IMG/VR virus record: IMGVR_UViG_3300028127_000003
Source: a virus
Length of the DNA stretch: 64,000 nucleotides
Strand: one strand, 5' to 3'
Shown here piece after piece: positions 1-64,000 of the stretch. Numbering within the stretch: position 1 is the first letter of the stretch; every line of letters begins with the position of its first letter. The position numbers and the translations under genes are program-made. The notes under the pieces are model-generated. The model did not search any database and had not been told where the DNA came from. It saw only the letters and a program-made list of their open reading frames with translations.

Positions 1-285
1 CTCGGCACTGGATTCGATTCCTAAAACCATCTTTACACCAAAATAAAGAAGAAGCATTGCACCTGCTAATGCAAAGTGGAATGTTTCAATACCTAATAAC
101 ATGAAGAGGGTTTTACCTACAAATAGGAAAGATATCATAATGCATATTGCGATTAACGTAGCCTTCGCCGATTCTATTTCACCATTCTCCTTTCTAAGCT
201 TGATGATTAGTGGTACATTACCTGGCATATCGATAACCGCAAACAGGGTTAAAAAAACCGTAAGAACGTTTAAGATTAGTTCCAT
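1..285 (-). CDS. MarC-family (UPF0056) inner membrane protein, truncated by window edge
   Basis: Own translation from ATG at 285: MELILNVLTVFLTLFAVIDMPGNVPLIIKL...FLFVGKTLFMLLGIETFHFALAGAMLLLYFGVKMV. This matches the MarC N-terminal pattern (LFaviDP.GNvP...lf.G..ll..lGI....f.lAGgilL). Open to position 1; missing from the ORF track. Confidence 0.8.
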   Translation of the reverse strand, partial: MELILNVLTVFLTLFAVIDMPGNVPLIIKLRKENGEIESAKATLIAICIMISFLFVGKTLFMLLGIETFHFALAGAMLLLYFGVKMVLGIESSAE

Positions 286-330
286 CTTTTAATAATATTT
301 AAATAGTTCGGTTTCTTCTTCTACCGTCCC

Positions 331-921
331 ATTGTACTTTCTTGGTTTGACCAAGAATTCTAAACCTAGAAACTCTACTATTCAGACTTGCTCTTTCGTG
401 GTTTATCTGAGTGTTTCCGTTGTTTGACTGTTCACTGTTCATGATTTAAACTGTTTTTATCATTACTTACCCCCTAAGAACCTAGCTTTCACTAGGTTCT
501 GGGTTATAACATAGAAGGATCGTGTACTAAGGTATACTAGCCTTAGAAGATCGTCTTATTGTATGATATACTGCATACCAACTAACTTTACTATTATTTC
601 AAGTTCTACTCAAGATGGTTAATCTCGTTATAGCGCCACAATGGCTTTAGTTGTACTTTATCCCCTATAAGATAGGATTATTCAGTCAGTTTACGGCAAG
701 GGTTCCTTTCGGCTGCTTGCAATGCTCTCGGAAAAATCAGTTTAGATTTATCTTTTCCGATCTACCACTATCTACTCTGTCGAGTCTCAATTACTCACTT
801 CTGCAATCGAGCCGAAACTTGTTCGGTGTCTTAGTGTGCCTTAATCCCTCTTTCCATTAGGATTTTTTCGGCAATACACTCACATTCTAGATGATCAATC
901 TGGTAATGTGCCTTCTACAAT
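331..921 (-). ncRNA. Large structured ncRNA, ROOL-like (~590 nt)
   Basis: No credible ORF over 650 nt between two genes. Ends pair (ATTGTA/TACAAT). Many internal helices: CACATT/AATGTG, TCGGAAAA/TTTTTCCGA, GCAAG..CC-GAAA-GG..CTTGC, AGAACCTAG/CTAGGTTCT, TCAGA/TCTGA, CTTGG/CCAAG. Motifs CTAGAATGTG, GACAGAGT, CATTGCAAGCAGCCGAAAGGAA, TAAAGTACAA and ATTGTGGCGCTATAACGA match my recollection of ROOL RNAs. Confidence 0.72.
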
Positions 922-922
922 A

Positions 923-933
923 TGTTAAAGAAC
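923..933 (-). promoter_or_regulatory. boxA-like antitermination element (GTTCTTTAACA)
   Basis: Minus strand GTTCTTTAACA immediately 5' of the ROOL-like RNA; canonical boxA is TGCTCTTTAACA. Confidence 0.55.
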
Positions 934-957
934 GTTTTCCTTGGTTAGTATATAACC

Positions 958-1140
958 TTAGACTTTTGCTTTATTTGCTTCAGAAACTGCAACTCTTACA
1001 TCTTGCGCTAACGCTTTGATAGCTTGCATTCCTTTTCTTACTCTTGTTCCTGCTGCTTTGTTTCCTTTTTCGTTAAACTTAGTAGCGTCGTCCTGAATTG
1101 AATCCAGGGTTTCTTGGATTTGTGATAATAAATTTGTCAT
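958..1140 (-). CDS. Histone H1-like (Hc1-family) small basic protein, Bacteroidota type
   Basis: DATKF.EKGNKAAGTRVRK motif typical of Bacteroidetes histone H1-like proteins. Confidence 0.8.
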   Translation of the reverse strand: MTNLLSQIQETLDSIQDDATKFNEKGNKAAGTRVRKGMQAIKALAQDVRVAVSEANKAKV

Positions 1141-1202
1141 TTCTTTGAATTTTTAATATTTAATTGTTATTCGGTAATTATACCAATATCTTTAATTTAG
1201 TT

Positions 1203-1670
1203 TCAACTTTTATTGAATTTTTTTTCAATTAATTCTAAACTTTTTACATGCTCTACTTCCCATACTCTATTTCTGAGTTCTGTGCTTGAAAAACCATGAT
1301 CTCTTTTATTATATATGATCTCGATTCCTCTCTTTACACATGTATCTTTTCCTGTAAAATTCTTATCTTTATATTCGATACCTATTACTCTACAATCAAT
1401 ATCGAAACTTGCGAAAATATCTTCGAGATCCTTTTCAGTTTGGTAAGGGACTATTTCATCTACATATCTACAAGCCTTAACTTGAATGTATCTTTCGACT
1501 AAAGACTGGATAGGAGGGTTCTTGGAATCAGGTCGATCAATTGAGGGATCTGTTTGTAAAGCAACTATTAGATAATCGCACTCTTTCTTAGCTTCCTCTA
1601 GCATCTTTACATGACCTGCATGAAACAGATCAAATGTAGAGCATGTAATTCCGGTTCTCTTATTTTGCAT
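1203..1670 (-). CDS. Cytidylyltransferase (glycerol-3-phosphate cytidylyltransferase, TagD-like)
   Basis: FDLFHAGH (HxGH) motif, ERYIQVKACRYVDE, R..GFSSTELR. Confidence 0.85.
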   Translation of the reverse strand: MQNKRTGITCSTFDLFHAGHVKMLEEAKKECDYLIVALQTDPSIDRPDSKNPPIQSLVERYIQVKACRYVDEIVPYQTEKDLEDIFASFDIDCRVIGIEYKDKNFTGKDTCVKRGIEIIYNKRDHGFSSTELRNRVWEVEHVKSLELIEKKFNKS

Positions 1671-1893
1671 GTTCTTCTTCTATTTTCTCGTATTTATACA
1701 CACCTTTAATTATATTATTAAGGGCAATTCCCTGTGATGTTGCATCTCTAAAGGCATGGTAGTCGTTTTCTTCTACTTCTTTATATAAATAAGTTCCATG
1801 TTTAAATCCAACATATAATTCCTTTGTCTTATAAATATATGAAGACGATACAATAGTCGAAGAGTCGTATAAGTTAGTTTGTGTTGTTATCAT
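1660..1893 (-). CDS. KTSC domain protein
   Basis: SS.I.S..Y....ELYV.F..GTY.Y..V....Y..F..A.S.G...N..IKG.Y pattern. Confidence 0.8.
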   Translation of the reverse strand: MITTQTNLYDSSTIVSSSYIYKTKELYVGFKHGTYLYKEVEENDYHAFRDATSQGIALNNIIKGVYKYEKIEEEHAK

Positions 1894-2174
1894 TTCTTTT
1901 TCTTTTTGAGTGCTGCTTTCTTTTTTGCTTCCTTTGCCTTAAGTGCTTCTTTTTCTTTCTTTGCTCTTTCCTTTAAAACGTTTTTAGGTTCAAGTTTAAT
2001 ATCTACATAACCGTCTTTGTCTTTTTTGATACAAGTTTCACAATATGGCGTAGAATACATATTAGTCTTATCGGGTAGTGATCTATTCATGTATCTCGTT
2101 ACTGTATATAAATCTCCATCTGGAAAATCTTCGATACAACCCGAGCATACTGTTAACTTTATTTCTCTTGCCAT
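1890..2174 (-). CDS. Hypothetical protein with two CxxC pairs and a Lys-rich tail
   Basis: ORF track; CSGC and CETC; downstream of the promoter at 2179-2207. Confidence 0.6.
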   Translation of the reverse strand: MAREIKLTVCSGCIEDFPDGDLYTVTRYMNRSLPDKTNMYSTPYCETCIKKDKDGYVDIKLEPKNVLKERAKKEKEALKAKEAKKKAALKKKKK

Positions 2175-2179
2175 GTAGT

Positions 2180-2326
2180 TTATACTTCTTTTTGAGAATT
2201 TGTTTCTATAAACGCATTGTGATTTTTATTATCAGTGCCGCAGAATCCACATTTTTCTAAATAAGGAGAATTCATTGAGCCACATCCACATCGCCATATA
2301 TGATCTGTTATTGATTTATATTTCAT
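2180..2326 (-). CDS. Small zinc-ribbon protein (48 aa)
   Basis: Own translation MKYKSITDHIWRCGCGSMNSPYLEKCGFCGTDNK...; fills the gap between two genes; W-x-C-x-C...C-x2-C. Confidence 0.6.
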   Translation of the reverse strand: MKYKSITDHIWRCGCGSMNSPYLEKCGFCGTDNKNHNAFIETNSQKEV

Positions 2327-3008
2327 AATTTTTTAAAAATACATTAAGTTTCGTAAGATCCATTGTCGTATCCTTTGGGAAATGATCAGGGGCAGGTGCT
2401 GAATCAACATCTTTTTCTCTAGATGCATATTCATATACGCTCTTCGAAGGTGTTCCTATATTCCATACACCTTTCTGCTCTGCTTTAATTAGCTTGATCC
2501 ACTGATTTACTAATACATCTACATCATCGAAATTTCCTATCTGATCGTTCCATGCAGTTGCATAAGGAAATGGATTAATTCTGTGACTCCCTCTTACGAT
2601 TAGATAATCATCTGAATGTCTAATGATATGCTCGTCTGCTAATAATTTAGAATATGCATACCATGTTTTATCAGGAATAGGAATATCTTCTTCGCTTGCA
2701 TTTGGATTTGAACCAGCATATACGTAATCTGTAGAATAGTGAATTAGTTTTATTCCTCTATGATTACAGAATTCAGCCAAGTTTGCAACTGAATGATAAT
2801 TAGTTTGAAGCATTTTAGATTTATCATCAGAATAGGTGTCTGTGTATGCAATGCAATTGACTATCGTAGTGCAGTCCTTTGGAATTAAATTAATAACACT
2901 ACTAAGACTATTAAAATTTAAAAAGTCCTGTTTTCTTGAAATATAAGACCATCCTGTTTGTCCTATAAGTTCTGATGCTAATAAACCGTCTCCTAAAACT
3001 ATTGTCAT
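2316..3008 (-). CDS. rmlD: dTDP-4-dehydrorhamnose reductase-like SDR (RmlD family)
   Basis: VLGDGLLAS Rossmann motif, IVNCIAYT, HYSTDYVY, YAYSK (YxxxK). Confidence 0.75.
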   Translation of the reverse strand: MTIVLGDGLLASELIGQTGWSYISRKQDFLNFNSLSSVINLIPKDCTTIVNCIAYTDTYSDDKSKMLQTNYHSVANLAEFCNHRGIKLIHYSTDYVYAGSNPNASEEDIPIPDKTWYAYSKLLADEHIIRHSDDYLIVRGSHRINPFPYATAWNDQIGNFDDVDVLVNQWIKLIKAEQKGVWNIGTPSKSVYEYASREKDVDSAPAPDHFPKDTTMDLTKLNVFLKNYEI

Positions 3009-3031
3009 ATATGGGATTTAATTAATTATAT

Positions 3032-4324
3032 TTAAAAGGTACGCTCTGTTTCATAAACCGCTTTGATCACAGGGAACCTAAGTGAATGTTCTCCATGTTG
3101 ATTTGTAGTTTCTTCAAAATATTGAACAGTGATTTGCTTTCCTAGAATTTTATCAGGATTTTTAAAATAAAATCTTTTTTGTTCATGTGAAAAACCAGAA
3201 CCAACCTGAACTCTACTTCCTTTATGTTCAACTACAACATTCTTAAGCATCATTTCTTCAACTTCTTTCCCGTCAACGATAACTCTATTAAGAGCATTCT
3301 CTAAATCAACTACATAATATTCATCATCATAGAATTTCTTAACCTTAAGAACATCACTAGAACGTTTTCCTTGGTATGTTGTATTCTTACGAAGCATTAG
3401 TCCTTCCCATCCTCCTTCTTTCGATAGTTCCATCATTCTTTCCATTACAAGATCATCTCCTAACATTTGAACAAGGTGGCTAATAAATTGATCGCCATCT
3501 AGAACATACGCTCTAAGGTTAGATTGTCTTTCACTAAAAGAGGTAATAGATTCTTTATCGTTAAATTCTTTAATGGTCAATAAATCAAAGATATGATAAA
3601 ATGGATTTGTAATAGTATGATCTTTTCTTTTAATTTGCTTAATGATACCTTGGAAATCTTCATTTCCATTTTCATCTACCATACAAACTTCACCATCAAA
3701 CACCATATTCGTAAGACCTAATCTTTGGATAGAAGGTTTCAAAGAATCTAGTGTTGTAAATTCTTTTCCTGCTCTACTATAGAAATTAACATCTCCTTTA
3801 TCATCAATAATTGCTAGACATCTAACACCATCTAGTTTACGACTAACATACCATCCGTCATTCCAATCTACTTTCTTTTTAGTCTTTTCGTCATACGCTT
3901 GAGCGAGTGCTACGTCAAAGGTTGGAATTAAACCCGGTACAACTTTATTAATCATAGAAATAGTTGACCTAGTTTTTAGGTTTCCGTCAATGATATTCCA
4001 AATAAGATCAGAGTATTCTTTATTCTCTTCTACAAATGTATTTACCGCTTCAATCGCAGAATGACCAGTTATTTGTCGAGAACTCAATGCATCTAACAAA
4101 GAGAAGATATCAGTATAAGATCCGAAAGGAAGCACTAGATCACTTCTCTTCTTACAGTTTTTTGAAGTAACATAATACTGTTTAAACGTGTCGTATGTAT
4201 ACTGCAGCACTTTAAGAACATCTGGTTGATTAGAATACTTCTTAATTACGTTAATCTTGTCCGTGTTTGAATTTGTTGAATTAGATTCGTTTACAAATTC
4301 TTGTGTAAGTTTTAATTCTTTCAT
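3032..4324 (-). CDS. ATP-dependent DNA ligase
   Basis: KLDGVR adenylation motif, FDGE, EGLMLR, KVK, OB domain VGSGFS...LRFP. Confidence 0.95.
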   Translation of the reverse strand: MKELKLTQEFVNESNSTNSNTDKINVIKKYSNQPDVLKVLQYTYDTFKQYYVTSKNCKKRSDLVLPFGSYTDIFSLLDALSSRQITGHSAIEAVNTFVEENKEYSDLIWNIIDGNLKTRSTISMINKVVPGLIPTFDVALAQAYDEKTKKKVDWNDGWYVSRKLDGVRCLAIIDDKGDVNFYSRAGKEFTTLDSLKPSIQRLGLTNMVFDGEVCMVDENGNEDFQGIIKQIKRKDHTITNPFYHIFDLLTIKEFNDKESITSFSERQSNLRAYVLDGDQFISHLVQMLGDDLVMERMMELSKEGGWEGLMLRKNTTYQGKRSSDVLKVKKFYDDEYYVVDLENALNRVIVDGKEVEEMMLKNVVVEHKGSRVQVGSGFSHEQKRFYFKNPDKILGKQITVQYFEETTNQHGEHSLRFPVIKAVYETERTF

Positions 4325-4325
4325 A

Positions 4326-4649
4326 TTAATAGTTATTAGATTCTACTCTGTCATGAACTGCAATTGGTGCAGAAGATGGAAATCTTGAGTCTGAAGTGTG
4401 AATAAAATTGCCGCCAAACATTGTGTGTTTATTGTTCTTGTATAATCCGGCAGGAACTGCATACCATGCTTCCTTTCCGAATAGCTGTCTTTCTACTAAA
4501 ACCAATTCATCATCTGGAATTAAGGTTAAATCTGCTAAATCGGCATCAGGGCCATAGTGCAGAATAATAGAGTCTTCTCTTGAAGATAGACCATTGTTTG
4601 TTGAATCTCCCATAGAGTTTCTAAGTACGAATGTTAGGATGTTTGACAT
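4326..4649 (-). CDS. Hypothetical protein
   Basis: ORF directly downstream of the early-type repeat at 4665. Confidence 0.7.
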   Translation of the reverse strand: MSNILTFVLRNSMGDSTNNGLSSREDSIILHYGPDADLADLTLIPDDELVLVERQLFGKEAWYAVPAGLYKNNKHTMFGGNFIHTSDSRFPSSAPIAVHDRVESNNY

Positions 4650-4664
4650 ATTTTGTTTGTTTGA

Positions 4665-4728
4665 TTATTACTATACTAATATAAGCAAAAAATCTGAGAT
4701 AAAAAAACTTTTAGCTGTTTATTTTCAA
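4665..4728 (-). promoter_or_regulatory. Early-type promoter repeat, copy 1
   Basis: Core CTAATATAAGCAAAAwwTCTGAGATAAAAAAA (plus strand); 7 copies in the window, each upstream of a minus-strand gene. Confidence 0.75.
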
Positions 4729-4797
4729 TTTATTTTCAATTTAGTCCCCAAAAAGGAATAAATTGCTTTATTCCCTTCTGATATACTATAAAATAGA

Positions 4798-5286
4798 TTA
4801 CTTTGCATCGAAATCATTTAAGATTTCTTCTCTAATCTGTTTAATATAATTTGTCTTCTCAAGTCTAGTAAGTTCATCTACATCCCATAGGTGACTTGCC
4901 TTAATCTTAAATAATTTTTTAATAGAAGAACCAAACGCAGATTGTGCTAATCTAGATTCTGCACTTAACCATCTCCAAATACTTTTAGATCTGTTATGAG
5001 AAATCATAGCTTCAATATGCTTTCCTTCAAAATCAAATGGTTCTAAGAATAAATCAACTAAAGGTAACCATGCAGAATTTGCGATGATATACACATGTGT
5101 TGCATTTTTAACTCTTAAATTAAAGTTTTTTGGCTTAGCCTCAGGACCTACTTTTCCGTTTACATAAAGATCTAATACTTCATGTTTTATTTCTAATACG
5201 TCAAATACTCTTGCAATAGTTCTTAACATTGTAGTCTGTTCGAAACTATTCATATTTGGTTGTGCAATTACGATAAGTGCTCTCAT
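4798..5286 (-). CDS. Degenerate flavodoxin-fold (NAD(P)H oxidoreductase-like) protein
   Basis: N-terminus LIVIAQPNMNSF...EVLDLY aligns with the intact paralog at 18000, but the HP and SPxWW motifs are altered. Confidence 0.55.
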   Translation of the reverse strand: MRALIVIAQPNMNSFEQTTMLRTIARVFDVLEIKHEVLDLYVNGKVGPEAKPKNFNLRVKNATHVYIIANSAWLPLVDLFLEPFDFEGKHIEAMISHNRSKSIWRWLSAESRLAQSAFGSSIKKLFKIKASHLWDVDELTRLEKTNYIKQIREEILNDFDAK

Positions 5287-5328
5287 TCTTTGGTTATAAT
5301 TTTGTTTAGGGTATATATCAGAGTGTCT

Positions 5329-5727
5329 TTAATTTTGTTCTGATTTTTTAAATTTATCTTTAACTTTTTGACCTACTGGAATAGCTTCTCCTTGTTCATC
5401 TATTCTAACAAATTTAATATTGGTTGCTAGAATAATAGCTTGTCTTCCGTCATATACATTATGTGATCTTGCTTCAATAGAAAGAGTGACTGACGTTCTT
5501 CCTATGCTCTTTACATCTCCATATATTTTTAGTAGATGTCCTTCCTTTGCTGGTTTTTTAAAAACACATTCATCTATAAGAACGGTTACCATTCGAGGAG
5601 TATCACATACTTGTGAAGCATAAGAAGCTCCAGCTGCATCTACCCATGCTAATAATTTACCTCCAAAAAGATTTCCGTGAAAACCCAGGTCTGATTTTTT
5701 TACTGGATGTGTTGATATTAATTCCAT
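5329..5727 (-). CDS. Acyl-CoA thioesterase (hotdog fold, YciA-like)
   Basis: DL.FHGNLFGGKLLAWVD.AG...MVTV.ID...F.KP; start MELIS chosen because an upstream small ORF ends at 5729. Confidence 0.9.
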   Translation of the reverse strand: MELISTHPVKKSDLGFHGNLFGGKLLAWVDAAGASYASQVCDTPRMVTVLIDECVFKKPAKEGHLLKIYGDVKSIGRTSVTLSIEARSHNVYDGRQAIILATNIKFVRIDEQGEAIPVGQKVKDKFKKSEQN

Positions 5728-5728
5728 A

Positions 5729-5833
5729 TCAGTAGTCATAATCGTCATCGTTATATTCAGTGGGTTTGTTTATTGATATACCATCATATTCGGTATTTTC
5801 AATGTCGTCGTATTCGTCTTCAGGATCTGTCAT
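5729..5833 (-). CDS. Highly acidic 34-aa peptide
   Basis: Own translation MTDPEDEYDDIENTEYDGISINKPTEYNDDDYDY; fills the gap exactly. Confidence 0.5.
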   Translation of the reverse strand: MTDPEDEYDDIENTEYDGISINKPTEYNDDDYDY

Positions 5834-5837
5834 TTGT

Positions 5838-6431
5838 TTATTTATAATGTCCTCCTCCTAACCACAGGACGAATGACTTTCTTATTCCTTTAGTTACTGG
5901 CTTAACTGCATGGACCATATAGCTTGGAAATAGGACAACGGTTCCTTTTCCTCTCGGTGCTATTAAATTATTATTTTCAAGGCTGTTTCCACCCATCCAA
6001 AATAATAGTTCTCCTCCTTCATATTCAGTATCGTCTGACAATTGAACTGTTATAGAAACTTTTCTAACAGATAATTCATTTGGTCCAATATCTTGATGCC
6101 ATCCATATTCACCCATATTAGTTCCATGATATTCTGTGTATTGTATATTTTCAGGTGCAGATATTAAATCAAAATTCCACATTTCATTATTTGCTGTTTC
6201 TGCAAACATCATTAATTTTTCATAAAGCCAATCCCACTCTTTAGTTTGTGGAATCCATTTTAATTTAGATTTTCTTGAGTCTATTTCACCAGCAGCTGTA
6301 GTTGCATTATAAAACGGGAGTTCTCCTACCATTTTAGATATTTTCTCTAATTCTGCTGAATCGAATCCATTATCAAAATAATAGAAATCAGTTGCATGAT
6401 TTTCAGGTGTTTTAAAGGTATGTGCTTTCAT
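5838..6431 (-). CDS. 2OG-Fe(II) oxygenase (PKHD-type)
   Basis: YGWHQD...RKVSITVQLS...YEGGEL...FPSYMVH.V.PVTKG.RKS.V.W. Confidence 0.9.
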   Translation of the reverse strand: MKAHTFKTPENHATDFYYFDNGFDSAELEKISKMVGELPFYNATTAAGEIDSRKSKLKWIPQTKEWDWLYEKLMMFAETANNEMWNFDLISAPENIQYTEYHGTNMGEYGWHQDIGPNELSVRKVSITVQLSDDTEYEGGELLFWMGGNSLENNNLIAPRGKGTVVLFPSYMVHAVKPVTKGIRKSFVLWLGGGHYK

Positions 6432-6434
6432 ATT

Positions 6435-6554
6435 CTATTTATCCTCTTCTTTAATGATATTGCCGTTTTCATCAACTAGAGGGGCGGTTATCATTGAATA
6501 GATTATTCCAACCCATGATATTACAAATGCACCTAATATTATTTTTATAACCAT
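6435..6554 (-). CDS. Small single-TM protein (39 aa)
   Basis: Own translation MVIKIILGAFVISWVGIIYSMITAPLVDENGNIIKEEDK. Confidence 0.55.
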   Translation of the reverse strand: MVIKIILGAFVISWVGIIYSMITAPLVDENGNIIKEEDK

Positions 6555-7345
6555 TATTTTATGTCATCAATGTTATTAATCTGATCTGCTGAAGATCTAT
6601 TTCTATTATATTGGTCTACGAGCCATTTATCTCTTTTCTTACTGTCCTTTAATATTCTATAAGTATGTTCCCAATCTTTAACCTGAAATACTTCATGAGG
6701 TAATTTTAAAACATTAGCAAGGTCATAGTCATTTCCTCCTTTTTCAGTTTTATCTCCATAGAATCTAATAACCGTATCTTCTCCTATATTTTCTAAGATC
6801 CATTTCTTAGCTTGACTCTTGTTTGCTCCTTTAGGGTGTATGTCTATTGAGATTTGACCACCGACCGAAGCCTCTAATTCAGGGAAGTTTTCATTAATGA
6901 GTTGTGCCATATCTAATCGTTCCTTATTGAAATCATCCCATTCTGCATAGTCTTCTCTTTCTCTTTGAGAACAATCTCTTCCAATTACTGAAAAATTACA
7001 AAGTCCTATTCTGTGTTCAATGTGGTTTGATGTTCTTTTTCTATATTTAGAAATTACCAAAAATTGTTCAAGTAAAGAAATCAATCCTTCATCGGCTTTC
7101 CAAGAATTTCTAGAAACCTCTTCTCCTTTAACAAATATATGATTTCCACAAGACTGCATGCATGCAGTTGCTTCATTCCATACATCTAATCCTATTTGTT
7201 CGATTGTTTTATCTTTATCTGATCCTGTTACGAATATTACAGTTTTACCTTTCATCCATTTTAAAAAGTATTTTTTAAATTTAGGATCCATTGAAAGCCT
7301 GCTTGGGGTTAGTGTCCCATCTACGTCGAATACGTGTGCTATCAT
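6554..7345 (-). CDS. HAD-superfamily phosphomannomutase (eukaryote-type PMM family)
   Basis: FDVDGTLTPSR, HIEHRIGLCNFSVIGR, GGQISID..PKG.NK, FYGDK...GGNDY. Start set at MIAHVF because a promoter overlaps the longer start. Confidence 0.85.
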   Translation of the reverse strand: MIAHVFDVDGTLTPSRLSMDPKFKKYFLKWMKGKTVIFVTGSDKDKTIEQIGLDVWNEATACMQSCGNHIFVKGEEVSRNSWKADEGLISLLEQFLVISKYRKRTSNHIEHRIGLCNFSVIGRDCSQREREDYAEWDDFNKERLDMAQLINENFPELEASVGGQISIDIHPKGANKSQAKKWILENIGEDTVIRFYGDKTEKGGNDYDLANVLKLPHEVFQVKDWEHTYRILKDSKKRDKWLVDQYNRNRSSADQINNIDDIK

Positions 7346-7364
7346 CTTATTAGTTTTGTTACTA

Positions 7365-7393
7365 ATTATATTCATCTAAATATAAATGTTTCA
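7365..7393 (-). promoter_or_regulatory. TGAAAC-N17-TATAAT promoter (middle-type)
   Basis: Exact 17-bp spacing; the motif recurs 13 times. Confidence 0.7.
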
Positions 7394-7427
7394 TATACGA
7401 ATAATTATATCTTAATGAATATAATGT

Positions 7428-7456
7428 AAAAAGGGACAGATTTCTCTGTCCCTTTA
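7428..7456. terminator. Intrinsic terminator
   Basis: AAAAAGGGACAGA-ttt-c-TCTGTCCCTTTT inverted repeat. Confidence 0.8.
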
Positions 7457-7488
7457 TTTAGATTATGCTAATCGCTTACGCTTCTTTC

Positions 7489-7776
7489 TTAAAGTTCTTC
7501 CTCTTTAGCTTCTTCTTTAGCTTCTTCTTTTCCTTGGAGTTTACCCCAAATCTTATCAGCTGAAGATAAACCCAAGGCTCCGAAAGCAAGGGCAGCAACT
7601 GCATTAACTAGTGTGTCTGAGGGCGCTATTGCTATATCAGTAAATTGGTTCATTATTAATGTAACACATAAACTAAGACCAGCTAGTACGCCAACAACTC
7701 TTTTTGATGATGGATTGCCTCTTTCGTCTCGTAAGATTTGGCTAATCCAACTTATAAGTTTTTTCATGACTTTCAC
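7489..7776 (-). CDS. Two-TM membrane protein, holin-like
   Basis: D.RG.PSSKRV.G.L motif, two hydrophobic segments, charged tail; late-type motif upstream. Confidence 0.5.
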   Translation of the reverse strand: MKVMKKLISWISQILRDERGNPSSKRVVGVLAGLSLCVTLIMNQFTDIAIAPSDTLVNAVAALAFGALGLSSADKIWGKLQGKEEAKEEAKEEEL

Positions 7777-7875
7777 TATTTTTAAGAATGAACGCGTTGT
7801 GCATTCATATAACTTATATATTCATAAGTAGCTCCATAAGAGTCATTTTACGTAAAAGAGTAGAATGATATAGTA

Positions 7876-8100
7876 TTAAGATTTCATTTTAAGTAGAAGA
7901 CCACACTTCTCATACTGTTCAAAATATTCATAATGTTCTATCATTACGTCTATTTGATCGTTATCTAGGCCTTCACCAGGTTCTATAAAGAATATAGGCG
8001 GTTCTGTTGCGTTGAGTAATATCTCTTCGAAGGTTTGAGCTCCTGTTAGTACGTTAAATGTATTTTCTATGGATAAATCCATGTATTCTGTTCCTGTCAT
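7876..8100 (-). CDS. Hypothetical protein
   Basis: ORF track; promoter at 8105-8133. Confidence 0.6.
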   Translation of the reverse strand: MTGTEYMDLSIENTFNVLTGAQTFEEILLNATEPPIFFIEPGEGLDNDQIDVMIEHYEYFEQYEKCGLLLKMKS

Positions 8101-8119
8101 GGTATTTATACTCCAAATT

Positions 8120-8452
8120 TTAAGAATGTTTAATATACCTAGTTACCGTAAACTGTTCTCCAGAGTTTGTCCATCCTTCTGGTATTATTATAGTGTATAA
8201 GAACTTGCAATATCCTTCAGGTATATGACGTGCAGTATCTGAATGGCAAAAGATAAACGCTCTATTTCTAACACCATCTGGCATTGCGTTATTTCCCCTA
8301 GACCATGTCATTCTAGTTTCACCTTTATAATAGTACACTTCTACTTCTCCTGTCCAATCGTCACTTGTAAATGTTATCTTCTTTTTTAAGACTTTAGAAA
8401 TAAACCACCTTTTAAAATGATTCCATAATTTTATTATTTCCTTCTTGTACAT
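8120..8452 (-). CDS. Hypothetical protein
   Basis: ORF track; tightly packed with its neighbours. Confidence 0.6.
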   Translation of the reverse strand: MYKKEIIKLWNHFKRWFISKVLKKKITFTSDDWTGEVEVYYYKGETRMTWSRGNNAMPDGVRNRAFIFCHSDTARHIPEGYCKFLYTIIIPEGWTNSGEQFTVTRYIKHS

Positions 8453-8460
8453 TCTTAGAT

Positions 8461-8703
8461 TTAATTTTTTTGGTTGCTTGATTTAAATCTAAAATCAGAA
8501 GGAGAGAAGTTGTGTTTGGTTTTTCTACCCTTAACTCTTTTTCTCCACATCTTAAATGAAGATTCTTTCATGTTAGATCTCATTATTTTTCTAACATCAT
8601 TTTCTTTAATACCAAATTGAAATTCTATGGCGCTAAATGGAGTTCTGTCTTCCCATGCCATTTCTATTATTCTGTTAATTTCTTCTTTATTAAATTCTTT
8701 CAT
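8461..8703 (-). CDS. TIGR03643/DUF2805-family protein
   Basis: RIIEMAWEDRTPF.AI..QFG..E..V...MR...K.SSF..WRKRV.GR.TKH. Confidence 0.85.
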   Translation of the reverse strand: MKEFNKEEINRIIEMAWEDRTPFSAIEFQFGIKENDVRKIMRSNMKESSFKMWRKRVKGRKTKHNFSPSDFRFKSSNQKN

Positions 8704-8712
8704 ATTAAAGGG

Positions 8713-8786
8713 TACTCTCGACGGGACTTGAACCCGTAACCTTGACCGTATAAGGATCCTGCTCTAACCGATTGAGCTACAAGAGT
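8713..8786 (-). tRNA. tRNA-Ile(UAU)
   Basis: Acceptor ACTCTTG/CGAGAGT, D arm GCTC/GAGC, anticodon loop CT-TAT-AC, T arm ACGGG-TTCAAGT-CCCGT; no encoded CCA. Confidence 0.85.
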
Positions 8787-8795
8787 ATATATTCG

Positions 8796-8868
8796 TGATC
8801 CCTCAGGGGCTCGAACCCTGGACCCTCACATTAAAAGTGTGATGCTCTACCAACTGAGCTAAGAGATC
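8796..8868 (-). tRNA. tRNA-Lys(UUU)
   Basis: TCACA-CTTTTAA-TGTGA anticodon arm; full cloverleaf. Confidence 0.92.
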
Positions 8869-8872
8869 ATTG

Positions 8873-8946
8873 TGAACCAGGTAGGATTCGAACCTACGAC
8901 CGTCGCCTTAGAAGGGCGATGCTCTATCCAGCTGAGCTACTAGTCC
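8873..8946 (-). tRNA. tRNA-Arg(UCU)
   Basis: TCGCC-CTTCTAA-GGCGA anticodon arm; full cloverleaf. Confidence 0.92.
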
Positions 8947-8980
8947 ATTCGTTAAGTTTAATTTGATTTGTGAATTATAA

Positions 8981-9094
8981 AGAAAAGAAGCTACCCTTAA
9001 GCGCGAGACTCGTCAGTCTCCTTGTTAGAATTTGATACGCTGTTTCGGCCGGACCATAGTGTATATGGAGTTTACCTTTATCTCTTGCTTTTCT
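8981..9094 (-). ncRNA. Unclassified structured RNA candidate inside the tRNA cluster
   Basis: Closing helix AGAAAAG(C)AAG/CTTCTTTTCT, hairpins CCATA/TATGG and GAGACT-GACG-AGTCTC, helix AGCG/CGCT; GC-richer than its flanks. Confidence 0.55.
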
Positions 9095-9100
9095 ATGTTG

Positions 9101-9186
9101 TACTCGAGGCGGGACTTGAACCCGCACGAACATTACTGCTCAATGGATTTTAAGTCCATCGTGTCTACCAATTCCACCACTCGAGC
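9101..9186 (-). tRNA. tRNA-Leu(UAA)
   Basis: ATGGA-CTTAAAA-TCCAT anticodon arm, long variable arm. Confidence 0.92.
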
Positions 9187-9208
9187 ATTTAGTACTTACA
9201 ACCTATAA

Positions 9209-9218
9209 TTCAAAGAAC
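9209..9218 (-). promoter_or_regulatory. boxA-like element (GTTCTTTGAA)
   Basis: About 23 nt upstream of tRNA-Leu, the first RNA of the cluster. Confidence 0.5.
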
Positions 9219-9320
9219 GTTCCACAAACGAGGCTTCTTTAAACCTCTAAACCAAATTGGAATAGTTTTTTCTATAATCCACATTTTCAATTTGATTTTC
9301 AATTTGTTCATGTTACTGTA

Positions 9321-9349
9321 TTTATATCAGGGAGGGTGTGTTTGTTTCA
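9321..9349 (-). promoter_or_regulatory. TGAAAC-N17-TATAAA promoter driving the tRNA cluster
   Basis: Same motif and spacing as the other copies. Confidence 0.7.
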
Positions 9350-9358
9350 CTGTTTAGC

Positions 9359-9391
9359 AAAAAAAAAGTGAGAATAAATCTCACTTTCTTT
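9359..9391 (-). terminator. Intrinsic terminator
   Basis: AAAGTGAGA/TCTCACTTT stem followed by a T9 run on the minus strand. Confidence 0.7.
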
Positions 9392-9420
9392 AATGTTAAA
9401 TAATAGCTATATTATTTGTC

Positions 9421-9969
9421 CTATCTTCTGAATGGATCTTCGTCGCCTGAGCCTGGTTCGCTTGGTTCACTTGGTCCTGGATTCAAACCTGGATCGTTCG
9501 GTCCTTCTCCAATACCTTCACATGAATTAATCGATGTAACTCTTCCACCTGAAACTGTTGCTATAACAATTTCTGCTTTATCGAAATCTTCAACACCTTG
9601 TATTTTAATGTGAGCAGTCCCGGTCAACGAGCCGGATTGATTTGTGTAAATATAATTTCCAACTAACGGTAATTTACCGGTTCCATTATGGAAGTAGAAG
9701 AATTTCATATCTTCTAAACATACATCAAACCATTTAACACGTGTGGAAACTTCTGAACTTCCCATAAGATTTTTAAGACTTGAGTAGGAATGGTCATAAG
9801 CAAAGAACTCAGACATAGCATGTGGCTGTGATTCATTCGGTTTACTTGGACTCTGATCATTTAGAGTTGAATGAGTTGATAAACCACCCAAACTAACGTT
9901 TGAATTAATTTGTCCCATTTCTGCGGTAATATTTGAAAGGCTAATTTGCCCACCTATTTGTAATGCCAT
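9421..9969 (-). CDS. Hypothetical, possibly virion-associated protein with Pro-rich tail
   Basis: N-terminal MAL..GG.ISLS.I..E...PH.MSEF..Y motif recalled from phage tail-associated proteins; GATAAATA upstream. Confidence 0.55.
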   Translation of the reverse strand: MALQIGGQISLSNITAEMGQINSNVSLGGLSTHSTLNDQSPSKPNESQPHAMSEFFAYDHSYSSLKNLMGSSEVSTRVKWFDVCLEDMKFFYFHNGTGKLPLVGNYIYTNQSGSLTGTAHIKIQGVEDFDKAEIVIATVSGGRVTSINSCEGIGEGPNDPGLNPGPSEPSEPGSGDEDPFRR

Positions 9970-10056
9970 ATTAAAAATTATGATTTTTTTAAAATTGTTA
10001 TAGAGTATTTATCTGTTTTACTCTTGGATAATTACCATTTATTGATTATTATCTTA

Positions 10057-10236
10057 CTATTTTTCAATAATACTTTGAATACCTGTAAATACAGTCCCAA
10101 ACCCTAAAACTGTCCAGAATTCAGGGTCTCCAATATAGGCAAAAGATGCAAAAATCCATAAAAATCCCATTAATCTGAAATATTGGTTTGACAATCCTCT
10201 TACAATGCTTTTTAAAATACTTAAAACTTTTTTCAT
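10057..10236 (-). CDS. Small membrane protein (59 aa)
   Basis: Own translation MKKVLSILKSIVRGLSNQYFRLMGFLWIFASFAYIGDPEFWTVLGFGTVFTGIQSIIEK. Confidence 0.55.
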   Translation of the reverse strand: MKKVLSILKSIVRGLSNQYFRLMGFLWIFASFAYIGDPEFWTVLGFGTVFTGIQSIIEK

Positions 10237-10241
10237 ATAAA

Positions 10242-10601
10242 TTATTTAGAAATTATTAATTCTTCTTTCTTTGCCTTAATGTGTTTACAAGGACCTCGAA
10301 AGAAATTACTTGCGGGACAATCACAACTCCAATCTTTACCATTAAATTGAACATTGTAATATGACTTACCGTTACTAGATAATACCTTAAAGGTTTTAGT
10401 TTGTTTCACTTGATTTGTGACTAACTTTTTAACAGGTTTGTTAATAACTGGAGCGTCTTCAGGTTCTACTAAGATTATCTGCTCTCGTGTAGTTCCAGGT
10501 TCAACGGGATGCCATCCAGGGCACACATAAGTTCCACTTAAGGTTTTAACTATCGCAAAATCTCGGAATGGAGGTTGTCTTTGGATTTTATATGTTTTCA
10601 T
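10242..10601 (-). CDS. SWIM zinc-finger protein
   Basis: Y.V...WSCDCP......PCKHI. Confidence 0.8.
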   Translation of the reverse strand: MKTYKIQRQPPFRDFAIVKTLSGTYVCPGWHPVEPGTTREQIILVEPEDAPVINKPVKKLVTNQVKQTKTFKVLSSNGKSYYNVQFNGKDWSCDCPASNFFRGPCKHIKAKKEELIISK

Positions 10602-10888
10602 TATATAGAGTATGCTTTAATTCTGTCCATCTGCTTTTTTATATAGACACAAGATTCAGAAAATGCATCTACTTCAGGATATTTAAATCCTAACCATAGA
10701 GTTTCAATGTTTGCAGGGCCTGCACCTCCAATAATATTGTCGATCCATTCACAAAAAGAATAAAGCTCATTAGCTTCATCGCTATATAGGCTTTCTTCAA
10801 TATAGTAATATCCTTCTGTAAAGGATCCTATTGTTTTTGCTCCGTTTAAAAGTAATTCTTTGTTTCTGTTTGAAAGTTCTGTGTACAT
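10601..10888 (-). CDS. Hypothetical protein
   Basis: Directly downstream of early repeat copy 2. Confidence 0.7.
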   Translation of the reverse strand: MYTELSNRNKELLLNGAKTIGSFTEGYYYIEESLYSDEANELYSFCEWIDNIIGGAGPANIETLWLGFKYPEVDAFSESCVYIKKQMDRIKAYSI

Positions 10889-10907
10889 GGTTTGTTTCTT
10901 TTATTAA

Positions 10908-10972
10908 TTATTACTCTACTAATATAAGCAAAAATTCTGAGATAAAAAAACTTTTAGCTGTTTATTTTCAAA
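10908..10972 (-). promoter_or_regulatory. Early-type promoter repeat, copy 2
   Basis: Same 32-bp core. Confidence 0.75.
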
Positions 10973-10983
10973 AAAAATGAAAT

Positions 10984-11349
10984 TTATTCACACATACCGT
11001 AGTTTGATAAAAAGGTAAGAAGATCCTCTGCTCCTACTATTCCATCTCCATCAAAATCACCTTCACATTCAGTTTCTGGTTGAATACAGGAAGCGTAATT
11101 GGGGTGTTCATTCGCCAAAGGAAATACAAATCCATCCCCATTTAAAACAAAAGCGGTGCCAATATCTGCACAAAAGATTATAGTATATCCTCCAGCGGGA
11201 AGACCAAAGTAATGATTCCATCCATCACAGTCTTGATATTGGAAGTTAGTCCATTTCTCAGCTCCGACTGAGGAAAAAACATGTTGATTGCATTGTGCTA
11301 CTGTGTAAAATGGTAAAAGAAATAATAAGGAAATAAGTAATGATTTCAT
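10984..11349 (-). CDS. Secreted protein with C-terminal EF-hand/dockerin-like loop
   Basis: Signal peptide MKSLLISLLFLLPFYTVAQ; GDFDGDGIVGAEDLLTFLSNYG. Confidence 0.7.
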   Translation of the reverse strand: MKSLLISLLFLLPFYTVAQCNQHVFSSVGAEKWTNFQYQDCDGWNHYFGLPAGGYTIIFCADIGTAFVLNGDGFVFPLANEHPNYASCIQPETECEGDFDGDGIVGAEDLLTFLSNYGMCE

Positions 11350-11350
11350 G

Positions 11351-12628
11351 TTATCTAAATATTGTTATATGTCCGTGTCTTTGAAAGATTTCGGTTGAGT
11401 TTAATTTTCTTGCGTAGAACGTATATGTGTAAACGCCATCAGATGCATAGTGATTACCACCATTTACACTTCCATCCCAATAAGGATATGAATCGTAATA
11501 ATCACCCATACCTGAATAGATCATGTCACCCCATCTATTAAATATTTTAAATTCTACATCGACCCAACATTCTAAATCATAAACCATTTGCCATGTATCA
11601 TTTAAACCATCATTATTTGGTGTAAATGTATTTGGAAGATAAACTGAAGTCCAATCTGGGCAAGTTAATCCAGGATCATCAATACATTCTAATCCAGTTT
11701 CACAATCAATAGAAATATACTCATAAACCGTATCTGTTAAGAATTCATATACAATAACTTCAACTGTATCGACAGTTGTAATAAAAAGAGTGTCAGTAAC
11801 ATATTCTGTAATGTACTCAATTTCAGTAATAGTATCGGTGATAAAAACCTCAACGAAAACTTCAACATCAACGTATACCGTGTCAATGGTTTCTACATAA
11901 AGAGTATCAGTAATAAAATTGTCTACATATTCAATAATAGTATTAGTTACATAAAGGGTATCGATAGTTTCTATGTAAATCGTATCAGTAATGTATTCGA
12001 TTATAGTGTCAGGTACACAAGGATCGTAGCAAACAGCTATTCTATTATCATCTATATTAATATCAGGATATGTCTGTGTCTGATTAAAACTATTGCCAAC
12101 AGTCCATCCATTATCTGGAAAATCATCATAACCTGCCGTTTGTGATAAATTAATTTGCCAAATTACTACTTCCCAACAATATCCCTCAAGAGGTGTGGCT
12201 AAAATACATTCCCAAGCAAATGGTGGATTTATATTAATAGTAACAACATCGCCAGTTTCCCAACCACCCCAATTTGTAACATTAGTATATGACCAACCTG
12301 GATGAAATGTTGTAGAAGTACAATCTGTGTTTTCTCCTAAGTCTTCTCCAGTGATTTCATTTACATAATGAATACCAAAAACAAGATGAGATACATTTTC
12401 ATTATTATTTACGGAACTAGACCCATTGCCATCGCAAGTATTTCCATCGTATTGAGTAAATTCATTACATCCACAATTTTCTGCATTAACAAATTCAATT
12501 ACAAAAGAATGGTCATCTTCTGTTGTGGCAGGTGGTGTTTGACTTATGAGTGTTAAATCACAGGTTTGCGCATAGGCGCTAGTAACTAGGAAAAGCCCCA
12601 GAAAGGCTATCATTGAGTATTTCAGCAT
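11351..12628 (-). CDS. Secreted protein with gliding-motility-associated C-terminal (T9SS type B, CHU_C) domain
   Basis: Signal peptide; C-terminus YLPNTFTPNNDGLNDTW...IFNRWG..IY...WDG...GVYTY...GHITIFR. Confidence 0.88.
   Translation of the reverse strand: MLKYSMIAFLGLFLVTSAYAQTCDLTLISQTPPATTEDDHSFVIEFVNAENCGCNEFTQYDGNTCDGNGSSSVNNNENVSHLVFGIHYVNEITGEDLGENTDCTSTTFHPGWSYTNVTNWGGWETGDVVTININPPFAWECILATPLEGYCWEVVIWQINLSQTAGYDDFPDNGWTVGNSFNQTQTYPDINIDDNRIAVCYDPCVPDTIIEYITDTIYIETIDTLYVTNTIIEYVDNFITDTLYVETIDTVYVDVEVFVEVFITDTITEIEYITEYVTDTLFITTVDTVEVIVYEFLTDTVYEYISIDCETGLECIDDPGLTCPDWTSVYLPNTFTPNNDGLNDTWQMVYDLECWVDVEFKIFNRWGDMIYSGMGDYYDSYPYWDGSVNGGNHYASDGVYTYTFYARKLNSTEIFQRHGHITIFR
11715..12020 (-). 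repeat. Degenerate TDT(I/L/V)Y-type repeats forming a stalk in the T9SS cargo (approximate bounds)
   Basis: ITDTIYIETIDTLYV...ITDTLYVETIDTVYV...ITDTITEIEY...VTDTLFITTVDTV...LTDTVYEY. Confidence 0.65.
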
Positions 12629-12719
12629 TTGTAAAAAAAGTGTTTAATAGATTTCTGCCCAAGAAGTTAAATGTCAGCGTTCTGACGTGGGCTTAGGTTA
12701 TATATCTGATATATACTAT

Positions 12720-13097
12720 ATGAAAACACCGATTATTAAATATAGTGACAGATTTTTAAACGCAGTAAGCTGGTTTATGTCAATTGGAGGAATTACCCTT
12801 TGGCCCTTTATCGTTCTAAGAGAAAAGTATGATTCTGGTAAATGGTGGAGAGGAAGAGCGAAGAGGATTATTAATCATGAATCTATACATATAAAGCAGC
12901 AGGAAGAACTTTTAGTGATTCCTTTCTATATTCTATATGTTACTGAATGGTTTATAAAATTGTTCATCTATGGAACCGGAGCATACCGTAACATCTCATT
13001 TGAAAGAGAAGCGTATGCCAATGAAAAGAATTATAAATACTTAGAATCCAGAAAAAGATATAACTGGATTAAGCTTATATTTAAGCGTGAGGTATAA
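12720..13097 (+). CDS. HExxH-motif membrane protein
   Basis: INHESIHIKQQ.ELL..PFY..Y...AYRNISFEREAY; start MKTP follows GATATATA at 12708. Confidence 0.7.
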   Translation: MKTPIIKYSDRFLNAVSWFMSIGGITLWPFIVLREKYDSGKWWRGRAKRIINHESIHIKQQEELLVIPFYILYVTEWFIKLFIYGTGAYRNISFEREAYANEKNYKYLESRKRYNWIKLIFKREV

Positions 13098-13638
13098 GAT
13101 AGTCTAAAGTAGCCTTCCAATCTGGCCATTTTTCTGTTCCAAAATGAATATGTTCTCCTGTAAATTGACCAGCTCCGTTTGCAGTTCTATCATCGATTAA
13201 AAAGTCTCCAACATTTAAATGTTTGTTGTGAGAAAGAATTAATCTTTTATATGCATTTTTTCCTAGATGCTTTTCAACCCATAGTCTTTTGTGCATTAAA
13301 GCTTCAGGATTATCCCAAGGTGCAGTTGATAGAATATACACATCGAATAAAGAACAAAGAATGTTAAAGGCTTCAATCGCACCTTCCATTGGAGGAGGAT
13401 CGAGGAAAAGAGCAGGTAATTTATCAATATCGTTTCCTAGAGATTTTACAACGTCTTCAGGATATTCTCTGAGTTTTGCATGTAAATCTACTAAGACGCC
13501 ATCCATATCCACGTAAACTATCTTCTTGCTTTTTTTAGAAGAAGAACATAGTACAGAAAATAGAGTATCGATTGCTTTCTCAGTTGTACTTTGAGGAGCT
13601 GATTCTAATTTTTCTATTGATGTTTCTTGATGATTCAT
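13081..13638 (-). CDS. 5'(3')-deoxyribonucleotidase (NT5C-type HAD)
   Basis: YVDMDGVL.D, YILSTAPW, K..W..KH, GDFLIDD. Confidence 0.88.
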   Translation of the reverse strand: MNHQETSIEKLESAPQSTTEKAIDTLFSVLCSSSKKSKKIVYVDMDGVLVDLHAKLREYPEDVVKSLGNDIDKLPALFLDPPPMEGAIEAFNILCSLFDVYILSTAPWDNPEALMHKRLWVEKHLGKNAYKRLILSHNKHLNVGDFLIDDRTANGAGQFTGEHIHFGTEKWPDWKATLDYLIPHA

Positions 13639-13650
13639 TACTTGTTTAAT

Positions 13651-13714
13651 TAATTACTTATCTAATATAAGCAAAATTTCTGAGATAAAAAAACTTTTTA
13701 CTGTTTATTTTCAA
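13651..13714 (-). promoter_or_regulatory. Early-type promoter repeat, copy 3
   Basis: Same core. Confidence 0.75.
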
Positions 13715-13838
13715 TATCTTTTCTTTTTTTGCTTGCTAGCGATTTTTCAACGTCTTTCATTTTAGGCAATTTACCCTTCCTAGGACGATCTTCGTAAAAT
13801 TCTTCGTCCCATTCGTCAATTTGATTACGCCAATTCAT
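13698..13838 (-). CDS. Small hypothetical protein (46 aa)
   Basis: Own translation MNWRNQIDEWDEEFYEDRPRKGKLPKMKDVEKSLASKKRKDIENKQ. Confidence 0.4.
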   Translation of the reverse strand: MNWRNQIDEWDEEFYEDRPRKGKLPKMKDVEKSLASKKRKDIENKQ

Positions 13839-14037
13839 GTTTTTTAATTTTATGCTTATCTTTATACCACTTAATAAAACTTGATCCCATTCCTAACTCT
13901 ACGATTTCATATTCATTCGGAATCAGAGGCTTTCTTGCTTTCGCATTTATTATCCTGTCCGGTGTTGCTTCGTTTTCGAATACCGTCATGTATAATTTCT
14001 TTGCCGTCTTGCTCTTCTTGTAAACTACTACTATCAT
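13825..14037 (-). CDS. Hypothetical protein
   Basis: ORF track. Confidence 0.55.
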   Translation of the reverse strand: MIVVVYKKSKTAKKLYMTVFENEATPDRIINAKARKPLIPNEYEIVELGMGSSFIKWYKDKHKIKKHELA

Positions 14038-14132
14038 CTTTTTCTACGTTAGGTTTAAATTCGTCCCAATAACAGAACACAAACTCTGGGTCATTCTTCT
14101 TTCCTTCTTGCATGTTGTGCTTCCTTTCATAT

Positions 14133-14732
14133 TTATTTTTCTACAGCTTCAACGATTAAAGCTTTACCTCTACGAATTCTATTTTTAATAGTCTGCAGTG
14201 GAAGTTTATATTTAGTTGCTAGTTGGTCATATTTCATATGATTTACCATTCTGTCTACTAGAATATCTCTATACATTTCTTTTAGATTTTGCATAGCTTC
14301 TAGAGTTTTAATGTATTTGTCTTGAAGAGCGTCATCTTCTTCTAGATAATCTTGTTCAGTTTTTTCTTCATGATCTAAGACTAAATCTTTTAGAGTATTT
14401 GAAACTGATCCAGTGCCACTTACTTCTACACCATATTCTGATAATTTACTCAAAGACGTAGTTTGATTTCTTTTTTTAATATAACCTAAAGAGTCGTTAA
14501 ATGCGATTCTATATAACCAAGTAGTAATTCCGTAACTTGGGTTATATTGTTCTATTTTGGTCCACATCTTAGTTAATGTGTTTACTGCAATGTCTTCTGC
14601 CATTTCACGATCTTTAACTATTTTGTAAATGTACGAAGTTAGACCTGGCTTTATCTTGTTGTAAAGAGCTGCGAAGTCTTGATCTGATCCTGTTTCTAGA
14701 AAGTTTTGAGTTAGTTGTTTGTAGGTAGCCAT
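14133..14732 (-). CDS. ECF-like sigma-70 family RNA polymerase sigma factor
   Basis: Region 2 (AEDIA..T..K.W.KI..Y......TTWLYRIA.N) and region 4 HTH (Y.QLA....LPL.TIK.RI.RGK). Confidence 0.9.
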   Translation of the reverse strand: MATYKQLTQNFLETGSDQDFAALYNKIKPGLTSYIYKIVKDREMAEDIAVNTLTKMWTKIEQYNPSYGITTWLYRIAFNDSLGYIKKRNQTTSLSKLSEYGVEVSGTGSVSNTLKDLVLDHEEKTEQDYLEEDDALQDKYIKTLEAMQNLKEMYRDILVDRMVNHMKYDQLATKYKLPLQTIKNRIRRGKALIVEAVEK

Positions 14733-14756
14733 ACGTTATATTTTTGGTTTTTAATT

Positions 14757-14818
14757 AATTACTATACTAATATAAGCAAAATATCTGAGATAAAAAAACT
14801 TTTTACTGTTTATTTTCA
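14757..14818 (-). promoter_or_regulatory. Early-type promoter repeat, copy 4 (upstream of the ECF sigma)
   Basis: Same core. Confidence 0.75.
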
Positions 14819-15333
14819 CTTTTTTTCAAATTATTTTCCTCGAACAACCCTATCAGTGATTTTATGTTAACTGGTTTATAAGACCATTGGTCACATGATA
14901 CGTTAATTATCTTTTTAGAAGGACTTGTTTTAATTTTCTTAGAAGGATGACCGCTTAATAAGTATTTACCAGGCCAAATTGAAAGAGGCCAATAAGACAT
15001 ACATGCGTCCATTTCTGGTAAAAAGTCTATTTGTCCTATTTCTTCCATCTTCTTATCTGCGTTAGGAAGCATAGAAACGTCAACAGTCGCTTTATCAAAT
15101 TCTCCTTCTATAAAATATATATGGCCATTTAATGTATTAATACAGTTCTCTACGGTGGTCGGATCCCATCCAAAATTACCTAAAACATATACTACATCTT
15201 CGGGTGAAACTGTAAGGTTCCAGTTTTCTATTAATGTTTCATTCATTTCTTCTAGCGAAGAAAAGGGCCTATCATACTTCTTGATAGCCCCAGGTCTCCC
15301 AAACTGTTGGTTTGATGTTACGAATATTTGCAT
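14803..15333 (-). CDS. Calcineurin-like metallophosphoesterase homolog, metal ligands substituted
   Basis: FVTSNQQFG, R.F.S.EEMNE.LI.NWN..V...D.VY.LGNF, IEGEFD, SYWP, LSGH. Confidence 0.75.
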   Translation of the reverse strand: MQIFVTSNQQFGRPGAIKKYDRPFSSLEEMNETLIENWNLTVSPEDVVYVLGNFGWDPTTVENCINTLNGHIYFIEGEFDKATVDVSMLPNADKKMEEIGQIDFLPEMDACMSYWPLSIWPGKYLLSGHPSKKIKTSPSKKIINVSCDQWSYKPVNIKSLIGLFEENNLKKSENKQ

Positions 15334-15343
15334 ATATGGTTTG

Positions 15344-15859
15344 TTATACTAATGTAAACTTTACGTTAAAATTATCCCAAAGGTTGTTTAAAAAATAATG
15401 TTCTGTGATTGAAGAAGATCCTCCTTTAATTCTTTTATCATCAGTTGAATCTAAAAATACACACATTACAAAATCATACGCTGTTGAGTATATCATCGAT
15501 TGTCCGATGGCTTCTCTTAAATCTGAGCCTCTATCTCCTTTAATAAATTCTATAGCAACCTTAATTCCAGCACTCTCTACGGTGAGAGTGGGCTTGTTAG
15601 TAGTTCCCATAAAATGCATGCTTCTTGCACCCGTTGTTTTACTACTATCAAATTTAATCATTGTTTTAGCTTTCTCTTTTGCAAGACCTCCGCTAAAACC
15701 TTTCTTTTCAGTAACCCATCCACTTACCTTTTCTAAAAGGCTAGGATAGGCTAATTGCTTAATCTTTTCAACAGATAGAGTCGTATCTTCGACCGTAATT
15801 CCTTCTTGAATTACGTCTAAGAGTTCTAATCTGTTTTTAGATTTACTTGCTAACTTCAT
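15344..15859 (-). CDS. Putative PD-(D/E)XK restriction-endonuclease-like fold protein
   Basis: VAIEFIK followed by helix LREAIGQSMIY (QxxxY). Confidence 0.4.
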   Translation of the reverse strand: MKLASKSKNRLELLDVIQEGITVEDTTLSVEKIKQLAYPSLLEKVSGWVTEKKGFSGGLAKEKAKTMIKFDSSKTTGARSMHFMGTTNKPTLTVESAGIKVAIEFIKGDRGSDLREAIGQSMIYSTAYDFVMCVFLDSTDDKRIKGGSSSITEHYFLNNLWDNFNVKFTLV

Positions 15860-16355
15860 CCGGTGTTACTGTTTCTACGTTATTCTCTTCTATTTCTTTT
15901 TCAACTTCAGCTAAAGAAACATGAAGAGTTTGTATTTCTTTATTTGATTCCTGCATAGTTTTCATGGCTTCACTAATATTGAAACCTACCTGTGTAAGAA
16001 GAGTTGTAAATGCTTTTGCCTGAGATACGCCTGTTCCTTCAAGTGTTGTCAGAGCACTGTATAGTGTATTAAGTGGAACTGTTTTTAGGGCTACTATTGC
16101 ATCGCCACCTTCTTTTGAAATTCTAGTTTTTTCAGCCTTTAGAGCTTCGTGAAGATTAATTAAAAGAGCAGCATTCTTAACTGTCCATTTGTAATTTTTA
16201 TCTAGATGAGATAATGTTTTGTTAATATTAGCGTTACTTACGAAATCAACATCATAGGTTTTATTAGTCATATCCTTTGAAGTCGCATCAATTTCTTTGA
16301 TAAGTTCGTCTCTCTTTGTTTCTAGTTGTGATAAGTTCATCTTTAAATCTGCCAT
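15843..16355 (-). CDS. Hypothetical coiled-coil protein
   Basis: ORF track. Confidence 0.65.
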   Translation of the reverse strand: MADLKMNLSQLETKRDELIKEIDATSKDMTNKTYDVDFVSNANINKTLSHLDKNYKWTVKNAALLINLHEALKAEKTRISKEGGDAIVALKTVPLNTLYSALTTLEGTGVSQAKAFTTLLTQVGFNISEAMKTMQESNKEIQTLHVSLAEVEKEIEENNVETVTPDEVSK

Positions 16356-16377
16356 CTTATTATTATTTATTGTTGTT

Positions 16378-16869
16378 TTAAAAGTTGTGGTTAGTTATTC
16401 TACAATCATAATTGAAAAAGTTTCTAAATTGATCTTCATCAGCCTGAATTCTTCTTTCAAAATTGTCATCTGGGTCGTTTCTTTCTATGATCCTTGATCT
16501 TCTTACGTCAATTGGTATATCTATATAAGTTACAAAGCATCTGCTTCGATATTCTTCATTTAATAAATCGACTGCTTCCGCATTTAAAATCATTACGTCA
16601 CATCTTTCAAATTCTTCCTTTGTGATTCCGTAATACCATCCGTTAAATTTTTGATACTCAACGAATTCATCATTATCGATCATGTTTTTAAAGCTATCTT
16701 CGTTTACAAAATAGTAGTCTACTCCTTCTTGTTCGTTTGCCTTCTTACGAGGAGGACGAGTAGTATAAGAGACTCCAAAAACGAAACCTCTATTTTCATA
16801 TCTAGTTCTTAAATAATCTTTTCCAGCGGCTGCCTTTCCTACTAATACTATTTTACCTTTTTTATGCAT
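16378..16869 (-). CDS. gmk: Guanylate kinase-like protein
   Basis: GKAAAGKD P-loop, VSYTTRPPR..E..GVDYYFV, E...FNGWYYG. Confidence 0.85.
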   Translation of the reverse strand: MHKKGKIVLVGKAAAGKDYLRTRYENRGFVFGVSYTTRPPRKKANEQEGVDYYFVNEDSFKNMIDNDEFVEYQKFNGWYYGITKEEFERCDVMILNAEAVDLLNEEYRSRCFVTYIDIPIDVRRSRIIERNDPDDNFERRIQADEDQFRNFFNYDCRITNHNF

Positions 16870-17755
16870 TAATTTTTTCTTGTTTTGATGATGTTACTAA
16901 ATTTACCCAATCTTGTAATTTCCAAGTTGGTTTCCAGCCTAATTTTTCTTCAGTGTCTGATGGGAAGTCTTCGCTTGTAAACCTTTCGCCTCTTCTTTCA
17001 GGAATCATTACCCAATCACCATACATTTCTGCTAATTCTATCATTGTAGTATTAACTCCGCTTCTCAGGTGCCATTCGTGATTGTCTTTTCTCTGTGCTG
17101 CTAATCCAAGAGCTGTAACTACGTCTTCAACGTGTGTGAAGTCTCTGCTTTGATTTCCAGGAGAAACTACTGAACACTTTTCACCTGCTTTAAATTGTCT
17201 TTCAAAAATACCGACAACTGTTGCATAATCACCTGATGTAATTTGGCCAGGTCCATATACATTAAAGAAATAACAGATCTCATATTGAAGATCATACCAT
17301 GTATTATAGTTTTTGATTAATTCTACCATCTTAGATTTCATCCAAGCATAAGGAGAAAGATTCTCATCTTCACCGTTGTTACCGAATTTAGAACTAGATG
17401 CAGAATAAATTAACTTTGAATTCCATTTTCTACATAGTTCTAATATAACAGGTGTTCCAGATAGAATAGACCTATGAACAAAATCAATATCTTCAAACGA
17501 TTGAACAATTCTACTATATTCTCCAAAGTGAAATACAGTGTCAAAGTAATTTTCTTCTGTTAATTTTTCAAAAATAGTATCTGCTTCCCAAGTATGTCCT
17601 CTATAATAGGTTACGCCAGGAACATGATTTTCTTCTTTTCCCGTGAAGTAATTATCTAATGAAGTTATTTTAATTTTTGGGTAGGTTTCCTGTAGGTGTT
17701 TAATGAGGTTGCTTCCGACAAATCCTGCACCACCTGTGACTAATACGTTTTTCAT
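16862..17755 (-). CDS. NAD-dependent nucleotide-sugar epimerase/dehydratase
   Basis: VLVTGGAGFVGSNL, YSASSS, PYAWMK (YxxxK), FFNVYGP, RDFTHV.D. Confidence 0.9.
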   Translation of the reverse strand: MKNVLVTGGAGFVGSNLIKHLQETYPKIKITSLDNYFTGKEENHVPGVTYYRGHTWEADTIFEKLTEENYFDTVFHFGEYSRIVQSFEDIDFVHRSILSGTPVILELCRKWNSKLIYSASSSKFGNNGEDENLSPYAWMKSKMVELIKNYNTWYDLQYEICYFFNVYGPGQITSGDYATVVGIFERQFKAGEKCSVVSPGNQSRDFTHVEDVVTALGLAAQRKDNHEWHLRSGVNTTMIELAEMYGDWVMIPERRGERFTSEDFPSDTEEKLGWKPTWKLQDWVNLVTSSKQEKINA

Positions 17756-17761
17756 ATAATA

Positions 17762-18013
17762 TTATACTGATTTATTTATTTTTGTTTCTTTATTACCACT
17801 ACACATGTCATATACTTCACCGTTTATTAAAAAACCTCTAAGAGAAATATCATTGCGTTTAGCAAAGCGAATAGAAGAAATATACGAATAAGGAGATTTA
17901 ATGTTTGTAAATTCAACGGCGTAATTATCGTAAATCACCGTTACTGTAGATCCTCCCTCCTGTAAGGAAAGTGGATTAATTCTCATTTCTTTTGTGGGTC
18001 TATATACTTTCAT
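17762..18013 (-). CDS. Hypothetical protein
   Basis: ORF track. Confidence 0.55.
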   Translation of the reverse strand: MKVYRPTKEMRINPLSLQEGGSTVTVIYDNYAVEFTNIKSPYSYISSIRFAKRNDISLRGFLINGEVYDMCSGNKETKINKSV

Positions 18014-18632
18014 GTTGCATAGGTAATGTTTGATGTTTTTTAAGATCTCTCTTAATATCTTTTTTAACTCTGTCTAAATATTTCTTTCTTTTTGCATCGC
18101 TCACGAAGGGAACTGACCAAAATTGTTTTGTCTTTAACCATCTTGAAATATTCCATCCAAATACAAATGTAAATACTCCCATCACTAAACGTAATTTAAC
18201 TGAGTTTAAATATAGAGTTCTTACGGGTAATGAAGGAGCTCCATGGGTTATATATGTCCTTACCTTTTTATCACTTAAGAATGGCTTTGGATACGCGTAT
18301 GCTCCGAAAAGGGGAACAAACTTATACGCAAAACCTGGGGTAAATACTTCGTCAAAGAATATTTCCATTCTAGGTGTTAATCTAAACCACCAAACAGGAG
18401 ATACGAAGTAAATTCTATCCGCCCATGTTACAGCATCTTGATATTCCTTAATAAGATCTTTTCTTGGTTGAGAAAAATCATCTCTATATAAATCTATTAC
18501 CTGTATTTCATTTAGGTAATCACTATCTAATAGAGATTCTTGGATTGTTTTAAAAATTCCGTTATAACAAAATGATTTTTTATCAGGATGTCCAACTACG
18601 ATTAAGTTTTGCATGCGTTCTAGTTTCTTCAT
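18000..18632 (-). CDS. NAD(P)H-dependent oxidoreductase, flavodoxin-like fold
   Basis: LIVVGHPDKKSF, IDLY, WAD.I.FVSPVWWF..TP.M..FFD.VF.PGFAY. Confidence 0.88.
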   Translation of the reverse strand: MKKLERMQNLIVVGHPDKKSFCYNGIFKTIQESLLDSDYLNEIQVIDLYRDDFSQPRKDLIKEYQDAVTWADRIYFVSPVWWFRLTPRMEIFFDEVFTPGFAYKFVPLFGAYAYPKPFLSDKKVRTYITHGAPSLPVRTLYLNSVKLRLVMGVFTFVFGWNISRWLKTKQFWSVPFVSDAKRKKYLDRVKKDIKRDLKKHQTLPMQHESI

Positions 18633-18814
18633 AAGAACTTTTTAAATTGTGTTACTTCTTTTTTTCGAGCTTCTTCTAATTTCTTAGCATGATATTCTCT
18701 GGCATATTGTTCCATGATACTGCTCATTTTAGTGTAATGAGAAAATGCATCACTGTCTATATTATTATCTGGCCATTCGTTTTCGTTAAGCCACTTCTTA
18801 GCTTCTATCGCCAT
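18629..18814 (-). CDS. Hypothetical protein
   Basis: ORF track. Confidence 0.55.
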   Translation of the reverse strand: MAIEAKKWLNENEWPDNNIDSDAFSHYTKMSSIMEQYAREYHAKKLEEARKKEVTQFKKFL

Positions 18815-19631
18815 GGAAATATTCTTTTAAATCGTCTCTACTTGTAGGAACATTGTCCCATTTAGAATCATACCAAAATGTTCTTCCATTCGAATCTTTT
18901 CTTTTCGACATAACAGGATTTCCATAACATAGCATGAATTTTTCTTGAATAGCATCTGTTCCGAATGGATTATCCCAATCTTTAATGCTTCCTCCTCCTT
19001 TTGCGTATGCTAGCATTGGAATATCTTTACATAGTTCTAGTATTTTAGGGTATTTTGCTAGTTGCATTCCAGCTGGAAGAAACGGATCTACATCTTTGGC
19101 TCTATAAATAATCTCCGCTCTTAGGTAATTTCCTATTCCATTAAAATATTTTTGGTTCATCAGGACTTCATAGAGTGGTTTCCTGAAAGCGCGTGACGTT
19201 AGATTAGTCATTATATCTTTCCAAAAAGAATCAAAGGAGGTCGTTGGATCCTCCCCTCGTGTATCATTCCACCATAAACCCTGCTTCCACTTGCCAAATC
19301 TACGCATATCTACAAATGAAAGGGTTGTTCCGTCTTTGCGATGAAATTTAAGGTGTGAATGTTTTGCTTCGTCGCCAGTATTAGTCAATTTAAAATACCC
19401 GCTCATTCCCATTGTCATTCGAATTGGAATAATTTTATCAGAATCATTATCTAAAATAAGAAGAACCATTTCCTTACCCCTAGATTCTGCTTTAATTTTA
19501 AAAAACTTAAAGGGTATATTTAGATCTTCACACTTATGTTCTGGGTTTTTTACTACGTTAACATATTTCATGCCTTCCGACATTTGGTTAACGTAATCTG
19601 CTGTAAATTTTAATTCTGCTAATTCTGGCAT
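18798..19631 (-). CDS. Fpg/Nei DNA glycosylase, NEIL1-like (no zinc finger)
   Basis: MPELAE, RGKE, GMSG, FVD.RRFG.W, H2TH NQKYFNGIGNYLRAEI.YR, C-terminal CYG...D.NGRT.W. Confidence 0.9.
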   Translation of the reverse strand: MPELAELKFTADYVNQMSEGMKYVNVVKNPEHKCEDLNIPFKFFKIKAESRGKEMVLLILDNDSDKIIPIRMTMGMSGYFKLTNTGDEAKHSHLKFHRKDGTTLSFVDMRRFGKWKQGLWWNDTRGEDPTTSFDSFWKDIMTNLTSRAFRKPLYEVLMNQKYFNGIGNYLRAEIIYRAKDVDPFLPAGMQLAKYPKILELCKDIPMLAYAKGGGSIKDWDNPFGTDAIQEKFMLCYGNPVMSKRKDSNGRTFWYDSKWDNVPTSRDDLKEYFHGDRS

Positions 19632-19660
19632 ATTGATTATATATGAGTTTTATAAAAAGT

Positions 19661-19852
19661 TTAATCTCCTAATCCTTTAAAAAAAGAATAAATGAAATAT
19701 AGAAGGTATAGTGGCCAAATTACCGTTAATACCAAAGATTCTTTAAGTGTCCACTTTTCTAATCCAAAGTTTTTATCATTTCTTCTATGATGATCCCATG
19801 AAAGGTGCATAATAAAAGAATAAATTACCCCAATAAATAGATAAGTTATCAT
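19661..19852 (-). CDS. Small two-TM membrane protein
   Basis: Hydrophobic segments; ..WP.. motif. Confidence 0.6.
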   Translation of the reverse strand: MITYLFIGVIYSFIMHLSWDHHRRNDKNFGLEKWTLKESLVLTVIWPLYLLYFIYSFFKGLGD

Positions 19853-19853
19853 A

Positions 19854-20087
19854 TTAAAACGGTAATGGATCTTCTTCTATTGATTTAATCATTTGCTCCG
19901 TTCTAAGTTTTTGAATATCTACTTTTTTTGTATTAAAAGAAGCGAAAGGAGTTTGGTGTAATTCAGTTACATCCCATGATTGGCCGTACTTATTTTCTTG
20001 ATTGTCAGCGATAAGTTCACCCTTTGAAAGAGCATGTTTATCGTTATCTGCATCAATGTATACTTCAAATGTTACTGTATATCTCAT
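19854..20087 (-). CDS. Hypothetical protein
   Basis: ORF track. Confidence 0.6.
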   Translation of the reverse strand: MRYTVTFEVYIDADNDKHALSKGELIADNQENKYGQSWDVTELHQTPFASFNTKKVDIQKLRTEQMIKSIEEDPLPF

Positions 20088-20203
20088 TAGTTTACCATTT
20101 TTAAAAGGTTAGAAACAAGTAGAATCATATAAAGTCCAAATGCAGTAATTAGGACGATGTCTACGCTATCAATCTGCTTAAGTGTATGTTTTAGTTTACG
20201 CAT
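20087..20203 (-). CDS. Small single-TM protein (38 aa)
   Basis: Own translation MRKLKHTLKQIDSVDIVLITAFGLYMILLVSNLLKMVN; overlaps both neighbours. Confidence 0.5.
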   Translation of the reverse strand: MRKLKHTLKQIDSVDIVLITAFGLYMILLVSNLLKMVN

Positions 20204-20540
20204 TCTTACTAAGAGTTTTTCTATAATTAACTACAGCCTTTGCAAGTCTGTCTAAACGCTCGCTTGGATCTTCGATCATAATCCTTTCAGTTGAAGGCCA
20301 TGTGGTTCCATTCCATTCATGCATTGATTTCTTAGTAGGATTTAATTGATAGATCGTTCGATGAGACCATTCATATCCTTTGTAATTTTCGTAATTACGG
20401 GTATATGCTCTACGAATATATCCACTTTCATAAGAAAGATAGTCAGTATTCGTGATAGGGTCATGGTAACAAATAGTTCCATTGTCGGCTTGCGTCTGTG
20501 AAGTTACTTCAACGCATTTAAGTGATTGTAGTTTATTCAT
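20196..20540 (-). CDS. Hypothetical protein
   Basis: Probable start MNKLQ; the longer start overlaps the upstream gene. Confidence 0.6.
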   Translation of the reverse strand: MNKLQSLKCVEVTSQTQADNGTICYHDPITNTDYLSYESGYIRRAYTRNYENYKGYEWSHRTIYQLNPTKKSMHEWNGTTWPSTERIMIEDPSERLDRLAKAVVNYRKTLSKNA

Positions 20541-20550
20541 TTTTATTTTT

Positions 20551-20751
20551 TTAGTAGAAAAGAGACATTGCATTTCGAAGACCTTCTTCGGTAGCTTTAT
20601 GAAAAGAATCAATACGTGGATTCAAAGTATTTGAATCTGAGTATTCTTTAAGAGCGGCTTTAATTGCACCGCGTTTAGTTTTGGCCCACACTGTGTTCCA
20701 ACCGCCACCTTCAAAGGTGAACATATATTGTTTGTTTTTTAATTCTGCCAT
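20551..20751 (-). CDS. Hypothetical protein
   Basis: Directly downstream of early repeat copy 5. Confidence 0.7.
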   Translation of the reverse strand: MAELKNKQYMFTFEGGGWNTVWAKTKRGAIKAALKEYSDSNTLNPRIDSFHKATEEGLRNAMSLFY

Positions 20752-20768
20752 AATGGTTTCTTTTATTA

Positions 20769-20830
20769 ATTATTACTCTACTAATATAAGCAAAAAATCT
20801 GAGATAAAAAAATTCTAGGCTGTTTATTTT
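20769..20830 (-). promoter_or_regulatory. Early-type promoter repeat, copy 5
   Basis: Same core. Confidence 0.75.
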
Positions 20831-21051
20831 TGATTTTTTTTTCTTTTTTTATTAAACTTAGCCCATTGCTTAGCCGCTTCCTTCTCCTCTTCGTATTTTT
20901 CAAGAACGTTAAAGAAGCCTTCATAGTCATATTCTTCTGACCTGAAAGCTTCTCTAATTCTCGATTGCTCGTCTTCACATCCTTTCATCCATCCCATTAC
21001 GAATGCAAATGCTCCTAAAAAAATTGTTAAAAATAATCCTTCTATTCCCAT
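20824..21051 (-). CDS. Small membrane-anchored protein
   Basis: N-terminal TM segment. Confidence 0.6.
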   Translation of the reverse strand: MGIEGLFLTIFLGAFAFVMGWMKGCEDEQSRIREAFRSEEYDYEGFFNVLEKYEEEKEAAKQWAKFNKKRKKNQK

Positions 21052-21335
21052 TATTTCAATTTTTGTAAAAGATTATCAATATCTTTTTTAGAAGTCCATC
21101 CTGCAACTTCGTCTTCAGTATCTATAAATTTAGAAGTGACAAAACTTCCGTCTTTGGAGTTCTCCCATATAGCAACTTCGAATGAAGAGTATTGTGTAGA
21201 GTCTAAGCCATCCTCTCGAGGATTACTGTAAACAAACTTACCAGCCTGAATACTCACTGTAACTTCTTTGAATTTTGCAGTAGCTCCTACACCACCGTGT
21301 GTTTGTTTGTTAAATGTTAAATCTTTGAATTTCAT
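21051..21335 (-). CDS. Hypothetical protein
   Basis: ORF track. Confidence 0.65.
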   Translation of the reverse strand: MKFKDLTFNKQTHGGVGATAKFKEVTVSIQAGKFVYSNPREDGLDSTQYSSFEVAIWENSKDGSFVTSKFIDTEDEVAGWTSKKDIDNLLQKLK

Positions 21336-21345
21336 ATCTTTTATT

Positions 21346-21804
21346 TTAAAAATTACCGTCAGCTACTTGAAAGCAAGTGATACCATTATCTCTCCACATT
21401 TGAACTACTTTATCTCTATCGTCAAAGACACATGTAATATCGTCAGTGTTTGGAAATAAATCATCAAGCCACTTTTTCTTTAATACATCATCTTTCATAA
21501 ACTTAAAACCTCCAGCAGTTGGTCGCATCTTTAAAACATCAAATGGAATATCAAGATCGTTTAACCAATCTTTCGTTGCGTCTTTAGTAGCTTTAGATCT
21601 TCCACTGAAAATTACAACACGATGTCCATCTTTTTTAAGAAGTCGTGCCATGTGAATAACTGGCCAATTCGGTTTATCTAATTGAATGTTTGCTGGATCG
21701 AAGAAAGTGTCCCAATCCATTTTACCATTATCTTTTGTGGAAATAGCTCTCCTATCGTCGATAAGAGCGAGAGTTCCATCTAAATCGAAAATTACTGTTT
21801 TCAT
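21346..21804 (-). CDS. HAD 3'-phosphatase (polynucleotide kinase-phosphatase PseT C-terminal-like)
   Basis: IFDLDGTLA, FSGR, LKMRP...D...K, FDDR..VV.MWR..G..CFQVA.G.F. Confidence 0.88.
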   Translation of the reverse strand: MKTVIFDLDGTLALIDDRRAISTKDNGKMDWDTFFDPANIQLDKPNWPVIHMARLLKKDGHRVVIFSGRSKATKDATKDWLNDLDIPFDVLKMRPTAGGFKFMKDDVLKKKWLDDLFPNTDDITCVFDDRDKVVQMWRDNGITCFQVADGNF

Positions 21805-21814
21805 TTTTATATTT

Positions 21815-22042
21815 TTAAAGGTTATCTCTTACTGAGTTTTTAATTAACATTTGAGAAGTAGGAGCGATTCCAAAACTAACCCAATTGTCAGAGTCATTAA
21901 ATTGTTTTCTACAATGGTCCATGATTTCGTCTGACCAGTCTAAATGGTTTCCAAGAACGTCTGTTACTGGATGCCAAACGCTTTCCCAACCATCATTTAA
22001 GAAGGTTACCCAAGCTTTTTCTAAGTTTAAATTAAGTGACAT
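21815..22042 (-). CDS. Hypothetical protein
   Basis: Directly downstream of early repeat copy 6. Confidence 0.65.
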   Translation of the reverse strand: MSLNLNLEKAWVTFLNDGWESVWHPVTDVLGNHLDWSDEIMDHCRKQFNDSDNWVSFGIAPTSQMLIKNSVRDNL

Positions 22043-22058
22043 ATCTTTTGCTTTATTG

Positions 22059-22123
22059 ATTATTACTATACTAATATAAGCAAAATATCTGAGATAAAAA
22101 AATATTTAGGCAATTATTTTCAA
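22059..22123 (-). promoter_or_regulatory. Early-type promoter repeat, copy 6
   Basis: Same core. Confidence 0.75.
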
Positions 22124-22129
22124 ATTATT

Positions 22130-22615
22130 TTAATCCCACCATCCTCGGATGTTATGGGATATAAATTTCCATACTAATTTCTCTGCTTTAATTTGCTTTT
22201 CTTTAGACTGTTTAAATAGTTTATCAAAGGTTTCTTTAACTTTATCTTTGTTTTCCCACTTCTCGTATTCATAATTAATATATGAAGTTCCATCTCCCCT
22301 TCCAGTATCTTCAAAGTTCCAATCTAATACGTTATCGCCATAAATCTTTTTCATCTGATCTTGGTATTCCATTCCATATTCTTCATCGTAAACTTTATCA
22401 AGAAGTTCGATAGCGGTTTTAATTCTCTTAGCTCTCATATCGGAATCGATGGCATACGCTCTATCTGATTCCATAAAATTAGAAGTACGTATTAATTGAT
22501 GTTTAAATAAATCAATTGCGTATCTATAATCAAAATCATAACCTTTCCAAATAATTGGCAAGTAATCTAAGACTCTTTTAATTTGTCTGTATTTTCTTTT
22601 AAACCAGTACGCCAT
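22130..22615 (-). CDS. Hypothetical protein
   Basis: ORF track; W..YD.DY and ...RGWWD pattern seen in phage hypotheticals. Confidence 0.7.
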   Translation of the reverse strand: MAYWFKRKYRQIKRVLDYLPIIWKGYDFDYRYAIDLFKHQLIRTSNFMESDRAYAIDSDMRAKRIKTAIELLDKVYDEEYGMEYQDQMKKIYGDNVLDWNFEDTGRGDGTSYINYEYEKWENKDKVKETFDKLFKQSKEKQIKAEKLVWKFISHNIRGWWD

Positions 22616-23177
22616 ATTTTTTAGTATATTCCTTTAGCGTAATACCTTCTTTATCCTTTTCGGAGACTAAGATGTCTGATATATTGAATTGTGTAAGTAT
22701 ACTCTTATCTATAGTCAGATCTATATCCTTGTCGGTCCATAGGAGACACTCCTCTGCACTCTTATCATATTCTTTAGTACATTTATATGAAAAGATTGTA
22801 TCATCCTCAAGGGCAAGAAACGCATGGCCAAATCCGGCCGGAATCCAAAATTGATTTCCTACGTGCGCACTTAATAATACATAAGTCCATTCTCCATAGG
22901 ATGGGGAACCAGGTCTAAGATCTACTGCGAAATCTACAACAGCTCCTTTAGAAACTCTTACTAATTTTCCTTGAGCACTATCTCCGGTTTGTAAATGTAT
23001 TCCTCTAAATACTCCTTTCTTAGAAACAGATTGATTATCTTGTAGAAATTCTTCTGTAATTCCAAGTTCTTTAAGTTTTGAAGATTTGAATGTTTCTATA
23101 AACTCTCCTCTTTCATCTTCAAATTTTCCAGGTCTTAATTCTAATAATCCTGAAATGCTAAATTTTCTTGATTTCAT
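22599..23177 (-). CDS. rmlC: dTDP-4-dehydrorhamnose 3,5-epimerase
   Basis: DERG.F.E.F, QDN.S.S.KGV.RG.H.Q, KLVRV..G.V.D.AVDLR..SP.YG.W, IP.GF.H.F. Confidence 0.93.
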   Translation of the reverse strand: MKSRKFSISGLLELRPGKFEDERGEFIETFKSSKLKELGITEEFLQDNQSVSKKGVFRGIHLQTGDSAQGKLVRVSKGAVVDFAVDLRPGSPSYGEWTYVLLSAHVGNQFWIPAGFGHAFLALEDDTIFSYKCTKEYDKSAEECLLWTDKDIDLTIDKSILTQFNISDILVSEKDKEGITLKEYTKKYGVLV

Positions 23178-23180
23178 ATT

Positions 23181-23579
23181 TTATCTTTTTCCTCCATTAT
23201 AAGGTTTTGCTAAACCTTCGTTTAATAATACTTGATTTATACTAATTGATATAGGTCTAGTTTCACCTTCATGGACATGAACTTCATGATAACCATTATA
23301 TAGTTCTCCTAGCGCTCTTCCATATTTATCCACTTCTTTAGAAACCAATACGAATTCATTGTTTCCTTGTTCTAGTAATTGCACTAGTCTTTCTTTAGAT
23401 TTAAGACCTGCTCTTTTTTCTACTAGATCTCTAGTCCTAGTTTCAGGAGTATCGATTCCATGTAGTCTAACGTTTACCTTTTTCCAAATATCAAATCCTA
23501 AATCTACATGTGCCCATACAGTATCTCCGTCTACTACTCTAATTAATTTTGCGTTAAAGGTGTAGTTAGGCGTTATCAT
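23181..23579 (-). CDS. Thermonuclease (SNase) family protein
   Basis: RVVDGDT, VRL.GIDTPE, DKYGR.LG, IN..L..EG.A..Y.G. Confidence 0.9.
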   Translation of the reverse strand: MITPNYTFNAKLIRVVDGDTVWAHVDLGFDIWKKVNVRLHGIDTPETRTRDLVEKRAGLKSKERLVQLLEQGNNEFVLVSKEVDKYGRALGELYNGYHEVHVHEGETRPISISINQVLLNEGLAKPYNGGKR

Positions 23580-23745
23580 GTGTCGATGTTGTAAACCAAT
23601 AAGGATCTGTTCCTCGTTGTGGTTGGTAAGGTAAATAAGTTGTAGGACGAGTGTATGAATCCTCTGGTGTAAGAAGAACTACAGCTTCTGCTGTTGTTAT
23701 CTTATTTTCGTCTAGTAGCTTTTGAACTATTTGCGCTCTTGTCAT
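23566..23745 (-). CDS. Small hypothetical protein (59 aa)
   Basis: Own translation MTRAQIVQKLLDENKITTAEAVVLL... Confidence 0.5.
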   Translation of the reverse strand: MTRAQIVQKLLDENKITTAEAVVLLTPEDSYTRPTTYLPYQPQRGTDPYWFTTSTHDNA

Positions 23746-23938
23746 TTGTTTTTGTTTTTTTATTTGCTGGTATTACTATCCAAAATATAATGTATATTAA
23801 TATTGCTGGAATTGTAGGTGTAAAGAATGCTAATGTGAATAAAAGTCTAAATATTAATGGATCAATTCCAAAATAATATCCTAAACCATCACATACTCCA
23901 GCAACCATTCCTCGACTACCTCTGTGTACTTTTCTCAT
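23702..23938 (-). CDS. PspC domain protein
   Basis: M.AGVC.GLG.YFGIDP...R.LF......I..YII.WI.IP. Confidence 0.85.
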   Translation of the reverse strand: MRKVHRGSRGMVAGVCDGLGYYFGIDPLIFRLLFTLAFFTPTIPAILIYIIFWIVIPANKKTKTNDKSANSSKATRRK

Positions 23939-24002
23939 TTTAAATTGTTTTCTATATTAGTTATACCCCCAAAAAGCACAATGTTTCATGTGCTTCTCTA
24001 AG

Positions 24003-24079
24003 TGGCGGTCTGGACGAGACTCGAACTCGCGACCCCATGCGTGACAGGCATGTATTCTAACCAACTGAACTACCAGACC
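24003..24079 (-). tRNA. tRNA-Asp(GUC) with encoded CCA
   Basis: CATGC-CTGTCAC-GCATG anticodon arm; 3' GCCA. Confidence 0.93.
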
Positions 24080-24084
24080 AATTG

Positions 24085-24169
24085 CGGAGAAGAAGGGATT
24101 CGAACCCCTGGAACCGTGAAGTTCGCTGGTTTTCAAGACCAGTGCATTCGACCACTCTGCCACTTCTCC
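24085..24169 (-). tRNA. tRNA-Ser(UGA)
   Basis: CTGGT-CTTGAAA-ACCAG anticodon arm; long variable arm. Confidence 0.93.
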
Positions 24170-24209
24170 TATTCTTCAACAACTATGGGTTAATGTTTAT
24201 TTATTTAAA

Positions 24210-24539
24210 TTAATTAGGAATGTTTTCCTTTTCTTTGGATTTTTGAAGATTAAAACTATCAATAATTTTATCTAATCTTAAATCCATTACTTCTATTTCT
24301 TTCTCAAATTGAGAAATTGCTCTATCTACTCTAGAATCTAATCTTCTATCTAGATCATCTATGCAATTATCTAAATAGTTTTCGACTGAATCTATTCTAC
24401 TTTGAATATCGCTTTCGATGTGATTAATCAACGAATCTAATTCACTGATTTTTTTAGTTGACCTGAACAATGACACTGCGCCTAAAATAATTAGAGTTAG
24501 CACCACACCCAGACCGAATGTAATAATAGTTGTTTCCAT
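24210..24539 (-). CDS. Membrane-anchored coiled-coil protein
   Basis: Probable start METTIIT; N-terminal TM then heptads (LDRRLDSRVD). Confidence 0.65.
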   Translation of the reverse strand: METTIITFGLGVVLTLIILGAVSLFRSTKKISELDSLINHIESDIQSRIDSVENYLDNCIDDLDRRLDSRVDRAISQFEKEIEVMDLRLDKIIDSFNLQKSKEKENIPN

Positions 24540-24566
24540 ATACTTGTGTTTATTTTTAAGTATAGC

Positions 24567-24577
24567 TGTCAAAGAAC
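24567..24577 (-). promoter_or_regulatory. boxA-like element (GTTCTTTGACA)
   Basis: Just 3' of promoter 24583-24611, on the transcript leading to tRNA-Ser/Asp. Confidence 0.5.
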
Positions 24578-24582
24578 TATTA

Positions 24583-24611
24583 ATTATACTAAATAAGAGG
24601 GGGTTGTTTCA
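24583..24611 (-). promoter_or_regulatory. TGAAAC-N17-TATAAT promoter
   Basis: Exact motif and spacing. Confidence 0.7.
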
Positions 24612-24612
24612 G

Positions 24613-27600
24613 TTAATATGCAGATTGCTTGATCTTGATTCCTGAAGCCACTAATGTATCTTCTAAATCTTGAATCGCTTCTATGATATCTGCATTGCTT
24701 CCGGCCTTTGGAGTCATTGCTTCTACCTTTTTGGTATTTCCAGTAACTACTTCTTTAAATTTATCAATAGCTCCAGAAACTGCATCTCCAAATCCGCCAG
24801 TAGATTTACCTTGCTTAGCAACTGCTCTATCTAGATCTGCAACAGCATCCGATAATTGTGCTACTGCGTTTAATAATTGATCAGCAAGAACTTTCATTGC
24901 ATTTTCACCATTATTTTTAGCAAGATCTGCAAGTGCGTTAAACATCTTTGTAGTTGCTTCAACTTTAGTTACGTCTAAGGAATTGTTAGCTTTAGCATAT
25001 TGTCCATAAGCTTTAGAAAGACCTTTCATATTTTCGCTAGCAAGAGTACCGGTATAACTTCCCAACCTGTTTACGAATTCTCCAAATGGAGCTATTCCAG
25101 CAATAAATGCCTCACTCATACCCGCTACATTAGTGTATGCCTTTGATACCATTTGTATTGCATTTCCAGTAACTACTAATTTTTCAGCATTTCTAACTAA
25201 ATATTTTAATAATTGAGATGGTGTCATTTCTACATCTCCTCCTAGAAAGGATGTTATACCATCTAATATTGCTCCTCCAACTCCTGCTAGCTTAGAAAAT
25301 AATCCAGATGCTGCAGAACCAGCAAGTGCCATAGAAAGACCTATCCATGCAAGTGCTATTTGGCCTATACCAGCTGCAAGTCCTCCCATGTTTTCTATTC
25401 CTATCTCATCTTTAAATCTTTTAAATAAATCTACCATTGCATTAAATGGCATAAATAAAACATCGGTTATTGTTTGAGCAGCTTCTTTAAGACCGTCAAT
25501 TTTACCAATTTGTGTAAATATCCATGCAACAGCATACAATACAGCTGCACCTACTAATACGGTAAGAGCACCTAATAATATCCCTACAGGAGTTACTACT
25601 GTCGCAATTGCACCAAGGGCTAAAATTACACCACCTAATATAAATAGAGCTATTCCTACACCAACTGACCATGGAAGTGGTGGCGCTTCTCCGTAAGATA
25701 TGTCTCCAGCGAGACTAAATGCAAATGCAACCAATAATATAGTTAGTGCTGCAAGAGCAACTACTAACATTGCTTTAGCTGCTGCTTTAAAATCCATATT
25801 CTTAGCAAGCTTTCCAATTATTATCATCGCTCCACCAAATATCATTAATGCGATTGATGATTTTAAAGCCCACATCAAATCAGGTGCCATCTCCGCAGAA
25901 GTAGCTGGCATCATTTGAAATACATAAGCTGCTCCGACAATAGCTAATGCTACTATAGGAACCATAAGTGCCGCTAGTAATATATCTTTAATACCTAATT
26001 TTCCTCTTTTAGATGAACCTCCAAAACCAAACATTCCTGCACCTGGACCTTTAGACTTACCTGCTAATGCGCTAAACACCTTTGCCATTGCAAATCCGTA
26101 TATAAATATTGCAATACCTGTAATAAATACAAACGATAAGAATCCATCTTCTATTTTAGGAATAGATGGCATTAATTTAAATGCCATAACTGCTGCTGCC
26201 ATTGATAATACTATAATTGGTAATATTACCATGGATGCTATTAAATCTTGCTTTGATAATGCTCCTGGTTTTTCTGAACTAGATCCCATTCCTGGTATAA
26301 GTCCAGTTTTTTGTGATTTTTGCTTACCCTTCATCATTTTAATTGTCATCCCTATTACAAGACCTCCTATTAATAATAATCCTCCTAATGTAAACATTAA
26401 TTTCATTACACCTATCATGTCAATTTGCCTAGCGGCTTGTGCACCCGCTGCTATCATTGGCGCTCCAAATTTGAAGGCAACTGCAGTAAGGGCTAATACT
26501 CCGAGAATAACAACGGCTTGTAGACCAAATATTGCAATTCCTTTTAAATTCATTTTCTGATTTCTCTTTCTAGAATTATCTTGTTTAAGTAGAGAATTAC
26601 CTCCACTTGCAGATTTATTAACTCTACCTTCTTTTGCAAAATTAATAATTGCAGTGATAACTCCTATTACAGCTATTAAAGGTGCAAGTGCCATTGTAAT
26701 ACTTACTAATCTAGAAATTTCCTGTTCCGATATTCCTACCTTACCAACTAGCCTCGCTGCCATCGCAACAGGAACTAGAGCTAATCCTAGCATTGCAACC
26801 GCTAAACCTGCTTTAGCAATAGTGCCTACCTTTATCTTTTCAATAGCTGGAAGTGCAAATCTCATTGCAACTAGGGCAACTGCAAGAGGTATCATTGCTG
26901 CTGATATTATTACAAAATTAAATGCATCATCCATTTTAACAGATGGCATTAAATTCATTGCAGCTGCTAAAACAACCATTTGAATAGTCATAAGGAACAT
27001 GGCCCTCATAATATCATCGGTGTTATTCTTATTAAGCATAAAATTCATAATACCTGAAAATTCCCATGCCTTAATTAATTGAACGAAAGTTTGACCCATT
27101 ATATAGATAACTGCACCGATTGCCAGAGCGGCCACTAATTTATCACCACTTACAGGTGCCATTGAGTTTAATGCCAATGACATAGCAACTAACATTAACA
27201 TAGACATACCCATTGTTAAAACTAGTTTTTTCATTACCTTGATTTGACCAAAAACTCCACCACTACTAGGATCTGCCATTATAGCTCCTAGGATTTTTGC
27301 AATAGGGAACATTGCTGCGAATAAAGCAACACCCGAAACTATAGCCGTAGGACTTACCTTACCTGCTTCTTGAAATGCCATCGCTAGACCGAACATTCCT
27401 ATTCCTGTAAGTGCGATAAACCCTCCTAGTCCTAGAAGTTTACTTATTCCTCCACCACCTCCAAATTGAGCCTTTTCAGCCTCGCTTTTTCTGGAAATGA
27501 TTTCCTTTATTTCTTTAAGTATTTTGTTGTTTTCAGTAAGACTTGCGGCAATACCCTGTGTAACAGAGAAACTCGTAACCATGATACTCTCTATTCTAAA

Positions 27601-27705
27601 TAAAGTATCTCTGGTTTGATTCTCTATAGCCTCTATTTTCTGCAGAAGCGAGTTGGAACTCATTGCGAATCCCATTAACGCCTTTTCGGAGTTGGTGTTT
27701 GCCAT
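24613..27705 (-). CDS. Probable tail tape measure protein (1030 aa)
   Basis: Long Ala/Gly-rich hydrophobic helical protein downstream of tube and gp26/gp51-like genes; coiled-coil termini. Confidence 0.65.
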   Translation of the reverse strand: MANTNSEKALMGFAMSSNSLLQKIEAIENQTRDTLFRIESIMVTSFSVTQGIAASLTENNKILKEIKEIISRKSEAEKAQFGGGGGISKLLGLGGFIALTGIGMFGLAMAFQEAGKVSPTAIVSGVALFAAMFPIAKILGAIMADPSSGGVFGQIKVMKKLVLTMGMSMLMLVAMSLALNSMAPVSGDKLVAALAIGAVIYIMGQTFVQLIKAWEFSGIMNFMLNKNNTDDIMRAMFLMTIQMVVLAAAMNLMPSVKMDDAFNFVIISAAMIPLAVALVAMRFALPAIEKIKVGTIAKAGLAVAMLGLALVPVAMAARLVGKVGISEQEISRLVSITMALAPLIAVIGVITAIINFAKEGRVNKSASGGNSLLKQDNSRKRNQKMNLKGIAIFGLQAVVILGVLALTAVAFKFGAPMIAAGAQAARQIDMIGVMKLMFTLGGLLLIGGLVIGMTIKMMKGKQKSQKTGLIPGMGSSSEKPGALSKQDLIASMVILPIIVLSMAAAVMAFKLMPSIPKIEDGFLSFVFITGIAIFIYGFAMAKVFSALAGKSKGPGAGMFGFGGSSKRGKLGIKDILLAALMVPIVALAIVGAAYVFQMMPATSAEMAPDLMWALKSSIALMIFGGAMIIIGKLAKNMDFKAAAKAMLVVALAALTILLVAFAFSLAGDISYGEAPPLPWSVGVGIALFILGGVILALGAIATVVTPVGILLGALTVLVGAAVLYAVAWIFTQIGKIDGLKEAAQTITDVLFMPFNAMVDLFKRFKDEIGIENMGGLAAGIGQIALAWIGLSMALAGSAASGLFSKLAGVGGAILDGITSFLGGDVEMTPSQLLKYLVRNAEKLVVTGNAIQMVSKAYTNVAGMSEAFIAGIAPFGEFVNRLGSYTGTLASENMKGLSKAYGQYAKANNSLDVTKVEATTKMFNALADLAKNNGENAMKVLADQLLNAVAQLSDAVADLDRAVAKQGKSTGGFGDAVSGAIDKFKEVVTGNTKKVEAMTPKAGSNADIIEAIQDLEDTLVASGIKIKQSAY

Positions 27706-27722
27706 TTAGGTATTGCGGGCTT

Positions 27723-28169
27723 TTATTTTAATTTAGAAGCTTCTTTCTTTGCATCTCTTAATGCCTTTCTTAAAACTTCAGGATCAACATCTTTAAGTTC
27801 CTGTTCTAGTTCCTTATGTGTCTTTTTATCCTTTTCAAAATCTTTAATAATTTCATCATGGTTACTCATTTCACCTCGAAGATCATCTATTCTTGCTTCA
27901 ATATGATCTACTTCAGACTGTGCTTCTGCAGAATCATGATCTAGACCTTGTCTTTCATATTTCTTTGCCTTAGCTTTAGCCTTAGATAACATCTTCGTAA
28001 GATCTTTAAGATCTGCATTAGATATTTTTCTCGATCTATATGCTTTCATGATTTCAGGTCCAAACGCTATACCTATTCCTGCTATAGCAAATGTTAAGGT
28101 GATAGGATCTATAATTTCAGTAATTAAAGATTCGTTTACGAAATTATTATATGATTTTACTTTTTTCAT
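27723..28169 (-). CDS. Putative internal head protein (capsid-targeting-like N-terminus)
   Basis: MKKVKSYNNFVNESLITE; late motif at 28195. Confidence 0.55.
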   Translation of the reverse strand: MKKVKSYNNFVNESLITEIIDPITLTFAIAGIGIAFGPEIMKAYRSRKISNADLKDLTKMLSKAKAKAKKYERQGLDHDSAEAQSEVDHIEARIDDLRGEMSNHDEIIKDFEKDKKTHKELEQELKDVDPEVLRKALRDAKKEASKLK

Positions 28170-28207
28170 CGCAATATATGTTATTTTCTTTTAGTATATA
28201 TCTAAAT

Positions 28208-28238
28208 AAAAGGAGGTCCAATCTAGGACCTCCTTTTT
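28208..28238. terminator. Intrinsic terminator
   Basis: AAAAGGAGGTCC/GGACCTCCTTTT. Confidence 0.8.
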
Positions 28239-28241
28239 CTA

Positions 28242-28490
28242 TTACATTTTAGGCATGTTGAAACTTGGCATTTTGAAAGAAGGCATTTTCATACTTCCCA
28301 TCATCTCGTTAGTTTGATCATTTTGCCCTTTGTTCGCTTCGTTTTCAGCTTTAATCATTTCAATTAACTCCTTGACAATATAATGGAATTCATAATATTC
28401 CATGTTTTCAAGTTCAGAGGGTTGTATTGAAAGATGCTTATAAAGGTAGAACTTAGTTTTAAAGAAGTTCTCCAGCGATATCCTGAACAA
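28242..28490 (-). CDS. gp51: T4 gp51-like baseplate hub assembly protein (start uncertain: TTG or frameshift)
   Basis: SLENFFKTKF.L..H.......LENM..YE...Y...L pattern; no ATG near the homologous start. Confidence 0.6.
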   Translation of the reverse strand: MFRISLENFFKTKFYLYKHLSIQPSELENMEYYEFHYIVKELIEMIKAENEANKGQNDQTNEMMGSMKMPSFKMPSFNMPKM

Positions 28491-29430
28491 GGAAAATAGA
28501 TTTGATTCCGTCACGAAACCCAATCGGAACGAGGACCTCGTCATCCTCATGCGTTACCAACATCTCAGGTTGAATTCCGACTTTCATTTTTTCAGCGAGT
28601 TTATATACTAAAGCATATTTTCTATTGTTCCATCCGTTTAATTCTACTTCAAAATTAAAGATTGATTTATCATCAAAGCCTCTCCAATCTGTATATAGAT
28701 ATGGAATTAATTGAATTAAAGACTGATCAGCCTGTAATCCCTTTTCTTGCTTTTCTTTAATATACTTAGTAACCTTTTGCATTAGACCAATTGTAGGAGG
28801 TCTCATTTCAATGTTACCAAATGATTTTGTCTCAATAATAAAGGTTCTTTTATCTTGATCGTAATATTTATCTAATTCTTCTGGAATAGAAAAGTATTGA
28901 AAATATTTCTTATCAATTGATGCATCGTGAGAAACACCTCTCTTATCTTGATACTTAACAGTTAATGCATTTTCAGGCTCAGGGAAAGTTAAATCTCTGA
29001 TTGCTAAAATTAACCAAAATCTATCTTCTTCTAAAATATCCTTATATGAAAGTCTTTTTTTCTTAGAAGTTATTCTAAGACATGACTCTACTATAGCATT
29101 TAATTTTTCATCTACATCTAGAATGTTGGTTTCGTCCATGGTAGAGAAATGTCTAATCTCTGCAACCTTTGCAGATCTAATAGAAATTTCAGTATCTGGA
29201 GTATAGAACATTCCACCTGACGGTAGTGAATCTATTTTAACTGAATGATATCCTAAATGAAAATCAGCTTCCTTTGCTTCAGCTGGTTGAAATCTAGACA
29301 TATCAACTTTACCTAAATTCTTAGGCTCTTCTGATTCTACTGAAGATTCGTTCTCATTAGCTTCAACAATAGCTTTGTATTGATCGTCTAAATTGATTTC
29401 TTCTTCTTTTTTGTTTTTGTCTTTGCTCAT
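28459..29430 (-). CDS. gp26: T4 gp26-like baseplate hub subunit / tail assembly chaperone
   Basis: LPS.G.FY, I.MRPPT.G; position between tube and tape measure genes. Confidence 0.6.
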   Translation of the reverse strand: MSKDKNKKEEEINLDDQYKAIVEANENESSVESEEPKNLGKVDMSRFQPAEAKEADFHLGYHSVKIDSLPSGGMFYTPDTEISIRSAKVAEIRHFSTMDETNILDVDEKLNAIVESCLRITSKKKRLSYKDILEEDRFWLILAIRDLTFPEPENALTVKYQDKRGVSHDASIDKKYFQYFSIPEELDKYYDQDKRTFIIETKSFGNIEMRPPTIGLMQKVTKYIKEKQEKGLQADQSLIQLIPYLYTDWRGFDDKSIFNFEVELNGWNNRKYALVYKLAEKMKVGIQPEMLVTHEDDEVLVPIGFRDGIKSIFLVQDIAGELL

Positions 29431-29436
29431 GTTTTA

Positions 29437-29655
29437 TTATTTAGATTTGAGTTGTTTAATTCTATTTCGATCCCAACTCTTTTGAAGATCGCTTTTTTTA
29501 TCTATTTCTTGTCTTATTAAGTCTCTGATAAACGCCGAAACTGAAACCGGTCTCTCTCCATTTTCAATCGCCTCGTTTAGTATAATCCTGTTTATGATAA
29601 ACACTTCTTCTTCAGAGAGTAATACCTGTAATTTCTTCGTTAGTTTACTGGACAT
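29437..29655 (-). CDS. Small putative ribbon-helix-helix DNA-binding protein
   Basis: KKLQVLLS...VSVSAFIRDLIRQEI. Confidence 0.45.
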   Translation of the reverse strand: MSSKLTKKLQVLLSEEEVFIINRIILNEAIENGERPVSVSAFIRDLIRQEIDKKSDLQKSWDRNRIKQLKSK

Positions 29656-29689
29656 ATTATTATATCATTATATTATATTTTAGTTTCAT

Positions 29690-29726
29690 AAAAATAGGAC
29701 GAACTAATTAAAGCCGTCCTACTTTT
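29690..29726 (-). terminator. Intrinsic terminator after the tail tube gene
   Basis: TAGGACG/CGTCCTA stem with A/T runs. Confidence 0.6.
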
Positions 29727-29732
29727 AATAAA

Positions 29733-30287
29733 TTAAGCTAATACTTCTTTAAAGGTATCACATCTCCATGATACGTCTAAAGCAGCAGCTTCTGGAGATT
29801 CATAACTTAAGTCGTTAGTGAATGGAAGTCCAGAAGAAATCCAGCAATCTTCTAATGTTACAGTTCTGAAAATATCTCCAGCTCTGTTAAATTGAACGAT
29901 TACTATTGTTCCAGTATAGTCTTTCTTTAAGCCCATTTCTCCAGTTTGTGGATTGTAAGCTAAGTTATACCATTGTCTCATTGTTTTATATAAATAAGCT
30001 TGGTTAGCGTCGTTTAAGTTCAAAGAGAAATTGATAGCCACTGTAAGTGAAGTATCATCTGGCATACCAGCATAAGATCTTTTTGAGAACTTGTATTTCT
30101 GTTCGACGGTACCTGCATCTTTGTATAATTCCAACCCGCCAATAGTGTTAACGTGTTGTAGTAATAGTGGAGCATCAGAAACGCCAGCTGGAGGTAAAAT
30201 AGTTACCTCAAATAAGTTTCCTTGTACTGGTTCGAATTGTCTACCCGCCTTACTAGTTTGATCTTGTGAATAGTGTGGTAAAGCCAT
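29733..30287 (-). CDS. gp19: Tail tube protein (gp19-like)
   Basis: FEV.I..P, Y...R.W.....NPQTG.M....DY...I.I.Q.NRAG......L...W; next to the sheath gene. Confidence 0.85.
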   Translation of the reverse strand: MALPHYSQDQTSKAGRQFEPVQGNLFEVTILPPAGVSDAPLLLQHVNTIGGLELYKDAGTVEQKYKFSKRSYAGMPDDTSLTVAINFSLNLNDANQAYLYKTMRQWYNLAYNPQTGEMGLKKDYTGTIVIVQFNRAGDIFRTVTLEDCWISSGLPFTNDLSYESPEAAALDVSWRCDTFKEVLA

Positions 30288-30323
30288 AAGTCTTTATTGT
30301 TTTATTTTTTATTATATATCTTC

Positions 30324-32990
30324 TTAACTAAAGTTTCCGGTTGAAATTTCACCAGTATTTAAAATTGTTGTTCTATGCACAACTATTTCTAAACCTTTAA
30401 CTGGCTCAACAAATGTATCTATGATACCTATGTTGTTGTCAATTACCTCACCTGTGTTATTTGATTGATCCATTACGTTTTTGAAATCGTATACACCACC
30501 ATCTTGTCTAACTGATTCCATTAATGAATCTGCTAGAGTTTTGATTTCTAATCTAGTTTGTGCATTGTTAAATTCGAATACGTAATCTTTAAGGATATCT
30601 GCCATTGCATCTTGAATGTAAATTAACACTTCTCTAACGTGAGCTGAAGATAGTGATGATTTAATAGACTGCTGTGCAGTTTTATTTCCTAAGATAGTTA
30701 AACCAACTCCTCTTTGGAATACAATTGGATTATAACCAAATGGCTCTAAAATGTCTCTGTCTGCTTTGTCAAAAGAGTATTCAGCACCTACAACATTAGG
30801 GCCAGCAACAACTCCTCTTCTAGGACCAGCAACAATTGACCATGGTAAAGCATCTGTGTATTTATCAATATAGTTATTAGATACATACGCAGCTGGTGGA
30901 ACCATGATGTCTTTTCCATTTTCTCTTACAATAAGACCAGGACCGTAGTAGAATGCGTAATTTGCACCATCTGCGATACTTGGTAATGTGTATAAGGATG
31001 TTGGATTTAAATCTAAGTTACCTCCTTCTGGAATGTATGAAGTTTGGAATGACTGGCTAAATGCATTGATAAATGAAGGATCCGTAGATGCTTTAAAATC
31101 TTTTACCATTGGTGCATTTAATATAGCTGATGCATTTTGTCTTTCTTTTGCTAATTGAGATAATTGGATTTTATCTCTTAATTGATTATCAAAAGAACCA
31201 AATGTATCAACAATATATCTAAATTCGATTGCATCTTTATCTACTAAACCAGTTGCTAATCCTGTTCCTACTTTAATAGCTTCTAAACATGAGAAAATAG
31301 TTTCTGCTTCAATTTGAGCACCATTTAATACAAATGGAGTATATGACTCAGCTGCATCTTCTAAAGATTCAACATAAACTGAAGGAGCTACTAAAGGAGC
31401 TGCTTCTGATAATTTAACAGTCCATATAGTTACTAAATCTGTTTTTTCAACTGATACTTGTTTAACTAAAGCTAATCTTTCACCTACTCTAATATAGTTT
31501 CCTTTTGTAATTTCTGGCTTTGGATGATTAGGATCGTTAAAAGTAAATTTTGCATCTTCTCCTTCCGCGGCATATACATCAGCGTTAGGTAATGCTATTG
31601 ATCTCATTTCAACATCGTAAGATAATACTACTTGATCTGATCCGTCTTCGTCAAATGTGTGACCAACTAAATCAATTGGAGTATCTCCAGATTCATCAGT
31701 TACTAAATCTTCAGCAATTGCACAGAATAAACCTGTTCTTCTTGCTTCAGCGTTAATCATTGTTTCGATATATACGTTTCTTCCTTCTAAGTCTTTAAAA
31801 CCTGGAAGCATTGAACCAGAATAAGAACCTATCATTTCAACTTGTCTTAAATTTGCAAATTGTTCTATTAGCTCTTTTCTTAAACCTTTACTGTCGAAGT
31901 AAAATCCATAAACTGGATCGGTGTCCATTGCTGCAGCATCAAATTGACCTTTGAATACAAATACATCAATCATATAATCTGACATTAAATCTTTGTCATT
32001 TAAATATGCTGGAACATTTCCTTCTCCATACCATTCTCTTGCAGTAACATCAAATCCAGCCGTATCTTGCGCTTTTCTTGTGAAAACTGTGATTGGTGTT
32101 TGTTTAATATTAACAAAGTTTAAAACTTGGTTAGCATCTTCACCTAATGTTTGTAATAATTTCTCATCAGAAGGAATCATAAATTTATCAGTGTCAAAGA
32201 AACTTGAATAAGTATAGTCTCCAGTCTGATGACCTAGTGAAGGATAAGTATAAAACGTATCAGCTTCAACTTGTGCTAGAGTATACTGATCGGGAGCAAT
32301 AGTCGCTGCACTGTCATAAATATCAAAACTTGTTGAACCACCACCGTGAGCTGTATTGATAGCAGCTAAAGCTGTAATTACAGTATCTGTACCATCAAAC
32401 GCAGCTGTTGCTGCAATATGAGGTTCATTACCTGCATCTGAAAGTAAATAGAAAGTACCTGCTAGGCTAGATGTTAAATCTACACCTGCTAGTGTTAAAG
32501 TTAAACCGTCTACTGAAAGTGTAGCTGCTGCAGCGTCTGTAATAGCAGTTGCAACTGGAACAGATCCTGTATCTGGAATAGGATCACCTACTTCAAATGC
32601 TACATCCGTTGGAAGCGGCGCTGAATATCTATTCGATACTGGATCAGATTCATATGATCCGTTTGTTGAAATTTGTGCAGCTGAAGCTAAATCATTTACT
32701 CCAAATTGAGCAAGGTTAAGAGCTAGGATAGGTCCTCTTGAAAGAGCAGCTTTAGCTGATCTGTGGAAGAACATTCCTTTTTTCTCTAACGATTTGTCAA
32801 TGTTTCCATATACTTGAATGAATGCTTCAACGTTTTCGATTAATACTGGTGTATTATAAGGTCCCTTTCTTGAGTGACCAACAACCAGCCTAAGAGTAGA
32901 AACGTCAATATTAGCAGTTTGAGATTTATCAAATTCCAATCTGTAAACGCCTGAACTCTTGAATTGTAATAATTGAGGACTTAGTGCCAT
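30324..32990 (-). CDS. gp18: Tail sheath protein (gp18-like), 888 aa
   Basis: N-terminal SSGVY..E.D.S...KGP.N.PV; C-terminal PW...AG..RG, R..L......NPI, FEFN...TR, ID.F..P.K..E.I. Confidence 0.92.
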   Translation of the reverse strand: MALSPQLLQFKSSGVYRLEFDKSQTANIDVSTLRLVVGHSRKGPYNTPVLIENVEAFIQVYGNIDKSLEKKGMFFHRSAKAALSRGPILALNLAQFGVNDLASAAQISTNGSYESDPVSNRYSAPLPTDVAFEVGDPIPDTGSVPVATAITDAAAATLSVDGLTLTLAGVDLTSSLAGTFYLLSDAGNEPHIAATAAFDGTDTVITALAAINTAHGGGSTSFDIYDSAATIAPDQYTLAQVEADTFYTYPSLGHQTGDYTYSSFFDTDKFMIPSDEKLLQTLGEDANQVLNFVNIKQTPITVFTRKAQDTAGFDVTAREWYGEGNVPAYLNDKDLMSDYMIDVFVFKGQFDAAAMDTDPVYGFYFDSKGLRKELIEQFANLRQVEMIGSYSGSMLPGFKDLEGRNVYIETMINAEARRTGLFCAIAEDLVTDESGDTPIDLVGHTFDEDGSDQVVLSYDVEMRSIALPNADVYAAEGEDAKFTFNDPNHPKPEITKGNYIRVGERLALVKQVSVEKTDLVTIWTVKLSEAAPLVAPSVYVESLEDAAESYTPFVLNGAQIEAETIFSCLEAIKVGTGLATGLVDKDAIEFRYIVDTFGSFDNQLRDKIQLSQLAKERQNASAILNAPMVKDFKASTDPSFINAFSQSFQTSYIPEGGNLDLNPTSLYTLPSIADGANYAFYYGPGLIVRENGKDIMVPPAAYVSNNYIDKYTDALPWSIVAGPRRGVVAGPNVVGAEYSFDKADRDILEPFGYNPIVFQRGVGLTILGNKTAQQSIKSSLSSAHVREVLIYIQDAMADILKDYVFEFNNAQTRLEIKTLADSLMESVRQDGGVYDFKNVMDQSNNTGEVIDNNIGIIDTFVEPVKGLEIVVHRTTILNTGEISTGNFS

Positions 32991-33052
32991 AGTTATTTAA
33001 TTTTATTTTTTTATTTGTTAATCTATATATCCGTGTAAATCTGGAGTTTAGT

Positions 33053-34879
33053 CTATATAAGATCATAAATATCATACTGCATATCTCCGGCTGAATCGTT
33101 TTGTTGATATAGAGTAGTTTCCATTAATTTATACTTTTCAGGATCTATAAAATCTAGCAATTCTTCGATGTAATCTGCATAATCTGTAGTGTTAAAAAAT
33201 TCAGTGGCAGTGATTCCTGTCATAATGATATCATCATTACCCATTTGAGCACCATAGCTTCCATTTTTAAGACTACCGAAAAGACTTGCTTCATTTACAG
33301 TTTCTGTGTCATTTATTTTTATTCTATTATTTTCAATTAATTTTTTAAAATTTTGGCAAAACACTGATTTGTTATCTGCTTTTAATTTTATACCTGGTTT
33401 TAAGGCTCTTGAATCATGTCTATGTTTAAACCTTAATACCATCTCGTCTTCAAATTCATTTCTTGAAGGATAAACTGTTTGTAAATATTTCAATAAGATA
33501 GAACCGTATGTATTGAATTCTATAATCATCTTAACATTTTCAGGATTAAATATCTCAACAGCTAATGTATATAGAACCTTTGCAAAATCTTCAATAACAT
33601 GTTCATTAGATCTAAAGACTGCCACTTGATTCAATCTAAAAAAGTCATACATTGCACCGGGTGTCACTGCATCAATAATGTCCTTATCTTCCATTGGTTC
33701 TACTTCGAAAACATTAATTACAGAGTAATCACCTCCGTTGCCTTCTGCGATGTCTACTGAAAACAAATAAAATCTATTAGATTCTTTTGCTCCTTCAGGA
33801 TCGAAGTCTTTATGAAATCCTAAAACTCCCTTTGTATCTATTTGTATATTTTCGAAATCTTCTAAATCATGCCATATAAATTCATGTGAATTCTTTCTCA
33901 TGGTTTTCATAACCATTGGGCTTAATAATAGATTAGAAGAACTTACGAATTCATTTCCATATTGTCTATTAAAGGCTTCTTCAGAACCTAAGTTTCCAAG
34001 TTCTCTTTCATACCATGCATCATCTCTATCCGGATGCTGCCACCAATCAACTCTCGTTGGTGTATATTCATTTTCTCCTTTTTCAGCACCTGCATAAATT
34101 TCATAGAATTTATTAAATCCATTCGGTGTTGAAGTAATATTAATTCTAGATACCTTAGAAGCTGATAATGTAGGATATACATTTTCATAGAATGAATCAA
34201 CTATAGTTGGATGAATGTGTGCGAACTCATCAAGATATAAGTTATGAATAGTAAAACCAATACCTGATTTTGCGGTAGTTGATTGACCTACTAATCTACA
34301 TCCATTATCTGAACGTACATTCATAACGTCATACTTAATAATACCTGGTTTCATAAAGAAAGGAAGGTTTTCAATAACTACCTTTGCTTTATCTATAATT
34401 TCTTTTGTTGAATCTGATTTATTAGCTAAAAGAAGAGTAGTTTTATCATAGTTAAATGTAACATACCATGCATTAAAAATAGAAGCCGTTACAGTTTTAC
34501 CCATTTGTCTGGCCGCTAATACAATATTAAATCTTTCGTTTTGAAAGTTATGTAATAATTCTTTTTGATATTCTCTAAGTTTCACCTGTTGAATACCTTC
34601 ATCTGTCATTACTACTGCATACTTTTCTGCAAAATAAACAATATCATTTGCGCATTTAGCCAGCTCTGCAATTTCCTCTTCAGTATATTCAAATACAATA
34701 TTACCCTTACGTAAAAACTGCTTACCCTCATAAAAGGGCATAGAAACTTGTGGGCGATATCCTTTATCTAGTGCTACTAAAAGATCATCAACATTCTTAG
34801 TCGACCATACCAGCTTTTGACCAGGATCGCTTTTGTCTCCTTTCGGAATCCACATATTATCTCCTACGTAATCGCTCAT
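33053..34879 (-). CDS. gp17: Terminase large subunit (gp17-like)
   Basis: LREYQ, ARQMGKT Walker A, LYLDEFA Walker B, ITSTPNG.N.FY, VD.AEG.GGDYS, DD..M. Confidence 0.95.
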   Translation of the reverse strand: MSDYVGDNMWIPKGDKSDPGQKLVWSTKNVDDLLVALDKGYRPQVSMPFYEGKQFLRKGNIVFEYTEEEIAELAKCANDIVYFAEKYAVVMTDEGIQQVKLREYQKELLHNFQNERFNIVLAARQMGKTVTASIFNAWYVTFNYDKTTLLLANKSDSTKEIIDKAKVVIENLPFFMKPGIIKYDVMNVRSDNGCRLVGQSTTAKSGIGFTIHNLYLDEFAHIHPTIVDSFYENVYPTLSASKVSRINITSTPNGFNKFYEIYAGAEKGENEYTPTRVDWWQHPDRDDAWYERELGNLGSEEAFNRQYGNEFVSSSNLLLSPMVMKTMRKNSHEFIWHDLEDFENIQIDTKGVLGFHKDFDPEGAKESNRFYLFSVDIAEGNGGDYSVINVFEVEPMEDKDIIDAVTPGAMYDFFRLNQVAVFRSNEHVIEDFAKVLYTLAVEIFNPENVKMIIEFNTYGSILLKYLQTVYPSRNEFEDEMVLRFKHRHDSRALKPGIKLKADNKSVFCQNFKKLIENNRIKINDTETVNEASLFGSLKNGSYGAQMGNDDIIMTGITATEFFNTTDYADYIEELLDFIDPEKYKLMETTLYQQNDSAGDMQYDIYDLI

Positions 34880-34881
34880 TG

Positions 34882-35532
34882 TTATTCTTCGTTAGGTTCT
34901 ACATCTTCGATATCTTGAGTTTCTGAATCGATTCCAGAACGAATCATTCTCATAAGATCTTTAGTTCCTCTTTGAACCGCAGAATCACCAGTGGAACCTC
35001 CTGATTCTTCTATTTCCCTAACATCATCTCTTTTCTTGTAAATTTCTATATCTCTAGAAATTCGTTTAGCACTTTCTTCAGTTGCCATTAAATACATTGT
35101 TTGGGATTTAATAATATCTAGCATTGATTTCTGTAAAGTTGCAAGAACTTCAAACATTCTTGGAGCTAATTCGCCATCTTCGATAGTTTCTAATAGTGTT
35201 GTAAGAGCTCTTTCACCTGCTTGTAATTGATAAACTAAAGAAGACATTGTCATCTCATCCATCTTTTTCTTAGCAGCGATATATTCATCCTTTTCAATTA
35301 TATCTTCTGCAAGATAAAATTTCATAAGGGCTGTTATAGTTTTCTTAGCTGTTTTAGTAGATCTTGTTTTAAGTTCTCCAAATGATGGAAGAACTTCCTT
35401 TGGTTGAAGTGGAAGAAACGCTGGATCAGTATCCGTAGCCTCTGTTATATCTACACTTTCACCAATAAGTTCATCAAGCTCTTTTCTAATATCTTCTGCT
35501 TGGTCTTTTATTGACTTCTTTTCTTCTGACAT
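34882..35532 (-). CDS. gp16: Terminase small subunit (gp16-like)
   Basis: PRMFEVLA.L.K.M.D, ...GT.DL..MI; directly upstream of the large terminase. Confidence 0.65.
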   Translation of the reverse strand: MSEEKKSIKDQAEDIRKELDELIGESVDITEATDTDPAFLPLQPKEVLPSFGELKTRSTKTAKKTITALMKFYLAEDIIEKDEYIAAKKKMDEMTMSSLVYQLQAGERALTTLLETIEDGELAPRMFEVLATLQKSMLDIIKSQTMYLMATEESAKRISRDIEIYKKRDDVREIEESGGSTGDSAVQRGTKDLMRMIRSGIDSETQDIEDVEPNEE

Positions 35533-35564
35533 AAGTTATTGTTTTATAGGATTATATATCCTAA

Positions 35565-37514
35565 TTACCTAGTGTGTCTAAATTTCTGAAACCCAATACT
35601 AGGTATTGCATTGTCTATTAATTTAGCAAGTTGATTATCTCTAACTATATATTGATTTAATATATTAGATCTTTGTTCTTCTTCTATCATTTGATCGAAT
35701 ACTCTAATGTTGGTCATATACATACTATTTCCTCTTATTTGGAAATTAGAATTAGAGTTCCAAACTAAGCCCGAAGGTTTAACTTCATTAAACACTTCAG
35801 TTAATTGAGAGGTTGCGCTTTGAGGTAATCCAGATTCATTTAAGTTATAAATACTTAAACTAGTTGTGGAAAATTCATTACTTATATTTAAAGTAAATCC
35901 ATACCATCTTTTTTCTAAAGAAAGGCCGTGGTTAAATGTAACTGTATTTCCATTAACCATTATTTTAAATTCTGAATCGTTTAAATAAGTTTTAAATCCT
36001 GTAAGCGCGGTTGGATCTCCTATTATGAAATGATCTCCACTTCCAATTTCAAACTGTGGATTAAACCATCCGGAAATTGCCATGTTTTTGCCTGTTTCTA
36101 GACTAGATGGTGCATCATATTCGATACATAAATCTCCTTCCGCTACTCCAGATAAGTCATAATAATTTTTACTAACAATTGTCCATCTGTTTTTTAATTC
36201 AAAATCTATTATTTGTAAATCTTTATTATAGAAATTTCTAATACCATCCTTGTGTGTAGAAATAACTGTTTGAAATTGCTGCGGATTCGAAACCTTTTCC
36301 TGCTCTTCCCTTTGTCTTTCTCCAAAAACTTCTTCGATTCCAGTGGTTAACGTGTCAGTTGCGGCGTTGAATGTATTTTTATTAACTGAAGTTCTTTCTT
36401 GATATTTCTTCAGCATTACTCTCCAGTATGAATTGGTCTTATTAAACTCGTCAGCTAAAGCTATGGTATGAACTTCATACATTCTATTAATAATAGGAAT
36501 ATACATGTAATCCTTAGATCTAGGATATCTGCTTTTTATTAAATTTCCTTGAGAATCTCTTTCACCAAACGCTCTATCAAATTCTTCTTGAGTAATGTGA
36601 ATTTCAAAGTCTGCAAAATCCATTCCGAATATATCGAAAGTTATACTTTCTTCAGGAAATTCATTTCCCGGGACTAATATCTTTATGTTTTTATTATCTA
36701 CTACATCATGTAAACTATATTCCATAAGAGTAACATCTTCTGTTCTCATATCTGGTTCAGTTCTAAAATAGTTTACTTCATGGCCAAATATATTGCTTAC
36801 TAATCCTGTGATTTGTTTTACAAATTTAGTAGATTTACTTAAATTATATGGATTAAATAAATTATCATTACATTCTTCTACGATAATGTTTGCACATCCG
36901 TCCATTGAAAAGGGATCTAAACACTCAACACAAAAGTTAGGACATGCTTCAACAATACCGTCTTCAGTCTGTGTAGTATATGTGATTGAAATAAGAGATA
37001 AAGAGTTACCTCCGGATAATGAAGATACTTCTGCTTTTAGGTCAATGTAAAGTGGAAGTGTATTATTAAAATCTAAACTGAATAAATCTCCGATGTTTGA
37101 AGTTTTATTTAATTCTGAAAATTCTGAAAAAGATCCACCAGTCTGTGACCATCTAAATTCATAATCAAATTTATTTAATTCATTAGGAACTAAGAAAAAT
37201 TCTATTCCAGATGGTTGTGTTGAAAACTGGGGTGACGTTGTTAATTCCAGGGTGTATGCGTCTGGTACGGAACTAATTTGAAATATCTTATTTCCTAATA
37301 CAATTTCATCACCATTGGCTAGAAATGTAAAATCTGTTCCCATTCCTATTACTGTTGGAGATCCTGCATTCAATATAACTACACCCTTTGTCTGTGGTGT
37401 TGTTAAACCTGCTATAATTTCCCAATCCGTAATCTTTATTACGTTCTGAAAAGGATCTTGTAGGGATGCTATGAGTTGATCTCCGTTTGCGTTTGCAGTA
37501 TATCCTGTTACCAT
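35565..37514 (-). CDS. gp14: Neck protein gp14-like core with N- and C-terminal extra domains
   Basis: Central FG.EV.Y.....FG....D...I.I....F...P...D..Y.P...R..EV; C-terminal LamG-like (SGWF.P, WY...L, ..NIRVFD). Confidence 0.7.
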   Translation of the reverse strand: MVTGYTANANGDQLIASLQDPFQNVIKITDWEIIAGLTTPQTKGVVILNAGSPTVIGMGTDFTFLANGDEIVLGNKIFQISSVPDAYTLELTTSPQFSTQPSGIEFFLVPNELNKFDYEFRWSQTGGSFSEFSELNKTSNIGDLFSLDFNNTLPLYIDLKAEVSSLSGGNSLSLISITYTTQTEDGIVEACPNFCVECLDPFSMDGCANIIVEECNDNLFNPYNLSKSTKFVKQITGLVSNIFGHEVNYFRTEPDMRTEDVTLMEYSLHDVVDNKNIKILVPGNEFPEESITFDIFGMDFADFEIHITQEEFDRAFGERDSQGNLIKSRYPRSKDYMYIPIINRMYEVHTIALADEFNKTNSYWRVMLKKYQERTSVNKNTFNAATDTLTTGIEEVFGERQREEQEKVSNPQQFQTVISTHKDGIRNFYNKDLQIIDFELKNRWTIVSKNYYDLSGVAEGDLCIEYDAPSSLETGKNMAISGWFNPQFEIGSGDHFIIGDPTALTGFKTYLNDSEFKIMVNGNTVTFNHGLSLEKRWYGFTLNISNEFSTTSLSIYNLNESGLPQSATSQLTEVFNEVKPSGLVWNSNSNFQIRGNSMYMTNIRVFDQMIEEEQRSNILNQYIVRDNQLAKLIDNAIPSIGFQKFRHTR

Positions 37515-37555
37515 TTAATATCTAGTTCTTTTGTCTATATATTCGTTAAAGAAAG

Positions 37556-38209
37556 CTAGTAATCAGTGATTAACATTATTTTGGGATTATCATCTTGGAT
37601 CTTAGCTTCTATGCAGTCCATTAGATCTAATGCAGTATCAAATTCTTTTCCATCTGAACCTTCTCTCGATCTTACAAAAGAATCTAAGGCATTAAATATA
37701 TGAGAAGCATTGTGCCTTGCGTAAGGAACATTCTTTTTCATAAGACCTAGTGAAATTAAAATAGAGTTTATTTCTTGTAAATCTTTTTCTTGTTGAAATA
37801 TATCATATAGCCTTAATGTTCCTGCCAATACTTTAAAATTAAATCTAAGAGTCTTAATTCCATCTATGTCAGATAATCTACTATAAGATTTATTCTTATT
37901 GATAGTCAGTTTAACATATTCTAGATTTGTAAAATCATTTAAAATCTTATGTAGAAAATAGATAGTAGTTGCTTCTTTATGAAATTGTTCAAAACCAGTT
38001 GCATTAATTCTATTAATATCGGATTGAAAGTTTTCTTTTAAAAACAAAGATAATTGCTCTTTACTTACTAGAAGAGATCCATCATTAACGACCCTATAGT
38101 CTAATTGATTCTTTACTAGTGTAAGAATCTTATTGTCGATGTAATTATATTTGAATAGGGTGGCGTCAACAACCGTAGCCACATCATTAAAGTCGTAGTA
38201 ACTAATCAT
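37556..38209 (-). CDS. Hypothetical protein
   Basis: ORF track. Confidence 0.7.
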   Translation of the reverse strand: MISYYDFNDVATVVDATLFKYNYIDNKILTLVKNQLDYRVVNDGSLLVSKEQLSLFLKENFQSDINRINATGFEQFHKEATTIYFLHKILNDFTNLEYVKLTINKNKSYSRLSDIDGIKTLRFNFKVLAGTLRLYDIFQQEKDLQEINSILISLGLMKKNVPYARHNASHIFNALDSFVRSREGSDGKEFDTALDLMDCIEAKIQDDNPKIMLITDY

Positions 38210-38641
38210 TTAATATACCTGCATTGTGTTTTCTAATTCCAATAGATTATTATTTAATTCAACCGGGTTGAATTTCTTAAGATCATTGAACTCTCTCATT
38301 CCAATTTCATTTCTTTGTAAAAAGAATTTAATTGTTTCTTCTTTAGGTATATATTCTTTTTTTGATTTTTTAGGTTTTGGAGCTGCCTTCTTAGTTTTAG
38401 TATAGATCCACCCTGGAACTGAACGAAATCTTGAAGATACCATGTGCCAACTATCTATAACTGCATTGCCATTAATTCCATTCACATTAAATAACTGTGC
38501 ATTTGATGGATATTTAATAGCAAAAAATCTGTTAATCATGAAGTGGTGTCTCTTCTTATTAAAGTTCTTTACGTTCTTGTATTGATTAGGTTTTGTAAAC
38601 ATGATCTTTACAAAATCAAATAATTTTGTTTCGTCTAGCAT
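38210..38641 (-). CDS. Probable clamp loader small subunit (gp62-like)
   Basis: LFDF.......FMINR.F...W.Y.K.K pattern; close to gp44. Confidence 0.5.
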   Translation of the reverse strand: MLDETKLFDFVKIMFTKPNQYKNVKNFNKKRHHFMINRFFAIKYPSNAQLFNVNGINGNAVIDSWHMVSSRFRSVPGWIYTKTKKAAPKPKKSKKEYIPKEETIKFFLQRNEIGMREFNDLKKFNPVELNNNLLELENTMQVY

Positions 38642-38673
38642 ATAAATTATACTGTAAACTTGCTATAAGTTTA

Positions 38674-39900
38674 TTAAAAAAGTTCGTTCAATTTCTTAGT
38701 AGAAGGTCTTTCCTTGCTACTATCTTCTTTTAATCCTGCGAAGGCATCATACTTTTTAGGAGCACCCTGTGATTTCTTTGCCATCCAATCTGTTCCTTCT
38801 AAGATCTTTTCCATCTGAGTGATATTAGAGAACTCTGGTAAAACATTTCTATCTGCTTCAATATTATTATAAATACCTTTTTGAATTGCAAGGGGAATAG
38901 TATTATAGTGAAGAAGAACTAGATCTAAGTTTTGATTAAATCTAATTCTGATTTCCTTAGGATCAGATTTACCAACAACTCTATAAATAATATCTACTAG
39001 CTTATTTACTTGACCTCTATTGAAAAAGTGTTCTATTGTAAATTCGCTTTCTTCTTTCTTATATTGTTCTAAGATCTTTACACAATGTTTTTCTGTAAGT
39101 GAATAGTTTCTGATCTTGCCATTAGATGCAGCTTTAGTCCATGTAATAACTGAAGGAATATTATCTGATTTGTCACCTTGTAGGATTTTACCGAATACAA
39201 AGTCGTCACAGTTAATTTCTTGAACTTCTACTCTGTTCTTATCCATCCATGCCTGGAAGTCTTCCTTTAGCTTGTCGTACGTTGCTTCTTCTGAGGCAAT
39301 GTTGAATAACAATTCGTCATTGGTCATTGTAGATGTTTTTCTAGATGCCATTACATCTTCGAAACCTTCAAAGGCAATAAGCTTTTTCTTAGAATTATAA
39401 TACCATAGTGTATATGCATCTGTCGCTTGATTGTAGTTTACGAGTTGAATTAAATCTCTATCACCTGTCCATGCAATGCAATTTTTACCTTCGCTATTTA
39501 ATTGAGTAGACCAGCCGTACATTACATCATCTGCTTCTGCACCTTGAACCTGGTGGATAATAATACCCTTTTGTTCTAGTATTTTTTGCCATTCAGCATA
39601 AACACCGAAGACTGCTTTCCAATTAATAGAATCGTCATGTGTTCTAGTTCCTTTATATTGTGCATCAGGAAAAAGATCTTTACGCCATGATTTAGCATCA
39701 ACTGCAACAACAATCTGGTCTACAAAAGGAGCCATTTTACGAACTTCTGAGGCGAAGTCAATACATAGCTTTCTCATAAGTTGAGATTGTGATTCTTTAT
39801 CGCCTAATAATTGTTTACCTTTAGGCCTAGGTAGAACGAATAGTCTACTGTGTAAAAAATAGTTACCGTCAATTAACAATGTATGTTTTCCTAGTTTCAT
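38674..39900 (-). CDS. rnh: 5'-3' exonuclease / T4 RNase H-like flap endonuclease
   Basis: LLIDGN, SWRK..FP..YKG.R, GAEADD, TGDRDL.QL, L.GD.SDNIP. Confidence 0.9.
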   Translation of the reverse strand: MKLGKHTLLIDGNYFLHSRLFVLPRPKGKQLLGDKESQSQLMRKLCIDFASEVRKMAPFVDQIVVAVDAKSWRKDLFPDAQYKGTRTHDDSINWKAVFGVYAEWQKILEQKGIIIHQVQGAEADDVMYGWSTQLNSEGKNCIAWTGDRDLIQLVNYNQATDAYTLWYYNSKKKLIAFEGFEDVMASRKTSTMTNDELLFNIASEEATYDKLKEDFQAWMDKNRVEVQEINCDDFVFGKILQGDKSDNIPSVITWTKAASNGKIRNYSLTEKHCVKILEQYKKEESEFTIEHFFNRGQVNKLVDIIYRVVGKSDPKEIRIRFNQNLDLVLLHYNTIPLAIQKGIYNNIEADRNVLPEFSNITQMEKILEGTDWMAKKSQGAPKKYDAFAGLKEDSSKERPSTKKLNELF

Positions 39901-39914
39901 GTGTTTTGTTTTAT

Positions 39915-39960
39915 ATTACTAATATAAGCAAAATTTCTGAGATAAAAAAATATTTCAGCA
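39915..39960 (-). promoter_or_regulatory. Early-type promoter repeat, copy 7
   Basis: Same core, upstream of rnh. Confidence 0.7.
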
Positions 39961-39961
39961 A

Positions 39962-40912
39962 TTAATTTCTAATTATTTCTTGTAGCTTATATATACAACT
40001 TAGCATGGTTATCGCTGGGTCAATTACGTGAACCCTTTGTGCCTGATGTTCTGCTACAGTTACTGCAATTTGAGGAATATGCTTTGCGCTATTTCCTTTC
40101 TCTGATTGAATATAGTCTATGAACTCTTCTCCTAATGTTTGAAGTATTTCATCTGTTCTATTTGAATATTCACCTACTAAATACTTATAGTTTTTAACAG
40201 GGTCTGTTTCATTAAAGATTAATTCAAAAACATCTTTATAGACTGAGTTAAACTTTTTAACATCATTTAATGTAATCTTACTCGTTCCTTCTGACTTATA
40301 TCCTTGTAATTTATTAAGTGTCGAGCGAAGATCTGGGAAGTTTCTACGGACAAATTCAACCAATGCTGGTTTTTCTATTGTCATTTCTTCTTTTCCACAT
40401 ATATCATATACTCGTCTAATATATTTCTTTGTCAATTCGCTCTCTTCTTCTTTATCAAAGTCGAAATTAATTACTTCGAACCTTGAAAGAATTGGATCTG
40501 GAATTTTATTTACATAATTACAGGTTGCAATAAACCTTGAATTAGATGCAAATTGTTCCATAGTAGCACGAAGAGCTTTAAAGAATTGATCAGATACACC
40601 ATCTACCTCATCGAGGATAACTATTTTCATCTTACCTTGATCATCTAAGATAGACATAGTAGAACAGAAATCCATAATCCTGGTTCTAATAACATCTACT
40701 GAAGTATCAGTTGATGCATTGATGTAAATATAAGGAAGTTCGAATTGCTTAACAATCGCCTTCGCAGTAGATGTCTTACCAGTACCAGGGCTTCCAGCCA
40801 AAAGTACATTTTGAGTTAGACCATCTTTAAATTTTGACATTACTCTTTCTGGTAAAATCAACTCGTCTAAGTTATTTGGACGATATTTTTCTGTGAACAG
40901 TGTGTGAACCAT
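39962..40912 (-). CDS. gp44: Clamp loader large subunit (gp44 / RFC-like)
   Basis: EKYRP, GSPGTGKT, LDEVD, FIATCNY..KI..PI.SRF, FPDLR..LN.LQ. Confidence 0.95.
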   Translation of the reverse strand: MVHTLFTEKYRPNNLDELILPERVMSKFKDGLTQNVLLAGSPGTGKTSTAKAIVKQFELPYIYINASTDTSVDVIRTRIMDFCSTMSILDDQGKMKIVILDEVDGVSDQFFKALRATMEQFASNSRFIATCNYVNKIPDPILSRFEVINFDFDKEEESELTKKYIRRVYDICGKEEMTIEKPALVEFVRRNFPDLRSTLNKLQGYKSEGTSKITLNDVKKFNSVYKDVFELIFNETDPVKNYKYLVGEYSNRTDEILQTLGEEFIDYIQSEKGNSAKHIPQIAVTVAEHQAQRVHVIDPAITMLSCIYKLQEIIRN

Positions 40913-40971
40913 GTAAATTTGTTTAATAATTATACATAATATAGCTGTTTTGTTTCACGAATAAATACTAT

Positions 40972-41484
40972 ATGGCATATAATAAAAAATATCCCAAATT
41001 GGAAAGGGTTTCCCCTCATTCTCCTTATTCTAATAGATTTGGAATTAAGTTATCAAATCTTGCAAGACAGCAGAAGAGACTATTAATAGAAAATCCTATT
41101 TTAGGTGAAAGGTGTGAAAGCGATCAGTTCGTTCATATCATATTCAATATATGTCAACATAGATATACTTCCTCTAAAAATAAGTATTATTATGATTGGT
41201 CTACTGATTCGTTTGTGAAGATGGAAGATCTTAAAGAAAACTATAACACAATAGATTGGGTCTGTGCACTATCTGGTAAACCTATCAGATCTAAGACTGA
41301 TAACTTTAGCTTGGAAAACTTTGTTCATCCAGAGTATCATGATGCATTACTGGCTCCTATGGTAGATGCTAGAATACTTAAGTCATCGATAGAGTTCCGT
41401 AAGCACATAAAAAAACTCCTATTGAATCAACAACAGGAGTTTCTAAATTTAGCTCGTAAAAATTCTAAAAAGAATTTAGATTAG
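40972..41484 (+). CDS. Hypothetical protein (plus strand)
   Basis: 170-aa ORF convergent with the head cluster; GAATAAATA immediately upstream. Confidence 0.65.
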   Translation: MAYNKKYPKLERVSPHSPYSNRFGIKLSNLARQQKRLLIENPILGERCESDQFVHIIFNICQHRYTSSKNKYYYDWSTDSFVKMEDLKENYNTIDWVCALSGKPIRSKTDNFSLENFVHPEYHDALLAPMVDARILKSSIEFRKHIKKLLLNQQQEFLNLARKNSKKNLD

Positions 41485-42861
41485 TTTAGAGAAACGATCT
41501 TTAACTGAAATAGACTCTTGTATTAAAGATTCCATTTCCATTTTTCTAAGATCGGATTCAAATATTAACCCTAATTTAGTATTATTTAATTGCCAAGATT
41601 CTTTTGCAAGAATTTTAGCTTTAAGTTCTTTTGCTTTTTTAAGCTTTGCTTCATCTCCACTCTCTTCTGCCTTTGCAATAACAGCATCAACTCTTTTGGT
41701 CATTCCTTCCTTTGAGTTATCTGTCTTATCGACTTCTTCCGTTTCTTCTTCAGGAGATTCTTCATCGTCTCCATCCGTTCCAAATGCATCGAAATCATCT
41801 TCTTTTTCTGGAGTTTCTTCCGGAGTCTCCGTTGGAGTTTCTTCTGGAGTTTCTTCTGGAGTTTCCTCTGGAGCTTCTTCTTTTTCTTTTCCTTTTTCTT
41901 TTTCAGCCTTTATTTGCTCTAGCTCAGCTTTAACCTTTTCGTCATTTTTAGCTGCATCATCTAACTTCTTAGCATTTTTCTCTTGCTCAGCTGTTATTTT
42001 ATCCATTCTCTCCTTTTGAGCCTGTTTAGATTTTGTAATTCTTTCTTTTAAATCTTTCTTAGTCTCGGCACTCATCTTATCTCCCCATGCATCTAGCTTA
42101 TATTCTGAAACTTCTGTCGTGATTTGATCTCTCATATCAGCGATTAACGTTTTAACTTTTCCAGATCCAAATCCACTTACCTTTGAGTATTTAACTTCTA
42201 ATGAAGATCCATATTCTGTAGCAGCTGAATTAATTCCATCTTTTTTCTGCCTCATAGATTCTATTTGATTATCTAACTTGGCTTTCATTTTTTGAAGTGC
42301 TTTTTTCTTATTTGCTGCGCTTGCCTTCGCCTTTACATCATCTCCAGCTTCTTCGATTGATTCAGTAGTTGAAAGTTCTCTTCTTTTATCCTCTAAAGAT
42401 AATACTGCAACTTCCATTTTAACGGTTTGCATTTTTAATTTCTTTAATTTAGAATAATCTTTTTCTGCTTCTTTAATGGTCTTTTTATTTTTAGCACCAT
42501 CTTTTATAGCCTTTGCACCTAAACCAACTGCACCAATAACTGCCGTTAATCCTAGAACTGCTCCCATAATAATAGGATCTTCCATAAGCACCTGTCCCAT
42601 AGGATTTGCTTCATTTAATGGTTGATCTTCTGATTCCGTAAGTTGATCAGAAAGTGTTTTTAGAGAATTGATAATATCATCACAATCTTGCATCATTTTA
42701 GAATAACCCTCTTCTCCCGTTGCTTCCGGAGAGGCTATGGCAGTAGTTGTGTCTGATTCTATTGAAGTTGATGATTTAGCTACAGGTATATTATCTTCAG
42801 AAGCTTCATCTATTGAATCAGCCTTTTTTGTAGAATTATACCATTGTTCGAATGTTTTCAT
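41476..42861 (-). CDS. Putative internal head protein with EETP repeats
   Basis: MKTFEQWYN N-terminus, multiple L/I-x-E sites, located right after the major capsid gene; late motif at 42895. Confidence 0.55.
   Translation of the reverse strand: MKTFEQWYNSTKKADSIDEASEDNIPVAKSSTSIESDTTTAIASPEATGEEGYSKMMQDCDDIINSLKTLSDQLTESEDQPLNEANPMGQVLMEDPIIMGAVLGLTAVIGAVGLGAKAIKDGAKNKKTIKEAEKDYSKLKKLKMQTVKMEVAVLSLEDKRRELSTTESIEEAGDDVKAKASAANKKKALQKMKAKLDNQIESMRQKKDGINSAATEYGSSLEVKYSKVSGFGSGKVKTLIADMRDQITTEVSEYKLDAWGDKMSAETKKDLKERITKSKQAQKERMDKITAEQEKNAKKLDDAAKNDEKVKAELEQIKAEKEKGKEKEEAPEETPEETPEETPTETPEETPEKEDDFDAFGTDGDDEESPEEETEEVDKTDNSKEGMTKRVDAVIAKAEESGDEAKLKKAKELKAKILAKESWQLNNTKLGLIFESDLRKMEMESLIQESISVKDRFSKLI
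41803..41880. repeat. 12-nt tandem repeats encoding EETP
   Basis: ggagtttcttct repeated about 6 times. Confidence 0.8.
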
Positions 42862-42922
42862 CTTTTATATTGATTTATTTATAAACTTATAGTCTATATA
42901 TCTGTTTAAGTTTCAACGAAAC

Positions 42923-42953
42923 AAAAAAAGGTCCTCTAAAATAGAGGACCTTT
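42923..42953 (-). terminator. Intrinsic terminator after the major capsid gene
   Basis: AAAGGTCCTCTA/TAGAGGACCTTT followed by a T run. Confidence 0.85.
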
Positions 42954-42981
42954 AATATTAAAATCTAAAAGTTAGTTCTAA

Positions 42982-44421
42982 TTAAAGAGCTAATCCTTTA
43001 ACTTCGTATGTAACATATTGAGTTTCTGGGTGGAAACCTGCTTCAACTAATGCGAATCTAGATTTAACAGCTACTTTAGGAGCCATAGTTCCTTCAGCGA
43101 TTGTTTGTACTGATTCAGCCATTAAGTAAGGCATGAATACTAATCCAGGACCATTACCGTCACCTTTTCTACCAACTACTACTTCGTAATTAGAATCATT
43201 AGCTCCCCATGCTTGTCTTGGGTCAGTGTATACATTTACACCAGCTACAGAACCTACTGGGTAGATTGCACCTGCTGCTTGTGATAATGTGTTAGCCATT
43301 GGGTTAGCAACGAAACCAGCAACTGATTGTAAAGCTGTAGCCACTTTAGGACCTACAACACAAAAGTTACCAGCACCTCTTCTACCTCTGTTTGCGATAA
43401 AGTTCGCAGCAGCAAGGATTGAAGTTAAGATTCTTCTATGGTTAGAAGCGATAGTCTCACCACCGAAATCAGCATTTAATGCTAAATTACAGTCTAAATT
43501 TACACCAGCAGCTGTAACGTTATCTTTACCTAAAGAATTAAGTTTAGCTAAGATTAAGTTGTTGATTGACTGAGTTAATTCGTTAGTTAATACTGACTCA
43601 ACTTGAGCAACAGCATCTACACCGAATTGTTTAAGATCTTGTACTTGTTCTCTAGTAACTGCAGCAGCAACTTGGAAAGTTTCAGCAGCAACACTTTTTG
43701 AGAATAAAGAAAGACCCATAACTTTGTCAGGAGTTTGTTCACCTGCACCTCTTGAGAATGGGTTACCATCTTCGTCAGCAGCAGCGAATCCTTTAATATG
43801 ATCTTCTAAACCTTTTACTAATTCTACTGATTTAACAATAGCGATAGTAGCATCATCTGCATCAACTTCAGTATCTAATGCGTTGATTGCATCAGCAACA
43901 GAACCTGAAGTAGAAGCTGCTTCAGCAACTTTATAGATATCCATGTTGTCAATTCTAGAAGAACCGATCCAAGTGAAAGTAAATCCACCTGATTCGTTAC
44001 CATCTACCTCAGCTTTAGCAGCGTCAGTTTTGATGTAAGTTGGAGCAACATCTCCAGCTAATTTACCACCTTCGTAAACGAAGTCTAAGTAAGATAAAAG
44101 ACCCATTGGTCCAGCCATTGGTACAACTGGTACTAAGTCTAAACCTATAGTTTGTGCAGCAACTTGCATTGCTAATGGTAATAATGTAGGAGCTTTATCA
44201 CCTGAACCGTCTGCAGTTGCAGAAGGTAAAGATACATTACCCATACCGTAGATGTTACCAGCAGTCCCTAAAGACATGATGTGTGCATCTTCGTAAAGTT
44301 TGTGGTTATGACAGTATTCTGACATCCACGCTAGTTTTTCTGCTTCGTTGATACCTGTAGCTGATTCGATGATCGGAGCCCAAGTTTCTCTAACTTCTGC
44401 AGAGTTAATTAAATTTGCCAT
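42982..44421 (-). CDS. gp23: Major capsid protein (gp23-like)
   Basis: L.PV.PM.GP.G......F.Y, V.AET....A..T.E..QDLK..G.DA, R.GAGNF, YMPY, P......SR.AL. Confidence 0.95.
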   Translation of the reverse strand: MANLINSAEVRETWAPIIESATGINEAEKLAWMSEYCHNHKLYEDAHIMSLGTAGNIYGMGNVSLPSATADGSGDKAPTLLPLAMQVAAQTIGLDLVPVVPMAGPMGLLSYLDFVYEGGKLAGDVAPTYIKTDAAKAEVDGNESGGFTFTWIGSSRIDNMDIYKVAEAASTSGSVADAINALDTEVDADDATIAIVKSVELVKGLEDHIKGFAAADEDGNPFSRGAGEQTPDKVMGLSLFSKSVAAETFQVAAAVTREQVQDLKQFGVDAVAQVESVLTNELTQSINNLILAKLNSLGKDNVTAAGVNLDCNLALNADFGGETIASNHRRILTSILAAANFIANRGRRGAGNFCVVGPKVATALQSVAGFVANPMANTLSQAAGAIYPVGSVAGVNVYTDPRQAWGANDSNYEVVVGRKGDGNGPGLVFMPYLMAESVQTIAEGTMAPKVAVKSRFALVEAGFHPETQYVTYEVKGLAL

Positions 44422-44576
44422 TTTATTATTTGTTTTTTTTTAATGGTTGTTTAAATTTGATCGATTGAACGATCTTCTCGATGTTTGTCAGATTTTTTCT
44501 TCTTATCTGATTATCGATATACTATATATTGTTATTATATTTACGTTTTTTACGTTTTTCCTAAAATATTAAGATA

Positions 44577-46637
44577 TTACTTGTTGAATCTCTTGTTAAT
44601 AGACTTCTTAACATTAGTTAAATCATATAAAGGTTTTTTGTCTTCAATAACAGGAGCAGCTTCATTTACTGATTCTACTTTTTCCATAACAACTTTGACA
44701 TCTCTAAGATCTCTAGTTTGCCAGAAGTTTCTTACTTGGTAAGCAGTTTCTAGTTTATGGTATTTAGATTGAGCTATAAGAGCTGTTTTCTTGTTATCTG
44801 ACATGTTAGACCATGCTTCTTTATATTCTTCTGGCATCATTTCAATAACATTAGGTTCGTTAGTTTTAACGCTATTTATTAATGAAGAGTTCCATAATGT
44901 AAGAATTTGTCCTTCAGTTAAGAATCCTTTTCCTTCGATTGATTTTAATACTTTAGATTGATCTTCAGTATTTAATTCGTTATATTCTGCTTTCTTAGCT
45001 TCAGAAATAAATCTAAAGAAATGAGGGTTAGTATTTTCTTTAACAGTTGCTTTTTCGATTAAAGCAGATAATTTAGAACTAATTTCAGATTTGTAAGCAT
45101 CTAATGTATCTACTGTTTCAGTTTCTTCTACTGCTTCAGTTTCTTCTTCTTCAGTTTCTTCTACTGCTTCAGTTTCTTCTTCTTCAGTTTCTTCTACTGC
45201 TTCAGTTTCTTCTACGAATTCTTCTGCATTTTCTTTATCTTCAGCATCAACGTCTTCAACTTTATAAGTTTCTCCGTCTACTGTAAATTCTTTTTCTCCG
45301 TCTGCGATTGCTTTTGCTCTTGCAGCACCAAATGCATTTCCTTCTTCAACGTCTTCTTCTTCAGTTTCTTCAACTGCTTCAACGTCTTCTTCTTCAGAAA
45401 TTTCTTCGTCACCTGCATCGTCAACTGTGTCTTCTAATTCGTCTTCTAACTCGTCAGATTTGTCTTCAACTTCTGCACCATGATCTAATTCATTATCTTC
45501 AGCATCAACTGTAGGTTCAGTAACATCCGTAGAATCGTCTTCTGCTTCAATTTCTTCAACTTCTTTACCAGCTTCATCTTCTAGTAATAAGTTAGAATTA
45601 ACTGTTTCTGCAACGTATTCTGCGTATTCAGTAACTTTTTCTAAATTTTCTTTTAAGTATTCAATATACTTTAATAAGCCTTCATGAGTTGTTGCACCTT
45701 CATTATAAGATTCTGCTAAATAATTAGTATAGTCTTTAATTGATTCAACACCTTCAGCAACATGCTCAGTATATGCAACGCTATTATCTAATTTCTCAGA
45801 TATTTCGTTATTTGTAGTTATTGTATTATCTAAGTTTTCAGCAAGGTATGCAGAATACTCGATAGTCTTTTCTAATTTCTCAGCAAGATAGTTTGAATAT
45901 TCTTTAACGCTTTCAACTTCAGACTTTACAGATTCATCACTATTTAAAGATTCCATTCCCTCTTTAATAGTTTTTATTTCGCTTGATAAATACTGTGAAT
46001 ATTTATTAAAATCATCAGTACTTACGAATTTTGATTCAGCCATTTTGTTTTCAGTTTTATTTTCGGTTGTTAAAAGTTCTTTTGTATTTCCAATTTCATA
46101 AATTTGAATGCTAGAATCGTTATCAAATCCGAAAGATTCGTTAACTCTTTTTAATTCAGCATTTTCAAAGCCAGGATCTGCAACTAAATCATAAGTGAAT
46201 AATTGCTTAATTTTAACAGTCCCGTTAGATTCAACTGTACCAGCTGCTCTAGATGAAATTTGTAAAGGAACACCAGCATCAACCAAAGCTTTAGCCTGAC
46301 GACCAGCTTCAGTATCAAGTAATCTGATTTTACCTTTTACTTGTTTTGTTTCGCTATCATAGGATAATTCTTCAATAACGTGAGATACGTTTTTTAAAGA
46401 TACATCAAATGTTTGTGGGTGATCTAATTCTCCTAAAAGTTTAGAAGAACCTATTTTAGATTGAAGAGCTTCAATTTGTGGAACATATTCTGACTCAGTA
46501 TAGATTCTATTATTTCTATTCTTTTTGTCAATTTCTCCAAATATACCTTCAAGGACATAAGCCCCATCACCATCTTGTTTGAATTCTAATTCACTAGAAG
46601 ATCTTTCTAGGATTAATAGATTGTTTTTTGTATTCAT
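44577..46637 (-). CDS. gp21: Prohead protease (gp21) fused to scaffold-like region
   Basis: LEGIF...N.N.RIY, LGELDHP, ISSR..G, T.DLVADP.F..A in the first ~165 aa; then YxxYLAE heptads and an acidic region. Confidence 0.9.
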   Translation of the reverse strand: MNTKNNLLILERSSSELEFKQDGDGAYVLEGIFGEIDKKNRNNRIYTESEYVPQIEALQSKIGSSKLLGELDHPQTFDVSLKNVSHVIEELSYDSETKQVKGKIRLLDTEAGRQAKALVDAGVPLQISSRAAGTVESNGTVKIKQLFTYDLVADPGFENAELKRVNESFGFDNDSSIQIYEIGNTKELLTTENKTENKMAESKFVSTDDFNKYSQYLSSEIKTIKEGMESLNSDESVKSEVESVKEYSNYLAEKLEKTIEYSAYLAENLDNTITTNNEISEKLDNSVAYTEHVAEGVESIKDYTNYLAESYNEGATTHEGLLKYIEYLKENLEKVTEYAEYVAETVNSNLLLEDEAGKEVEEIEAEDDSTDVTEPTVDAEDNELDHGAEVEDKSDELEDELEDTVDDAGDEEISEEEDVEAVEETEEEDVEEGNAFGAARAKAIADGEKEFTVDGETYKVEDVDAEDKENAEEFVEETEAVEETEEEETEAVEETEEEETEAVEETETVDTLDAYKSEISSKLSALIEKATVKENTNPHFFRFISEAKKAEYNELNTEDQSKVLKSIEGKGFLTEGQILTLWNSSLINSVKTNEPNVIEMMPEEYKEAWSNMSDNKKTALIAQSKYHKLETAYQVRNFWQTRDLRDVKVVMEKVESVNEAAPVIEDKKPLYDLTNVKKSINKRFNK
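45121..45213. repeat. 33-nt tandem repeat (AVEETEEEETE), about 2.8 copies
   Basis: gtttcttctactgcttcagtttcttcttcttca repeated. Confidence 0.85.
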
Positions 46638-46699
46638 ATATTTTAATACTATGTTTGTTGTTTATATATCTTTTGAAGAATAATGATTTTTCATTTTTT

Positions 46700-47068
46700 C
46701 TATATTTCTAAATCTCCTAGCTCATCTTCTAAGCCTCCAGCACCTTCTTCGCCACCTTCTTCCTTCTTAGCAGCTTCTTCCTCCTCAGTTTCCTTAGCCT
46801 TTACTTCTGTTTCAACTTCTAAATAATAAGTGACTAGAGTTTGCATATCTTCTTCGGTAAATGCGTTATTACCGTATTCTTTATAAAAATATTCTTTGAA
46901 TTCTTTCTCTGTTTTACTTGTATTTATTACTCCTATAATTTCAGCAGATTTAATCTTTTCACCTGAATCTAAAAGAATATCATCTACTATTACATCTGAA
47001 TCGTCTCCGACTTCTAGTGCATCTTCTGTTAAATTAGAGTAGTTTTTAAATGTTTTTAAGTGTTTCAT
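46700..47068 (-). CDS. Small acidic prohead core / internal protein
   Basis: MKHLKTFKNYSNLTE N-terminus; located between portal and protease (T4 gp67/68 position). Confidence 0.55.
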   Translation of the reverse strand: MKHLKTFKNYSNLTEDALEVGDDSDVIVDDILLDSGEKIKSAEIIGVINTSKTEKEFKEYFYKEYGNNAFTEEDMQTLVTYYLEVETEVKAKETEEEEAAKKEEGGEEGAGGLEDELGDLEI

Positions 47069-47090
47069 TGCTAATTATATATTCTTTTTT

Positions 47091-48686
47091 CTAGAATCCC
47101 ATGTCCATAGGGTCCACCTCAGGTTCTTCTGCTTCTTCAGAAGCTTGTCTTTGTTTATAAGCTTCGTTTGCAGCTTTATCGTCAGGGGATAATTTTAAAT
47201 ATCTGTCTACTAAGAATTCCATATCAAAGTAAGGCATTTCTTCCATAGTAACTGGATCTGTTTTCATTAGAGAATCTTGCATTGTAGATATAAAGTCTAA
47301 TCGTTTCTCCATGATTTCCATTTGTTTTAATTCAGCAAACATATTCTCTTCATTAAATTGAATAGCTATTTGAGTTCTAAAACCTGCATCATCTTTAAAT
47401 TCAGGAAATTTAAGACACATTTGTAACCATAGGGGTTTTACTAAAATTTCTTGGAAAGAAGAACGTAATCTTTTGATAAATTTAGAAAACTTAATTTCAT
47501 CTCTAATCATACCATCAGCTGCAAGGTTAAAGTCACCTCCACCGTCTTCGTACATGAATCTATTGAATGGTATTTTAGAAACCATTTTTAATTTATCATT
47601 AAAATATTTAAGTGCTTCTGTATCTGATAATTCGGGACCGTCTCCTCCTAAAGTTTCAATCTCTGGAGATTCTCCTTCTTTAGATGGTAACCAATATTCT
47701 TTGTTAAATTGGAGCATTGGTTTTCCATTAGTTGCTAATGTAGCTGAATCCCAATCAAAATCTACAACTTCTTTATAATTACCCATTAATTGAGCAAGAG
47801 ATTGTTTAGCTCTTGTTTTAGATTTACCACCAACTGGAATAATAAACTTCATTCTATATGATGAGTTTGTAACCGCCCAGATAACTCTAGTATGTTCCAT
47901 TATTCTCATCAGGTTAAATGATCTTATAAGTCTTTCTAAGTAACTTACTCTCGAGGCAGTGGTTATTGAAGAATAAGAAAGATAGATAATCTGTGAATCA
48001 TACAGGACTCTCTCCTTAACAGGATCGTCCTTAAATTGAACCCATACTTTTTTACCATCATCTTTATTATAACCTGGCATTAGTGTAATAGGATCTATTT
48101 CCTTAAATCCTATAATCTGATCTTGATCTGGGCTGTAAATAATTTCAAAAGAAAGATATCCGTCAATTAAGAATTTTCTAAAGAAGTACCATGCCGATTG
48201 ATCTGAATTAAATCCAAAATATTGATATAAATCTCTGTATGATTTATTTAAGTACTTTGTAACTTCTTCTGAAACATCCATTCCTATAAGTTCTGGATTT
48301 CCAATAAAGTTCTTATTGTCATACACGATAGATTCATCACATAAGATATCTAATATATCTTCTATTTCATCATGTGTAGAAAATCTTCTTAATTCTTCTC
48401 TTTTACCTTCATAACCTTGGTCAAAGAAAGGAATATTTTTTCTCATATTGGTATCTGCCATCGATAATGCAGCAAATGCCCCATACATGTTATCGTCATC
48501 TAGACCCATCTGATTCATTTGGCCGTAACCAAATTCATCTTCTACAGGGCCTATTGCCTGAGATTGTCTTAAGACTAAATCATCGTAATACATTCCGAAA
48601 GACGAGAGTCTTTTTAATGTATCACTTAGTGTGAATGATCTTTTACCAGTACTTAATGGTCCGTTTCTTTCTATAAATCCTGCCAT
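47091..48686 (-). CDS. gp20: Portal protein (gp20-like)
   Basis: EIEDILD.L.DE.I, ..IDG, SYL...I...N..R.ME...VI, YWLP..EG...EI.TL.G, L..P..R. Confidence 0.93.
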   Translation of the reverse strand: MAGFIERNGPLSTGKRSFTLSDTLKRLSSFGMYYDDLVLRQSQAIGPVEDEFGYGQMNQMGLDDDNMYGAFAALSMADTNMRKNIPFFDQGYEGKREELRRFSTHDEIEDILDILCDESIVYDNKNFIGNPELIGMDVSEEVTKYLNKSYRDLYQYFGFNSDQSAWYFFRKFLIDGYLSFEIIYSPDQDQIIGFKEIDPITLMPGYNKDDGKKVWVQFKDDPVKERVLYDSQIIYLSYSSITTASRVSYLERLIRSFNLMRIMEHTRVIWAVTNSSYRMKFIIPVGGKSKTRAKQSLAQLMGNYKEVVDFDWDSATLATNGKPMLQFNKEYWLPSKEGESPEIETLGGDGPELSDTEALKYFNDKLKMVSKIPFNRFMYEDGGGDFNLAADGMIRDEIKFSKFIKRLRSSFQEILVKPLWLQMCLKFPEFKDDAGFRTQIAIQFNEENMFAELKQMEIMEKRLDFISTMQDSLMKTDPVTMEEMPYFDMEFLVDRYLKLSPDDKAANEAYKQRQASEEAEEPEVDPMDMGF

Positions 48687-48718
48687 GTGTTAAAATTACA
48701 ATTGTATTATACTTCTCT

Positions 48719-49315
48719 TTATATATTCTTTTTTCTACGATGATCTTCAAATAATCTAATAAGCTGCTGTTTATCAATTCCCTGAAGAGAATCGAAGTCA
48801 CATATTGCCATCTTACACCAATCTTTATAAGCTACTACAGCTTGATTAGTTTTTTTAGAAGGCTTATATCTTCTTATTGCAAAATCATATCCAAATGATT
48901 CAAGATATCTTTTTGCACCTTTATATGAAAATCTGGGTAAACCTTTTTGTTTTTTAGCGTCTTCCTTTTTAGAAGCGGATTTTATAGATGATTCGTATCT
49001 ACCATATATCTCGTCTAAGAATTCTTCTCTAAATTTAGGAGGAAGCATTGTTATATTAATTCCTATGTCGTCTCCTTCATAAGGATCTAAGGCTAGAACA
49101 ACAGGATTATCATCATACCATTTAATATCCTCTGTTATTGGGGTATATTCAAATACATACATTTTTCCTGGAACAAATCTAGATCTAATAGAACCCACTG
49201 CCTTTTCCTTTTTATCCTTTAAACTTTTTTGAAACCACTGTTCAGCCTCGTTGGCCGCCTTGGCCCTACCCTTGCCCTTTATTAATTTTTTTATTTCCTC
49301 TTTAATGTAGCCCAT
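48719..49315 (-). CDS. gp2: DNA end protector (gp2-like)
   Basis: PG.MY.F.Y.P......YD..P.V......GIN..LP...R, ...RY, W..A. Confidence 0.75.
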   Translation of the reverse strand: MGYIKEEIKKLIKGKGRAKAANEAEQWFQKSLKDKKEKAVGSIRSRFVPGKMYVFEYTPITEDIKWYDDNPVVLALDPYEGDDIGINITMLPPKFREEFLDEIYGRYESSIKSASKKEDAKKQKGLPRFSYKGAKRYLESFGYDFAIRRYKPSKKTNQAVVAYKDWCKMAICDFDSLQGIDKQQLIRLFEDHRRKKNI

Positions 49316-49790
49316 TTATTATAGTTTCTTCTGTTAGAACTATGAAGTTCCAATTTCTTTGAGAGCAGAATTCTTTAGCTGCATTATATTTATCCATATT
49401 TTTAACATATTGCTCTGCTAAAAATTTATATGACTTAAGAGCCTTCTTAGAATTTACTCTAGGAGGCTCTGGTTTTATTATCTGTTGCTTTGGTTTGATT
49501 TCTACTAGATATTCTTTAGTAGTTTTATCGGGCTGAATTGCCTTAAAATAAAAATCAGGGTAATATTTCCTTTTGGTAGAATCTTGTCTAGACCAATATG
49601 GTATTTCAACTGGTTCGCTTGACCACATACTTACCTTTTCATTTTTGTCACACCACATCATAAACTTACGTTCCCAGGAACTTCTATATATGATAGGAGT
49701 AGGTCCTGCATATTTAGAAGGATTATTAGGTTTATAATAACCTTGATTAAATCCTGAATTTTTAGTTGGTTTGACATTCTTTATTGACAT
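49302..49790 (-). CDS. gp4: Head completion nuclease (gp4-like, TnsA-type)
   Basis: G.Y.P.NP.KY.G....I.YRSSWE..FM.WCD, WSSE...IPY, YYPDF, EIKP..Q, N..K..AA..FC......F...TE. Confidence 0.9.
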   Translation of the reverse strand: MSIKNVKPTKNSGFNQGYYKPNNPSKYAGPTPIIYRSSWERKFMMWCDKNEKVSMWSSEPVEIPYWSRQDSTKRKYYPDFYFKAIQPDKTTKEYLVEIKPKQQIIKPEPPRVNSKKALKSYKFLAEQYVKNMDKYNAAKEFCSQRNWNFIVLTEETIINGLH

Positions 49791-50173
49791 TAGATGCTAT
49801 AAATTCCTGTTTGATTTTCAGAGTTGCCTGATCCTTTGTCTATAGATAGAGTTCCTTTGTATTTTTGAGGGTGAATCTTATTCCATCCTTTGGCGTATCC
49901 TCTCTTTGCTATCTCTGTGAAATAAGCAAATGCATTTGGATATTTAGGATTGAAGTTTCTCCAATATTTTAAAAGGTCTAATATAGCGAATTGTAGACAA
50001 TCGTTCCTATCATCTTCACTAACATACCTCATCCTATTGATCGCCTTTTCTGCCAAGAGAATTAGCATTTTTTCAGCATCTCTTGTTAATTTATCCTGTT
50101 CTTTTGAAAGGACCATTTGATCAAAGAGGTCTCTGTTATTTAAATAGTTTTTTGATTTTCTTCTTTTAGCCAC
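49790..50173 (-). CDS. gp55: Late transcription sigma factor (gp55-like)
   Basis: Y.NN..L, ...D...AI...LKY..NF.P...NAFAYFT.I; GTG start. Confidence 0.8.
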   Translation of the reverse strand: MAKRRKSKNYLNNRDLFDQMVLSKEQDKLTRDAEKMLILLAEKAINRMRYVSEDDRNDCLQFAILDLLKYWRNFNPKYPNAFAYFTEIAKRGYAKGWNKIHPQKYKGTLSIDKGSGNSENQTGIYSI

Positions 50174-50232
50174 AATGTTGTTGGTTTATTTATAGAGATT
50201 ATACTCAAAAATGTTAAAAAGTTTATTAACCT

Positions 50233-50255
50233 AAAAAAGGGACCAATGGTCCCTT
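50233..50255 (-). terminator. Intrinsic terminator
   Basis: AAGGGACCA/TGGTCCCTT plus a T6 run. Confidence 0.8.
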
Positions 50256-50277
50256 CTCTATTTTACGATGATACGTC

Positions 50278-51030
50278 TTATGCGTTTAAAGCTTCGATCT
50301 TATCTTCCCATACTTTAATCTCTGAATTAATTAAAGCATCAGCAGCTTTAATTTCTTCAATTGATTTATCAGCTTCAGCTAATAAACCTCTTTGATCTTT
50401 TAAGAAAGAAATCATTTCTTCAAACTTTGAAATTTCTTCAGATTTCTTAGCAAGTTCTAAAGTTTCTCCTTCTAGCATTTCAATTACTACAGCTGAAGCG
50501 TCTTCTGAAGTTTCTGCTTTAATATAAGATACTGCTTCGTTAGCGGTAGCTGAAAAGAATTTATTTAATTTGGTGTCTTTGTTGAATCTTGAAATAAATA
50601 GATTTTCATCTAATTTAAATAAATCAACAGTGACACCTCCCTTCTTATACGTGGTAGCGAAGTCTAAATACATGAAATTTTCTACAATAGTAGAAAGGCT
50701 TTCAAATAATTCAGCTTTATTTTTGTTGTCATATCTAACTAGTCCGCTGGCTAATACGTATGTTGAGAATGATTCAGTAATTTCAGATGTTCCATTGTAG
50801 AACTTTCCTTCTTCAATGTTGTAAATAAATTTTGAACCTTTGTTATACCATTTGATATCGTTTCCTACTATATCGAAGTTTTCAAAAGCAGAAATTGCGT
50901 TTAAAAATTCTTTATTAGTTGGTCTTTCGATAATTTCAATGTTGTTTTCTTTTATTTCGTAAGCTCTATTATTTAAATAGAATTGAACGTTTTCTTCAAT
51001 TTTTACGAAAGGTGCTAACATGTTTGTCAT
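50278..51030 (-). CDS. Hypothetical late protein
   Basis: ORF track; late motif at 51061. Confidence 0.7.
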   Translation of the reverse strand: MTNMLAPFVKIEENVQFYLNNRAYEIKENNIEIIERPTNKEFLNAISAFENFDIVGNDIKWYNKGSKFIYNIEEGKFYNGTSEITESFSTYVLASGLVRYDNKNKAELFESLSTIVENFMYLDFATTYKKGGVTVDLFKLDENLFISRFNKDTKLNKFFSATANEAVSYIKAETSEDASAVVIEMLEGETLELAKKSEEISKFEEMISFLKDQRGLLAEADKSIEEIKAADALINSEIKVWEDKIEALNA

Positions 51031-51059
51031 TTTATTATTCGTTTAATTTTATTGTTTAA

Positions 51060-51953
51060 CTATATATCTGTATCGTTTTCATCAATTATGTTAGGATTGT
51101 CAGGTTGTGCCTGTGATTGCTCATCCTTTGCCTCTCCTTTATTAGATGTAATTGATTTTTGTTTTATTTCAAACATCCTATTTCCAGCGTGAAATTCAGA
51201 AGATCCACCTGAACCATATCTATATGCTCTAGATTCTCCAGATTCTCCAGATGATCCAGAACCTGGATTTCCGTCTGGCGTGTTTGAGAAAGAAGGTATA
51301 AATGAATTTACTTCTATTGGAAATGTTATTTTATATTTGTCTTTATCGTCGAATCCAAAATCTATTGGAGCCTCCACTGTATAATCATCCGGTAAAGAAT
51401 AATACGAAGGTAATCTGTACGTTCCTTCTTCTAGATGTCCTACTTCTATGTTAAAGTAATTAGATTTATATAATTTCTTTACTATCATTTCAGTAATCTT
51501 TAAAGAATCTAACATTGAAGATACTAAAACTTCTATGTCAAAATTTATTAAAATTGGAATCATTTCAAATTCAGAAGAATATGCTTGTAGAGCTCCTTCT
51601 TCATCAAGTCTAGAATAATTTCCCATTATTCTTTTATTGACTAGTTTAGAAGATTCTATAGATATTGAAGAAATTCTAGCGACTCCTCTTGGAATTACAT
51701 CGTAATTTCCATCTGCAAACCCAGGATCAGGGTAGCAGTCATCGCCACTTGCTGTTGTAAATAGAAAATTATCTCTTAAAAATTGATCGTCTCCTGTGAT
51801 CGAATAATAAAAAGGAACGTCTATATCCTTTCTCTCATTAGCGCTTACTTGTCTTTGAAACCAAACTTTATTATTTAAGTCTGCCAATAGACCGATAATT
51901 ATATGCCTAATTACAGAATCGTCCGTGTTATATTTAAGATTATATGTAGCCAT
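51060..51953 (-). CDS. gp15: Tail sheath stabilizer/terminator (gp15-like)
   Basis: ..R..I......N.......I.VP..Y, P.........I.....R..NK, P..I.F......I.E.I. Confidence 0.7.
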   Translation of the reverse strand: MATYNLKYNTDDSVIRHIIIGLLADLNNKVWFQRQVSANERKDIDVPFYYSITGDDQFLRDNFLFTTASGDDCYPDPGFADGNYDVIPRGVARISSISIESSKLVNKRIMGNYSRLDEEGALQAYSSEFEMIPILINFDIEVLVSSMLDSLKITEMIVKKLYKSNYFNIEVGHLEEGTYRLPSYYSLPDDYTVEAPIDFGFDDKDKYKITFPIEVNSFIPSFSNTPDGNPGSGSSGESGESRAYRYGSGGSSEFHAGNRMFEIKQKSITSNKGEAKDEQSQAQPDNPNIIDENDTDI

Positions 51954-51956
51954 TTA

Positions 51957-53294
51957 TTATAGGTATCTTGTCGCTGCTCTTTGCCAGTTTGGTAAACCTG
52001 ACATTTTTAAACCAGCTGCTTTAACGAATGTTCTCATAGAAATATCGTTTGCGTTTTTCATAAATTCGTAGATTTCTTCCTTTTCTTTAAGTGGCATCTC
52101 GGTAGGTTCTAAATGGGGTAATAACCTTTCCATTCTTTCCATTAAGGTTGCATCATCAGGATTTACATCTACTAAAATAGATCTAGATCTAATAGCTCCA
52201 TCTGGATCTGCCTTTTCTTTTGCTAAATTCGAAATAAAAATTACTCTTCCTGCGAATTCAAATGAGTTAGGAACAATTCCATTTTCTTCTAATGTGAATG
52301 CTTCTTCAGGACTCACATCTTTAGGATCATATACTGCTTTAGTCTTTTTTAAATAAGAGATTTTTCTTACTTTCTTTGTATCTAATGCCGCTTTCATTAA
52401 GTTTCTACCGTTTTCATCTCTAAATACTGCATCACAGTCATCAAAGATTAATGTCTTATTTCTATATTGATAGAATTTCTTATACATCATAATAACAGAT
52501 GCTGCACCTGAAACCATAACGTAATCTTCTTCGTCAACAAGACCTTCATCTTTCATTGCTCTTTCTACATTATATGTTTTACCAGTACCTGCTCTACCTG
52601 AAATAAATAAAGAGTTAAATGCACCTGCAGCGACTCTTCTTGATATTTCGTAAATATCTTCCATTGTTTCTTCAAGATATTTAACCTTATCATTAAGTGT
52701 CATATCATTTTGTGTTTCAGCTGCGGTAGGTTTTACTACAACCTGCTGTCCTTTCTTAATATTCATGATTGAAGAATAAGGAACTTCTAATTCGTCTGCT
52801 ATTTTATTAACGGCCATTCCAGCTGCTAATTTAGCCTCGATCATTTTAATTTCTTCTTTAGAGAATGCTCTTTTAGTTCTTCTTTCTAATAACATTGACT
52901 CTTGTATAGATGCAACGTATTTTTTATCCATTAATCTAACGAATTCTCCAACTAATTTAACAATTGGGAATGTTTCAGATGAAATAGAAAAATCAGATTT
53001 AGCGTCTGCTGCATCTGAGAAATAGATTATAGAACCTACAATACCAGGGTTTTTTGCAGCAGCGGGAGTTACCATAAATGCCTCTGTACCTTTACTTGAG
53101 TAAAACATTACTCCAGAACCCATATCAGTTATCATTTCAAATGGAAACTTTTTAAAGTCCTTCTTTGTTTTCTTATTTACAAATCTTGCGATTATCGTAG
53201 CTGCTTTATTTAGAGAAGGATTTACAAGTTCTATTGAACCCGTTTTCATAGCTTCATTTAAATACTGATCGTATTTTAAGATTTTATTATTCAT
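51957..53294 (-). CDS. AAA+ ATPase with N-terminal extension
   Basis: SGRAGTGKT Walker A, LIFDDCD Walker B, FAGRVIFISN, A.RSR; N-terminus KILKYDQYLNE. Confidence 0.85.
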   Translation of the reverse strand: MNNKILKYDQYLNEAMKTGSIELVNPSLNKAATIIARFVNKKTKKDFKKFPFEMITDMGSGVMFYSSKGTEAFMVTPAAAKNPGIVGSIIYFSDAADAKSDFSISSETFPIVKLVGEFVRLMDKKYVASIQESMLLERRTKRAFSKEEIKMIEAKLAAGMAVNKIADELEVPYSSIMNIKKGQQVVVKPTAAETQNDMTLNDKVKYLEETMEDIYEISRRVAAGAFNSLFISGRAGTGKTYNVERAMKDEGLVDEEDYVMVSGAASVIMMYKKFYQYRNKTLIFDDCDAVFRDENGRNLMKAALDTKKVRKISYLKKTKAVYDPKDVSPEEAFTLEENGIVPNSFEFAGRVIFISNLAKEKADPDGAIRSRSILVDVNPDDATLMERMERLLPHLEPTEMPLKEKEEIYEFMKNANDISMRTFVKAAGLKMSGLPNWQRAATRYL

Positions 53295-53330
53295 GTTTAA
53301 GTGAAATCTTTTTATTTGATTTATATATCT

Positions 53331-55004
53331 TTATTCTATAACCTCTATCTCGAGTTTAGAGAATCCATTTTCTCTATATATTTGTATCTTTTTATCAAAT
53401 AATTCATGGGGAAGAACAGTGTGATTAATTACGAAAGTATTAATCTTACTATCTTTAATAACCTGTGATAGAATTTTAAGAATATTGTGGACTCCATCTG
53501 CATCTACTGAAGATAATAACTCGTCTAAGAATAAAAGATTTAATTGTGGAAATCTTAACTTAAGTATTTTAATGATAGCAATAATTATAATAAAGTCTGC
53601 CTTCTTTCTTTCACCTGTAGATAATGTAAGTGGATTGATCTCTTCTCCTAAATGATTAATAAGACAATTAAACTTTTCATCGAATCTTATATGGAAAGGT
53701 AAGTGCATTGTCTGACCCATTGCGGCAATATTAGCATTAAGACCTGGTAAAATAGTTTGAATTGCAAGGTTCTTAACGCCATCTTCACCTAGAACCTCTT
53801 CTATTATTTCTAAGAAATTATAGTTACCAGAAGTTTCATCCTTTAAATTTGACTTTGATGATTCTTGTATTTCGAATTCTTCAATGATTTGCTTTAAGTG
53901 TGAAAAATCATTATTAGAATTTAAAGAATCTTTTATCTTTACTAATTCATTCTTTAAATTTCTAATGTTAGTATTAATAGTAGACACTTTATCGTTAATT
54001 GCCTTGTCCTTAATTCTTAAATCTGAAATATTAGATTTAATATCATTCACCTTTGTTTCTGCCTTTGAGATATCAGAAGGAAGAGATTCTGCCTTAGACT
54101 CTATTTCTTTTTTTCTTTCTTGGTGAAAAGAAGAGGTTAGTTCGCCTTCACATGTTGGACATTTATCAGTTTCATATAACGCTAGCTTTTTCTTTAATTC
54201 TACTAACTCATATTTAAGTGAAGTATATTTAGATTGTTTTTCCTGTAAGTCAGAAGAATTAGAAGTAATCATTTTAGATACTTTGGTGCTTGCCTCTTCT
54301 AATTTAATTCTATTAGAATCATATTTTTTAAGACTAGTTTTCAAAGATTCTATTTCTTCTTTGTTTTTAGTGTCAGCTTCTGCTAGTAATTGATTTAATT
54401 TCATATTAACTGAAACTATATTTTCACTAAGCTGGCTTAATTCTTTTTCATAAGAATCTAATTCTATTTTAAGATCTCTTCTTTCATCTTTAATCTGCTT
54501 TTGCATATCATTAAGGATGGAGAATCCAAACATTTTATCGATGATTTGTCTTTTATCATGATTTGTCATTGTTAAGAACGACTTAAAATCATTTACAGAT
54601 AAAATTATAATGTTTTTAAATACATGATATGGGATTCCGAATATCTCTTCTTCTAAATAATCCTGAACTGATTTCTTACCTGCTTTATCAAATTCAATTC
54701 CATTTAAAAGAACTTTAAATCTATTAGGCATCAAACCTCTCTCGATTTCTACTATAGTTCCTTTACATTGAAGTTCTATTCTTACCCATAATTCCTTATT
54801 AATTCTATTAGGAAGGTCCGCCATCTTAACACCTTCAACTTTACCGTATAGCGCATATACTATTGCATTGGCGATGGTAGTTTTACCATGACCATTTTTA
54901 CCAAGAGTTAATAACAACTCCGCTTTATCATCTTCGAATTCTATCCTTTGAATTGAATTTCCGTATGATGCAAAGTTTTTAAATTCTATTGATTTGATTT
55001 TCAT
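53331..55004 (-). CDS. gp46: Recombination endonuclease ATPase subunit (gp46 / Rad50-like)
   Basis: FKNF.SYGN, G.NG.GKTT, CPTC zinc hook, LSTGE signature, LFLDE, INH. Confidence 0.95.
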   Translation of the reverse strand: MKIKSIEFKNFASYGNSIQRIEFEDDKAELLLTLGKNGHGKTTIANAIVYALYGKVEGVKMADLPNRINKELWVRIELQCKGTIVEIERGLMPNRFKVLLNGIEFDKAGKKSVQDYLEEEIFGIPYHVFKNIIILSVNDFKSFLTMTNHDKRQIIDKMFGFSILNDMQKQIKDERRDLKIELDSYEKELSQLSENIVSVNMKLNQLLAEADTKNKEEIESLKTSLKKYDSNRIKLEEASTKVSKMITSNSSDLQEKQSKYTSLKYELVELKKKLALYETDKCPTCEGELTSSFHQERKKEIESKAESLPSDISKAETKVNDIKSNISDLRIKDKAINDKVSTINTNIRNLKNELVKIKDSLNSNNDFSHLKQIIEEFEIQESSKSNLKDETSGNYNFLEIIEEVLGEDGVKNLAIQTILPGLNANIAAMGQTMHLPFHIRFDEKFNCLINHLGEEINPLTLSTGERKKADFIIIIAIIKILKLRFPQLNLLFLDELLSSVDADGVHNILKILSQVIKDSKINTFVINHTVLPHELFDKKIQIYRENGFSKLEIEVIE

Positions 55005-56116
55005 GCTTCGTTATCGTAATTATATGCACATTTATCATGCAAGTTTTTTAAACTAGTCTTAACTCTTTCTCTAGTTTCGTCATCATGTGGAAGACCATCA
55101 ACGAACGTATTACATAGGTGTAGAATGTTATAGTTCTTATAGAGATCTTCTATTTCATCCATATCATATAAGTCCTTATCTAAGAAAGAATCTAATTCAT
55201 ATATGTTTGGTTCTATTCTTCTACCTATTTTTTGTATTTTGTTTATTAATCTTGACAGTGCACTTGTTGTTGCAATATTAGAAGGAACATATAAATCTAC
55301 ATAATTATTTCTAATCTTATCTTTAAATTCACCAAGAGAAACATTGTAAAGACCTGTAAGATAAAACTTTACGAACTTAGGTGATATAGTATTTTCGTAA
55401 AAGGTTTCTTCCATGGTTCCTAGATCAACCATATCAAAGCCCTTAGTGTTACCCGAATCAGATCTTGTTAATTCGTAAGGAGTTCCTACTAATCTTAACT
55501 TTCCTTTAGTTTGTCTATAATGAATATGTCCTGAATAAACTGCATCATAGTTTTTATAAGAAATAGTATCTGTTCCATGGTGGTTTTTAACTTTAGAATT
55601 TAAAGAAACTCCTGAAACTTCAGAATGGCAAAATACAATATCTGAATTTGGAAATTGTGCAAGTGTTTCTGCTTCATGTGTGGAATCTCTTCTCCATGGC
55701 ATTAAGAGAACTTTCTTTCCTCCCCATTTAAATTCCCTAGGTTCCTTATATACTGCAACGTTAGGAATCCACTTTAAAGAATCTATTGAACTTACATCAT
55801 TGGATTTTTTAGCCCATATATCATGGTTACCGCATATAACATGAACTGGCAAAATTTCACCTAATCTTTCAAAAAGATCTACTGCATAGTGCAGAACTCT
55901 TAAGTTTATACTTTGTCTATTATCGAATGCGTCTCCAACCTGAACTAAAATGTCGCCTTCTTTGACATCTCTTTTTAGTGTTGGAATAAATTGGTTTTCG
56001 TAAAAATCTTTCTGTGTCTGTAACCATTCCAGAGAATTAGAACGAACTCCAAGGTGCATATCTCCGAGAATCCAGATTCTATTTACTGGTTTCTCTAATA
56101 CCTTTGGCTCTATCAT
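55001..56116 (-). CDS. gp47: Recombination endonuclease nuclease subunit (gp47 / Mre11-like)
   Basis: LGD.HLG.R, GD.FDNR, GNHD, SGHIH, GTP..LT.SD. Confidence 0.95.
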   Translation of the reverse strand: MIEPKVLEKPVNRIWILGDMHLGVRSNSLEWLQTQKDFYENQFIPTLKRDVKEGDILVQVGDAFDNRQSINLRVLHYAVDLFERLGEILPVHVICGNHDIWAKKSNDVSSIDSLKWIPNVAVYKEPREFKWGGKKVLLMPWRRDSTHEAETLAQFPNSDIVFCHSEVSGVSLNSKVKNHHGTDTISYKNYDAVYSGHIHYRQTKGKLRLVGTPYELTRSDSGNTKGFDMVDLGTMEETFYENTISPKFVKFYLTGLYNVSLGEFKDKIRNNYVDLYVPSNIATTSALSRLINKIQKIGRRIEPNIYELDSFLDKDLYDMDEIEDLYKNYNILHLCNTFVDGLPHDDETRERVKTSLKNLHDKCAYNYDNEA

Positions 56117-56118
56117 TT

Positions 56119-56565
56119 TTAGAAAAGTTTATTTATGTTCTTTCTTTTTAAGACGTTTGTTTTCTTGTCAAGTTCTTGAATAAGGGCTTCCTTATATTTG
56201 TTACTTAGTGAAGAATAAAATTTAGTTGGATTGATATTAAAGTAATCGCATAGTTCTGAAAATAAATCTATTATAGAAAACTTTGTGCTTAGTTCGTCAT
56301 ACATAAACCCATACACTTCATTTATGTCTAATTTTCTTAATTTAGTTATCTGCTGAAATTCATCTACCTCATTAAACTTCTTAAATCTTGAAGCCTCTAT
56401 TAATTCATGAATCTTATTTCTGATTTGTTCACTTTCTATTTTATCTTCTTCGTCTCTGTTATCCGTGTATTGTGGATTAAGGTTAAATGAAATAGTTCCA
56501 TTTAGTTCAAAGTCTCCGCCGTCTTCGAAAGTGTTGTCAAATATTTTATCTCTTTTTGTTCTCAT
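56119..56565 (-). CDS. Hypothetical protein; C-terminus possibly gp33-like late coactivator
   Basis: IDLFSELCDYFNINP..F...LS..YKE.L..E loosely resembles gp33. Confidence 0.35.
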   Translation of the reverse strand: MRTKRDKIFDNTFEDGGDFELNGTISFNLNPQYTDNRDEEDKIESEQIRNKIHELIEASRFKKFNEVDEFQQITKLRKLDINEVYGFMYDELSTKFSIIDLFSELCDYFNINPTKFYSSLSNKYKEALIQELDKKTNVLKRKNINKLF

Positions 56566-56567
56566 AA

Positions 56568-57881
56568 TTATAAGCTGTGTATGTTAGAATTAGTAACTTC
56601 ATCGGTCTCTGTAAGTCTCATGTAATTATAGTTAATTCCTAATTTACATTTAGATCCTCTACCTTCACCGTCTCGTATTTTCAATATTTTAAGCCAGTAT
56701 TCATAACTAGCTCTCATCATATCGTCTTGTATAATACCAAGCATAATATCTGCAGTATGTGATAGACCTGCTGATTCTGCAACATCTGTCATTGTGATAT
56801 CGCTTGAATTATAACCGTTTCTTGTAATCTGTGTTGCTGTTACAATTAGCCATCCGTTTCTTACACCCATTGCTCTAAGATCTTCTGCAATCTGCTTGAT
56901 CTTAAGATATGTGTTTTCAGAATTAGGATTTCTAAAATTAGAAAGAATATTAATATAGTCAATAACTACTGCACCTAGTTTTATTTTTCTTTCTTCTTCA
57001 ATTTGCTTTAAGTATGCTTCAATATCTGGAACAGTCGCCTGTGATGTTGGAAATTGTTTTACAAATAATTGACCAGGGGGAGTAAAGCCGTCTCCTACTG
57101 TTTCTAATTTTCTTTTGATCAAATCAGAATTTTTAGATTTTTCTTCGTAGTCTGAAATATTTATGCTTAGTAAATTAGAACCGATTCTTTTCATAAATTT
57201 AATAGCTGACATTTCTGCAGTGATTACCGCAGTGTTTGTTCCCATCTTTACAAAATTAGCGGCATCGTTAGCAAGGTAAATTGATTTACCGATATTCTGT
57301 TCACCTACATAAACAACTAAAGAACCATCTTTATCATAACCACCATTTAAGGCTCGATCTAAAAAGTTATATCCTGTAGATACTTTAACGGCATCTTCGA
57401 AAGAGTGATCCTCTGGTTTAAAGAAGTCTAATCCTAGGTCAGAGTTAAATACGATAGAGTTTCTATCATTAATTAAAGTTTTAACCTTAGAGATGATCGA
57501 GTCTGCATTATCCGGTGTTACTTCAGTTGTTTTAATATACTCGATAGTATCTATAAGAGTATTATCAAAGTTACGCCATTTAATCCATGCTTCGGCTGTA
57601 GAAGTTAACCATTCTTCGTCATATTGGTCAAGGTCTACATTATATACAATATCTATAATAGACTCTTCAACCTTTCCTGAAATCTTATCATTCTTAATAA
57701 GCAGTTTCATTTGCTCGTTAGAAGGAGTTTCATGAAACTTATCATAGAACTTAGTAGCAAGGAAGTGTATTAAGTCAATATCTTCTGAGGTGTAGAATCC
57801 TCGTTTAATATTTCCTAGATACTTGGGTTTCTGTAAAGATAATTTAAAGAATATTTTTTCAAAATCAGGTCCAAATTTCAT
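56568..57881 (-). CDS. gp41: Replicative DNA helicase (gp41 / DnaB-like)
   Basis: TGY.FLD...GG, GEQNIGKS, ..EMS, KQFPT, IDYINI, TATQ..R, AES.GL..TAD. Confidence 0.95.
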   Translation of the reverse strand: MKFGPDFEKIFFKLSLQKPKYLGNIKRGFYTSEDIDLIHFLATKFYDKFHETPSNEQMKLLIKNDKISGKVEESIIDIVYNVDLDQYDEEWLTSTAEAWIKWRNFDNTLIDTIEYIKTTEVTPDNADSIISKVKTLINDRNSIVFNSDLGLDFFKPEDHSFEDAVKVSTGYNFLDRALNGGYDKDGSLVVYVGEQNIGKSIYLANDAANFVKMGTNTAVITAEMSAIKFMKRIGSNLLSINISDYEEKSKNSDLIKRKLETVGDGFTPPGQLFVKQFPTSQATVPDIEAYLKQIEEERKIKLGAVVIDYINILSNFRNPNSENTYLKIKQIAEDLRAMGVRNGWLIVTATQITRNGYNSSDITMTDVAESAGLSHTADIMLGIIQDDMMRASYEYWLKILKIRDGEGRGSKCKLGINYNYMRLTETDEVTNSNIHSL

Positions 57882-57891
57882 ATTATAGTTT

Positions 57892-58485
57892 TTATACTTG
57901 TTCTACCACTAAATCACCATTTGTTTTTGCAAAAGGTACATCTGACCATAAATTAATTGCAATTGCCTTTCTAGTTCCCTTAGTAACCGTATCGACTGCA
58001 TGGACATCATCACCTGCTCTAAATATAATTAATCTATTAGGTCGGGTTTGAATTACATCAGGCGCTTTATCCTTTCCTGCAGTATGAACTATTAATTCTC
58101 CTCCTTCAAACTCAGGCTGTGGCGGATAATATACAGTGCCTATTACAGGTCTTACTATTTCTTCTCCGTTGGTTTTCTTGAACCAAGATTCATCTTTATC
58201 AAAATGAAATCCTAAATTGTCCTTATGTCCTAATGTAGGATTAGCAGACTGAATACCTGTCCAATATTCAAATCCTGCTATATCCCATACTTCAGATATT
58301 GGGCAATCATTTGCCCAAATAGCTGATATAAGCCTTTGTTTTACTGTAGGTTCATGGCCTGGTTCTTCGTTGAACCATCCTTTCCACCAGTAATAAACAC
58401 CTGGATCTGCAAAAAATGTGTTATCATTTGCAATATCTCTGAGGAGTTTTTCATCTTTAATAAAGTTGTCTCTAATTGTTATCAT
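57892..58485 (-). CDS. 2OG-Fe(II) oxygenase
   Basis: FEYW, FHFDKDE (HxD), V.YP...GGEL, NRL..F.....H.V....G.R.AI.IN.W. Confidence 0.85.
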   Translation of the reverse strand: MITIRDNFIKDEKLLRDIANDNTFFADPGVYYWWKGWFNEEPGHEPTVKQRLISAIWANDCPISEVWDIAGFEYWTGIQSANPTLGHKDNLGFHFDKDESWFKKTNGEEIVRPVIGTVYYPPQPEFEGGELIVHTAGKDKAPDVIQTRPNRLIIFRAGDDVHAVDTVTKGTRKAIAINLWSDVPFAKTNGDLVVEQV

Positions 58486-58793
58486 AGGAATGGGTTAATT
58501 AATATTTTATAAGCTTCTTTACCTTCGTTCGAATTGGTTTGTTCTATTAGTCCCATACCAATTGCTTCATTTAATCCGGATTCTACATTTTCATTTTTCC
58601 CCTTTGCGAAATATTTATTGAGAGCATGTTTGGTGAAAGACGCCTTTTGTCTGTCAGGCTGTCTCACTGCTCTAGTTATAAATATATGCATAATGTCAAA
58701 TGCATCGGGAAAAGATTCTAATTCTTCTTGTATTCCCAGAATATATTTAATTGGAAGCTTATCTTCGTTTATCTTGTTTATGTTCAACTTCAT
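58482..58793 (-). CDS. Hypothetical protein
   Basis: ORF track; overlaps both neighbours at start/stop. Confidence 0.65.
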   Translation of the reverse strand: MKLNINKINEDKLPIKYILGIQEELESFPDAFDIMHIFITRAVRQPDRQKASFTKHALNKYFAKGKNENVESGLNEAIGMGLIEQTNSNEGKEAYKILINPFL

Positions 58794-59902
58794 TATGCTT
58801 CACTATCTTCTAACATTTCTTCTACGTCAATTTCAGAAATTTCAGTGTTGTAATTAAACAAAGGTTGAATGTGCGATTCGATTTGCTCTAGTACGGTTTG
58901 TGTAAATACCATTTCAGAAAAGAAATCTTTATTCGCAACAGTATGATCTAGGTGTTTACATATCCATGTTCTTGCTGTTGCCTTTGGAATCTTTTCTCCT
59001 TTTACAATATTTCCTCTAGTAATTCCACAAATATCCCATGTAGCATATTGTTCTAATCCAACATAAGGATTCATACCTTCTGTAAAGTTTAAGTGAAACT
59101 TAATAGGATGTGGCTTTGCAAATCTATTTTTATCAGGTTTAGCCGTAACTATAATACCTACTTTTTCAGCTCCGTCCTTTAATTGAGCCTTGTTTAACAT
59201 CAGTACAATTGATGCTGCATACTGTGGTCCTGTTCCACCACCTGCGATTTGCATTGGAATAAAGGATTGAGATTGGTATGTATGGTTTGTAAATAAGAAA
59301 GGTATTTTAAGATCTGCTAATGGAGTCATTATAATTCTAAAGATAGATTTTAAAACCTTAGATCTAGTCATATCTGATTTGTCAGAACCACTTGCTGCAT
59401 CTGCTATTTCTTTCGCAGTCGCTAAGTTACCGGCTGAATCTAAAATAATCATTACTTTAGGAACTTCACCACCTGCTCTTTTAGCATCTTGCATTTTCTT
59501 AGTAATTGTAGTTACAGAAGTTCTAAAATCTTGAACTGTATTTGTAGGTTGGTAATTTACTTTGGAAGTATCAATTCCAAACTTTTCCATTTGTTCCTTA
59601 TCAACGGCTGCTTCAGAATCATAATAAATTACACTATATCCTTTATCAATAGCTTCTCTAACTGTGTTTAACATTAAGAATGTTTTACCTGTTCCTGAAG
59701 GACCAGCGATAGATGATGATCTATTGTTTGGCCATCCTTTAAATAATGAACCTGATACACATGCGTTCAAATGATAATTTCCTGTGTGAATCCAATCTGT
59801 TACCTTTGAAAAGTTTGAAGTTTCCATGATAGATCCTAATGGATTTAAATCAGCTAATTGCTTATTTAAATCGTCGAATGTAAAGTCTTTATTTTTTGCC
59901 AT
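58793..59902 (-). CDS. uvsX: UvsX / RecA-like recombinase
   Basis: TG.Y.LNA.VSG, GPSGTGKT, YYDSE, LDS.GNL, D.TR, TNHTY, GGTG..Y.AS. Confidence 0.93.
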   Translation of the reverse strand: MAKNKDFTFDDLNKQLADLNPLGSIMETSNFSKVTDWIHTGNYHLNACVSGSLFKGWPNNRSSSIAGPSGTGKTFLMLNTVREAIDKGYSVIYYDSEAAVDKEQMEKFGIDTSKVNYQPTNTVQDFRTSVTTITKKMQDAKRAGGEVPKVMIILDSAGNLATAKEIADAASGSDKSDMTRSKVLKSIFRIIMTPLADLKIPFLFTNHTYQSQSFIPMQIAGGGTGPQYAASIVLMLNKAQLKDGAEKVGIIVTAKPDKNRFAKPHPIKFHLNFTEGMNPYVGLEQYATWDICGITRGNIVKGEKIPKATARTWICKHLDHTVANKDFFSEMVFTQTVLEQIESHIQPLFNYNTEISEIDVEEMLEDSEA

Positions 59903-60077
59903 TTTTAAATATGTTTTTTTCTTGTTTTCTTAGTGTTTCGAGTTCTTTAATAAGAACATCGGATTCCTTTTTCATAGAATCCATTTTTTCTTGAAGAGAA
60001 ACTAGCCTATTATAGAGTGTTTTGTATTTTGCAACAAATACATTCTGTTCTTCCGTAAGATTATTTGGATCAAGCAT
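59889..60077 (-). CDS. Small coiled-coil hypothetical protein
   Basis: ORF track. Confidence 0.6.
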   Translation of the reverse strand: MLDPNNLTEEQNVFVAKYKTLYNRLVSLQEKMDSMKKESDVLIKELETLRKQEKNIFKNGKK

Positions 60078-60246
60078 TGTTTTTTCTTTCTTCTATTTCG
60101 TCAAAGATACTAATTTGTTTAGGATCATTTGAAATTGTTTTTTCTTTAAAAATTAAAGGCCAAATCATTTTTCTTACCTTATCTCCTAATTCATAATTAT
60201 TAGGGGTTTGTTCAACCAATTCTATTATTTTACTTTTAAAATCCAT
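60070..60246 (-). CDS. Small hypothetical protein (58 aa)
   Basis: Own translation MDFKSKIIELVEQTPNNYELGDKVRKMIWP...QISIFDEIEERKNNA; fills the gap. Confidence 0.55.
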   Translation of the reverse strand: MDFKSKIIELVEQTPNNYELGDKVRKMIWPLIFKEKTISNDPKQISIFDEIEERKNNA

Positions 60247-60257
60247 TTTGTTTATTT

Positions 60258-61457
60258 TTAGAATAATGAAGATGAATATATTAGATTTCTGTTTAGTCTC
60301 TGAAGACCTACTGAAGATAATACTCTATTGATAGGATCTATTACAGATTTTTCAAATTGTGTTTCATAATCTACCTGTGGTGCAATTTCATAAGGATGGG
60401 CACCTGGTTGATATGCATACATTTCACATACATTATGTTTACAATGATATAATTTTAGCTTTTCGCCATTACCAATCATTTTATACTTGTTTTTATATTT
60501 TGGATTCTGATTCATTAAGAAGTTATAGAATCCTGCTGCCTTGACGTTCGGAGGACATTTTAAACCATATTGAAATTCTATCGTATCATCTACAATGTAT
60601 TTTTCAATATTATTAGTTCTTTTATTGAAAGCTATTTCATCAACATTAGACATCTTAAACTCTTTCTTTGCCGTTTTCAAAAAAGAAACTAATCTACTTA
60701 ACATCTCTGCAGTTGGCTTTTCAGATAAAATCAATTTAAGAGCTTCAGTCAAATGCTTTCTTGCTAATGTAGGAGTAGAAGATTGAATAGTATCAAATCC
60801 AATCGTCTTAATCTTCTTAAGAGAAGGGTATCTATCGTCTACTTCGAGCTTATCTTCCCATGCAATGTCTTGTAAATATTTCTTTTTAGCTAACCATATT
60901 CCTGAATATGCAATTGTTTCTAAATCGAAATATAAAAAGTTGTCTGTGTTCGTAACTTCGGCATACTTTGCCATACATTTCGTGATATAGTCTTTGATTC
61001 TGAACGTATATAATTCCATAATAAACTTATCAATTGGTAGTTTATTATCTCCTAGCCATTCAATAGATTCATACATTTCTTCAAACTGAACGTAACATGA
61101 ATCTGTATCAATATAAACCACGGAAGGTCTTACTAATTTATTCTTAATAGAAATATTGAAATGTTCATGGACCACAGTATCTTTAGGCCAAAACTCTTGA
61201 AAATATTTATTAAGAATCTTTTCAGAATATAGAATTGCATTCTGTCCTTGTAGTGTAATAGATTCTGCAATGTCTATATTAAAAAAGTGAAACCACTTAT
61301 TACCAAATGCACCATAGATCGAGTTAAGAGTTACTTTAACGGCCTGTTCGTATGCAGTAAACTTGGCGGACATTGTTTGATAGTGATCCGCCAAGGTTTG
61401 CATTTCATCCCGTGTAAGGTCGTCTTCGGGCTTGTTAATTAGTGTGTTTATATCCAT
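60258..61457 (-). CDS. gp43: Family B DNA polymerase, C-terminal subunit (split gp43B)
   Basis: Motif B KVTLNSIYG, motif C YIDTDS, KKKY; no exonuclease domain or motif A (DxxSLYPS). Confidence 0.88.
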   Translation of the reverse strand: MDINTLINKPEDDLTRDEMQTLADHYQTMSAKFTAYEQAVKVTLNSIYGAFGNKWFHFFNIDIAESITLQGQNAILYSEKILNKYFQEFWPKDTVVHEHFNISIKNKLVRPSVVYIDTDSCYVQFEEMYESIEWLGDNKLPIDKFIMELYTFRIKDYITKCMAKYAEVTNTDNFLYFDLETIAYSGIWLAKKKYLQDIAWEDKLEVDDRYPSLKKIKTIGFDTIQSSTPTLARKHLTEALKLILSEKPTAEMLSRLVSFLKTAKKEFKMSNVDEIAFNKRTNNIEKYIVDDTIEFQYGLKCPPNVKAAGFYNFLMNQNPKYKNKYKMIGNGEKLKLYHCKHNVCEMYAYQPGAHPYEIAPQVDYETQFEKSVIDPINRVLSSVGLQRLNRNLIYSSSLF

Positions 61458-61460
61458 AAA

Positions 61461-62216
61461 TTACTCTGCTGTTTGGCAAGTTGCAATCGTTAGCAAAGTT
61501 TCTGAATCATTAGATCTAAGAACTACTCTATTGTCTAATACATGGGCAGTGTAATCTTCTTTATCTAAAAGGTTAAGATATTTTTTGAATAATGTAACGT
61601 TAGTTCCTGATTCACCGTCATAATCTGGTGTTACTAACATGTTGTAGGTTTTTCCTAAAAGCTTTACACCATTTCCGTTTGCATTTATTGAGAACGTTTC
61701 TTCTTTATCTAAAGAGAATAGGTTTCTTACCTTTGCAAGTGAAGTGTAATCTAAATCGAATTTAAAAGTAGAAGCTTCGGTGTTAAAGATACCTTGAATC
61801 TGTGCATCAGTTAGATCTTTATAACCTAAAGATGGCTCTGAACATGCAAGTGTAATTTCTAATTCATCATTAAATATTTTGAATGTAGTTGCAACACAAT
61901 CTTCTTCGTTTTCAACGAATTCGATTTCAGCTGAAATAGCATCATAGTCAAATTGTTTGAATGCATCTGTTATTTTAGAAGCGTCAAAGAATGCAATCTT
62001 TAATTCTTTGTCTGTAGAGATTTCACCATCTTCGATTTGAAAAACTTGAGAAATCGGCATTCTGTGATGCTTAACAGCATCTCTTTGTGGTAAATAAGCG
62101 GATGCCTGTACGACACCATCTTTTAATTTAAAATAGACAAAAGAATCAATTACTTTAAGTCTATTAACGAAGCCGATGAAGTTGTTTGAATCGACCTTAC
62201 TGATTGAAATTTTCAT
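61461..62216 (-). CDS. gp45: Sliding clamp (gp45-like)
   Basis: About 250 aa acidic protein beside the polymerase; MKI..., repeated beta/alpha pattern, K..LNLL...DY. Confidence 0.65.
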   Translation of the reverse strand: MKISISKVDSNNFIGFVNRLKVIDSFVYFKLKDGVVQASAYLPQRDAVKHHRMPISQVFQIEDGEISTDKELKIAFFDASKITDAFKQFDYDAISAEIEFVENEEDCVATTFKIFNDELEITLACSEPSLGYKDLTDAQIQGIFNTEASTFKFDLDYTSLAKVRNLFSLDKEETFSINANGNGVKLLGKTYNMLVTPDYDGESGTNVTLFKKYLNLLDKEDYTAHVLDNRVVLRSNDSETLLTIATCQTAE

Positions 62217-62242
62217 GAATGTATAATTTTTATTTGTTTATT

Positions 62243-62271
62243 ATTCTACACAAAAATCACAAATAGTTTCA
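62243..62271 (-). promoter_or_regulatory. TGAAAC-N17-TAGAAT promoter
   Basis: Upstream of the clamp-polymerase-uvsX operon. Confidence 0.7.
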
Positions 62272-62273
62272 GT

Positions 62274-62312
62274 AAAAAAAGTGAGGCCAGGAAGTAGCGA
62301 ACTCCTGGCCTC
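62274..62312 (-). terminator. Intrinsic terminator after nrdA
   Basis: GAGGCCAGGA/TCCTGGCCTC stem plus T7. Confidence 0.85.
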
Positions 62313-62362
62313 GATCCGAGAACTATCTCGGTCCTAAGAAGTGGACTTAACCACAACTAATC

Positions 62363-64000
62363 TTATCCATCACATGCTAAACAATCTTCCATTGCTCGCT
62401 GTGCGATGTCTCCTCTTAATACAGATTCTGTTCTCATATAATAAAGAGTTTTTATTCCCTGCTTATAAGCTTCTAAATGAACTTGATTAATATATTTAGG
62501 TTCAGCCTGTGTAGGAAAAGCTAAATTTAATGAAACTGCTTGATCAATATATTGTTGTCTTACACCAGCTTGTTTAACTAATTCCATTTGATTAATTTCT
62601 TTAAAGGTTCTAAATACATCTTTAACAGAAATATAAAGATCCTTTTCGTGATCTGTTAATTTGTCATAAGTGGCTTGCTTAATCGGGGCATCACTACTTC
62701 CTTCCTTTACCCAATATTCTCCTAATACATCAACGCCTTGAACTGAACCACCGTCTTCTAGTATTTTGTCCCATACTGTTTTCTTATTTTGCTTGATCTT
62801 AGTTAACATATTTTCAAGTGCAGGGTTCTTTCTAATAAAAGTTCCTTTTGCAGTTTGTTCAGTAAATACATTTGCTGCCCATGGTTCAATGCCTGGTGAA
62901 ACATTTCCTGCTAATTTAGAATTAGAAACAGTAGGAGCAATTGCTCTTAAGTGTGTGTTTCTCATTCCAGTTCCTACACACCAAAGAGGTTCTCCAAATT
63001 CTGTAGCTAAATCTCTACTTGCTCTTTCACTTTCTACTTTGATTTGAGAAAATATCTTTCTAGTTTCAAATTGAGCTGTCAAAGAATCGAATGGAATATT
63101 TCTATCTTGTAAATAAGTATGCCATCCGAGAACTCCTAAACCTAATGCTCTACCCTTTTCAGCGGATCTTACTGCATTTTCAAAGCCTCTCATATATTTC
63201 GCTCTATGAATAAACTCCTGAAGAACTCCATCTAAAAAGTAAGTTGCAGTATAGATTAAATCAGTATCTTTCCATTCTTCATATCTTTTAAGATTCACAG
63301 AAGATAAACAACATACAAATGAATGATTTTCATCGGTGTGTAAAGTAATCTCAGAACAGATGTTAGTCATATAAACCTTTAAACCATTTTGCTTATACGC
63401 ATCCGGATTCATTCTATTGATATTACCCTTAAACATTATATAAGGTTCTCCTGTTGCTCTTCTTTTTCTAATCACAGCGGCCCATCTTTTACGAGCTTCT
63501 TTATCTCCAGCCTCGATCTTTTGCATAAACCCGTCAGATACTACGATACATTGATGTACGTTTAAACATTGTCTATTTACATCACCCTTAGGTTCTCTAA
63601 CCTCTAACCATTCCCAAAAATCATCATGTTCTATATCTATATTGACTGACGCTGCACCTCTTCTTACTGAACCTTGATTAGTTGCTAAAATAGTAGAATC
63701 ATAAATTTTTATAAATGGAACTACTCCGTCTGAAGTTCCGTTTCCTGTAATGGTTGCTCCTGCCGGTCTTATCTGATTTACTCCGATACCAACACCGCCT
63801 CCATGTTTAGCAAGTAACATTAATTCTAAATTCTTTGAACCTATATCGTGAATTGAATCTGCTACATCTATACCGAAACATGAAATTGGAAGACCTCTTT
63901 CTGAACCCGTGTTTGAAAAAACTGGAGTTGCAAGATTTAACCATCCTTTCCACATATAATCAAAGAATTTACTTGCTAATTCTGGCTTTCTTAATCTTTG
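62363..64000 (-). CDS. nrdA: Ribonucleotide reductase class Ia alpha subunit (5' end beyond the window)
   Basis: LATPV.SN.G, GLPISC, GGGVG, RRGA, TNICSEI (NxCxE), AIAPT.S, Q...DQ..S.N, KTLYY, C-terminal CxxC; frame open to 64000. Confidence 0.96.
   Translation of the reverse strand, partial: QRLRKPELASKFFDYMWKGWLNLATPVFSNTGSERGLPISCFGIDVADSIHDIGSKNLELMLLAKHGGGVGIGVNQIRPAGATITGNGTSDGVVPFIKIYDSTILATNQGSVRRGAASVNIDIEHDDFWEWLEVREPKGDVNRQCLNVHQCIVVSDGFMQKIEAGDKEARKRWAAVIRKRRATGEPYIMFKGNINRMNPDAYKQNGLKVYMTNICSEITLHTDENHSFVCCLSSVNLKRYEEWKDTDLIYTATYFLDGVLQEFIHRAKYMRGFENAVRSAEKGRALGLGVLGWHTYLQDRNIPFDSLTAQFETRKIFSQIKVESERASRDLATEFGEPLWCVGTGMRNTHLRAIAPTVSNSKLAGNVSPGIEPWAANVFTEQTAKGTFIRKNPALENMLTKIKQNKKTVWDKILEDGGSVQGVDVLGEYWVKEGSSDAPIKQATYDKLTDHEKDLYISVKDVFRTFKEINQMELVKQAGVRQQYIDQAVSLNLAFPTQAEPKYINQVHLEAYKQGIKTLYYMRTESVLRGDIAQRAMEDCLACDG

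What the first reader, a model, noticed from the sequence alone, without database searches (positions are those of the whole stretch)
331..921. ROOL-like giant structured ncRNA in a Bacteroidota-infecting T4-like phage
Seen: ~590 nt with no credible ORF, closed by an ATTGTA/TACAAT helix and packed with helices and GAAA loops, with a boxA-like leader. From memory, its linear motifs (CTAGAATGTG, AGGCAC..TAAGACA, GACAGAGT, CATTGCAAGCAGCCGAAAGGAA, TAAAGTACAA, ATTGTGGCGCTATAACGA) occur in the same order in ROOL RNAs. Established: ROOL is of unknown function, was described mainly from Firmicutes/Fusobacteria and rumen metagenomes, and self-assembles into RNA-only cages. Inference: a copy in a probable Flavobacteriales jumbo phage would extend the family or define a divergent sister class, in a lytic-phage setting where its function could be tested.
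Basis: partly seen in the sequence, partly recalled or inferred. Interest (0 to 1): 0.85.

Follow-up and report, generated by a model that had tools for sequence, protein, structure and literature searches.

The report
Two-core manA-like phage RNA gene
The flagged stretch holds a real, intricately folded RNA of about 420 bases from a marine T4-like phage; it is not a ROOL RNA but an enlarged, two-module relative of the "manA" RNA, which a 2026 preprint reports to build RNA-only cages, and its role in infection is unknown.

Summary
The RNA runs on the minus strand from a boxA-like leader (933-923) through a 404-nt core (916-513). The core is closed by a covarying helix, AGAAGG/CCUUCU, not by ATTGTA/TACAAT. 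The rest of the flagged interval (331-512) is a hairpin plus part of a conserved 47-aa ORF. About 100 homologs exist in marine metagenomes. On 51 of them, 98 predicted pairs are 98.9% paired, 45 show compensatory changes, and one pseudoknot covaries in at least 7 versions. The only Rfam resemblance is manA (RF01745), below cut-off in all 19 copies tested (24.6-32.6 bits against 55.2). The RNA contains two manA-like modules. Most copies lie beside tRNA-Ala(UGC), so it behaves as a stand-alone stable-RNA gene rather than a 5'-UTR switch. A 2026 preprint reports that manA forms RNA-only cages; whether this RNA assembles is untested. This scan has already found the same family on other DNA (five earlier reports), with the same reading. 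Verdict: new variant of a known kind.

The parts
923..933 (-). boxA-like leader GUUCUUUAACA, 17-21 nt upstream of P1
   Evidence: Perfect match to GYTCTTTAANA (PMC5725501). 71 of 79 distinct copies match GYTCTTTRANA at a fixed distance from P1. Where tRNA-Ala lies upstream, the box starts 7-10 nt after the tRNA 3' end.
513..916 (-). Structured core of the RNA, from the P1 5' arm to the P1 3' arm (404 nt)
   Evidence: nhmmer finds about 100 full-length homologs. RNAalifold predicts 98 pairs, 45 with compensatory changes. Controls: 98.9% paired against 35-44% when slid, and 0 of 500 shuffles reach the observed values. Fold z-score -2.97.
911..916 (-). P1 5' arm AGAAGG; pairs with 513-518 (CCUUCU)
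   Evidence: Three of the six pairs switch between GC and AU in about half of the 51 sequences.
881..910 (-). P2 hairpin with an invariant UGAUC in its apical loop
   Evidence: Five of its seven pairs (helices 2 and 3) show compensatory changes. Loop variants are listed.
875..879 (-). Long-range helix LR1, 5' arm GUGUA; pairs with UACAC at 522-526
   Evidence: 100% paired; one pair covaries (AU in 42, GC in 6). It occupies the position of the manA closing helix.
766..872 (-). Module A: GCC-GAAAAAA-hairpin-UUAAGGC, then a stem enclosing three hairpins (manA-like core, outer copy)
   Evidence: Helices 5-10 covary. Model R1, built only from module B, hits this place in the window (14.4 bits) and the same register in all 18 relatives tested (12.1-23.2 bits).
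758..763 (-). Long-range helix LR2, 5' arm AGAUCG; pairs with CGAUCU at 548-553
   Evidence: Three of six pairs show compensatory changes and 99.3% of cells are paired.
727..759 (-). Middle hairpin H (CGGAAAA...UUUUCCG) with a conserved CUAAAC loop
   Evidence: Covarying versions GAAAGAU/AUCUUUC, GAAAUAG/CUAUUUC and GGAAAA/UUUUCC. Its 3' arm is also complementary to the module A hairpin loop in 49 of 51 sequences, so the pairing there is unresolved.
696..720 (-). P7 hairpin GCAAG...CC-GARA-GG...CUUGC
   Evidence: Nearly invariant and 100% paired. It was used as the anchor of the collection scans.
579..686 (-). Module B: ACU-GAAUAA-hairpin-AUAAAGU, then a stem enclosing three hairpins (manA-like core, inner copy)
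   Evidence: Rfam manA aligns here, 27.4 bits, E 6.6e-5, with its helices coinciding with helices 14-20. R1 scores 135.2 bits.
555..560 (-). Pseudoknot PK1, 3' arm (AAUAAG); pairs with the module B hairpin loop at 668-673 (AUCUUA)
   Evidence: A 6-8 bp duplex forms in all 51 sequences, in at least 7 covarying versions. Columns 297/418 are the second-highest covariation pair in the mutual-information screen.
527..546 (-). P10 hairpin; its loop carries a conserved GUAUA that, with the first stem base, reads the self-complementary GUAUAC
   Evidence: Four of six pairs show compensatory changes. It corresponds to the last hairpin of manA.
477..500 (-). Separate hairpin just downstream of the RNA; present in this lineage where 47 of 51 copies have a U-run
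   Evidence: AGAACCUAG/CUAGGUUCU changes to AGACCUAA/UUAGGUCU in L084. A run of at least 4 U follows P1 in 47 of 51 sequences, but not in the window.
299..442 (-).
   Evidence: Conserved at protein level in L084 (48 aa; NGNTQ.N, RVSR, TKKV.W..RRR.R.I) and absent in L089. No NCBIfam match.

Best explanation
Window 933-513 (minus strand) encodes a stand-alone, non-coding, highly structured phage RNA of about 420 nt. It is an enlarged, two-module relative of the manA RNA. Shown here: the fold. An outer helix P1 encloses a hairpin (P2) and a long-range helix LR1. LR1 encloses manA-like module A, a second long-range helix LR2 and a terminal hairpin (P10). LR2 encloses two hairpins and manA-like module B, whose hairpin loop forms a pseudoknot with the 3' linker. 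The outer path (P2, LR1, module A, LR2, P10) mirrors the whole Rfam manA layout, with module B sitting where manA has its P8 hairpin. Also shown: the gene sits in phage stable-RNA context. A boxA-like element precedes it, and in most relatives tRNA-Ala(UGC) lies on the same strand 7-10 nt upstream of boxA, or 9-47 nt to a few hundred nt downstream. Inferred: it is transcribed with the tRNAs under rrn-type (NusB/NusE) antitermination, which would protect a long untranslated transcript from Rho. It is then released by the tRNA-processing enzymes and acts in trans. Inferred from the manA cryo-EM preprint and from conserved self-complementary loop cores (GAUC, UUAA, GUAUAC): it may self-associate into RNA-only oligomers or cages. 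What such an assembly does during infection is unknown. The window's copy is atypical: it follows an Hc1 histone-like gene, ends in a hairpin instead of a U-run, and is separated from tRNA-Ala by inserted genes.
For: Real structured RNA: about 100 full-length homologs. 51 representatives at 70-97% identity give 98 pairs, 45 with compensatory changes. Controls: 98.9% paired against 35-44% when slid, and 0 of 500 shuffles. PK1 covaries in at least 7 versions. No conserved ORF. manA relation: sub-threshold but full-length manA matches in the window and all 18 relatives tested. The aligned manA helices coincide with independently covarying helices. Reciprocal model R1 finds S-SSM7 manA (16.1 bits) and P-RSM4 manA (10.3 bits) in register. 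Two modules: R1 hits module A in 18 of 18 relatives at a fixed offset. Stand-alone gene in tRNA context: 71 of 86 distinct copies have a same-strand tRNA nearby, and 10 of the other 15 lack enough flank to tell. Downstream genes vary. boxA. Cage formation by manA: preprint 10.64898/2026.07.01.735769. Conserved palindromic loop cores.
Against: manA scores are only about half the Rfam cut-off, and the reciprocal hits are weak (E 0.11 and 2.6). Two canonical manA RNAs (S-CREM1 and P-SSM2) were not found by R1, so common descent is likely but not proven. No expression data were examined here. The window's own copy has no adjacent tRNA within the contig and no U-run. Canonical manA is rarely next to tRNAs: 7 of 105. 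boxA function in Bacteroidota phages is untested, and the box could instead pair with AAGAGC inside the RNA. Self-assembly is extrapolated from single-module RNAs studied in vitro, and 4-nt palindromes in loops are weak evidence.
Confidence: 0.7

Rival explanations
1. It is a ROOL RNA or a divergent sister class of ROOL.
For: Shared setting only: ROOL and GOLLD are phage or prophage RNAs often near tRNA islands and they form nanocages (PMC5737381; bioRxiv 10.1101/2024.12.08.627333). This RNA is also phage-borne and tRNA-associated.
Against: No ROOL match at E<=10 with permissive filters on the region or on the whole contig, nor in 18 relatives at E<=0.1. The same model finds a genuine ROOL at 130.4 bits. 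[quoted passage not shown]
Confidence: 0.02
2. It is a cis-acting 5'-UTR element (riboswitch-like), as originally proposed for manA, controlling the downstream small ORF and MarC gene.
For: Canonical manA mostly lies upstream of protein genes: 96 of 105 sampled copies have no tRNA nearby, for example upstream of purL in P-SSM2. In the window a small ORF and a MarC gene follow on the same strand.
Against: In the family the downstream element is usually a tRNA or an unrelated gene. Some copies sit between two tRNAs with gaps of 7-15 nt. A U-run follows P1 in 47 of 51 copies. The closing helix P1 seals the whole structure and no alternative expression platform is conserved. The small ORF is absent from most relatives.
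Confidence: 0.08
3. It is an independent RNA class whose likeness to manA is convergent or due to chance, so the manA cage results do not bear on it.
For: All manA scores are below the gathering cut-off (24.6-32.6 against 55.2 bits). R1 misses two of four canonical manA RNAs. Peripheral elements, closing topology and context all differ.
Against: The match covers the full manA model in every copy. It reproduces five independently covarying helices together with the conserved unpaired GAAUAA and UAAGGU strings. Both families live in marine T4-like phages, and canonical manA also sometimes abuts tRNAs with 0-1 nt gaps.
Confidence: 0.15
4. It acts on the neighbouring tRNAs, for example as a processing, folding or charging cofactor for tRNA-Ala, or is itself a ribozyme.
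For: Near-universal linkage to tRNA-Ala(UGC) on the same strand. Its size and complexity are typical of RNAs with sophisticated biochemistry (argument in PMC5737381).
Against: No match to RNase P, tmRNA, T-box, intron or known ribozyme models at E<=10. ARAGORN finds no tmRNA. Linkage to one tRNA may simply reflect inherited gene order. In the window's lineage the tRNA is about 1.9 kb away.
Confidence: 0.05

Closest known systems
manA RNA motif (Rfam RF01745; Weinberg et al. 2010, PMC2864571; cryo-EM assemblies in Ren et al. 2026 preprint, doi 10.64898/2026.07.01.735769)
   Same: Core architecture: a hairpin flanked by conserved GAAUAA and UAAGGU strings, followed by a stem that encloses three hairpins, then a terminal hairpin with a GUAUAC-type loop, all enclosed by a closing helix. 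Habitat: marine T4-like phages. Canonical copies occasionally abut tRNAs directly (S-CREM1, S-SSM7).
   Different: About 420 nt against under 200 nt. Two core modules instead of one, with the second nested where manA has P8. An extra outermost helix P1, a loop-linker pseudoknot and a boxA leader. Scores reach only about half the Rfam cut-off. More than 80% of copies lie beside tRNA-Ala, against about 7% of canonical manA beside any tRNA. The likely host is Bacteroidota rather than cyanobacteria.
ROOL RNA (RF03087) and GOLLD RNA
   Same: Large ornate RNAs of phages and prophages, often near tRNA islands, of unknown function. They are reported to form RNA-only nanocages, as manA now is.
   Different: No sequence or structure match to either model. 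Smaller, with a different junction layout. Found in marine Bacteroidota-type phages rather than Firmicutes, Fusobacteria, rumen or lake sources.
rrn-operon boxA antitermination elements (NusB/NusE site; consensus GYTCTTTAANA, Baniulyte et al. 2017, PMC5725501)
   Same: The leader matches the consensus and precedes a long untranslated structured RNA. In some copies the order tRNA-Ala(UGC), boxA, large RNA recalls the 16S-23S spacer of rrn operons (the spacer layout is from general knowledge).
   Different: Phage-borne and placed in front of a non-ribosomal RNA. Binding of Nus factors has not been tested.
Stable RNAs of unknown function encoded in the phage T4 tRNA gene cluster (from general knowledge, not checked here)
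   Same: Non-tRNA stable RNAs embedded in a T4-type phage tRNA cluster and presumably released by tRNA processing.
   Different: The T4 RNAs are much smaller, and no sequence relation was examined.

Membership tests
ROOL (RF03087) | Match to the Rfam covariance model at or above 99.1 bits | tested here: not met
   No match at E<=10 on the region or on the whole contig. Positive control: pMP118 ROOL scores 130.4 bits.
ROOL (RF03087) | [quoted passage not shown] | tested here: not met
   Core of 404 nt with two three-hairpin junctions plus enclosing junctions, one well-supported pseudoknot and one possible.
   In a genuine ROOL locus the 22-mer has 9 mismatches at best and the 18-mer 7, and there is no collinear blastn similarity. 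Only one ROOL example was compared.
ROOL (RF03087) | Phage or prophage location, often near tRNA islands | tested here: met
   T4-like phage contig. 71 of 86 distinct family copies have a same-strand tRNA nearby.
ROOL (RF03087) | Self-assembly into an RNA-only nanocage | not testable with these tools
   Needs in vitro transcription and cryo-EM or SEC.
manA (RF01745) | Match to the Rfam covariance model at or above 55.2 bits | tested here: not met
   27.4 bits in the window and 24.6-32.6 bits in 18 relatives. Canonical copies score 96.6-181.6 bits.
manA (RF01745) | Core fold: GAAUAA-flanked hairpin, three-hairpin junction and terminal hairpin inside a closing helix | tested here: met
   The manA alignment places its helices on independently covarying helices 14-21. 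The layout is present twice.
manA (RF01745) | Single module of under 200 nt | tested here: not met
   Two modules in a 404-nt core.
manA (RF01745) | Reciprocal detection of canonical manA by a model of this family | tested here: inconclusive
   R1 finds S-SSM7 manA (16.1 bits, E 0.11) and P-RSM4 manA (10.3 bits, E 2.6) in register, but not S-CREM1 or P-SSM2 manA.
manA (RF01745) | [quoted passage not shown] | tested here: not met
   Mostly beside tRNA-Ala or tRNA-Gly, with variable downstream genes.
manA (RF01745) | Formation of closed RNA-only oligomers through kissing loops | not testable with these tools
   Only conserved self-complementary loop cores could be noted.
boxA antitermination element | Sequence match to GYTCTTTAANA at the 5' side of an untranslated stable-RNA transcript | tested here: met
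   Window 933-923 matches perfectly. 43 of 79 copies match exactly and 71 of 79 match when R is allowed at position 8.
boxA antitermination element | Binding of NusB/NusE and resistance to Rho | not testable with these tools
   Needs biochemical or genetic tests.

The most novel reading that the evidence does not exclude
The two-core RNA is a covalently linked pair of manA protomers that assembles in infected Flavobacteria into an RNA-only oligomer or cage with a geometry different from single-core manA. Together with ROOL and GOLLD it would make a third, independently evolved, tRNA-island-linked class of phage RNA containers. The shared genomic niche would then point to a common job, such as holding or shielding tRNAs, ribosomal parts or defence factors.
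Probability: 0.22. Interest if true: 0.85.

Novelty: new variant of a known kind. Interest (0 to 1): 0.6.

Why it matters
manA was filed for 15 years as a possible riboswitch, and a 2026 preprint now reports that it builds RNA-only cages. This family shows that the manA core also exists as a roughly 400-nt two-core RNA. It is abundant in marine metagenomes, is carried by T4-like phages of probable Flavobacteria hosts, and is wired like a stable RNA, with a boxA leader and tRNA neighbours. That setting argues against a switch function for this branch. It also links manA-type RNAs to the same genomic niche as ROOL and GOLLD. Finally, it provides a natural 'tandem protomer' for testing how RNA cages assemble and what they do. 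The family is absent from Rfam 15, so phage annotation pipelines currently leave it as an empty gap.

Tried and rejected
1. ROOL, GOLLD, OLE and every other Rfam family: no match at E<=10 apart from manA and two chance-level hits, snoZ169 and PK-repZ.
2. blastn against 50,697 isolated phage genomes: no match, so no cultured phage carrying the RNA was found.
3. Loci found through the cytidylyltransferase neighbour (80 loci): only two carry the RNA, so this gene is not a useful anchor.
4. The pattern GAGTGTAT..TAAGGCAC was too loose and returned mostly chance hits.
5. blastn with S-CREM1 manA found no other manA, so I used the Rfam model on named cyanophages instead.
6. The idea that manA in general is tRNA-embedded is rejected: 7 of 105 sampled canonical copies abut a tRNA.
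7. The second boxA-like site at 24567-24577 precedes a small protein ORF, not a second large RNA. Two such sites in the window are not beyond chance, since 11 of 100 shuffles gave at least two.
8. Leader pairing GUUCUU/AAGAGC is mostly invariant, with one compensatory case and four disruptions, and is left unresolved.
9. An antisense ORF (window 651-860, plus strand) is rejected: its length matches the composition expectation, the open frame is not conserved, and indels are not in threes.
10. tmRNA, RNase P and intron readings: no support.

Full report
**What is at the coordinates.** The window is the end of a 178.7-kb IMG/VR virus contig. All nearby genes are on the minus strand. In order they are DNA ligase, an RmlD-like epimerase, KTSC, a cytidylyltransferase-like gene and an Hc1 histone-like gene (958-1140). 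Then comes a gap of about 660 nt (299-957), followed by a MarC membrane protein gene (1-285). All are present on the minus strand in the order given. The minus strand folds better than the plus strand (z -4.8 against -2.8 for 299-957).

**Family and true limits.** nhmmer found homologs directly downstream of Hc1 on three other viral contigs. Pattern scans built from invariant blocks then gave two more viral copies. They also gave 108 metagenome stretches, and about 100 of these are full-length homologs. Conservation covers only window ~938-505. Downstream of it the window has a hairpin (477-500), which covaries with L084. After that comes a 47-aa ORF (442-299) that is conserved at protein level in L084 and absent from L089.

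**Structure.** Fifty-one representatives (70-97% identical) were aligned (A1).
- RNAalifold predicts 98 pairs, 45 with compensatory double changes.
- On the tool's controls, 98.9% of cells are paired against 35-44% when the 3' partners are slid.
- 45 pairs have double changes, against 2-13 when slid.
- No shuffle out of 500 reaches the observed pairing or covariation.
- The closing helix P1 is AGAAGG (916-911) with CCUUCU (518-513), and three of its pairs alternate between GC and AU.
- Two long-range helices tie the halves together: GUGUA/UACAC and AGAUCG/CGAUCU.
- A mutual-information screen flagged columns 297/418 outside the nested fold.
- Sequence by sequence, the module B hairpin loop pairs with the 3' linker over 6-8 bp in all 51 sequences, in at least seven covarying versions. 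This is pseudoknot PK1.
- The middle segment forms a further covarying hairpin that MAFFT had misaligned.
- The module A hairpin loop is complementary to that hairpin's 3' arm in 49 of 51 sequences. It could be a second pseudoknot or an alternative pairing; I could not decide.

There is no conserved ORF on either strand. Open stretches fit the composition expectation, the open frame differs between copies, and most indels are not multiples of three.

**Family assignment.** Rfam 15 at gathering thresholds finds only tRNAs in the window.
- *ROOL, GOLLD and OLE.* With permissive filters and E<=10 they are absent from the region. ROOL is also absent from the whole contig. The ROOL search is valid, because it finds the known ROOL of pMP118 at 130.4 bits.
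- *manA matches.* The only consistent resemblance is manA (RF01745). The match is full-length at 27.4 bits in the window and 24.6-32.6 bits in all 18 relatives tested, against a cut-off of 55.2. Canonical copies score 96.6-181.6 bits.
- *Shared helices.* The manA alignment lays its helices on five helices that covariation supports independently. It also matches the conserved unpaired GAAUAA and UAAGGU strings.
- *Reciprocal model.* Model R1 was built only from module B. It finds S-SSM7 manA (16.1 bits) and P-RSM4 manA (10.3 bits) in register, but misses two others.
- *Second module.* R1 hits the 5' half of the same RNA in the window and in all 18 relatives at a fixed offset, at 12.1-23.2 bits.

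So the RNA holds two manA-like modules. Read from the outside, P2, LR1, module A, LR2 and P10 reproduce the complete manA layout, with module B nested where manA has its P8 hairpin. That mapping is my inference. Under Rfam's criterion this is not a manA member. It is best described as an enlarged relative.

**Context.** Of 86 distinct copies, 71 have a same-strand tRNA nearby, almost always tRNA-Ala(UGC). Ten of the remaining 15 lack enough flank to tell.
- When tRNA-Ala is upstream, its 3' end lies 7-10 nt before the leader box.
- The next tRNA (Ala or Gly) can start 9-47 nt after P1.
- Some copies are sandwiched between tRNA-Ala and tRNA-Gly.
- A run of at least four U follows P1 in 47 of 51 sequences, but not in the window's lineage.
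- In the window's closest relatives tRNA-Ala lies about 1.9 kb downstream, which would be beyond the end of this contig.

The conserved leader GUUCUUU(A/G)A(A/C)A matches the published boxA consensus GYTCTTTAANA. The match is perfect in the window and in 43 of 79 copies, and 71 of 79 match with R at position 8. The box lies 17-21 nt before P1.

Canonical manA abuts tRNAs in S-CREM1 (between tRNA-Leu and tRNA-Asn) and in S-SSM7 (tRNA-Gly at the next base), but not in P-SSM2 or P-RSM4. In a sample of 105 distinct canonical copies, only 7 abut a tRNA. Embedding among tRNAs is therefore typical of the two-core family and occasional for manA.

**Phage and host.** The window encodes a tail sheath, large terminase, gp23-like head protein, prohead protease and portal. 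The head protein is closest to an uncultured huge phage (52%) and, among named phages, to the Prevotella Lak phages (38%). A T9SS type-B sorting domain passes its NCBIfam cut-off. Two marine Flavobacteriales and Flavobacteriaceae MAG contigs carry the RNA with tRNA-Ala and tRNA-Gly. A Bacteroidota host is likely but not shown.

**Mechanism.** The fold, its conservation, the boxA-like leader and the tRNA linkage are shown. Three steps are inferred:
- transcription as part of a stable-RNA unit under Nus-type antitermination;
- release by tRNA-processing enzymes;
- action in trans.

A July 2026 preprint reports by cryo-EM that manA RNAs form octamers, decamers and a 60-subunit icosahedral-like cage through kissing loops and a GNRA-receptor contact. 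It does not mention tRNA. This RNA has invariant self-complementary cores in three apical loops: GAUC, UUAA and GUAUAC. Self-assembly is therefore a reasonable but untested extrapolation. ROOL and GOLLD share the phage and tRNA-island setting and also form cages.

**Novelty and prior notes.** I found no description of a two-core manA-type RNA in the papers searched. No Rfam 15 family covers it. The scan itself has reported the same family on other DNA five times, and I reached the same conclusion before reading those notes. What this window adds:
- a clean refutation of the ROOL reading, with a positive control;
- the corrected limits and the hidden small ORF;
- an atypical copy that is detached from its tRNA and follows an Hc1 gene.

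Noticed in passing
window 299-442 (-): A 47-aa ORF with a basic C-terminus lies just downstream of the RNA. It is conserved at protein level in L084 (48 aa), absent in L089, and has no NCBIfam match.
   Followed up: partly
window 958-1140 (-): The phage encodes a 60-aa Hc1-type histone-like protein (Pfam PF07432, 80.4 bits) directly upstream of the RNA. A strong sigma-70-like promoter match (TTGAAA-18-TATAAT, 11 of 12) lies at 1206-1177 and could drive both Hc1 and the RNA.
   Followed up: partly
window 24567-24577 (-): A second boxA-like box (GTTCTTTGACA) lies about 30 nt upstream of a small ORF of roughly 105 aa that is followed by tRNA-Ser and tRNA-Asp on the same strand. Two boxes per window are within chance (11 of 100 shuffles).
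   Followed up: partly
L171, L138, L200, L210, L154, L338 (downstream of the RNA): ARAGORN calls the tRNA-Gly that follows the RNA in several relatives with anticodon ACC, which is unusual because A34 is rare in bacteria. Other copies have GCC.
   Followed up: no
window 8710-8787 (-): A tRNA-Ile with a UAU anticodon lies in the four-tRNA cluster (Ile, Lys, Arg, Leu).
   Followed up: no
L325 (S-CREM1, record 9745-10643): In cyanophage S-CREM1 three Rfam RNAs (wcaG, manA, abiF) are interleaved with five tRNAs within 900 nt, and manA touches the tRNAs on both sides. The 'cis-regulatory' label for these RNAs looks doubtful in that genome.
   Followed up: partly
window 1203-3008 (-): Nucleotide-sugar genes (a cytidylyltransferase-like or heptose-1-phosphate adenylyltransferase-like gene and an RmlD-like epimerase) lie just upstream. 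Canonical manA was originally linked to mannose and fructose metabolism genes. No causal link was examined.
   Followed up: no

Follow-up and report, generated by a model that had tools for sequence, protein, structure and literature searches.

In a 64-kb window of viral DNA (the whole 64,000-nucleotide stretch analysed), a minus-strand gene encodes a 425-aa protein that ends in a C-terminal domain (CTD) of type B for the T9SS (type IX secretion system) and is linked to a gene for a 121-aa secreted protein. The explanation that we favour, and regard as probable with some reserve, is that the two genes constitute a late-expressed, horizontally mobile cassette of Bacteroidota phages, which would display a T9SS cargo and thereby remodel the surface of the infected cell. 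The T9SS is the main route for building the Bacteroidota cell surface. If the explanation is correct, a widespread phage gene family loads cargo of its own on this system, and marine phages would have an active part in reshaping the surface of their hosts. Features and coordinates are collected in Table 1.

Table 1. Features of the cassette and its surroundings in the window
Feature	Coordinates	Strand	Remarks
T9SS type B cargo gene (large gene), 425 aa	11351..12628	-	stop codon included
Sec signal peptide, residues 1-20	12569..12628	-	predicted cleavage between AYA and Q, Gln at +1
Cys-rich virus-restricted N-domain, residues 21-204	12017..12568	-	beta-sandwich (AF2), invariant Cys
Acidic DT-rich stalk, residues 205-308, variable length	11705..12016	-	motif and charge composition
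Conserved Cys linker IDCETGLxC, residues 309-324	11657..11704	-	C309 and C315 invariant, C323 nearly so
T9SS type B CTD, residues 325-425	11354..11656	-	PF13585 and TIGR04131 both over cut-off
Partner gene, 121-aa secreted Cys-rich protein	10984..11349	-	ATG 1 nt past the stop of the large gene
Dockerin/EF-hand-like Ca-loop and helix motif DFDGDGIVGAEDLLTFLSNY	10999..11058	-	partner C-terminus, regex
Late-type promoter motif GATATATA	12699..12706	-	back-to-back with a plus-strand copy at 12708-12715
Short GC hairpin, 5' leader	12673..12686	-	terminator-like scan
Mobile cassette: promoter, large gene, small gene	10982..12707	-	shared with L002
Recombination-swapped segment, signal peptide and N-domain	11943..12620	-	comparison with L011 and L072

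Genomic setting and host

The source is a 178.7-kb IMG/VR virus record rated 59% complete. The phage is a T4-like myovirus and the genes on both sides of the large gene are phage genes, with sheath, terminase, portal, capsid, DnaB, polymerase, RNR, ligase and six tRNAs among them; of the findings named beforehand as refuting the reading, host flanks and the lack of a CTD match are thus both excluded. Within the window the large gene is not part of the structural block, and early/middle-type promoters at 13675 and 10932 flank the cassette. The indirect pointers to the host, namely leaders that follow the Q-rule, a TAnnTTTG element at -12 in related phages and a related contig in a Flavobacteriaceae MAG, suggest that it belongs to the Bacteroidota.

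Organization of the 425-aa protein

The sequence-only reading had assigned to this protein a Sec signal peptide, a Cys-containing N-terminal domain, a TDT-repeat stalk and a complete type B CTD. The open reading frame is found precisely at 11351-12628 and all four parts are recovered in it. The signal peptide, judged from sequence features alone, runs from a positively charged n-region with Lys through a hydrophobic core to the predicted cleavage site. A leader followed immediately by Gln occurs in 120 of 120 listed homologues, which between them have 57 distinct leader sequences. Such a Q-rule for signal peptides is specific to Bacteroidetes (PMC5837995); the leader of the 425-aa protein, with its Gln at +1, fits the rule and is of Bacteroidota style.

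The N-domain contains seven Cys that are invariant across homologues, together with the motifs ENCGCNE, HPGW, WQINLSQTA and TQxYPD. Its AF2 model is a beta-sandwich (pLDDT 84.9, pTM 0.86) without a specific structural match (best Foldseek E 0.016; best VIA-wide Z 5.6, where the usual background best is 7-8). The top VIA scores are tied across CBM, Ig and FN3 folds, with an agarose-binding CBM as the top neighbour and a porphyran-binding CBM at rank 48 (Z 4.4), and the N-domain was assigned neither to the CBMs nor to any other fold family. Cohesins are likewise absent among the top 50 VIA rows (best Z 5.6), and Pfam PF00963 has no match in the 425-aa protein or across the 178-kb record (59% complete), in which CsgG is missing too. 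An ESM Atlas search with the N-domain was uninformative (scores ≤0.76). That the domain is a binding module is a guess from its fold class.

The stalk contains eight [TIV]DT motifs and 26 Asp and Glu, with zero Lys or Arg. It constitutes a degenerate repeat at the protein level, and a DNA-level repeat search found no tandem repeat in it. Measured between the YPD motif and the linker, a stretch that comprises the stalk and ∼17 residues of the N-domain, its length across homologues varies from 80 to 452 aa. In the full-length AF2 model (mean pLDDT 57) the stalk has a pLDDT <30, and the Foldseek matches of this model to C5a peptidase and factor XIII were dropped (TM <0.2). A PDB sequence profile search returned phospholipase A2 as its sole match (E 0.21), which we ascribe to chance.

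Five conserved motifs (A-E) of the CTD are required for type B secretion (PMC12618676). In the 425-aa protein the CTD exceeds the curated cut-offs of both relevant models, CHU_C PF13585 (E 1.2e-13, 51.4 bits, cut-off 27) and the T9SS type B sorting domain TIGR04131 (41.9 bits, cut-off 35). The latter match spans profile positions 3-83 of 85 and sits at the extreme C-terminus (residues 331-423 of 425), so that the domain may be regarded as complete. It is modelled as a beta-sandwich with a pLDDT of ∼85 in the full-length AF2 model, and N333, P337, N338, D340, N343, D344, R365, W366, G367, W384, G398, Y400 and G419 are invariant among 43 homologues. The near-full-length profile match and these invariant residues are consistent with motifs A-E. 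A single CHU_C gene is present in each of four phage genomes (58.9-164 kb) whose completeness is rated at 98-100%, and the three of them in which PorP/SprF was also sought have none.

Absence of a phage-encoded shuttle

Most characterized type B cargos require a cognate PorP/SprF. The sequence-only reading had invoked this usual partner, but it is not encoded in this record or in the related phages searched, and the linked gene specifies instead the small secreted Ca-loop protein, which that reading had not connected with the large gene. PorP/SprF (PF11751) is absent from the present record (59% complete), from three other phage genomes rated 100% complete and from one 52%-complete record, whereas the same search recovers five copies in a Flavobacteriaceae MAG that served as the positive control. 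Type B cargo is anchored to PorP-like proteins (PMC9143113) and type B CTDs bind their shuttles specifically (PMC12618676); as the phages examined encode none, a shuttle of the host would be needed. There are documented cases of orphan type B cargos with a shuttle encoded elsewhere, Fjoh_1677, and such orphans make up 3 of the 12 type B cargos of Flavobacterium johnsoniae (PMC12618676), so an adjacent shuttle is not strictly defining for this class.

A linked secreted protein with a Ca-loop

The partner gene and the large gene form a predicted operon and would be co-transcribed. The partner has its own Sec-type leader, of the same kind as that of the large protein, and no CTD. It is detected in 47 of 79 related loci (directly adjacent in 42, one or more genes away in 5), on either side of the large gene, and in nearly all of those loci whose large protein is only 37-40% identical it is itself 65-79% identical. 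In L016 the N-domain and the partner are lost together. Three complete phages of 58-61 kb carry the large gene and lack the partner, which is therefore not obligatory.

The Ca-loop motif is a single match across the whole 64-kb window. A six-frame translation of the related loci (793 kb) gives 47 matches, all on the strand of the large gene and no more than 2.7 kb away (41 of them at 320 nt or less), and only beside genes that bear the N-domain. Resemblance of the partner to dockerins (PF00404/NF041540) holds at the motif level only, with one loop-helix segment in the window protein; the longer partners in L025, L039 and L073 carry two. In Pfam the window protein gives only EF-hand matches (E 0.16-0.31, below threshold), the L025 homologue reaches Dockerin_1 at a sub-threshold E of 0.26, and the L073 partner scores 21.4 bits (E 2.5e-4) against the GC-type dockerin, below the cut-off of 29. 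An M43 peptidase is fused to the Ca-loop and adjoins an N-domain gene in L073-L075, whereas in L050 and P0124 it is the N-domain itself that bears the peptidase as a direct fusion. Two other identities of the partner were considered and rejected: a PorP/SprF shuttle is a beta-barrel of ∼300 aa, as against 121 aa and no PF11751 match here, and an o-spanin lipoprotein would have Gly, Ala or Ser before the Cys, where the partner has Gln.

Distribution of the two proteins

Both cassette proteins are almost entirely virus-restricted. The N-domain forms 43 clusters among 1.84 billion representatives and occurs in 79 IMG/VR viral loci; among 185,579 species genomes it is found on two MAG contigs, both phage-like. 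The ESM Atlas cluster of the partner has 706 members, and every member of known phylum is a virus. Neither protein matches a PHROGs family. A tblastn search of GenBank phage records returned matches in just two huge phages, both uncultured and confined to the C-terminal third (stalk end, linker and CTD), so that no cultured relative is at hand as an experimental system.

Promoter motif and expression timing

A late-type promoter motif had been proposed at 12699, and the distribution of GATATATA in the window agrees with this. Its 10 minus-strand copies all lie upstream of an ORF start, 8 of them in intergenic DNA and 2 reaching into the 3' end of the ORF before. For nine copies, among them the copies at the tail sheath and head protease genes, the start codon follows at 28-41 nt, but the spacing at the cassette is atypical, with 78 nt to the ATG at 12628. 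The element is nevertheless kept at -78 to -80 in L002, L011 and L072, and the GC hairpin downstream of it is conserved, with changes, in the same three phages. The classical T4 late promoter TATAAATA shows no enrichment upstream of genes and was set aside in favour of GATATATA as the phage's own motif. In other phage lineages the cassette stands behind a host-type TAnnTTTG element, which implies that expression timing is not uniform across lineages. With a promoter of late type, a function late in infection is a better fit than exclusion at an early stage, and the predicted late expression argues against superinfection exclusion of the classical early kind.

Mobility of the cassette

L002, a phage that is otherwise barely similar, shares exactly the interval 10982..12707 with the window at 90.6% nucleotide identity; by this comparison the cassette is a unit that moves together with its late-type promoter. 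Exchange on a smaller scale is seen against L011 and L072, which are 97.2% and 96.7% identical to the window on either side of the segment 11943..12620 and have no nucleotide match to it inside. Variation from strain to strain falls in the passenger parts and not in the CTD. A swap of the N-domain between 97%-identical phages is a pattern typical of arms-race surface modules, and the sharp boundaries of these swaps point to an arms-race interface that would be directly testable.

Proposed mechanism and alternative explanations

In the favoured explanation, both proteins would cross the inner membrane through Sec, and the large protein would then be directed by its CTD across the host T9SS translocon. 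A PorP/SprF-type shuttle of the host may retain it at the outer membrane, on the external side, as SprF does for SprB; with no shuttle from the phage, the cargo would have to follow the example of the 'orphan' type B cargos in F. johnsoniae. The N-domain, as a binding module, would be kept at a distance from the surface by the stalk, and the small partner would act together with it. Late remodelling of the infected cell surface is the most likely payoff. Among the receptors of Flavobacterium phages, surface proteins of the T9SS and of gliding are implicated, and loss of T9SS function leads to phage resistance in Flavobacterium (PMC9804748). Masking or displacement of T9SS-dependent receptor proteins might reduce superinfection or keep progeny from being lost on cells that lyse, which is the weakest step of the scheme. 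The explanation is supported by CTD scores over the cut-offs, leaders with Gln at +1, phage flanks, virus restriction, the linkage of the partner, the M43 fusions, the documented orphan cargos, the late-type motif in common with structural genes, the N-domain swaps and the implicated receptor role of T9SS-dependent proteins. It is weakened by the missing linked shuttle, an N-domain without informative structural match, a partner that has no CTD, gives only sub-threshold dockerin and EF-hand matches and is absent from three phages, the atypical 78-nt promoter spacing and the TAnnTTTG elements of other lineages. A fuller version, which we consider possible but doubtful, is a virus-evolved, horizontally mobile display system shared by marine Bacteroidota phages, where the CTD protein would hijack the T9SS and a host PorP/SprF shuttle to place a phage-specific receptor domain on the infected cell, the dockerin-like partner (or an M43 peptidase in some lineages) would dock onto this domain, and the rapidly swapped N-domain would mediate competition between phages by superinfection exclusion or by protecting progeny.

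The beta-sandwich, long stalk and type B CTD together are also the architecture of a surface adhesin, and the exported protein might thus bind carbohydrate or neighbouring cells for the benefit of the infected cell, for instance by attaching it to particles of algal polysaccharide as an auxiliary 'virocell' function, with no part in competition between phages. The M43 metallopeptidase of some relatives, an exo-enzyme type of function, and the agarose-binding CBM at the head of the VIA neighbours (with the porphyran-binding CBM at rank 48) point the same way, although these scores are tied with generic Ig/FN3 folds and the best Z lies below background, which precludes a CBM assignment. Its restriction to viruses sets the N-domain apart from a loan out of polysaccharide-degrading genes of the host, and its swaps in near-identical phages are more in keeping with an arms race than with an adhesin of housekeeping type, so that we consider this role rather unlikely. 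Were the CTD protein instead a decoy, which would block the T9SS translocon or a PorP/SprF shuttle and so halt host secretion and gliding, display would be incidental or absent. The lack of an encoded cognate shuttle, the specific binding of shuttles by type B CTDs (PMC12618676) and the phage resistance that follows T9SS loss in Flavobacterium (PMC9804748) are all consistent with a decoy. Its improbability arises from the N-domain with seven invariant Cys, the stalk of 80-450 aa and the conserved partner, all superfluous to a decoy, and from variation between strains that affects the passenger and spares the CTD.

Two further alternatives deny that the protein is a phage-borne T9SS cargo. The late-type promoter is shared with structural genes, and in L021 the neighbours of the cassette are an endolysin-like gene and further large proteins with no assigned function, as might be expected of a virion component (fibre or decoration) in which the CHU_C-like beta-sandwich is structural only and the N-terminus is not a working signal peptide. 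This is very improbable: diverse leaders keep the features of signal peptides and Gln at +1 in all 120 homologues, the partner has the same type of leader, no PHROG structural family is matched, and in the window the gene is placed between early/middle-type promoters outside the structural block. Host contamination or a chimeric assembly, with a bacterial gliding-motility gene misjoined to phage DNA, would account for the name 'gliding motility-associated-like protein' that source databases give to homologues. It has next to no probability and is, on the sequence comparisons, already refuted by the presence of the cassette in 79 viral loci (including complete genomes bounded by DTRs), by nucleotide identity with sister phages that continues unbroken across both junctions, and by its near-absence from cellular genomes (only 2 matches in a set of 185,579 species genomes of bacteria and archaea, each on a phage-like contig).

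Comparison with known systems

The claim that no phage system of this kind had been described proved too strong. Bellas et al. 2020 (PMC7468147) reported T9SS type A cargo encoded by a 'Cryophage' and proposed roles in superinfection or competition, and de Jonge et al. 2019 (PMC6949934) noted ORFs bearing T9SS sorting domains in crAss-like lineages. We found no published description of the type B phage family to which the large gene belongs or of its 121-aa partner. Those earlier phage genes resemble the present ones in carrying sorting domains, in being known from bioinformatics throughout, in varying among near-identical phages (metagenomic islands) and in the surface modification or superinfection roles proposed for them. 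In the Cryophage the CTDs are of type A, which take the PorV/PorU route and are anchored to A-LPS, and the passengers are recognisable: an endoglucanase, a glycoside hydrolase of GH39 and a protein with a PA14 domain. The crAss-like paper names a T9SS sorting domain but gives no type, and one of its ORFs has BACON repeats. The present cassette differs from both in its type B CTD (shuttle anchoring), novel passenger, conserved partner and occurrence in several marine phage lineages.

Among bacterial proteins the closest parallels are SprB/SprF, the F. johnsoniae orphans Fjoh_1123, 1720 and 4934 (shuttle Fjoh_1677) and PG1035/PorP of Porphyromonas gingivalis, which share a Sec signal and a C-terminal TIGR04131/PF13585 domain with the phage protein. 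Bacterial type B cargos also have an adhesin-like passenger on a repetitive stalk, and the three orphans likewise lack an adjacent shuttle gene. In contrast to these cargos, the phage protein is encoded by lytic-type phages and has a virus-restricted N-domain. It has 425 aa where SprB has ∼6,500, its export is predicted from sequence, and its linked gene specifies the 121-aa Ca-loop protein and not a PorP/SprF barrel. The terminal DxDxDG loop and helix of the partner resemble one dockerin segment of cohesin-dockerin assemblies, but no dockerin or cohesin model of Pfam or NCBIfam exceeds its cut-off, and a cohesin identity of the N-domain cannot be demonstrated. Llp of T5 and Imm and Sp of T4 are phage-encoded exported proteins that alter the infected envelope against further phage attack or loss of progeny; they use Sec or lipoprotein routes in Proteobacteria and are mostly early genes. 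Their likeness to the phage cassette is a functional analogy only, with no sequence relationship.

The CTD, at ∼100 aa, would supply a compact natural type B domain, and the large protein an orphan cargo, for studies of shuttle specificity. The family is abundant in ocean metagenomes. Its homologues are labelled 'gliding motility-associated' in the source databases, and this label hides their viral origin.

The large gene encodes a predicted type B T9SS cargo in phage DNA

The window, part of a 178,737-base IMG/VR virus record with a CheckV completeness of 59%, is phage DNA. It encodes structural and packaging proteins (tail sheath, large terminase, portal, major head protein and head maturation protease) and proteins of DNA metabolism (DnaB-type helicase, DNA polymerase, ribonucleotide reductase, ATP-dependent ligase and an SbcC-like nuclease). 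Nearly all genes lie on one strand, and six tRNAs are present (Table). In the upstream sequences of several related phages, the cassette (promoter motif, large gene and partner gene) directly adjoins tRNA genes.

Residues 331–408 of the large protein match CHU_C (PF13585, Pfam) with an E of 1.2e-13 and 51.4 bits (gathering score 27), and residues 331–423 match TIGR04131, the NCBIfam model of the T9SS type B sorting domain, with 41.9 bits (cut-off 35), the C-terminal domain (CTD) covering profile positions 3–83 of 85. In a 43-sequence alignment, N333, P337, N338, D340, N343, D344, R365, W366, G367, W384, G398, Y400 and G419 of the CTD are invariant, and its model is a confident beta-sandwich (pLDDT ∼85). 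The N-terminus is a typical leader ending AYA|Q; Gln directly follows the leader in 120 of 120 listed homologues (57 distinct leader sequences) as well as in more distant loci. Gln at +1 is the Q-rule of Bacteroidetes signal peptidase I substrates (PMC5837995), already reported in Porphyromonas phage proteins (PMC10367356). The mature cargo is strongly acidic (7 Lys + Arg, 68 Asp + Glu), and its stalk (residues ∼205–308) is degenerate, [TIV]DT-rich and free of basic residues; no tandem repeat was found in it at the DNA level. All sequence elements that had been claimed for this ORF (leader, Cys-containing N-terminal domain, TDT-repeat stalk and type B CTD) are present.

Seven Cys are invariant in the N-domain, which also carries the motifs ENCGCNE, HPGW, WQINLSQTA and TQxYPD. 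Modelled alone (50 sequences), it forms a beta-sandwich with long loops (pLDDT 84.9, pTM 0.86). Foldseek gave no match to this model below E 0.016, and the best Z in a wide VIA-align search, 5.6 for an agarose-binding CBM, is equalled by Ig, FN3 and archaeal pilin folds and lies under the usual background best. We read the modelled N-domain as a putative module of the binding type, its specificity unassigned. Between the YPD motif close to its end and the linker, stalk included, homologues span 80 to ∼450 residues. A longer cargo form of ∼540–550 aa (L011:6001-7626; L025; L075:6001-7647) has an extra Cys-containing domain between N-domain and stalk, and in two further loci (L016, L060) this domain replaces the N-domain; because it is inserted in some cargos and substitutes in others, the passenger region is made of exchangeable modules.

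Table. Coordinates of cassette, promoter and related features (window positions unless a locus is named)
Feature	Location	Strand	Remark
Large gene (predicted T9SS type B cargo)	11351-12628	-	ORF, 425 aa
Partner gene	10984-11349	-	ATG one base past the stop codon of the large gene
GATATATA, tenth copy	12699-12706	-	78 nt before the ATG of the large gene; back-to-back with a plus-strand copy
TTTTTTATCTCAGA..TTTTGCTTATATTAGTA	39932, 22084, 20794, 14780, 13675, 10932, 4689	-	7 sites
Two tRNA clusters	8710-9186; 24003-24169		One Ile-TAT, Lys, Arg-TCT, Leu-TAA; the other Asp, Ser
Phage-encoded Peptidase_M43 metalloproteases with Sec signals	L050:2070-4976; P0124; L073:3668-5674; L075:4692-6008		
MAG contigs with N-domain	L081 (PAUJ01000025.1); L082 (WLWP01000006.1)		Look like phage contigs
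Type A protein and endolysin-like gene	L021:458-2596 and L021:5058-5663		

No shuttle gene in the phage genomes searched

As a rule, a type B cargo needs a cognate PorP/SprF-like protein for its secretion and anchoring (PMC9143113, PMC12618676), and such a partner had been named as usual for this CTD. The shuttle family PF11751 was not found in the window's record, in three related phage genomes rated 100% complete or in one 52%-complete record, and as a positive control five copies were recovered from a Flavobacteriaceae MAG; the linked gene instead encodes a 121-aa Ca-loop protein. Therefore, the phage cargo would have to rely on a host shuttle. A precedent exists in F. johnsoniae, in which three orphan type B cargos are served by one unlinked shuttle, Fjoh_1677 (PMC12618676). 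The 178,737-base record has a single CHU_C gene and neither a type A CTD nor PorP/SprF, and four related genomes rated 98–100% complete (three of them also searched for PF11751) have one CHU_C gene each. Cohesin and CsgG genes, too, were sought in the 178,737-base record, and neither turned up. A 64-kb phage with the cassette (L021) also encodes, a few genes upstream, a 712-aa protein whose T9SS CTD is of type A (Por_Secre_tail 39 bits, TIGR04183 42 bits), so some phages hold type A plus type B cargo; in this phage an endolysin-like gene (phrog_3000/33083) directly precedes the partner gene.

The partner is linked to the N-domain

The partner begins with a leader of its own, likewise followed by Gln at +1, has six or seven conserved Cys and ends in a loop-helix motif at its C-terminus (DFDGDG...DLL..L..Y). 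Searches of dockerin and EF-hand families with partner proteins gave only matches under the cut-off, so membership is not established. A partner homologue occurs in 47 of the 79 loci and directly adjoins the large gene in 42, mostly upstream and sometimes downstream as in the window; other cassette neighbours are not conserved. In nearly all loci where the large protein is 37–40% identical, the partner is 65–79% identical. Across 793 kb of six-frame translation, the Ca-loop regex gave 47 matches, all on the strand of the large gene, in 41 cases within the adjoining gene and otherwise at most 2.7 kb away; it gave none in the 11 loci where the large gene has no N-domain. In a phage ∼84% identical to that of the window (L016), nucleotide comparison reveals that the N-domain is replaced and the partner precisely deleted. 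In three loci (L073–L075) the upstream partner is a larger, secreted protein that combines an M43 metallopeptidase with the Ca-loop motif and shows weak CTD signals of type A or type C, and in L050 and P0124 an M43 peptidase is fused straight to N-domain, stalk and type B CTD. From these gene-neighbourhood and gene-fusion patterns, we argue that Ca-loop proteins may work together with the N-domain. Three complete phages of 58–61 kb have the large gene and no partner, which is thus dispensable in some lineages.

The family is virus-restricted and its cassette is mobile

A cargo search of 5.8 billion proteins gave 666 matches. The best 120 all have the cargo's CTD and comprise ∼100 full-length relatives (53–96% identity) and the longer form; some lie on 144–250 kb contigs, and the name of one refers to 'Virus NIOZ-UU157'. 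In IMG/VR there are 79 distinct loci. Among 1.84 billion 50%-identity representatives, the N-domain alone matched just 43 clusters, and its profile found only two contigs in 185,579 species genomes, from a Flavobacteriaceae MAG and a 'Pseudomonadales' MAG, the latter label probably being a binning error. Both contigs bear phage genes (ligase and a Mom-like protein on one, GroEL and a tail fibre on the other). Being nearly confined to viral loci and phage-like contigs, the N-domain is judged to have evolved in phages and not to be a recently captured host gene. Five PorP/SprF genes were counted in the Flavobacteriaceae MAG. Two 'huge phage' genomes of 642 and 635 kb, uncultured and without annotation in their records, gave tblastn matches (31–33% identity) to the C-terminal third of the cargo (LR756502.1:518992-519387, LR745206.1:15118-15471), spanning query residues 287–425 and 305–425, i.e. 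stalk end, linker and type B CTD.

In nucleotide comparisons, two sister phages (L011, L072) match the window at 97% identity on either side of 12620-11943, exactly signal peptide plus N-domain, with zero similarity across it. An otherwise barely similar phage (L002) has exactly 12707-10982 in common (90.6% identity), from promoter motif to the end of the partner gene. Thus, the cassette passes between phages as a unit, with the N-domain swapped inside it.

Proposed mechanism and purpose

The two export signals, phage context, virus restriction, partner linkage, lack of a phage-encoded shuttle and cassette mobility are established here. The cargo would be exported by Sec and afterwards by T9SS and be kept on a host PorP/SprF-type shuttle, the stalk extending outward an N-domain that may cooperate with the Ca-loop partner. 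In Flavobacterium, T9SS and gliding mutations lead to phage resistance, and SprB and RemA are presumed phage receptors (PMC9804748). Since T9SS-dependent proteins are implicated as receptors and the N-domain behaves like an arms-race module, we favour surface remodelling that curbs superinfection or progeny loss, the least secure step of the proposal, over the main rival, in which the cargo serves adhesion or substrate binding. The earlier statement that no phage system of this kind is described was too broad: T9SS cargo genes of type A have been reported from 'Cryophage', with proposed roles in superinfection or competition (Bellas et al. 2020, PMC7468147), and crAss-like contigs with T9SS sorting domains have been reported as well (De Jonge et al. 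2019, PMC6949934). Neither a phage type B cargo nor this family with its partner was found described in the papers searched; phage T9SS sorting domains as such are known.

Promoter motifs and expression timing

The predicted late-type motif of the phage, GATATATA, has ten minus-strand copies in the window, eight between ORFs and two overlapping the 3′ end of the preceding ORF; nine lie 28–41 nt ahead of a start codon, those of the sheath and head protease genes included. The tenth, which the sequence-only reading had placed ahead of the large gene, is indeed there, though farther from the ATG (Table). A second, highly conserved promoter-like class of ∼34 nt, TTTTTTATCTCAGA..TTTTGCTTATATTAGTA, lies 32–48 nt upstream of sigma factor, nucleotidase, exonuclease and several small genes, flanks the cassette on either side and precedes the gene that follows it; it is probably an early/middle class separate from the late-type motif. 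Distant lineages have TAnnTTTG, the Bacteroidetes −7 promoter consensus, ahead of the cassette instead, so expression timing varies by lineage. Exact TAnnTTTG occurs in 8 of 27 distinct upstream regions (∼1.2 expected by chance), seven times at −12, and ten more regions have TAnnTTTA at −12 or about −31 to −33, which supports a Bacteroidota host. Divergent from the back-to-back GATATATA pair is the sole plus-strand gene nearby (12721-13097), whose conservation is limited to the nearest sister phages (L011, L016, L072); its ∼125-aa product has no Pfam match and carries two hydrophobic segments and a HESIH (HExxH) motif.
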